From the sequence record SRR31156797_360: a stretch of DNA of 28,642 nucleotides; one strand, written 5' to 3'. Of this stretch, positions 1 through 28,642 are shown one piece after another (position 1 is the first letter of the stretch; each line of letters starts with the position of its first letter). Both the position numbers and the translations under genes were made by a program. The notes beneath the pieces are model-generated. The model saw only the letters and a list, made by a program, of their open reading frames with translations. It made no database searches and was not told the DNA's origin.

Positions 1-1
1 T

Positions 2-1399
2 GCACTAGTAGAAGCGATTAACTGCAATGTTAACCACTTCCTCTCAAAGCCTATCGACTCTAAGCAGCTTGACAAAGCTCTTGAAAAGTCTATCCAGCCG
101 ATTGTTTACTCCAGACTCGAAGAGAAGGCTCTCAGGCAGGAAGTTGAGCTTCTCAGATATCGTGAAAAATATCATTCACATCAAGAGAATAACGCATTTA
201 AGAAAGAGCTTAGTCTCATACTTAACGATTATTTTCTACAGAAATTTGATGTAACAAATAAAAATGGTGACGAGTACGGCGTTTTTATGAACATACTCTA
301 TAAGCCTCTCGACGTTCTCAGCGGAGATATCTACTCCATTAGAGAGCTTGAGGACGGGACAACCCTTGTTTTCCTTGCTGATTCTATGGGGAAGGGGCTG
401 TCTGCATCGGTTACATCCATCCTGACAACATCTTATATGAATCACATTATCGATACAGAGAGTGTTAAGGTTACATCAAGCCTCAGCAATATTATCGATT
501 GTTTTAATAAATATATAAAAAATATTCTCCTCGATGATGAGATACTTTCAATTAATTTTATGAAGATTGATTTCGTTAATGAGAAGATGGAGTATGCGAA
601 TTTCAGCTCCCCTCCAATTTATATTAAAACTAGCGACGGAGAGGTTAAACCGCTTAAATGCAATAACCCGCCGCTCACAAAATATCTAGTTGCGACGCAG
701 ACAAGTGTTTGCGATATGACTGATGTTAAAGGTATTCTAGCCCTTACTGACGGTCTTTATGAATGTGCAACTAAGGACGGAACCCCTGCTATGGAGCTTG
801 TGCAGGATGTTTATTCGAAGAACATTATGAAGACGGATTTTCATCTCCATATGGAGGAGCTCATAAATCAACCAGAGGACGATGTCTCCTGTATCCATAT
901 CCTTAAAGTAGATAGGTGTGACGAAGTCTTTGATACTTTCGAATTTGCTGCATCTCTTGTAAATGTGGGTAAAGCGATAGAGTGGGCCGAAGCTTTCCTT
1001 GAGAGGATGGAGATAGATATTGAGGACTCATCAATGCTGACACTCGCTTTCACTGAGCTTGTTATGAACGCATTTGAACATTCTGTCCTTGAGCTTGATA
1101 ACAGGCGAAAGTATAAGATGATCAACGATGGTGAGTATGATGAATTTATTAACGGTACTACCAGCGAGAAAAAGATATATGTTTCTGTAGCTATTAAGAA
1201 GTTTATTAATAAGAGATACATTAAAATATCCATAAAAGACGAAGGTTTGGGATTTGACCCTCAGATACTCAAAACATGGATGTACGATAAAGAGCAGAAC
1301 GACGGCAAGGGAGTTAAAATCTCACGCCGTATTATAGATGAAATCTACTACAGTGCTGACGGAAGAGAGTCTATCATCATACGAGTACTGGAAGATTAA
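2..1399 (+). CDS. 5'-truncated fusion: receiver-domain C-terminus + SpoIIE/PP2C phosphatase + RsbW-like HATPase
   Basis: Frame is open from base 2 (ALVEAINCNVNHFLSKPID, the REC 'KP' end), upstream of the track start at 287. PP2C motifs SGDIY, ADSMGKG, TDGL, EDDVS; HATPase motifs ELVMNAFEH, DEGLGFD, GKG. Confidence 0.85.
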   Translation, partial: ALVEAINCNVNHFLSKPIDSKQLDKALEKSIQPIVYSRLEEKALRQEVELLRYREKYHSHQENNAFKKELSLILNDYFLQKFDVTNKNGDEYGVFMNILYKPLDVLSGDIYSIRELEDGTTLVFLADSMGKGLSASVTSILTTSYMNHIIDTESVKVTSSLSNIIDCFNKYIKNILLDDEILSINFMKIDFVNEKMEYANFSSPPIYIKTSDGEVKPLKCNNPPLTKYLVATQTSVCDMTDVKGILALTDGLYECATKDGTPAMELVQDVYSKNIMKTDFHLHMEELINQPEDDVSCIHILKVDRCDEVFDTFEFAASLVNVGKAIEWAEAFLERMEIDIEDSSMLTLAFTELVMNAFEHSVLELDNRRKYKMINDGEYDEFINGTTSEKKIYVSVAIKKFINKRYIKISIKDEGLGFDPQILKTWMYDKEQNDGKGVKISRRIIDEIYYSADGRESIIIRVLED

Positions 1400-1402
1400 C
1401 GA

Positions 1403-2107
1403 GTGAACCTTCTCCTTTTCAAGCCATCAGAACTAAGTGGTGGCAACTTTCATATCACAGATAACAGAGCGGAGCACATCACCAAAGTTATTAAACCGTC
1501 TGTAGGGGACAAACTTAAGGCGGGAGTTATTAACGGAATGGTCGGCAGTGCCGGGATTACGGAGATATCATCAGGCAGTGTTAAGGGTGTGTTTAAAGCT
1601 GAGGCTAATCCGCCAAAAGCACCGGAGCTGTCGCTTATCATTGCGCTACCTCGACCAAAAGTTTTCAGAAGAATACTGAGCGGTATTACGTCTATGGGTG
1701 TCAAAGATATCCACATTATAAACTGCTGGCGGGTTGAAAAGAGCTATTGGAACAGTCCGTATATCTCAGAAGAGAGTGTCGATAAATATTGTTTCGATGC
1801 GCTCATGCAGGCGAAAGACAGCATAATGCCAAAGGTTAGCTTTCATCGTTTTTTTATGGGTTTTATCGAAGAAGGTTTAAACACTATTCCGGCTGAAAGA
1901 GCGAGGTTTATAGCACATCCTTATAGCGATGGTGAAGTTAAGCCTTATGCTCCGGCTGTGGTCGCTATCGGACCTGAGGGCGGGTTTATAGAGCGTGAGC
2001 TTGAAAGCTTTGCCGAGGCAGGTTTCAAAGGATTCAGTATGGGCGAGCGGACTTTGACTACAGAGCACTTTGTCCCGTATGTTATTGGCAGTATTCTAGG
2101 AAGGTAA
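1403..2107 (+). CDS. rsmE: 16S rRNA m3U1498 methyltransferase RsmE
   Basis: HITKVIK N-terminal motif, ALMQA, SPOUT motif IGPEGGF...GERTLTTE; GTG start. Confidence 0.9.
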   Translation: MNLLLFKPSELSGGNFHITDNRAEHITKVIKPSVGDKLKAGVINGMVGSAGITEISSGSVKGVFKAEANPPKAPELSLIIALPRPKVFRRILSGITSMGVKDIHIINCWRVEKSYWNSPYISEESVDKYCFDALMQAKDSIMPKVSFHRFFMGFIEEGLNTIPAERARFIAHPYSDGEVKPYAPAVVAIGPEGGFIERELESFAEAGFKGFSMGERTLTTEHFVPYVIGSILGR

Positions 2108-2108
2108 T

Positions 2109-2828
2109 ATGTTTTATAAATTTGACCGGAAGACAGATATATCTGATTATGATAGAGAAGGGATGATGCGCATCGACAGTATTCTGAATATCTTTCAGGA
2201 AGCTGCGATAGGGCACTCATCAAGTGTTGGCTACCCCACAGAAACCTACATGGGGATAGGCACTATCTGGATGCATAATAAGAATCTTTTCAAGATTGAT
2301 AAGCTGCCTAATTTCAGGCAGGAGCTCAAAGTTAAAACCTGGTCACGTGGGATAGATAAATTCAAAGGCTATAGAAACTATGAGATATATGCGGACGGGG
2401 AAAAGTGTGTAACTGGAAGCAGTATATGGATTTATCTTAATATAGAGAAGCGCAGACCTGTTAGACCGACTGGTGAGATGCTTGAGAGATATGACTCAGA
2501 AGATGTCCCGGTTTTTGAAGATAAGATTAAAACTTTGAAAATAGATGAGCCAGCTAATGATTATGAGAAGATAATTACGGTGAGACCATCAGATTTCGAT
2601 GTTAACGGGCACGTCAGTAATGTTGTTTACGGTTCATTTGTGGATGTCGCTTTGCAGGATGCAGGAGTTGACATAGTTGATAAATATATTAGTTTTTCAT
2701 ATATGCACGAGATCACACCTGATGTTCAGGAGGTGAGTGTGAAGATGAGTAAAGCTGAAAAAGGGCATAGGCTGGGGATATATTCCGGTGATGTTTGCCA
2801 CTGTGTCTGCGGGGTGGATAATGAGTAA
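2109..2828 (+). CDS. Acyl-ACP thioesterase (FatA/B-like, double hotdog)
   Basis: FQEAA, VKTW, GYRNYEI, SIWIYLNIEKRRP and VRPSDFDVNGHVSN motifs. Confidence 0.85.
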   Translation: MFYKFDRKTDISDYDREGMMRIDSILNIFQEAAIGHSSSVGYPTETYMGIGTIWMHNKNLFKIDKLPNFRQELKVKTWSRGIDKFKGYRNYEIYADGEKCVTGSSIWIYLNIEKRRPVRPTGEMLERYDSEDVPVFEDKIKTLKIDEPANDYEKIITVRPSDFDVNGHVSNVVYGSFVDVALQDAGVDIVDKYISFSYMHEITPDVQEVSVKMSKAEKGHRLGIYSGDVCHCVCGVDNE

Positions 2829-3471
2829 AAAAATATTGATAACAGGTGTTTCCAAAGGTTTAGGCTACGAGCTTGCGAAGAGATATGCTGATGCAGGTCA
2901 TACTGTGATCGGTTGCAGCAGGAGCGGTTCAGGTCCGGAAGGGCTAGCGGTTTGCTCCTCTGTCGATGTTGCAGATTTCAGCTCAGTGTCTGCTTTTGCA
3001 AAGGGTGTCGCTGATAAAGTCGGTGCGCCTGATTTGATAGTAAATAACGCCGCTGTGATGAATGATAAGGTTAATCTATGGGAGATTGATCCTGTGGATT
3101 TTCAGCAGCTTATGGATATAAATGTGGTTGGAAGTTTTAATATTATCAAAGCTTTTTACACTATGATGAACGGAAAGGGTGTGATAGTGAATATCAGCTC
3201 CGGCTGGGGGAGAGGTACATCTCCGCAGGTTGCACCTTACTGTGCATCGAAATTCGCAATCGAAGGGATGAGCATGGCTATGGCGCAGGAAGTGCCGGAA
3301 GGTATGGCTGTTGTCAGTCTTAATCCGGGCTTTATCGACACAAGTATGGTTCAAGGTATTTTTGGTAAAGGTTCTGGTGCTGAGCCTGTAAGCTCTTGGG
3401 CGGACAAGGCTGCATCATTAATTTTAAATTTCTCAGCAAAAGATAACGGTTCTCAGGTGTCTGTCGCATGA
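2821..3471 (+). CDS. Classical SDR, pterin aldehyde reductase-like
   Basis: TGVSKGLG, NNAA, SSGWGR, YCASK, LNPG. The ATG at 2821 (MSKKILITG) overlaps the upstream gene end and is preferred over 2788. Confidence 0.85.
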   Translation: MSKKILITGVSKGLGYELAKRYADAGHTVIGCSRSGSGPEGLAVCSSVDVADFSSVSAFAKGVADKVGAPDLIVNNAAVMNDKVNLWEIDPVDFQQLMDINVVGSFNIIKAFYTMMNGKGVIVNISSGWGRGTSPQVAPYCASKFAIEGMSMAMAQEVPEGMAVVSLNPGFIDTSMVQGIFGKGSGAEPVSSWADKAASLILNFSAKDNGSQVSVA

Positions 3472-4343
3472 GCAGTGAAAATCGCTTAGGTTTCCAGCTT
3501 GCAACAGGTGCTTTTATCCTCTGGGGCGCACTCCCTATATACTGGAAACTTCTCCATGATGTGCCTGCAGAGGAAGTTCTCGCACACCGTGTGATATGGT
3601 CTATTATTCTGGTATACATAATACTTCTTATGCAGGGGCGAATGTCTGAGCTCACAGATGCACTTAAAGATAAGCGTACCGTTCTGCTTATGATCTTCTC
3701 CGGTGTCATCATCGGAACCAACTGGTATACATATATCTGGGCGGTGAATCACGACCGTGTTCTTGAAACCAGCATGGGGTATTTCATATGCCCTATGGTG
3801 AGCATTGTTCTCGGGTTTGCATTTCTTAAAGAGAAGATCAGGGGGCTTATGAAGCCTGCGGTTATTTTCGCACTGGCAGGGAGTTTAGTAGTCAGTATCG
3901 GCTACGATAAGTTTCCTGTGGCGGGGTTTTACCTAGCCGCCAGTTTTGGCTTCTACGGTCTTTTCCGTAAAAAGGTTCAGGTCAAACCTATGCCTGGCTT
4001 GTTTATAGAGGCGCTGGCACTTCTGCCACTATCAATAATTTACCTCGCTTATGTTCATATAAATGGCGGCGGTGCGTTCCTTAAGGATACGTCAGATTCG
4101 CTTTACCTTATAGGCACGGGCGCTATGACGTCTATCCCGCTTCTGCTTTATGTTGGCGGTGCGTCACGGATTCGCCTCGGAACACTAGGCACACTTCAAT
4201 ACATCGCACCGACAATAGCTTTTTTTATCGGCGCATTCATGTACTCAGAGCCGATGAATAGCGGACGTTTAGCTGCATTCGCTCTTATATGGATAGGTGT
4301 TGCACTTTATATGTCTCAGCTTTACAGAGACAGCCGTCATTAA
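3468..4343 (+). CDS. rarD: EamA/DMT family transporter RarD
   Basis: WGALPIYWK, LAHRVIWS, NWYTYIWAV, SMGYFICP, YGLFRK, LQYIAPT; about 10 hydrophobic segments. Confidence 0.9.
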   Translation: MSSENRLGFQLATGAFILWGALPIYWKLLHDVPAEEVLAHRVIWSIILVYIILLMQGRMSELTDALKDKRTVLLMIFSGVIIGTNWYTYIWAVNHDRVLETSMGYFICPMVSIVLGFAFLKEKIRGLMKPAVIFALAGSLVVSIGYDKFPVAGFYLAASFGFYGLFRKKVQVKPMPGLFIEALALLPLSIIYLAYVHINGGGAFLKDTSDSLYLIGTGAMTSIPLLLYVGGASRIRLGTLGTLQYIAPTIAFFIGAFMYSEPMNSGRLAAFALIWIGVALYMSQLYRDSRH

Positions 4344-5065
4344 TCCCTGTGTACGGCGAAAGCGTTCCACGCCTGTTTTGTCGGCATTATCTCAAGAGTA
4401 TTGATATTTACATGCTCAGGGAGTGTTGCGCACCAGTAGACTGATTCTGCGATATCATCCGCAGTGAGAGCCTCTGTATTATCATAAACCTTGTCAGCCT
4501 TCTCTTTATCACCTTTGAATCTGACGGTAGAGAATTCTGTATCAGCCATCCCCGGCTCTATGTTAGTTACTCTTACATTTTTCCCGAGTATATCGTTGCG
4601 TAGATTGCGTGAGAACTGCTGTACAAAAGCTTTGCTTGCGCCGTAAACACTTCCGCCCGGGTAGGGCCAGTTACCAGCTACAGAGCCTATGTTTATGATA
4701 TGACCGACACCTTTCTCGACCATGTTCGGCAGAGCCGCACGAGAGCAGTACATTACACCTTTTATGTTAGTGTCCACCATGGTTTCCCAGTCTACGAGGT
4801 CAACTTCGTATGCCGGCTCAAGCCCGAGAGCAAGCCCGGCGTTATTCACAAGAACGTCTATATCGTTAAATTTACTAAATATTTTGCAGACAGTCTTCTT
4901 ATCTGTAACATCTAACATAACGATCTGACAGCCAGTCTCCTCTTTCAGCTTATTGAGTCTTTCCGTACGTCTTCCCGCAGCTATTACTTCGTGCCCTTCT
5001 TTAACAAATCTTCTGGCGATCGCTTCGCCAAATCCGGATGTTGCACCTGTAACGAATATTTTCAT
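4340..5065 (-). CDS. ydfG: NADP-dependent 3-hydroxy acid dehydrogenase (YdfG-type SDR)
   Basis: TGATSGFG, NNAGLALG, WPYPGGSVYGASKAFV, EFSTVRFKGD, PEHVNINTLEIMPTKQ. Confidence 0.85.
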   Translation of the reverse strand: MKIFVTGATSGFGEAIARRFVKEGHEVIAAGRRTERLNKLKEETGCQIVMLDVTDKKTVCKIFSKFNDIDVLVNNAGLALGLEPAYEVDLVDWETMVDTNIKGVMYCSRAALPNMVEKGVGHIINIGSVAGNWPYPGGSVYGASKAFVQQFSRNLRNDILGKNVRVTNIEPGMADTEFSTVRFKGDKEKADKVYDNTEALTADDIAESVYWCATLPEHVNINTLEIMPTKQAWNAFAVHRD

Positions 5066-5099
5066 AATTGTCTCCGATGTCTTTTTTATATTTTAGCAT

Positions 5100-5133
5100 A
5101 AAAAAAAAGGGTGACCATCTCTGATCACCCTTT
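5100..5133 (-). terminator. Intrinsic terminator downstream of upp
   Basis: Minus strand reads AAAGGGTGATCA-GAGA-TGGTCACCCTTT followed by a long T run; GNRA loop. Confidence 0.8.
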
Positions 5134-5147
5134 AGTTACATGTAAAT

Positions 5148-5259
5148 CTCCATGGACGGACATCTCGGAACGATGCTTTAAATCCAGTGGAGCGTGCTCA
5201 TAAGGCGACTTGTTGCCTTATGAGTGTGGCATATTTTTACAAGGATGTTAAAAATATGC
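5148..5259 (+). ncRNA. Candidate structured RNA or repeat: three stem-loop units with GGA motifs
   Basis: Stems CTCCA/TGGAG, CGTGCTCATAAGGCGA-CTTG-TTGCCTTATGAGTGTG (G-U pairs on the + strand) and GCATATTTTT/AAAAATATGC enclosing ACAAGGATGT. Confidence 0.4.
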
Positions 5260-5263
5260 TTAA

Positions 5264-5899
5264 TTATTTAGTACCGAACAGTCGGTCGCCGGCGTCGCCG
5301 AGACCTGGTACGATATATCCTTTCTCATTCAGCTTTTCATCCAGACCAGCGGCATAAACCTGAATGTCAGGATGTGCCTCACAGAAAGCTTTAACGCCCT
5401 CCGGAGCAGCAATCAGACACATGAACTTGATATGCTTTATACCTTCTTCCTTAAGCCTGTCAGCAGCCGCAATAGCAGAGCCGCCAGTTGCCAGCATAGG
5501 GTCGATAAGTATAAAATCCCTATCCTCTGAGTGAGGCGGAACTTTGAAATAGTATGACACAGGCTGAAGAGTTTTTTCATCTCTGTAAAGACCTATATGT
5601 CCGACACGAGCCGAAGGCATCAGCTTAAGGAAGCCGTCGATCATGCCAAGTCCTGCACGGAGGATAGGCACAAGTGCAACCTTTTTGCCAGCAACCTGCT
5701 TACATGTTGTTTTGCAGATAGGTGTTTCTATTTCTATGTCCTGAAGAGGGAAGTCTTTAGTTATTTCGTAAGCCATAAGCATGGCTACTTCGTCTACAAG
5801 TTCTTTGAACTCCTTTTTAGAGGTGTTCTTGTCACGGATGATAGTAAGCTTGTGCTCGATGAGCGGGTGCTTAACTACGCTGAAGTTCTTAAATTCCAT
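5264..5899 (-). CDS. upp: Uracil phosphoribosyltransferase
   Basis: [43 protein letters not shown]. Confidence 0.97.
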
Positions 5900-7129
5900 T
5901 TACTTGTCCCTTGGGAGAATGAGGTTGAGGACTATACCAACGATACCTGCGAGACCGATTCCGCCGAGAGTGACCTTGCCCATTGTGAATGAGAGGTTAC
6001 CTATACCTACAACGAGGATAACGGAAGCGATGATGAGGTTTCTTGATTTAGAAAAATCCACTTTGTCACGAACGAGTGTGCTGATTCCGATAGATGCGAT
6101 CATACCGAAAAGGAGGATCATTATTCCGCCCATTACAGGTACAGGAATAGTTTTCAGCACAGCACCGAGCTTGCCCACAAATGCGAGCACTATTGCTGTT
6201 ATGGCTGCGATTGTCATATACATAGGGTTGAAAGCCTTTGTAAGTGCAACAGCACCAGTTACTTCTGAGTATGTAGTGTTAGGAGGTCCGCCGAGAACAG
6301 ACGCGAATGATGTCGCAAGACCGTCACCGAGAAGTGTTCTGTGGAGTCCAGGTTCTTTAAGGTAGTTTTTCCCTGTTGCGCTTGAGATAGCGAGAACGTC
6401 ACCAACGTGTTCGATAGCAGGAGCGATAGCAACAGGTACGATGTAAAGTATTGCAGCGATATCAAAAACAGGAAGAGCGTATGTGCCGTTTTCAATAGCA
6501 GCGACCCAGGGAACAGCAAACCATGCAGCATCAGCGATAGGCTGGAATGATACTACGCCGAGGATCATAGAGAATATATAACCAACTACAATACCCATAA
6601 GGATAGGTATGAGACTGAATATTTTTTTACCGTATGTAACAGTAAGTATTGCGGTAAGGACAGATACCACAGCGATGAGCATAGCTTTACCGTCGTAGTT
6701 TCCAGAACCGTCAAAGCTCTTAGCCATGTTTACAGCTACAGGGGCAAGATTAAGACCGATTACCATGATTACCGGGCCGGTTACGATAGCTGGAAGGTAT
6801 TTTTCAACTGCTTCCACGCCGCCAGTTTTTACTATAAGAGATAAAATAACATATGCTACACCTGCGCAAGCGAGACCACCAAGGGTTGCGCCGATGCCAA
6901 ATTCCTTTATACCAAAGGATATTGGAGCGATAAAAGCGAATGAGCTGGCGAGAAAAACCGGAACCATTCTCTTAGTTACGATTTGAAAAAGTATTGTACC
7001 TGCGCCTGCTGTAAAAAGGGCGATCGATGGATCAAGTCCTGTGAGCAGCGGGACAAGAACAAGTGCGCCGAATGCTACGAAGAGCATCTGGACACCGAGG
7101 ATAAGGGTTTTAATAAAACTTTCCTGCAT
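5900..7129 (-). CDS. uraA: NCS2 uracil permease
   Basis: QMLFVAFGALVLVP, SSFAFIAP, EHVGD, GGPPNTTYSE; adjacent to upp. Start set at the ATG at 7129, behind GGAGG. Confidence 0.9.
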   Translation of the reverse strand: MQESFIKTLILGVQMLFVAFGALVLVPLLTGLDPSIALFTAGAGTILFQIVTKRMVPVFLASSFAFIAPISFGIKEFGIGATLGGLACAGVAYVILSLIVKTGGVEAVEKYLPAIVTGPVIMVIGLNLAPVAVNMAKSFDGSGNYDGKAMLIAVVSVLTAILTVTYGKKIFSLIPILMGIVVGYIFSMILGVVSFQPIADAAWFAVPWVAAIENGTYALPVFDIAAILYIVPVAIAPAIEHVGDVLAISSATGKNYLKEPGLHRTLLGDGLATSFASVLGGPPNTTYSEVTGAVALTKAFNPMYMTIAAITAIVLAFVGKLGAVLKTIPVPVMGGIMILLFGMIASIGISTLVRDKVDFSKSRNLIIASVILVVGIGNLSFTMGKVTLGGIGLAGIVGIVLNLILPRDK

Positions 7130-7206
7130 TAGAGAGCCTCCTGTATAATTTGTTTTAGAACAAAACAATCAATATTAGTAGTTTTTGATAGCAAAGTAAA
7201 GATAAA

Positions 7207-7234
7207 TGGTATATAAAATATCTTAGATATACCA
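7207..7234. promoter_or_regulatory. Inverted repeat in the divergent uraA/ltaE intergenic region (possible operator)
   Basis: TGGTATAT-N12-ATATACCA, perfect 8-bp arms. Confidence 0.3.
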
Positions 7235-7321
7235 GCTGGTTATAAGCGGATTCCTTTGGTTGGTTTTCCAAGTGACTGATAATGTTAATTCTAGTTGAAA
7301 TGAATTATTTCGAGGTGTGAA

Positions 7322-8326
7322 ATGAACAGTGCATTTATGAGTGATAACACCGCTCCTGTGGATGAAAGAATTTTACAGGCTATCTCGAAAGCTAATGTCG
7401 GTTTTGCAAAATCGTACGGTTATGATGACCACACTGTTAAGGCTGAAGTGCTTATCCGTAAAGAATTCGGTTCTGGTGCTGTTTTCTTTCCAGTGCTAAC
7501 TGGAACTGGTGCAAATGTTATTTCACTTGCCTCTATTTTATCTCCGTTTCAGTCAGTGATTTGTGCTGAGACAGCGCATATTAATATTGATGAATGCGGA
7601 GCACCTGAAAGATTTTTGGGCAGTAAGCTGGTCTCTCTGAGGACAGAGCAGGGGAAGCTGAAACCTTCTGACATCAAGCCGCTTTTACACGGTAAGGGAT
7701 TTGAACATCACAGCCAGCCACGGGTTATATCTATCTCTCAGGTAACAGAAACCGGTGTTGCATATACTAAGGAAGAAGTTAAGTCTTTATCAGATTTTGC
7801 AAAGGCTAACGATCTGCTCCTTCACATAGACGGCTCAAGGCTCGTGAATGCTGCCGCTTATTTAGGCTGTTCAATGGGTGAAGCGGTGAAGGGAGCGGAT
7901 GTGATATCCTTCGGAGGGACTAAGAACGGGCTTATGCTCGGGGAAGCGGTGATATTTCTCAATCCTGCTCTGGCTGAAAACTGTAAATATTTCCGCAAAC
8001 AGGCTATGCAGCTCTTTTCAAAGATGAGATACATCTCTGCACAATATATCCCTTATCTTGAAAGCGGAATATGGCTTGAGAACGCATCTCACGCTAATAG
8101 GATGGCGAAAAAACTTTCAGATGGCTTTAAAAGCTCTGGCTATAAATTTGAGTACCCGGTGAATAGCAACGCAGTTTTTGTATATCTTCCGAAAGAGTTG
8201 ATTGAAAAGCTTTCTGAGCAGTTCGGTTTTTACGTCTGGGACGAAGAGACTAATCTCTGCCGTTTTATGTGCTCATTTGCAACAACAGAAGAGGATGTTG
8301 ATTCTCTTTTAGGGAAAGTTAGTTAA
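7322..8326 (+). CDS. ltaE: Low-specificity L-threonine aldolase (PLP-dependent)
   Basis: SDN, TGTGAN, AHINIDECGAPE, HIDGSR, FGGTKNG (PLP lysine); GAGGTG RBS. Confidence 0.9.
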   Translation: MNSAFMSDNTAPVDERILQAISKANVGFAKSYGYDDHTVKAEVLIRKEFGSGAVFFPVLTGTGANVISLASILSPFQSVICAETAHINIDECGAPERFLGSKLVSLRTEQGKLKPSDIKPLLHGKGFEHHSQPRVISISQVTETGVAYTKEEVKSLSDFAKANDLLLHIDGSRLVNAAAYLGCSMGEAVKGADVISFGGTKNGLMLGEAVIFLNPALAENCKYFRKQAMQLFSKMRYISAQYIPYLESGIWLENASHANRMAKKLSDGFKSSGYKFEYPVNSNAVFVYLPKELIEKLSEQFGFYVWDEETNLCRFMCSFATTEEDVDSLLGKVS

Positions 8327-8551
8327 CAAGTTAATATTTAATGAAGGATATTGTTCATTTTGAGTGCGTCTTAGTTAAAGCTCACTTTACAATTTGCTTT
8401 CACTGTATAACTAATTGTTGTTTTTAAGGCATTTTTGTATGCTAAATCAAAAAAAACACCTATAATATATAGGGAAAGTTAACTTTTAGCTTTATTTTTT
8501 TATGACTTTTTCTTAAAATTTAATCTACGTTTGAAAAATGGGAGTCGTACT

Positions 8552-8710
8552 ATGTCAGAGAAAGAAGAGACCACCATGGTTGAGGTGAAATGCCCGCTTT
8601 GCGATCATACTGAGATAATTTACGTCCCGAAAGAAGAAGTTCCCAAATGCCCTGTGCATAATGTGACTATGAATATTCACGAGGTGCTTGAGGAAGGGAA
8701 ATCTTACTGA
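8552..8710 (+). CDS. 52-aa Zn-ribbon-like microprotein (CPLC...CPVH), below the ORF-track length cutoff
   Basis: Translates as MSEKEETTMVEVKCPLCDHTEIIYVPKEEVPKCPVHNVTMNIHEVLEEGKSY*; GGAG RBS upstream; ends 30 bp before the ABC binding protein. Confidence 0.8.
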   Translation: MSEKEETTMVEVKCPLCDHTEIIYVPKEEVPKCPVHNVTMNIHEVLEEGKSY

Positions 8711-8740
8711 TGGAATTCTTGCTAAGGAGGCAATTATAAT

Positions 8741-9553
8741 ATGAAGAAACTTGTTATTACTCTACTTGTGTTTGCTATGGCTGCTATGACAGCATTCGCA
8801 AACGACAATTCCCTTTGGGAGAAATCGACTCTTAACAAAATCATCAAAAGAGGTGAGCTTAGAGTTGGTATGGAAGCCGGCTACATGCCTTTCGAACTTA
8901 AAAACAAAAGAGGCGAAATCGTAGGCTTCGACGTTGATATGGCTAAAGAAATGGCTAAAGAGATGGGCGTTAAGCTCACACTCGTGAACACAGCTTGGGA
9001 TGGAATCATCACTTCTCTTCTCACAGATAAGTATGACATCATCATGTCTGGTATGACTATCACACCGAAAAGAAACCTTCAGATCAACTTTGCTAACCCA
9101 TACATCGTTGTTGGTCAGACAGTTCTTATTAAGAAAGAGCTTGCAGGAGAGATTACATCTTACGAGCAGCTTAACAACCCGAAATACACTATCGCTACTA
9201 AGCTCGGTGTAACAGGCGAGTATGCTACTAAGCGCCACATGGGCAAAGCTAAGATTAACCTTTTCGAGACAGAGCAGGAAGCTGCACTTGAAGTTGTAAA
9301 CGGTAAAGCTGACGCTATGGTTTACGACCTTCCGTACAACGCTCTCTACATGGCTCAGAACGGTAAAAAACTTGCTTTCCTTGAGACACCTTTCACATAC
9401 GAGCCGCTCGCTTGGGCTGTTAGAAAAGGTGACCCTGACTTCCTTAACTTCCTCGACAACTTCCTCACACAGATGAAAGGTGACGGAAGATACCAGAAGA
9501 TCTACGACAAATGGTTCGGTTCTGATGACTGGTACAACGATAGAATGAAGTAA
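8741..9553 (+). CDS. Polar amino-acid ABC substrate-binding protein (SBP_bac_3)
   Basis: Signal peptide (AFA cleavage site), YMPFE, GFDVD, WDGIITSL, SGMTITPKR, IYDKWFG; AAGGAGG RBS. Confidence 0.93.
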   Translation: MKKLVITLLVFAMAAMTAFANDNSLWEKSTLNKIIKRGELRVGMEAGYMPFELKNKRGEIVGFDVDMAKEMAKEMGVKLTLVNTAWDGIITSLLTDKYDIIMSGMTITPKRNLQINFANPYIVVGQTVLIKKELAGEITSYEQLNNPKYTIATKLGVTGEYATKRHMGKAKINLFETEQEAALEVVNGKADAMVYDLPYNALYMAQNGKKLAFLETPFTYEPLAWAVRKGDPDFLNFLDNFLTQMKGDGRYQKIYDKWFGSDDWYNDRMK

Positions 9554-9570
9554 AACTGAGGTCTGGTACG

Positions 9571-10518
9571 TTGAGTAAAAAACACAACCTGTTATGGAAC
9601 GTTGCGCTGGTTTTATTTCTTGCTGCTCTTGCGGCAGGCATTTACGTATCCAGCAAGAAGGTCGACTATATATGGCGATGGGAGAGGCTCCCTCAATATG
9701 TTGTCTACAAAGACTTAGGTGAAGTAATTGCGCCTGTAAGCGGTAAGGTGAGCATAGACGGTACTACTGTCACGATCACACCGCCAGGTAGAAGGTCTAC
9801 ACCTGTAACTGTCGAAGTAGAGAAAGGCCTTAAAGTTTCAGACGGTGATACAGTTATTCAGGATGACGTACTGGCTGAACATAAATCCTACAAGATGGGC
9901 CCATTACTAATGGGCCTCCTTGTTACCCTTGAGATATCTATATACTCAATCTTCTTTGCTATTTTGCTAGGTATTTTGACAGGACTTGCCAGAATATCGA
10001 AGAATCCGTTTTTTAGAAAGTTAGCAATATTTTATATTGAGATAATCAGAGGAACGCCTCTGCTTGTTCAGATATTTATATTTTACTTTTTTATAGGAAC
10101 TGTTTTCAATCTAGATAGAATGACTGCCGGTGTTATGGCTCTTGCTGTATTTACCGGAGCCTATATCGCAGAGATAGTTCGTGCAGGTATCCAGTCTATC
10201 CACAAAGGACAGATGGAAGCGGCACGAAGCCTCGGTATGAGTTACCCAAAAGCGATGATCCTTGTGGTTCTGCCACAGGCTTTCCGCAGGACATTACCGC
10301 CTATGGCTGGTCAGTTTATCTCTCTTATCAAAGATTCCTCACTGGTATCTGTTATATCAATCACAGACCTTACCAAAGCTGGTCGAGAAGTTGTCGCTAC
10401 GACATTCAGCCCGTTTGAAGTATGGTTCACAGTTGCAGCTCTTTATCTTGTCCTCACATCTGCGCTCTCGTATTTAGTGCAGAGATTGGAGAAGAAAATG
10501 GCTCAGCAGGACAGGTAA
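9571..10518 (+). CDS. Polar amino-acid ABC permease (HisM/GlnP type) with an inserted soluble domain
   Basis: [38 protein letters not shown] start; about 60-aa beta-rich insert after the first TM helix. Confidence 0.92.
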
Positions 10519-10528
10519 GGAGGCTGAA

Positions 10529-11254
10529 ATGATAAAAGCGAAAAATGTTGAAAAGATATACCCGAATGGTGTGCACGCCCTCAAAGGTGTTTCACTGGAG
10601 GTTGCGCAGAAAGAGGTGCTTGTTATTATCGGACCGTCAGGTTCAGGTAAGTCAACGATACTTCGATCGCTCAATCTTCTCGAGGAGATACAGGGCGGAG
10701 AGATAACTATTGAAGATGTCTCTCTCACATCAAAAAAAGCAAATATAAATAAGATCAGAGCAGAAGTTGGAATGGTTTTTCAGTCGTTCAACCTCTTCCC
10801 TCATAAAACTGTCCTTGAAAATATAACTATGGCGCCTGTTCATGTTAAAAGGATGAAGAAGGCGCAGGCAGAAGAGGTAGCCCTTGACCTGCTTAATAAA
10901 GTGGGACTTTCTGATAAACGTGATTCATTCCCTAGTCAGCTTTCCGGTGGTCAGCAGCAGAGGGTTGCTATCGCACGTGCTCTTGCTATGAACCCGAAAG
11001 TGATGCTCTTTGACGAGCCGACATCAGCGCTAGACCCTGAGATGATCGGTGAAGTGCTTGATGTTATGAAGACTCTCGCTGGTGAAGGTATGACAATGGT
11101 TGTTGTTACCCACGAGATGGGCTTTGCCAGAGAAGTAGCAGACAGGATTATATTCATGGATGAAGGGATAATAGTTGAGGAGAATACTCCTGAGGAGATT
11201 TATAAAAATCCTCAGAGTGACAGACTCAAGCTATTCCTCAGCCAAATCCTCTGA
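10529..11254 (+). CDS. Polar amino-acid ABC ATPase (GlnQ type)
   Basis: [34 protein letters not shown]. Confidence 0.95.
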
Positions 11255-11346
11255 CGATAGCATCGTCAGGCGAGACACTATACTGTAAATGTATTTTGTG
11301 CTGTCACTTTTAACGAGTCACGTTGTGACTCTTACTTTGAAAATAT

Positions 11347-11372
11347 AAGGGAACCGAAAGGTTCCCTTTTTT
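11347..11372 (+). terminator. Intrinsic terminator of the amino-acid ABC operon
   Basis: AAGGGAACC-GAAA-GGTTCCCTT followed by TTTT. Confidence 0.85.
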
Positions 11373-12352
11373 CATTGGTAAAGTTTATCGAGGAAATCTG
11401 TCCAGTCAGGGTGATCCTTAGAGAATGATGTCTTTTTGAAGTTCGTTTTTGTTTTATCATAAACATCTTTGTTCATAGGTATATATATCGATGGACCAGT
11501 AAGGTCAGTGTTTGCGCTAAAGCTCGCTATGATACTTTTACCCATTTTTTTCATAAGCATCTTATTTATAATTTTCAGACTCGTCATAAGGTCAGCATTG
11601 ACGCCGTTAAGGTTTTGTTTGGACATATTCTTCGGCATTAATTTCGGAAACCTGTTCTGCTTTTTAGGAAAACAGCTCGCCCTCTGTTCGAAAAGTGCTA
11701 CTGCTCCGTCAAGCCTGTTCCCGGTTTCAACAGCAAAAACAGATATAGGTGCTTTTCCAGATTTATAGGTGTTTTCATACGAGCTGACATAAGTTTTAGC
11801 CATCATATCAGGAGCCTTTCTCCCTTTTCCTGCAAGGTCGAGGAAAGTTGAGTAGTTTCCAGCACCTTCTGGTACAGAAGTAGATATTGCGGCTATGTAG
11901 GATGCAGAGTTTCTCAGCTCCCATATAGACTCTATCCCGCCCATAAAAGGCATATCGAGTATCAAGACATCAGGCTTGCTTCCTTCTAATCCATTTTTCA
12001 CTTTTTCCGCTGGGATTGTTCCGCCTGCATCTATGGTGAAAAGATATTTTTCAGAAGCAAAGTTGCTGCGTACATGGGAGAAAAATGTTTTGATAGATTT
12101 CTCAATTGAGGAGCTATCGACCTTTATGCCCGCAGGAGCAAGTTCAGAGCACCCTTTGACAAGGAGGTCTTTGTCACCTTTCCTAGAGGCTTCATACACA
12201 ATAATCTGACCATTATCAACATTTTCTGCACTTTTGCAAATCTCTTTCAGGTCTTTCCCGTTTGTTAGATAAAACGCATAAGTCCACTCAGGTTTTTCCG
12301 CAAAAGAAGGTACAGCAATAGTAAGTAATAAAATGAGCAGTAAGTTTTTCAT
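11372..12352 (-). CDS. Secreted clostripain (peptidase C11)-like protein, catalytic residues apparently absent
   Basis: Signal peptide; WTYAFY, FASEKYLFTIDAGG, DVLILDMPFMGGIESIWEL, GPSIYIP and WTDFL follow the order of C11 conserved blocks. Confidence 0.7.
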   Translation of the reverse strand: MKNLLLILLLTIAVPSFAEKPEWTYAFYLTNGKDLKEICKSAENVDNGQIIVYEASRKGDKDLLVKGCSELAPAGIKVDSSSIEKSIKTFFSHVRSNFASEKYLFTIDAGGTIPAEKVKNGLEGSKPDVLILDMPFMGGIESIWELRNSASYIAAISTSVPEGAGNYSTFLDLAGKGRKAPDMMAKTYVSSYENTYKSGKAPISVFAVETGNRLDGAVALFEQRASCFPKKQNRFPKLMPKNMSKQNLNGVNADLMTSLKIINKMLMKKMGKSIIASFSANTDLTGPSIYIPMNKDVYDKTKTNFKKTSFSKDHPDWTDFLDKLYQ

Positions 12353-12744
12353 AGTAGCCCGAGTTTTTTAAATTCTACTTTAAGTTTATCCGCTGTGACG
12401 GGTTTAACGATATAAGATGTAGCACCAGATTCGTAATAGCTTTCCATCACGTTTTTAGGGTCATCTAAAGACGAAAGCATAATAATTTTGACTTCGTTTT
12501 TAGATGGCACAGCGAGCTTCTTCTCAGCTTCGCGAATTTTTGCAGTAGCTGTTTTCCCGTCGAGCTCAGGCATCATGATATCCATAAAGATAGCTGTGTA
12601 TTCGTTTTTTGTTTTTTTGGATTCACGAAAAGCTTTGACAGCTTCAACCCCGTTAACAGCCTCATCAGTATTGCCATACTCTTTAATTATAGCAGTGAGG
12701 ATATGTCGGCTGACTATATCGTCGTCAACAATTAAAAAATTCAT
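12349..12744 (-). CDS. Single-domain CheY-like response regulator
   Basis: IVDDD, phospho-acceptor FMDIMMP, LSS, YIVKP. Confidence 0.92.
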   Translation of the reverse strand: MNFLIVDDDIVSRHILTAIIKEYGNTDEAVNGVEAVKAFRESKKTKNEYTAIFMDIMMPELDGKTATAKIREAEKKLAVPSKNEVKIIMLSSLDDPKNVMESYYESGATSYIVKPVTADKLKVEFKKLGLL

Positions 12745-12813
12745 AATAGACTCCAGTCTTGTGTTTATTAGAGATTATATACTATTTTTTGAGTGTGCAG
12801 TACCAAATCTTAT

Positions 12814-13410
12814 TTAAGCGTAGAGTGGTATGATAATAGGAACGAGTGTAGATAGGGTGACGCCGTTTATGAAGCCTATTATGGCAGCACGTTTTCCGCA
12901 ATATTTTTCAATGACAGGGAGGGTTACATCCATGGTTGTTGCGCCACCTGTGGCGATAGGAGCATAGGGGCCTATAAACTTAACCAGAAATGGGATTGTG
13001 ACAAGTGCGATGCTCTCTCTGAAAACATTTGATAGAAAAGCGATTGCACCTATATCGCTCCCTTTCATATCGGCAAGTAATATAGCAGACAAAGAGTGCC
13101 ACCCGAAGCCCGAAGCGATAGCCATACCTTCGTTAGCAGTAAGGTTTGTGATGAGTGATACTACATATCCGCCTGCGATGGTCCCTATGATAGTTCCGAC
13201 AGGTATGAGCAGGGCGTATCTGTCAGCCTTTATGAGTGTTTTTAGCGACTCTCTGTTATTTCCAATGTCAAAGCCTATTAAAAATAACAGTATTATAAGA
13301 GAGATATCAGTTATTCTCAGACAGCTTTCGATTAGCTGCTCATTGAGTATGTGAGTGTATGAGACTGTTGTGCCTAATATTACAGCCGTCAGCATAGCGA
13401 TGATAATCAT
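12814..13410 (-). CDS. LysO/YbjE (DUF340) exporter, large subunit
   Basis: SGFGWHSLS, LSNVFRE, GGATTMDVTLP. Confidence 0.85.
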   Translation of the reverse strand: MIIIAMLTAVILGTTVSYTHILNEQLIESCLRITDISLIILLFLIGFDIGNNRESLKTLIKADRYALLIPVGTIIGTIAGGYVVSLITNLTANEGMAIASGFGWHSLSAILLADMKGSDIGAIAFLSNVFRESIALVTIPFLVKFIGPYAPIATGGATTMDVTLPVIEKYCGKRAAIIGFINGVTLSTLVPIIIPLYA

Positions 13411-13679
13411 ACTTTCTTCTCTCCGAAAAGCTTAATCAGAGCTAAGACTGCGATGATGCTGAAAAGTATGACAGTAATGCTCATTATAGCTGAGATTATG
13501 CCGAAGTCAGAGAGTTTAGCCAGCAGCTTCGGGTCACGTCCGAGATTTACTCCCATGAAGAATAGCAAACCGAGTAGTGAAACGTTAAAAATGATTGATT
13601 TGATCTTGCCCATAAATCCGCTGGGGAGGAAGAATCCGACGATAACTCCAGCTGCGAGGGCTAAAACGTAATTAAGCAT
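13407..13679 (-). CDS. LysO-family small subunit (split N-terminal part)
   Basis: Three hydrophobic helices, LLFFMGVNLG motif; overlaps both neighbours. ATG at 13679 preferred over the GTG at 13685. Confidence 0.75.
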   Translation of the reverse strand: MLNYVLALAAGVIVGFFLPSGFMGKIKSIIFNVSLLGLLFFMGVNLGRDPKLLAKLSDFGIISAIMSITVILFSIIAVLALIKLFGEKKV

Positions 13680-14217
13680 TGTCACCCATCGCAGATGTTA
13701 TCTGCCTGAGTGTGAGTATGCTGTGTATGTCAGAATTATCCATCTTGTCTATGATTACAGCACAGCCAACAAGCTCTGCGCCCGCTTCTTCGACAATGTT
13801 TCTGATGGATTTATATGTATTCCCTTTTGCATAGAAGTCGTCAACGAAGAGAACCTTGTCCCCTTTTCCTAAAACCTCTTTCGATACATAAAGGGTGGTG
13901 TGTTCGTTTTTGGTGAAAGAATAGCTTTCAGCGGAGAAATATCCCTTCATTGTGATAGGTTTCTTCTTTTTAGCGTAGATATAATCAACATTCATACTGA
14001 ATGCTGTCGATTGTGCAGGTGGTATACCGCTCGCTTCAACCGTGAGTATCTTATCTATTTTAACGTCAGCAAACTTGTCAGCTATATCTTCGCCGATAGC
14101 CTTCATGGTCGCAGTGTCCACCATATGGTTCATCACACGGTCAACTTTAACCACCTCACCATTCACCTCGCCGTTAGCTTTGATCATATCAAGTAGCATC
14201 TGCTGAGCTTTTCTCAC
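13672..14217 (-). CDS. xpt: Xanthine phosphoribosyltransferase
   Basis: VKVDRVMNHMVD, TVEASGI, YAKKK, YSFTK, VDDFYAKG PRPP loop. Confidence 0.85.
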   Translation of the reverse strand: MRKAQQMLLDMIKANGEVNGEVVKVDRVMNHMVDTATMKAIGEDIADKFADVKIDKILTVEASGIPPAQSTAFSMNVDYIYAKKKKPITMKGYFSAESYSFTKNEHTTLYVSKEVLGKGDKVLFVDDFYAKGNTYKSIRNIVEEAGAELVGCAVIIDKMDNSDIHSILTLRQITSAMGDNA

Positions 14218-15134
14218 TTCCTGTCCTCCCTGTCATAAGGGAGCCCGAGGCTTTCAGGTTCAGGTGATGAACCTTTCTCCAGACGCATAGTAGCTATTAC
14301 CAGCACCACAATAGTGAAAACGTAAGGTAGCATTTCAAGTATGTGCGCTGAAATGTTGGTTCCCATCGCCTGCATTCTGAGCTGTATGGCGTTTATTCCG
14401 CCAAACAGGTAAGCACCAGCCAGAGCCCTTGTAGAGTTCCACTGGGCGAAAATAACAAGCGCTACGGCTATCCATCCACGCCCCGCAGACATCCCCTCTG
14501 CCCAGAAAGGAGTGTAAGCTAGTGAAAGGTATCCGCCGCCAAGCCCAGCGAGCCCGGAGCCGATAAGCACAGCCCACATGCGGTATCTGTTTACGTTAAT
14601 ACCGGAGGTGTCCGCCGCCGCAGGATTTTCTCCCACAGAGCGGAGGTAAAGCCCCCACTTGGTTTTATAAAAGAACAGCCTGATGGCTATAACGCAGAAT
14701 ATGCTGAGGTAAACGAGTATATCGTGGTTGAAAAGTCCTGGGCCGATAACCGGAATTTTTGATAAAACAGGTATATCTATCCTGCTGAACCCCTCGATGG
14801 TTTTACCAACAAGAGAGCGCCCGAAAAGTGCGGTTATCCCGACACCAAACATGGTGAGTGAGAGACCGCTCACAATCTGATTTCCTCTGAGATATACGGT
14901 GATTATGCCGTGCAGTGAGCCGGCTAGCATACCTGACAGGAAAGAAGCGACTACCGCAAGGAACATATTGCCCGTTACAAGTGCTGTGGAAAAACCGGAG
15001 AGCGCACCTATGAGCATCAACCCCTCAATACCGAGGTTAATGATTCCTGAGCGTTCCATTATTATTGCGCCAAGTGTGGCGAAAAGTATTGGTGTTCCTG
15101 CTTTTATAGTAGCAAAGAGGAGAACTTCGATCAT
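14214..15134 (-). CDS. Nucleoside/purine ABC permease 2
   Basis: ERSGIINLGIEG, RSVGENPAAA, AGRGWIAVALV, MLPY. Confidence 0.92.
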   Translation of the reverse strand: MIEVLLFATIKAGTPILFATLGAIIMERSGIINLGIEGLMLIGALSGFSTALVTGNMFLAVVASFLSGMLAGSLHGIITVYLRGNQIVSGLSLTMFGVGITALFGRSLVGKTIEGFSRIDIPVLSKIPVIGPGLFNHDILVYLSIFCVIAIRLFFYKTKWGLYLRSVGENPAAADTSGINVNRYRMWAVLIGSGLAGLGGGYLSLAYTPFWAEGMSAGRGWIAVALVIFAQWNSTRALAGAYLFGGINAIQLRMQAMGTNISAHILEMLPYVFTIVVLVIATMRLEKGSSPEPESLGLPYDREDRK

Positions 15135-16189
15135 GCGCCCCTCCTTTTGAATATAACTTTATGCTGTATGAAGAAATCAGAAGCTAGTATGAAAAACAGT
15201 ATCAACCCTTGAAAGAGGTTAACAAAAGCGACCGGAAGCCTCATGAGTATCTGTAGACTGTCACCGCCAACGAGGATGATGCTCATTATGATGGACACAA
15301 TAAGAACGCCTATTGCGCTTCGTCCTGCCAGCCATGCTATGATGATCGCCGTATATCCGTATCCGCTGGAGATCCCCTCCTGTAAGCGAAACTGGATGCC
15401 TGCCACCTCTGAAAAACCAGCAACACCAGCGAGAGCACCACTGAGGAACAGCACGCCGACTATGTTTCTGTCTATCTTTATACCTGCGTATTTCGCAGCG
15501 TTAGGGTTATTTCCTATAACACGTATCTCATAGCCCCAAATGGTTTTTTCCATCACAATGTACATAACAAAAACAAGAACAAGGGCTAGTATGAATCCGT
15601 AATGCAGTCTGGTGTTAAACATTGAACCGAGCCTTGCGAAGTCTGCGAACTGAGCTGTCAGAGGGAAGTTCATCCCCTTCGGGTCTTTCCAGGGACCGTA
15701 CACAAGAAATGATACAATTGAGATTGCTATATAGTTCATAAGGAGTGTCACGATGATCTCGTTTACTCTCAGCTTAGCTTTTAAAACACCAGCGACGCCA
15801 GCCCATAAGCCGCCCATAATAGCCGCCGCAAAGAACATGACCGGAAGGATTATATAACCCTGAATGCCTGAGTAGAGAGCTACCCAAGCAGCGCCTATCG
15901 CACCCATCTGAAGCTGACCCTCAGCACCGATGTTCCATATCTGCATTCGGAATGCGAGAGAAACGCCCAGCCCTGTGAGGATAAGCGGAGTTGATTTAAC
16001 GAGTGTTTCACTGATGCCGTAGAGTGAGCCGACAGCCTCCTGAAGCATCCCAGCATATGCTGTTAAGGGGTTAACCCCAGCGAAAAGCATGATGATGCCC
16101 GCAGTAGCAATAGCCATAAGCACAGAGACAAAAGGTGCCGTCATCTGAAAAAGCTTAGATGTCTCTTTACGTTTTACAAATGATATCAT
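15131..16189 (-). CDS. Nucleoside/purine ABC permease 1
   Basis: WNIGAEGQ, NEIIVTLLMNY, GNNPNAAKYAG, GYGYTAIIIAWL. Confidence 0.92.
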   Translation of the reverse strand: MISFVKRKETSKLFQMTAPFVSVLMAIATAGIIMLFAGVNPLTAYAGMLQEAVGSLYGISETLVKSTPLILTGLGVSLAFRMQIWNIGAEGQLQMGAIGAAWVALYSGIQGYIILPVMFFAAAIMGGLWAGVAGVLKAKLRVNEIIVTLLMNYIAISIVSFLVYGPWKDPKGMNFPLTAQFADFARLGSMFNTRLHYGFILALVLVFVMYIVMEKTIWGYEIRVIGNNPNAAKYAGIKIDRNIVGVLFLSGALAGVAGFSEVAGIQFRLQEGISSGYGYTAIIIAWLAGRSAIGVLIVSIIMSIILVGGDSLQILMRLPVAFVNLFQGLILFFILASDFFIQHKVIFKRRGA

Positions 16190-17694
16190 TGCGCCTTCTC
16201 CCCGCTCATGAGAAGCCCTATCTCTTCCCTCGTTGTGTTCTTAGGGTCTACGAATCCAGTGACCGTACCTCTGAACATAACGGCTATTCTGTCTGAAAGT
16301 TTGAGAAGCTCGTCTAAGTCTTCGGAGATGAGTATAGTGCTCATCTCTTTCTCACGTGCTTCGATGATGACCTTGTGCACATACTCCGCAGAGCCTATGT
16401 CGAGTCCACGGGTAGGGTAGAGTGCCACCAGAACAGACGGCTCAAGGGACAGCTCTCTTGCGATGATAACCTTCTGAATGTTACCACCTGAGAGAAGCCT
16501 TACCGGAGTGCCCGCTGGTCCTGATTTGATTGCAAAGTCTTTTATAAGTTTTTCTGCATTATCATTAATTGCTTTCTGATCCTGCATAAATGATTTTCTG
16601 AATTTATCTTCACGGTAACTTTTGAGGATGAGGTTTTCACCAACGCCCATCTCAGGCGCTATCCCCATACTTTTTCTATCTTCGGGAACGTGTGCGATGC
16701 CTGCGATATGCTTTTTACGGCTGTTGCCGATGGTGATGTCCTCGCCGTAGAGCTTTATACAGCCTGAGTTTGCATCTTTAAGCCCGGTCATAACTTCTGC
16801 CAGCGCCTTCTGACCGTTTCCGGCTATCCCAGCTATGCCGAGGATTTCGCACTTACGCAGTGATATAGAGAAATCGTGAAGGTCGCTTAAACCTTTATCA
16901 TTATCAACGCTCAGCTTGTCGATATTAAGAATCTCTTCGCCTATCTCTTTCTCTACACGCTCCCATTTAGGGATTTCGTCTCCGCCGATCATAAGCTTCG
17001 CCAGCTCCTGTTCGTCAAAATTTCCACGTGTGAGTTCTCTGACACTTGTCCCTTTTTTGAGGATGGTGACACGGTCTGAAAGCTCCATAACCTCACGCAT
17101 CTTGTGAGAGATGAAGATGATAGATTTTCCGTCTGTGCGTAGTTTTTTAAGAAATACAAAAAGTTTATCTGCTTCCTGCGGGGTGAGAACCGCTGTCGGC
17201 TCATCGAGGATGAGTATACGGCAGTCACGGATGAGCAGCTTTATCAGCTCAACCCACTGCTGTGCACCAATTGAGAGCTTCCATATAGGCTCGTTGAGGT
17301 CTATATCCATATCAAAACGTTCGAGTATCTCCTCGACCTGTTTGATGATAGCTTTTTTGTTAAAGAGTGATTTTAACCCTTCGACAGAGAGTAGAATATT
17401 CTCAAGCACGCTGTGATTTCTGACCAGCATAAAGTGCTGATGCACCATTCCTATGCCAGCTTTCAGAGAATCCTTCGGTGATGTGAAGATATTATGGTTT
17501 CCGTCGATTACTAAATTACCCGAATCAGGCTGATAAAGACCGTTAAGAACATTCATGAGGGTACTTTTACCCGCACCGTTCTCGCCGAGCAGAGTGTGGA
17601 TTTCCCCTTCGTAGATGTTTAGTGAAACACCATCCAGAGCCTTAACTCCGGGGAAGGTCTTTATTACGTTTTCGATTTGAAGTACAGGTTTCAA
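16186..17694 (-). CDS. Nucleoside ABC ATPase (duplicated NBD, CUT2 type)
   Basis: GENGAGKS, GMVHQHF, LDEPTAVL, PEDR, LSGGNIQK; TTG start. Confidence 0.95.
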   Translation of the reverse strand: MKPVLQIENVIKTFPGVKALDGVSLNIYEGEIHTLLGENGAGKSTLMNVLNGLYQPDSGNLVIDGNHNIFTSPKDSLKAGIGMVHQHFMLVRNHSVLENILLSVEGLKSLFNKKAIIKQVEEILERFDMDIDLNEPIWKLSIGAQQWVELIKLLIRDCRILILDEPTAVLTPQEADKLFVFLKKLRTDGKSIIFISHKMREVMELSDRVTILKKGTSVRELTRGNFDEQELAKLMIGGDEIPKWERVEKEIGEEILNIDKLSVDNDKGLSDLHDFSISLRKCEILGIAGIAGNGQKALAEVMTGLKDANSGCIKLYGEDITIGNSRKKHIAGIAHVPEDRKSMGIAPEMGVGENLILKSYREDKFRKSFMQDQKAINDNAEKLIKDFAIKSGPAGTPVRLLSGGNIQKVIIARELSLEPSVLVALYPTRGLDIGSAEYVHKVIIEAREKEMSTILISEDLDELLKLSDRIAVMFRGTVTGFVDPKNTTREEIGLLMSGEKAQ

Positions 17695-17715
17695 ATTTTA
17701 CCCTTAAATAAAATT

Positions 17716-17741
17716 GCCCCCCGCTTTTTACAACGGAGGGC
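17716..17741 (-). promoter_or_regulatory. Intra-operon stem-loop after the BMP gene (stoichiometry or mRNA stabilisation)
   Basis: Minus strand GCCCTCCGTT-loop-AGCGGGGGGC, with no immediate poly-T. Confidence 0.55.
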
Positions 17742-17764
17742 TGATTGATAATTCGTTTTGAATA

Positions 17765-18883
17765 TTAGCCTGGGATGTTGCCCTGAACGCCTTCTACGAA
17801 GAAGTTCATGCCGAGCATCTCGCCATCGCTAAGTGTTTCACCAGCAGGTACAGCTATACCGCCTTTGTTGTCTTTAAGCTCGCCAGAGAAGATGTGGAAA
17901 GCGCCGGAAGCGATCTCAGCTTTTTTCTCTTTTACCATAGCCTGTACGTCAGCAGGTACGAGGTCAGACATAGGAGCGAGGTCTACGAGCCCTTCGCCAA
18001 GTCCCCACCAGATAGAGCTTGTCTTCCATGTTCCGTTGTGAACTTCCTCTGCTGTTTTATTGTAAACAGCTTTCCAGTTCCATACAGGAGCAGTGAGCCA
18101 TGCGTTAGGAACCTGCTCTGCCATTTCAGAGTTGTAACCGATAGCATATGCGCCACGTTTCTGTGCAGCCTGAAGAGGTGCAGGTGTGTCCTGGTGCATT
18201 GTGATCACGTCAGCCTTAACGTCGAGAAGTGATTCAGCAGCGTCTCTCTCTTTAGCAGGGTCGAACCATGTCTGTGTCCAAACTACCTTTACAGTTACGT
18301 CAGGGTTAACAGCTTTAGCACCTAGTGTGAAAGCGTTGATTCCTCTGATAACTTCCGGGATAGGGAAAGCAGCAACATAGCCGAGTATGTTAGATTTTGT
18401 CATTTTACCAGCAACCATACCGGAGAGGTATCTCGGCTGATACATACGACCGAAGTAGTTACCTACGTTATCGGATGATTTGTAACCGGAGCAGTGCATG
18501 AAAGTAATGTCAGGATACTTTGCAGCTACTTCGAGAGTAGGATCCATATAACCGAAGCTGGTTGTATAGATAAGGTTATATCCTTTCTGTGCGAGGCTTG
18601 TGATGATTCTCACAGACTCTGCGCCTTCAGGAACAGATTCGATGTAGTTTGTTTCTTTAACGTATGGAAGCTCAGCCATAGCTTTGCGTCCTTCGTTGTG
18701 TGCGAATGTCCAGCCGGCATCGCCAACAGGTCCTACATAAACAAATGCAGCTTTAATATCTTTTCCAGCAGGTGCAGCCTCTGCAGCCTTAGCAGGCTCA
18801 GTTTTAGCTTCTTCTTTCTTCTCGCCACAGCCGGTCAGCATCATAAGTGCAGCCAGAGCAGCAACCAGTAACAATTTCTTCAT
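17765..18883 (-). CDS. BMP-family lipoprotein, purine/nucleoside-binding
   Basis: Lipobox LTGC, YVGPVGDAGW, TSFGYMD, FPIPEVIRGINAF, WFDP. Confidence 0.93.
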   Translation of the reverse strand: MKKLLLVAALAALMMLTGCGEKKEEAKTEPAKAAEAAPAGKDIKAAFVYVGPVGDAGWTFAHNEGRKAMAELPYVKETNYIESVPEGAESVRIITSLAQKGYNLIYTTSFGYMDPTLEVAAKYPDITFMHCSGYKSSDNVGNYFGRMYQPRYLSGMVAGKMTKSNILGYVAAFPIPEVIRGINAFTLGAKAVNPDVTVKVVWTQTWFDPAKERDAAESLLDVKADVITMHQDTPAPLQAAQKRGAYAIGYNSEMAEQVPNAWLTAPVWNWKAVYNKTAEEVHNGTWKTSSIWWGLGEGLVDLAPMSDLVPADVQAMVKEKKAEIASGAFHIFSGELKDNKGGIAVPAGETLSDGEMLGMNFFVEGVQGNIPG

Positions 18884-18984
18884 GAGATATACCCCTAAAT
18901 ATGAATTAAAACCTATAAAGCATTAATAATATAAGCTTTAGAAGGTTTCAGGATTTCCTTTTTTAATAGGAAACATAAAAATAT

Positions 18985-19014
18985 ATTATCCTATACTGAC
19001 ATATAAAATGTCAA
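18985..19014 (-). promoter_or_regulatory. Candidate sigma70 promoter of the nucleoside operon with an overlapping palindrome
   Basis: Minus strand TTGACA-N18-GATAAT; TGACAT-N5-ATGTCA at 18997-19013. Confidence 0.5.
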
Positions 19015-19016
19015 TT

Positions 19017-19514
19017 TTATTTTAGCTTACTTTCGGTTTGAATTATGATGAAATATTCTCTCACAATGTTGTGAATGCGTATCTCATTGTTATTGTATAA
19101 AACTTCGTAAAGAGTATAACCGTCTGTATCTTTTACAAACTTTTTCTCACCTTTTCTGATTACTTCGCCGTACATCTTTTTATCTGCGTGGTAAGGGTAG
19201 CCTCCAGCGAAAAATCCGGCGTAGAGGTCACCTTTAAGATATGAGGCTTTCTCTTCATCAATCGGAAGGTTTTCATAATCTATATCGAACTCGCCATTTT
19301 CGAAGATAATCTGAGCATCACCTCTAAAAAAATCTGAATGAAATTTACCACGAAAAACATTGTTCTTAAGCAGTACTTGCCCTTTGAGGTCAAGAGATTG
19401 CTCTCCTCTTGCGATGGTTACTATTTGCGGAGCAGGCTCCTGATTAAGGAAGAAGTTTGTGCCCGCACATCCAAATAACGAAAAGAGCATAATTGCAAGG
19501 ATAAGGTGTCTCAT
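19017..19514 (-). CDS. Hypothetical lipoprotein (possibly DUF3261/LolB-like)
   Basis: Lipobox LFGC; GGAG RBS; beta-rich sequence with a central helix (YLKGDLYAGFF). Confidence 0.65.
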   Translation of the reverse strand: MRHLILAIMLFSLFGCAGTNFFLNQEPAPQIVTIARGEQSLDLKGQVLLKNNVFRGKFHSDFFRGDAQIIFENGEFDIDYENLPIDEEKASYLKGDLYAGFFAGGYPYHADKKMYGEVIRKGEKKFVKDTDGYTLYEVLYNNNEIRIHNIVREYFIIIQTESKLK

Positions 19515-19557
19515 ATCTCCTCCGAAAAAAAGAAGTTAGCAGGAAAACAGAACAAAA

Positions 19558-21048
19558 TCAAAAATTTTCTGGTATTTTTACAATCAGACTTTCGACTTCT
19601 CTGTCGCTAAGTTCAATTATCTGGTTGTTACAAATGACTTCGAAGCCTTCGTCGCCATGAGTGACACGTATCATGTCGCCTGTTTTAATACCTTTGTCTG
19701 TTTTGATGGAGACAACCTGTACGTCACTACCCGAAAATCCGAACATAGAGGTAAGGCAGAAGGAGCCGTCTGTGTATATCTCAGGTATTTTTGCTCCGTG
19801 AGGGTCTGTGGTCGGTGACCCCATCTGTTCGTAAATGTGCTGGATAGCCGCATCGTCGTTATAATGTTCGAGTACGTGTGCTTTTTCGTGAAGTTTCTCT
19901 TCTGGCACGCCCATATAGTGGAGGTAAGTTTCCCACACCCTGTGCGCTTTCTTCAGCCTGAGGGCTTCGGTTACACCTTTTTCACTAAGGGTGAGCACTT
20001 CACCACTCACAGTTATCATGCCGTCACCGGAGAGCTGGTTAAGAGCATTTTTGAGCTGTTTTTTACTTGTTTCAATATATTGCATCATGGTGCTGATAGA
20101 TATTTTACCCTCAGATTTATAAATACTTCCGATTATGTCCTCTGCTAGCTGTTGAGGCACTGCGTTCTTCTTACGCATAACGTCAGCAAGCATTCCGTAC
20201 TTAGGTGCGAGCATAAGCACAACTAGAAACTGTGCAGTGGAGAATAGCATTATCGCTCCGCCGCCTGATGAGTTCATCCAGAGAGAGAGGTAAAGCCCGC
20301 CTAGGATACTTGTGAAGCCGAAAACAGCCGCAAGCCCCATCATCTTTTCAAGCCTGTCAGTGAGGAGGTAAGCTGTAGCCGCAGGGGTTATTAGCAGTCC
20401 TACAACGAGGATAACACCCACCATGCTCACAGCAGAAACAACTATCAGCGATACGCATCCAGTGAACAAATATTTGAAAAAGAGAACAGGTATGCCTATG
20501 GACGCCGCCATTACAGGGTCGAAGCTTGTAAGCTTAAAATATCTGAAAAATAGAATCAGCACAGATAAAACTGATGCGGAAACTATTGATGACACAATCA
20601 TATCTGTATCTGAGATGCCTAGGATATCCCCCATTATGAAGTGAACTATGTCTATGTGGATGTATTTGCTGAAGACTGATACGAGTACAACACCAGCGGC
20701 AAATATACCTGTGTACATGATACCGATGGAGGTGTCCTCTTTTATGCGGGACACTTTCGCAACAAAGCCTATCATGAAAACTGTCAGCATCGCCGCAATG
20801 AGCGAACCGATAAGCATGGCTCCTGCCGCCGCCTCTATGCCGAAGAGAACTTTCATAAAAAGATATCCAGCTCCGACACCAGCTATCATAGCGTGGGAGA
20901 GTGCATCACCGAGGAACGCCATTCGCTGGAGGATGACAAGGCATCCGGCAACTGCGCAGACAACAGCAACAATACTTCCGCCTATGAGAGCTTTCAGAAA
21001 GTAAGCCTTAGTGAGCGGTTCTATTAAAAATGTAAAAAGTACATCCAT
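19558..21048 (-). CDS. Mn/Fe/Zn ABC permease fused to a C-terminal DtxR/MntR-like domain
   Basis: ABC-3 motifs GDALSHA, EDTSIG, SFDP, ITPAATA; then AEDII, HRVWETYL, HEKAHVLEH, DPHGAKIP. Confidence 0.9.
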   Translation of the reverse strand: MDVLFTFLIEPLTKAYFLKALIGGSIVAVVCAVAGCLVILQRMAFLGDALSHAMIAGVGAGYLFMKVLFGIEAAAGAMLIGSLIAAMLTVFMIGFVAKVSRIKEDTSIGIMYTGIFAAGVVLVSVFSKYIHIDIVHFIMGDILGISDTDMIVSSIVSASVLSVLILFFRYFKLTSFDPVMAASIGIPVLFFKYLFTGCVSLIVVSAVSMVGVILVVGLLITPAATAYLLTDRLEKMMGLAAVFGFTSILGGLYLSLWMNSSGGGAIMLFSTAQFLVVLMLAPKYGMLADVMRKKNAVPQQLAEDIIGSIYKSEGKISISTMMQYIETSKKQLKNALNQLSGDGMITVSGEVLTLSEKGVTEALRLKKAHRVWETYLHYMGVPEEKLHEKAHVLEHYNDDAAIQHIYEQMGSPTTDPHGAKIPEIYTDGSFCLTSMFGFSGSDVQVVSIKTDKGIKTGDMIRVTHGDEGFEVICNNQIIELSDREVESLIVKIPENF

Positions 21049-21052
21049 ATTA

Positions 21053-21802
21053 TCAATCCTTTATCAGGTCTGTGAAGACTTTAAGTTTGCCTTCGTAAAC
21101 TTCTGTAAGCAGATCCTGTCTGAATACCAGTGAAGGTGGTCCTGCTGCGTAAAGCCTCTGTTTAACGAGAAGCAGTTTATCAAAATATTCCGATGCTGTC
21201 GCCAGATCGTGGTGAACAACCACAAGGGTTATGCCAGCCTTTTTCGCTTCTGAAAGAACATCGAGTATGGCATTCTCAGTTGCGGCATCTACTCCGGCAA
21301 ATGGTTCGTCCAGAAGGAGAATCTTTGCACCCTGAGCAAGAGCCCTCGCCATGAAAACCCGCTGTTGCTGACCTCCGGAAAGCTGACCTATCTGTCTGTC
21401 ACGAAAGTCTGACATGCGTACCATCTCAAGGCAGTTATCGACGATCTCACGATCCTCTTTTGTTTCATTCTGCCACCATTTAAGGTGACCGTAACGACCC
21501 ATCATAGCGACGTCATGAACTGTGACAGGATAGTCCCAGTCTACAGTTCCCCTTTGAGGGACGTAGGCTACAAGTCCTCTGGTCTGTTCAACCGGCTTAC
21601 CGAAAATTCGTACCTCGCCGATATCACGTTTAACAAAGCCGAGGATAGCTTTCATCAGAGTGGATTTACCAGCTCCGTTAGGACCTATTATCCCAACAAG
21701 CTCGCCAGTATTTATAAAGAAACTAACATCCAGCAGAGCCGGCTTCGGACCGTAGCTTACTGTGAGGTTTCGTACCTGAATTGCGTAATCATCAATGGTC
21801 AT
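21053..21802 (-). CDS. Metal ABC ATPase (TroB/MntB type)
   Basis: [35 protein letters not shown]. Confidence 0.93.
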   Translation of the reverse strand: MTIDDYAIQVRNLTVSYGPKPALLDVSFFINTGELVGIIGPNGAGKSTLMKAILGFVKRDIGEVRIFGKPVEQTRGLVAYVPQRGTVDWDYPVTVHDVAMMGRYGHLKWWQNETKEDREIVDNCLEMVRMSDFRDRQIGQLSGGQQQRVFMARALAQGAKILLLDEPFAGVDAATENAILDVLSEAKKAGITLVVVHHDLATASEYFDKLLLVKQRLYAAGPPSLVFRQDLLTEVYEGKLKVFTDLIKD

Positions 21803-22268
21803 TGTGTTCCCCCTCTGTTTCGAGAGTGAATTTATGTGCGGCGTTCACGGATTCCCCTGCGGAAAACCAGTATGTCGCTTCGTTTAATGGGTTATTTTCA
21901 ATAAATACAACAATACGCACAGCCTGACTGATAGTGTTGTCTGTAGGATTCCCTTTAACAAAGATCTCGTGCAGACCGTCTGTTAATTCGTAAGTTTCTG
22001 TTGTAAGAGGGACTCTGTCTTTTATACCGCTTTCAGTCTGATAAATAGTTTCGCCGTCTAGGATTATCTCAAAAGCACCAGTCGCCTCGCCGAAAGAGAA
22101 AGGATCTTTCTCAGTGGAGAAGGTTGTTGTCACCTCTATTGTGGTCTGGTGAGTGCTCTGCTTGTCTGCGGTACTCTCTATGTAGTTTTCGTTCGAGCGG
22201 ACGTTAAACATTATTGTTACAAGTGAAAGTATGACAACCCATACCGCTCCGGTTATTATGAATTTCAC
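21792..22268 (-). CDS. Hypothetical membrane-anchored protein inside the metal ABC operon
   Basis: N-terminal hydrophobic helix, acidic beta-rich body; overlaps both flanking genes (GTGA overlap upstream). Confidence 0.75.
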   Translation of the reverse strand: MKFIITGAVWVVILSLVTIMFNVRSNENYIESTADKQSTHQTTIEVTTTFSTEKDPFSFGEATGAFEIILDGETIYQTESGIKDRVPLTTETYELTDGLHEIFVKGNPTDNTISQAVRIVVFIENNPLNEATYWFSAGESVNAAHKFTLETEGEHNDH

Positions 22269-23152
22269 TTAAGCCCCGCCACTATCTTAACAACGTTTTC
22301 GCGCATCATGCCGATGTATGTTTCAGCAGTTGAGCCAAGGTCACCCATAGAATCAGAATAGAGCTCACCGCCAATGGCTACGCCGGCATCTTTTGCTATC
22401 TCTCTGATGAGTTTAGGGTTTATTGTGGTTTCGAAAAATATAGCTTTTACACCCATGCTTTTGATTGAGTTAACAACCGCCTCTCGCCGCTTAGGTGTAA
22501 CACCGCCGCCAACTTCGCTGCCGGTAGACCAGCCTATAGGCGCTGTGTTTATGAATCCGTACTCTTTTGCAAAGTATTGAAAAGCATCGTGATTGCTCAC
22601 CAAAACCCTCTGTTTAGGCGGGATAACTGAGACCTCTGCTCTTATCCATCCGTCGAGAGCTTTGAGCTGTGACATGAAGAGCTTTGCCCGTGCTGCATAT
22701 CTGTCTTTATTGGATATATCTAACTTTATGAATGCGTTAGCTATGTTTGTCATATATGCTGCGGCATTCCTCGGGGTGAACCAAGCATGAGGGTCGTTAA
22801 CTTTTGCACCGTCCTTCTCCATGATGAGAGGTTTTATACCTTTGGTAGCAGTTACCAGAGGTTTACCAGCATCTTTTGCCAAAGTTTTCATCCAGTTTTT
22901 ACCCTCGAGGTGCATCCCGTTTTCAATCACGAGGTCTGCCTTTTGGACAAGTTCGATATCTTTCGGAACCGGCTGATAAGTGTGCGGATCCTGCCCCGGA
23001 GCTAGTATACTGACGATCTTGAGGTCGTCACCTGCTAGGTTATATGCAAAGTCGTAAATCTGCGTGGTTGATACTACAACGAGTTTTTCTGCGTGAACAA
23101 ATGCAACGTTTAAAAATACTAATAGCATTAATAGAAATTTCTTATTGACCAT
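22265..23152 (-). CDS. Metal ABC substrate-binding protein (TroA/MntA type)
   Basis: Signal peptide; ligand motifs DPHTY, DPHAW, NHDAF, YSDS (His-His-His-Asp). Confidence 0.93.
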   Translation of the reverse strand: MVNKKFLLMLLVFLNVAFVHAEKLVVVSTTQIYDFAYNLAGDDLKIVSILAPGQDPHTYQPVPKDIELVQKADLVIENGMHLEGKNWMKTLAKDAGKPLVTATKGIKPLIMEKDGAKVNDPHAWFTPRNAAAYMTNIANAFIKLDISNKDRYAARAKLFMSQLKALDGWIRAEVSVIPPKQRVLVSNHDAFQYFAKEYGFINTAPIGWSTGSEVGGGVTPKRREAVVNSIKSMGVKAIFFETTINPKLIREIAKDAGVAIGGELYSDSMGDLGSTAETYIGMMRENVVKIVAGLK

Positions 23153-23232
23153 TATTATTATCCTCTAATTCATAAAAACATTGAAATTTTATTGTCGTAA
23201 GTTTATTATAACTTGAAAATATGCATACAGCA

Positions 23233-23247
23233 CCAAAATAATTATCA
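23233..23247. promoter_or_regulatory. Candidate Fur/PerR-type box
   Basis: CCAAAATAATTATCA matches 11 of 14 positions of TGATAAT-N-ATTATCA; lies between the divergent genes. Confidence 0.3.
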
Positions 23248-23328
23248 GACTTAAAAAGTCCCGTGGAAATAAAATACAAGAAATCCTCGGGGTGAAGTTC
23301 ATTCGCTGAGCATGTGAGGGAGTATATT

Positions 23329-23730
23329 ATGTACGACAAAGTATTGAGAGAGAAAGATCTTAAAGTGACTCCTCAGAGGATTTTTATCCTTGAAGAAATC
23401 AAAAGAATGGGACACGCTAGTGTCGAAGATCTGCACGACAAGGTTAAAGACTTTTACTCTTCTGTCAGCCTTGCGACAATCTACAAGAATATTCATCTTC
23501 TTGTGGACGAGGATATACTCACAGAGGTTCCGGTACACGGCAGAAAGCCTGTTTACGAAATCAATACAGGCGACCATGTACATGTAACATGCCCTGTTTG
23601 CGGTTTTGTTGAGGATCTGATGAATGTCGATACCGCACCTTTTATAAAAGAAGCGACAGACCAGACCGGAAGAAAGTATGATCGCATTGCAGTGATGCTT
23701 CAGGCACCTTGCAACAAATGTAACAACTAG
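23329..23730 (+). CDS. Fur-family regulator, PerR-like
   Basis: KVTPQR, GHASVE, SLATIYKN, HVHVTCPVCG and terminal CNKC; ATG at 23329 behind GAGGGAG. Confidence 0.9.
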   Translation: MYDKVLREKDLKVTPQRIFILEEIKRMGHASVEDLHDKVKDFYSSVSLATIYKNIHLLVDEDILTEVPVHGRKPVYEINTGDHVHVTCPVCGFVEDLMNVDTAPFIKEATDQTGRKYDRIAVMLQAPCNKCNN

Positions 23731-23737
23731 AAACTTT

Positions 23738-23767
23738 AAAGCCGGTTCAGTGAGCCGGCTTTTTTTT
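23738..23767 (+). terminator. Intrinsic terminator after the Fur-family gene
   Basis: AAAGCCGGTTC-AGT-GAGCCGGCTTT followed by a T run. Confidence 0.85.
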
Positions 23768-23791
23768 ATATCTGCTCTTCAGTAATCCATT

Positions 23792-25069
23792 TTATATATC
23801 AACACGTTTTTTAGCGTAGCTTATCAGCGCATTCAAATATTTAGACTTCAGCGGTTCAATGTTCAGCATTGCTTTATACGGAGGTGAGTTTTCCAGAGCG
23901 TAAAGCATCCTCGCAATGAGCTTGTGTGTAACCTTCTCCGGTTCATCGAAAATGAGATTAGCAAGCTTCCCACGCTCTAAAGCCATGGCAATTGTTTTGT
24001 CGATCGTGTCGTAAGGTGTATAAACACGCTTCTCACGTGCTTCCATCTCCATAGCTTTGAAAGAGCATGAAGGGATGCATACTCCACAACCGATGCATCT
24101 ATCCTCGATACATCGTGCAAGCTTTCTGTTGTTTTCGTCAGTATAGAGCTCTATAGCTTTTATCGGGCACCTTGATATACATGCACCGCAACCCTTACAG
24201 TTATCTTTAACGTTCATTATCCAGTTTGAGCTGACGATGGCGTTTTGTATATTAAAAGTATTTATAGCATCGAGCATCCCGCAGCAGCAGGAACAGCAGT
24301 TGCAAATATAGGAGACTTCCTGTTGAACATTATCACCAGTTTGTACTAGTCCTAACTCTTTGCACTCTTTTAATATTTTAAGTCCTTTCTCGTTGGATAT
24401 CTCTTCTGCGTGACCGTTGCGTACAAGTATTTCTGCCGCTCCGTTCATGCTGAGGCAAACGTCCATAGGTGCATCACAAGCTTTGTCTAAGTGGTGAGCC
24501 TTATGTCTACAGGCACATGATGACACAGCAACCATCTTAGCGGTTTCAACTATATGGGTAGCACGTTCGTAGTCGAGGATTTCGGTATGTGTGTCTTCTG
24601 GCAGGTGCTCTTCGTGGACGAGGGCACGCCCAATTTGAGTACTCTTTTGAAAGACAGAACGGGCGAAATCTTCTGATTCGTGCATATAGCCATCGAACAG
24701 CTCCGCAAGCTCCTTCATCGGAACGTCCTCTCTGGCTCGCATAAAAGTATATTCGAAAAATCCTATCACCACAGGAGGGAGCATAAAATGTTTCTCACCT
24801 TTTATCTCCATATCGAGCAGTGCGCCACGGCGAGCCATAGCCGTGAGCATCTCATCAAGTTCGTCTATAGGCATATTAATCTTTGCAGCGATCGCCGTCA
24901 GCTTTTCAGGTATGGATGGTACTCTACGGGCTATCTTCGCCTCGTCTTCGGAATAGACAAGCTGGAGAATCTTCTGAAATGCAGGAGAATCCGGTGCGCC
25001 AGTCGCCATTCCGTCGAGCTTCTTCTGGAGGAGCTGATAGTCTTTGTTCGGGTTGGTTATGTGTCCCAT
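23792..25069 (-). CDS. Cys-rich 4Fe-4S dicluster protein
   Basis: CACR, CNCCSCCC, CKGCGACISRCP, CIGCGVCIPSC; helical N-terminus. Confidence 0.85.
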   Translation of the reverse strand: MGHITNPNKDYQLLQKKLDGMATGAPDSPAFQKILQLVYSEDEAKIARRVPSIPEKLTAIAAKINMPIDELDEMLTAMARRGALLDMEIKGEKHFMLPPVVIGFFEYTFMRAREDVPMKELAELFDGYMHESEDFARSVFQKSTQIGRALVHEEHLPEDTHTEILDYERATHIVETAKMVAVSSCACRHKAHHLDKACDAPMDVCLSMNGAAEILVRNGHAEEISNEKGLKILKECKELGLVQTGDNVQQEVSYICNCCSCCCGMLDAINTFNIQNAIVSSNWIMNVKDNCKGCGACISRCPIKAIELYTDENNRKLARCIEDRCIGCGVCIPSCSFKAMEMEAREKRVYTPYDTIDKTIAMALERGKLANLIFDEPEKVTHKLIARMLYALENSPPYKAMLNIEPLKSKYLNALISYAKKRVDI

Positions 25070-25072
25070 TTT

Positions 25073-25597
25073 TTATCCGTTATATCTTTCTGCGTGTATC
25101 TTTTCATCTTTGAGGCTCTCTCTGCTTTTCGGTTCAGGCTTGCTAGCCGGGTAGGCTATGCCGATAACAGATATTACTGCGAATCTATCCGGTAGATCGA
25201 CAACGCCTCTAACATATTCTTCTGATAGAGTATCTTCATCATGTTGCCTCAGCCTTATCTGCGCCCAGCAGCTACCTAAACCGAGAGATTCAGCCGTGAG
25301 TTGTAATATTATTGAAGCGATACTGCAATCCTCTATGCATACATCACTCTTTTCAGTGTCCCCGCAGATGATGAAAGCTGTGTCGCAATTTTCAAGGAAT
25401 CCTGCACCGTGTGGCTTAGCCGTTGCCAGTTTTTTAAGGGTGTCTTTATCTCTGATCATTATGAATTCGCACGGCTCTAAGTTTCGCGAAGTAGGAGAGA
25501 GTAAGAGTGATTCTTTCAACAGCTCTATCTTATCTTCTTCAATATTCTTATCTATGAATTGTCTTACGCTTCTTCTGTTTTTAAGTATTTCCAGCAT
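25073..25597 (-). CDS. Nitroreductase family protein
   Basis: RRSVRQF, SPTSRNLEP, AESLGLGSCW. Confidence 0.9.
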   Translation of the reverse strand: MLEILKNRRSVRQFIDKNIEEDKIELLKESLLLSPTSRNLEPCEFIMIRDKDTLKKLATAKPHGAGFLENCDTAFIICGDTEKSDVCIEDCSIASIILQLTAESLGLGSCWAQIRLRQHDEDTLSEEYVRGVVDLPDRFAVISVIGIAYPASKPEPKSRESLKDEKIHAERYNG

Positions 25598-25748
25598 AGT
25601 TATCTCCTTGATGAGTGAATATTAGCAGAAAAAGCTAAGAGTTGAAAGAGTGAGAGAAAGCGTTTTGAAATGTTAAATAAATTTCAAATAGGGAAGTAAT
25701 GTTGCGCGCAGTGTATTAAATGTTAGGATTTTATATAAGGAGGATGAT

Positions 25749-26885
25749 ATGCGTTTACGTTTAGCTACATTTAATGTCGAAAACTTGTTTAAAAGGCTTA
25801 ACTTCTCTGCCTTCACTGATGAGAGGTCTCAGAGGTATCTTCCTGAGATATTAAAATTTGCAGGTGAAGAGCTTGATGGTGATTTTTCAAAATTTGAAGA
25901 GTTTAAGAGTGAGCTTAAGTCTGTAGTTCTGTCGCAGGAAGATGATAAAAGGCAACATACAGCGCTTTCTTTTGCTGCGGCTGATGCAGATATTTATGGT
26001 CTTCAAGAGGTTGATGATTTTAAGGCTCTTGAAGGATTTATGGATAATTATGTTAAAAAGATTGGTGTCGACCCTTATCACCACATTGTACTCCATGAAG
26101 GGAATGACAGAAGAGGGATAGATGTTGCGGCTGTGACGAGAGACAGGATGCCTGTTATGACTCGTTCTCATGCAATGATGACAGGTGCGAAGATTGATGA
26201 TACTGAAACAGGGAAAGCACTTTTAAATAAATATCCAAAAGCTGCTAAAGAGGCTAAAAAGCTAAGTAGAAAAAGAATCTTCAGGCGTGATTGCCTTGAG
26301 CTTGAAACAAGGGTTGAAGATAAAGAGATTCCTGTTGTAACAGTATTTGTCTGCCATTTTAAATCTATGGGTGGTGGTCGTGAAGACTCTATAGGGATTC
26401 GTCAGCTTGAAGCAATAGCTGTACGTGAGATTATCAATAGGAAATTCAAAGATCCATCAAAAGCTCTTTGGGCTGTAGTTGGTGACTTGAACGATTATCG
26501 TATGCAGATTTCTGTTTCAAAAGTTTCAGGTAGTAATGGTAAGTATTCTGAGACAATTAAGGTTATGCCTGCAAGTAAGCCGTCTGGAATAGATCCTCTT
26601 ATAGATGATTTTGGGTTTAATACACTTGAGCTTTTGCCGGAAAAAGATAGGTGGACACACTATTATCCATCTGGAAGGCACAAAACACAACTGGACTACA
26701 TAATTGTTTCCCCTGCTCTGAAAAAATGTATTAAAGGTAAGCCGGAAGTTATCAGAGAGGGAATGCCTTACAGGGTTCCTAACTCTGAAGATATCTCCCG
26801 TTATCCACGTATTGGATGGGATAGACCAAAAGCGAGTGACCATTGTCCTGTTGTGATTGAATTTAATATTAAAAAAGATTCATAA
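25749..26885 (+). CDS. Endonuclease/exonuclease/phosphatase (EEP) family protein
   Basis: TFNVENL, LQEVD, GNDRRGIDVA, HFKS, GDLND, LDYI, SDHCPV; AAGGAGG RBS. Confidence 0.9.
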   Translation: MRLRLATFNVENLFKRLNFSAFTDERSQRYLPEILKFAGEELDGDFSKFEEFKSELKSVVLSQEDDKRQHTALSFAAADADIYGLQEVDDFKALEGFMDNYVKKIGVDPYHHIVLHEGNDRRGIDVAAVTRDRMPVMTRSHAMMTGAKIDDTETGKALLNKYPKAAKEAKKLSRKRIFRRDCLELETRVEDKEIPVVTVFVCHFKSMGGGREDSIGIRQLEAIAVREIINRKFKDPSKALWAVVGDLNDYRMQISVSKVSGSNGKYSETIKVMPASKPSGIDPLIDDFGFNTLELLPEKDRWTHYYPSGRHKTQLDYIIVSPALKKCIKGKPEVIREGMPYRVPNSEDISRYPRIGWDRPKASDHCPVVIEFNIKKDS

Positions 26886-26916
26886 TATTAATAATTAAAA
26901 CTATCTTTGCTTTATT

Positions 26917-26948
26917 GAGTCGAGGTATGAAAATGTCTCGACTCTTTT
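26917..26948 (+). terminator. Intrinsic terminator after the EEP gene
   Basis: GAGTCGAGGTAT-GAAA-ATGTCTCGACTC followed by TTTT. Confidence 0.75.
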
Positions 26949-27031
26949 ACTAAACCTTAAATGTAGTTAACTATATAATGTATTTATATTTAACTTATGC
27001 TCAGAATATGAACATTTACTGAAATTTATGC

Positions 27032-27060
27032 TTGACTAGTTCACTTCTTATTACTAATCT
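27032..27060 (+). promoter_or_regulatory. Candidate sigma70 promoter for the MFS gene
   Basis: TTGACT-N17-TAATCT. Confidence 0.4.
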
Positions 27061-27169
27061 TTAATCCATATAGAACGATGTGTTGAATTTATAGGCGCAC
27101 ATTTTACTAAGAGGGAATTTTCAATTTAAGTGCATTAAAAGTGCTTGATTGATGAGGAGAAGTTTTTAT

Positions 27170-28510
27170 ATGAATCAGAACAGCGTACCTGTGCAGGCGT
27201 GGATGACTACCTTTGCCGGCACAGCAATCAACGCATGTCTGGGTATACTATATGCCTGGAGTGTGTGGAAAAAGTCTCTTGTTAATGAAGAGTTAGCCGG
27301 TCAGACAATGGACGGTATCAACTCAGGGTGGGTGTATCTCAACAATGCTCAGGCAGCTACACCTTTCTCTTTATGTGTTATTTTCTTTGCTCTGACGATG
27401 ATCCCTGGTGGAAAGATTCGTGATGCATTCGGACCTAAATTTGGTGCGACCCTCGGCGGTCTTCTGCTTGCTGCTGGTTGTATACTCGCAGGTTATATGC
27501 AGAGTTATATGGGGCTTGTGGTTGGTTTTGGAGTGCTTGGCGGTGCCGCTATGGGTATCGGATACGCTTCGCCGACACCTGCGGCTCTTGCGTGGTTCGG
27601 TCCACAGAGGCGTGGTGTTGTAGCCGGACTTGTTGTTATGGGCTACGGTGGTGCGGCTCTTTACATAGCTCCACTTGCACGTCTTCTCATTGATAAGTAT
27701 GGCATATCAGGCAGTTTTACCATCCTTGGCGTTTTCTTTGCGTTGGTTGTAATTGTTGCCGGACAGCTTCTTTTAACACCGCCAGAGGGGTATGTCCCAC
27801 CTCATACACCGGATAAAAATGAAAATGACAGCCTCAATCCAAGAGCTGCAAAAGCGACATCTAAGGACTGGGCTTGGTATGAGATGATCAAGACTAAACA
27901 GTATTGGATGCTCCTTATAATGTTTATATTCGCCACACAGTCCGGTCTGCTGATTATCGGTAATGCGGCTAAGATGCTCGCTACCAGTGCGGCGGCTATT
28001 CCGTTTCTCGCTGCGAACGGCTGGATACTCGCCTCCTACGGCGGAATAATGAACGCCGCCGGGCGACCTTGTACTGGGGTTTACTCTGACGGGTGGAGCA
28101 GAATGAAAGCTTACGCTCTTAACAGTGCGCTTGCGGCTATCGCTCTCGCTTGTATGCCTATGATCATGGCGTCACAGAATATATTCTTTCTTTTCCTTGC
28201 TGTGGGGATAGGGTACTGGCAGTACGGTGGATTACTTTCCCTTATGCCGTCATTCATCGCTGATTTCTACGGACCTAAAAATCTCGGAACTAACTTTGGA
28301 GTTGTCTTTTTCGGCTGGGGGCTTGGAGCTTTTATGCCTAGACTTGCCGGAACGATTAAGGACAGGACTGGAAGTATGGACACTGCATTCTACCTTTCAG
28401 CACTGCTTCTGCTTTTGTCTGTAATAATTGCTCTTATGCTCAAGCGACCTGATGATACACACATCGGTGAAGAAGCTGTAGAGCTTAAACCTGCCACAGA
28501 GGCAAGCTGA
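27170..28510 (+). CDS. OFA-family (OxlT/YhjX-like) MFS transporter
   Basis: GILYAWSV, GKIRDAFGP, WFGPQRRG, NAAGR, ADFYGPKNLGTNFG; about 12 TM segments; ATG at 27170 behind GAGGAG. Confidence 0.9.
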   Translation: MNQNSVPVQAWMTTFAGTAINACLGILYAWSVWKKSLVNEELAGQTMDGINSGWVYLNNAQAATPFSLCVIFFALTMIPGGKIRDAFGPKFGATLGGLLLAAGCILAGYMQSYMGLVVGFGVLGGAAMGIGYASPTPAALAWFGPQRRGVVAGLVVMGYGGAALYIAPLARLLIDKYGISGSFTILGVFFALVVIVAGQLLLTPPEGYVPPHTPDKNENDSLNPRAAKATSKDWAWYEMIKTKQYWMLLIMFIFATQSGLLIIGNAAKMLATSAAAIPFLAANGWILASYGGIMNAAGRPCTGVYSDGWSRMKAYALNSALAAIALACMPMIMASQNIFFLFLAVGIGYWQYGGLLSLMPSFIADFYGPKNLGTNFGVVFFGWGLGAFMPRLAGTIKDRTGSMDTAFYLSALLLLLSVIIALMLKRPDDTHIGEEAVELKPATEAS

Positions 28511-28521
28511 AAATAAACCTT

Positions 28522-28551
28522 AAGGGGGCTGAGATTCAGTCCCTTTTTTTT
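28522..28551 (+). terminator. Intrinsic terminator after the MFS gene
   Basis: AAGGGGGCTGA-GAT-TCAGTCCCTTT followed by a T run. Confidence 0.85.
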
Positions 28552-28642
28552 GTTCATTTTCTCTTTTCATTAGTAACATCTATTAGTTATCAAGCCTTCC
28601 GTGAATGACATTATCACTGTTGCACTTCATTAAACATATCAA

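Follow-up and report, generated by a model that had tools for sequence, protein, structure and literature searches.

A conserved Zn-ribbon microprotein family linked to one polar amino-acid ABC importer subfamily and its possible accessory role

The microprotein gene and its operon in the window

The whole stretch of DNA that was analysed (28,642 nucleotides) is referred to here as the window. The gene of a predicted Zn-ribbon microprotein of 52 aa is located on the plus strand at 8552..8710, from the ATG at 8552 to the TGA at 8708-8710. The translation of this ORF is MSEKEETTMVEVKCPLCDHTEIIYVPKEEVPKCPVHNVTMNIHEVLEEGKSY (52 aa). The ligand motif of the microprotein consists of C14-P-L-C17, 15 further residues, and C33-P-V-H36 (CPLC-x15-CPVH), and the protein ends with the tail EEGKSY, which holds the conserved E-G-K-S-Y. 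The Shine-Dalgarno sequence GGGAG is located at 8540..8544 on the plus strand, 7 nt 5' of the ATG. The ribosome-binding site, the clean ORF of 52 aa, the CPLC-x15-CPVH pattern, and the EEGKSY tail were all part of the original prediction, and all of them were confirmed on the sequence. An alternative start in the same frame, TTG at 8531, would give a protein of 59 aa; the alignment of homologues and the Shine-Dalgarno sequence favour the ATG at 8552. An antisense ORF of 41 aa at 8555-8680 overlaps the microprotein gene and was treated as a shadow of the coding frame. The 8001-9000 bin around the gene is AT-rich (GC 0.376).

The microprotein gene is followed by three transporter genes on the same strand. 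The first (8741..9553) encodes a periplasmic solute-binding protein (SBP) of the SBP_bac_3 family with a signal peptide (Pfam E 3.4e-43). The second (9571..10518) encodes an N-terminally extended ABC permease of 315 aa, with BPD_transp_1 at residues 130-311 (E 7.4e-23). The third (10529..11254) encodes an ABC ATPase of 241 aa (ABC_tran, E 1.8e-38) that has no C-terminal regulatory domain. The gap between the stop codon of the microprotein gene and the start of the SBP gene at 8741 is 30 nt, and the SBP gene has its own Shine-Dalgarno sequence, AAGGAGG at 8724-8730. The site scan gave no terminator-like site on the plus strand from 8552 to 8741. The spacing to the binding-protein gene and the lack of a terminator between the two genes thus agree with what had been predicted. 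The first strong terminator-like hairpin is found 3' of the ATPase gene at 11347..11368 (plus strand; 9 bp stem with 5 GC, then a T run), where it ends the four-gene unit. The presence of SBP_bac_3, BPD_transp_1, and ABC_tran in one operon with a terminator after the ATPase gene identifies the system as a polar amino-acid importer. Upstream of the four genes, the window has a Beta_elim_lyase gene on the plus strand and a Xan_ur_permease gene on the minus strand. The uracil-permease-like protein is 91% identical to its counterpart in locus L001.

A putative -10 hexamer of the operon promoter, TATAAT, is located at 8461..8466 on the plus strand and is followed by the conserved block ATATAGGGAAAGTTAAC. 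The block TATAATATATAGGGAAAGTTAAC is common to the window and to loci L001 and L013, which are three of the four upstream regions that were aligned. This block would be the -10 box of the operon promoter, which would make the microprotein gene the first on the transcript. The hexamer at 8461..8466 is missing from the promoter-consensus scan of the window because its -35 element is poor. The search of 8250-8800 against Rfam, on both strands at E<=1, gave no matches, and thus no known riboswitch or leader was identified in this region.

The closest solved relative of the window SBP is Ws0279 of Wolinella succinogenes (3K4U; E 1.5e-90, 306 bits). Ws0279 is described as binding lysine by DSF in the available text of its report (bioRxiv 10.1101/157495). 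Lysine or other cationic amino acids are therefore the probable substrate of the importer, given the homology of its SBP to this lysine-binding protein.

The alignment and the model of the permease show that its extension consists of a helix at residues 3-30, a nearly invariant motif, and a beta-rich stretch that reaches residue 109, after which the canonical helices follow. The beta-rich domain has about 65 aa. The pLDDT of the permease model is 71.5 overall and 57-63 in the extension. Three helices lie between the extension and the cytoplasmic EAA loop, and the topology of type I importer permeases is known. On these two grounds the extension should lie in the periplasm, with only about eight N-terminal residues in the cytoplasm. 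The microprotein has neither a signal peptide nor a hydrophobic helix and is predicted to be soluble. Without a signal peptide, it should not contact the periplasmic domain of the permease.

Conservation, fold, and family status of the microprotein

The word-indexed search gave 11 small proteins with 69-82% identity to the microprotein. Public sets thus contain the homologues as predicted proteins. Names were given by the source for two of the 11, and both were named hypothetical protein. A scan with a degenerate pattern, which covered one genome per species, gave 41 microprotein loci. The titles of these loci include Deferribacterales, Deferribacteraceae, Denitrovibrio, Seleniivibrio, Desulfobacterales, Desulfobacteraceae, Desulfovibrionaceae, Desulfonema, Desulfatibacillum, 'Desulfurellales', Thermodesulfobacteriota, 'Pseudomonadota', and unclassified bacteria. 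Closest to the window are MAGs titled Deferribacterales and Denitrovibrio, and loci L002-L004 are titled Denitrovibrio and Seleniivibrio.

The core of the gene, which runs from three codons before the first Cys to the stop codon, has 42 codons (126 nt) and is free of indels in all 40 complete copies. The 39 distinct core sequences exhibit 8090, 5841, and 19016 differences at codon positions 1, 2, and 3, respectively. The pN/pS of the core is 0.26 in frame vs 1.39 and 1.67 in the other frames, and the median dN/dS of the 34 closer pairs is 0.17. Candidate starts are found 11-19 codons before the first Cys in 40 loci, and a purine-rich GGAG-type Shine-Dalgarno sequence is located upstream of most of them, as judged by eye without a count. 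Hence, the ORF at 8552..8710 is almost certainly a real protein-coding gene under purifying selection, and its product is presumably translated. The shortness of the ORF (52 codons) and the AT-rich sequence around it (GC 0.376) could suggest a chance ORF or an annotation artefact without a product, and the search of sequencing runs gave no RNA run that contains the stretch. Against these points stand the indel-free conservation across phyla, the third-position bias, and the conserved Shine-Dalgarno sequence and start. The cross-phylum conservation and the codon-position pattern rule out a chance ORF, and the likelihood left to it is negligible.

The alignment of 44 family sequences exhibits 14 invariant columns (C14, C17, T20, I22, P26, E28, P31, C33, M40, E44, L46, E48, G49, and K50), and a further six positions are conserved in at least 90% of the sequences (E11, V12, P15, Y24, K27, and P34). 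The retention of the Cys/His pattern among homologues, on which the original prediction depended, was thus observed at C14, C17, and C33. The fourth ligand is Cys in 26 sequences, His in 17, and Asp in one. Judged from this alignment, the family is C4 in its basic form, and the C3H set of the window copy characterises the Deferribacterales-like lineage. All three residues are known to serve as Zn ligands. Variation at this position in an otherwise conserved protein is more readily explained by a Zn ion with a structural role than by a rubredoxin-like Fe(Cys)4 centre or a redox switch. No support was obtained for the suggested role in metal or redox sensing.

The AlphaFold2 (AF2) model that was built with the family alignment has a pLDDT of 85.5 and exhibits strands at residues 8-13, 20-25, and 41-46. 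The model confidently predicts a three-stranded antiparallel Zn ribbon with two CxxC-type knuckles separated by a beta hairpin, and the microprotein would bind Zn through them. Both a Zn ribbon and a rubredoxin-like site had been proposed for the paired knuckles. The model supports the former, whereas the latter is contradicted by the His (17 of 44) and the Asp (one of 44) at the fourth ligand. Rubredoxins have a longer knuckle spacing. The rubredoxin-like Fe(Cys)4 assignment was rejected on the fourth ligand, which is not always Cys, and on the absence of rubredoxin among the Pfam families listed (25 of 45 in the member search).

The AF2 confidence is low for residues 47-52 only, yet those residues are conserved. 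The tail EGKS[Y/C/T/F] is found in 39 of the 44 sequences, and the final position of the protein is Y, C, T, F, or L. This conserved flexible C-terminal tail is a candidate docking peptide. The window microprotein is strongly acidic (12 D/E vs 5 K/R) and the copies from Desulfobacterota are near neutral. No single electrostatic docking mode is obvious, since the net charge is not conserved. The mean pairwise identity is 61% for the microprotein, 57% for the permease, and 71% for the ATPase.

No model of Pfam or NCBIfam reaches its curated cut-off on the microprotein family. The window microprotein scores 15.6 bits against S27e PF01667 (cut-off 24.5) and 13.3 bits against the NCBIfam S27e model NF001629 (cut-off 70). 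S27e PF01667 is matched by 23 of the 44 family members, only weakly (best E 9.2e-5). ECs_2282_CxxC NF047912 gives at best 27.1 bits among the six members that were tested (cut-off 37) and does not match the window microprotein at E<=0.1. The sequence-profile search of the PDB gave nothing below E 0.057, and the Foldseek search against the pdb database gave nothing at E<=0.001. The best Foldseek matches to the model are S27e chains (E 0.056, TM 0.5-0.6). The VIA wide structure search gave matches with Z <=4.7, all of which are generic Zn ribbons (MCM, aRF1, and ribosomal). The nearest clusters in the ESM Atlas, which serve as leads only, are unnamed hypotheticals of 47-51 aa (0.93-0.94) and the archaeal DUF7836 and DUF7560 (0.91-0.92).

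The exhaustive profile search of 1.84 billion representatives gave 63 proteins at E<=1e-3, 45 of them at E<=1e-10. Sixty of the 63 are 33-113 aa long and the other three, which are weak matches (E >= 1e-6), are 229-869 aa long. The search for fused forms gave nine longer matches of 107-155 aa. These were rejected as domain fusions by eye, which is weak evidence, and were read as upstream-extended or read-through calls and one truncated chimera-like sequence. The family, as far as these searches define it, is small, stand-alone, and unnamed. The full-text literature searches did not bring up any account of a protein of this kind alongside an ABC importer. The place of the gene at the head of the importer operon and its joint occurrence with the transporter in several phyla suggest that the microprotein is a small partner of that transporter for which no description was found.

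The fold and the tail also bring to mind LysW, the amino-group carrier of lysine metabolism, which is a Zn ribbon of about 54 aa with a flexible conserved C-terminal tail and an EDWGE-type end. A LysW-like carrier or adaptor would present the flexible E-G-K tail to an enzyme that acts on lysine or on a related compound that is imported. The resemblance in architecture, the lysine-type SBP, and the conservation of a tail with low pLDDT are consistent with such a role. However, no LysW model is found among the Pfam and NCBIfam matches listed, the tail is EEGKS[Y/C/T] vs the acidic EDWGE end, and its last residue changes from one copy to another. No ATP-grasp domain is found among the genes of the window or among 48 flanking ORFs of 10 loci, and no other enzyme gene is conserved beside the microprotein. 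We consider a LysW-like function highly improbable.

Association with one transporter subfamily

The original prediction could be checked by TBLASTN and neighbourhood analysis for linkage with SBP_bac_3 operons, and the linkage was found in 39 of the 41 loci. In these 39 loci, tblastn with the window proteins gave the order microprotein-SBP-permease-ATPase, and the permease was matched in 38 of them. Contigs end inside the operon in some of the 39 linked loci, and the contig of L021 ends before any permease match. The contig of L041 ends inside the microprotein gene. L024 has the same sequence as L025, which comes from the same MAG, until about 25 nt after the stop codon, where an integrase-bearing element follows; by sequence, L024 is an insertion or assembly variant of the L025 locus. 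The distance from the microprotein gene to the SBP gene is 14-80 nt in most loci. Nothing is common among the flanking genes of 10 diverse loci, and the conserved unit is therefore the four-gene cassette.

Whole-genome searches with the microprotein profile and the permease query covered 356 genomes of three phylum-level groups. The group of G001 has 68 genomes, of which 35 have the microprotein, 35 have the orthologous permease (full length, E<=1e-109, residues 1-314), and 35 have both. The group of G004 is represented by a sample of 251 genomes, where the microprotein was found in 19 (one partial match at 3e-5 was also obtained), the permease in 22 (E<=1e-92), and both in 19. The group of G005 has 37 genomes, where the microprotein was found in 24, the permease in 25, and both in 24. 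Altogether, the orthologous extended permease is present in 78 of the 78 genomes with the microprotein, and the microprotein is present in 78 of the 82 genomes with the permease, counts that are not phylogenetically independent. Both genes are on the same contig within about 2.5 kb in 73 of the 78 genomes. The microprotein thus exhibits the genomic coupling to one transporter that is seen for small-protein transporter modulators. A single copy of the microprotein was found in all five genomes that were tested for copy number.

In the G001 group, the two genes share a contig in 32 genomes, where they are about 1-2 kb apart, and G021 has a contig break. In G044 and G045 the microprotein gene is on a separate contig, where its neighbours are alaS and the genes of an MFS transporter and a flavodoxin-like protein. 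The G044 copy has Asp as the fourth ligand and the tail EGKVL. In the G004 group, the two genes share a contig in 17 genomes. The contig of G166 is broken inside the permease, and in G114 the microprotein stays with the SBP while the permease and the ATPase are elsewhere. In the G005 group, both genes are on the same contig in all 24 genomes.

Four genomes have the transporter without the microprotein. G310 and G278 have the SBP and the extended permease, and no microprotein was found in them by the genome search or by the HMM at full sensitivity in the upstream 2.6-3 kb. The other two genomes are limited by their contigs: the operon is present in G349, where no microprotein was found in the 178 nt between the contig end and the SBP, and the transporter of G231 is cut at a contig edge. 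The microprotein should be accessory or regulatory rather than essential because of these four genomes.

Pairwise distances were also compared between the proteins: the correlation with the microprotein is r 0.72 for the ATPase and r 0.71 for the permease, and none of 2000 permutations gave values as high. These correlations show co-inheritance of the cassette, not co-evolution. The matches of the paralogous permeases in genomes of the G001 group extend at most over residues 104-315 of the window permease, and these paralogues thus do not have this particular N-terminal extension. L035, L038, and five genomes of the G004 group have a shorter and divergent permease extension, and the microprotein is still present in them. 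The association of the microprotein is with the transporter subfamily and not necessarily with the permease extension. The microprotein is very probably tied in function to this transporter.

The position of the gene also bears on a cis-acting leader peptide or uORF, whose translation, for example through ribosome pausing at Lys codons, would set the expression of the SBP and the transporter while the peptide itself is idle. The microprotein gene is a short ORF that opens an amino-acid transport operon, at the short distance from the SBP gene given above; K27 is nearly invariant, K50 is invariant, and the SBP is of the lysine type. Such a role has been proposed elsewhere before transporter genes, as for CJsORF19, which precedes a methionine SBP (PMC11955535). 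The selection observed here, however, covers the entire protein, with its Zn ligands, its prolines, and a domain able to fold, rather than a stretch of regulatory codons. There is no terminator or antiterminator between the genes and no Rfam element, and the gene is retained in G044 and G045 where it is unlinked from the operon. A leader peptide is therefore very unlikely.

A trans-acting regulator is rather unlikely too, with a clearly better chance than a leader peptide. It would not touch the transporter and might instead bind the ribosome, the mRNA of the operon, or a protein such as a sensor kinase or a transcription factor; it would be co-encoded so that its level follows the importer. 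Nucleic acids and other proteins are frequent binding partners of Zn ribbons of this size, and the nearest fold matches are the Zn ribbons of S27e, MCM, and aRF1. The unlinked genes of G044 and G045 make action in trans possible, and the four genomes with the transporter alone are also consistent with it. On the other side, no regulator gene is conserved beside the cassette in the 10 diverse loci, the strong acidity of the window protein (12 D/E vs 5 K/R) is poorly suited to nucleic-acid binding, and all 78 genomes with the microprotein have the permease of one and the same ABC subfamily.

Proposed role and comparison with known systems

The reading that we prefer is that the microprotein serves in the cytoplasm as a dedicated accessory or regulator of an importer, probably one for lysine or other cationic amino acids, and we give it an even chance. 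It is drawn from the tight and specific genomic coupling, the transporter-like conservation, the soluble Zn-ribbon fold, the conserved flexible tail, and the lack of any other conserved neighbour. The original prediction of an uncharacterised cytoplasmic regulator or accessory subunit is the reading best supported by the linkage and the co-occurrence, while the physical binding that a subunit implies goes beyond them. Whether the microprotein is a direct physical partner of the transporter is evenly balanced.

The proposed mechanism is as follows. The microprotein would be a translated, cytoplasmic, Zn-binding protein of about 50 aa that consists of a three-stranded ribbon, in which the role of Zn would be structural, and a C-terminal tail that is short, flexible, and conserved. 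Its gene heads a four-gene cassette whose binding protein, extended permease, and ATPase form a type I polar amino-acid ABC importer, and the microprotein would serve as a dedicated accessory or regulatory partner of that importer. Docking may occur on the cytoplasmic face, at the loops of the permease and/or the ATPase dimer, with the invariant YIPKE-x2-P loop and the E-x-L-x-E-G-K tail of the microprotein as the contact sites. The docked microprotein may tune assembly, stability, or ATP-driven import, and the direction of its effect would be either way. A more specific version, to which we give somewhat less than an even chance, is that the microprotein is an operon-encoded soluble subunit of the type I ABC importer that clamps the cytoplasmic face of the permease and the ATPase via the YIPKE loop and the EGKS[Y/C] tail and gates ATP-driven lysine uptake.

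Amino-acid ABC importers are textbook three- or four-component machines, and the known post-translational control of ABC importers is exerted by fused regulatory domains (MetN and ModC) or by global regulators (EIIA-Glc and PII). A conserved and dedicated Zn-ribbon protein of 50 aa, co-inherited with one importer subfamily in three or more phylum-level groups, would add a component of a new kind to these machines. If the soluble-subunit reading is true, trans-acting control would be added to a transporter whose 241-aa ATPase has no regulatory domain, and the microprotein would be the first case of an amino-acid ABC importer with a small soluble protein as a dedicated subunit. Its co-occurrence with the extra transmembrane helix and periplasmic domain of the permease would then define a new transporter architecture. 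The microprotein also marks a permease variant with an undescribed periplasmic domain, and it is a clean example of a functional microprotein discovered by sequence alone. The idea is directly testable, as the four-gene cassette is small enough for expression and purification.

The mechanism that the microprotein would most plausibly resemble is control through binding of the nucleotide-binding domains (NBDs). The available text of PMC10710835 describes EIIA-Glc on MalK (inducer exclusion) and PII/GlnB on the ATPases of NrtABCD and UrtABCDE as soluble cytoplasmic proteins that bind NBDs and inhibit uptake. In contrast to the microprotein, whose binding would be to a single transporter, EIIA-Glc and PII are larger, have unrelated folds and many targets, and are not encoded by the first gene of a transporter operon.

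Most of the known small-protein modulators of transporters (AcrZ, SgrT, MgtS, MntS, WatS1, LucB, and KdpF) are single transmembrane helices, whereas the microprotein is predicted to be a soluble three-stranded Zn ribbon. AcrZ, SgrT, MgtS, MntS, WatS1, and LucB are about 30-60 aa long, bind a specific transporter, and alter its activity, specificity, or stability (PMC10710835). Among the small-protein modulators in the available text of that source, none is a Zn ribbon and none acts on an amino-acid ABC importer.

S27e PF01667, ECs_2282_CxxC, and haloarchaeal zinc-finger micro-proteins such as HVO_0758 resemble the microprotein in the small beta sheet that carries two CPxC-type knuckles at a spacing of about 15 residues. 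Forty-three micro-proteins with two C(P)XCG motifs are reported for Haloferax in the available part of PMC10716476. These generic Zn-ribbon families differ from the microprotein in that they do not have its YIPKE loop, its EGKS[Y/C] tail, or its ABC-operon context. LysW differs in its tail motif, and the microprotein does not have an ATP-grasp ligase neighbour.

The three downstream genes of the window are like those of the canonical HisJQMP and GlnHPQ systems and form a standard polar amino-acid importer, and the SBP matches that of the Ws0279 system (3K4U). The canonical HisJQMP and GlnHPQ systems of E. coli are not known to have such a microprotein. The operon of the window differs from them by the extra leading microprotein gene and by a permease that has an extra N-terminal transmembrane helix and a periplasmic domain.

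Rearranged and altered copies of the microprotein locus

The microprotein gene is separated from the ABC operon in two of the surveyed genomes, G044 and G045, which is a rare rearrangement. The unlinked gene of G044 is located at 5239–5457 of locus L043 on the minus strand, upstream of a 192-aa ORF that is flavodoxin-like as named from its sequence. The fourth ligand of this microprotein is Asp and its tail reads EGKVL. The position of the G045 locus is derived from tblastn only. The cassette of G114 is divided between two contig regions (L050 and L051), one with the microprotein and SBP genes and the other with the permease and ATPase genes.

Two contigs from one metagenome-assembled genome (MAG), L024 (6150–7400) and L025 (816–1000), carry microprotein genes that are >99% identical, and their sequences part approximately 25 nt past the stop codon. 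One contig runs on into the SBP gene, whereas the other continues into a tyrosine-integrase-like ORF, named from a reading of its translation, and phage-like genes. This difference reflects either the insertion of a mobile element between the microprotein and SBP genes or strain heterogeneity. The homolog in L031 (675–800), from a MAG titled Proteobacteria, has lost the second knuckle in frame, where IPRWIVELL replaces IPRCPxx...MII, and the ABC genes 3' of it are intact. Either this copy is decaying or the contig was misassembled here.

Direct repeat upstream of the microprotein gene

The exact 12-nt direct repeat TAGGGAAAGTTA is found at 8310–8321 and 8470–8481 on the plus strand. The first copy overlaps the final codons of the lyase gene. 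The second copy precedes the microprotein gene; it is located immediately 3' of the conserved TATAAT and within a block that is kept in the homologous loci L001 and L013. The repeat may be an operator or may have arisen by chance.

N-terminal extension of the permease

The permease has an N-terminal extension of approximately 105 aa (9571–9900, plus strand; columns 1–115 of alignment A4). The extension consists of a TM helix, a nearly invariant motif of 13 residues, and a beta-rich domain that is probably periplasmic. Model confidence across the extension is low (pLDDT 57–63). No Pfam match covers the extension, and the paralogous permeases in the same genomes exhibit no match to it.

Lysine export and metal-uptake genes in the window

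A two-gene LysO-family lysine exporter is located at 12817–13685 on the minus strand (Lys_export PF03956, E 6.5e-63, with an adjoining 92-aa membrane ORF). The importer, whose probable substrate is lysine, is encoded on the other strand at a distance of approximately 1.5 kb. The interval contains a Peptidase_C11-like gene and a gene for a lone response regulator.

A ZnuA/ABC-3/ABC_tran metal-uptake operon and an adjoining Fur-family gene occupy 19561–21048 (−), 21056–23152 (−), and 23314–23727 (+). The ABC-3 permease ORF (496 aa) contains an additional C-terminal Fe_dep_repr_C domain, which is the metal-binding and dimerisation domain of the DtxR type. The presence of both domains in one ORF would be a permease-repressor domain fusion.
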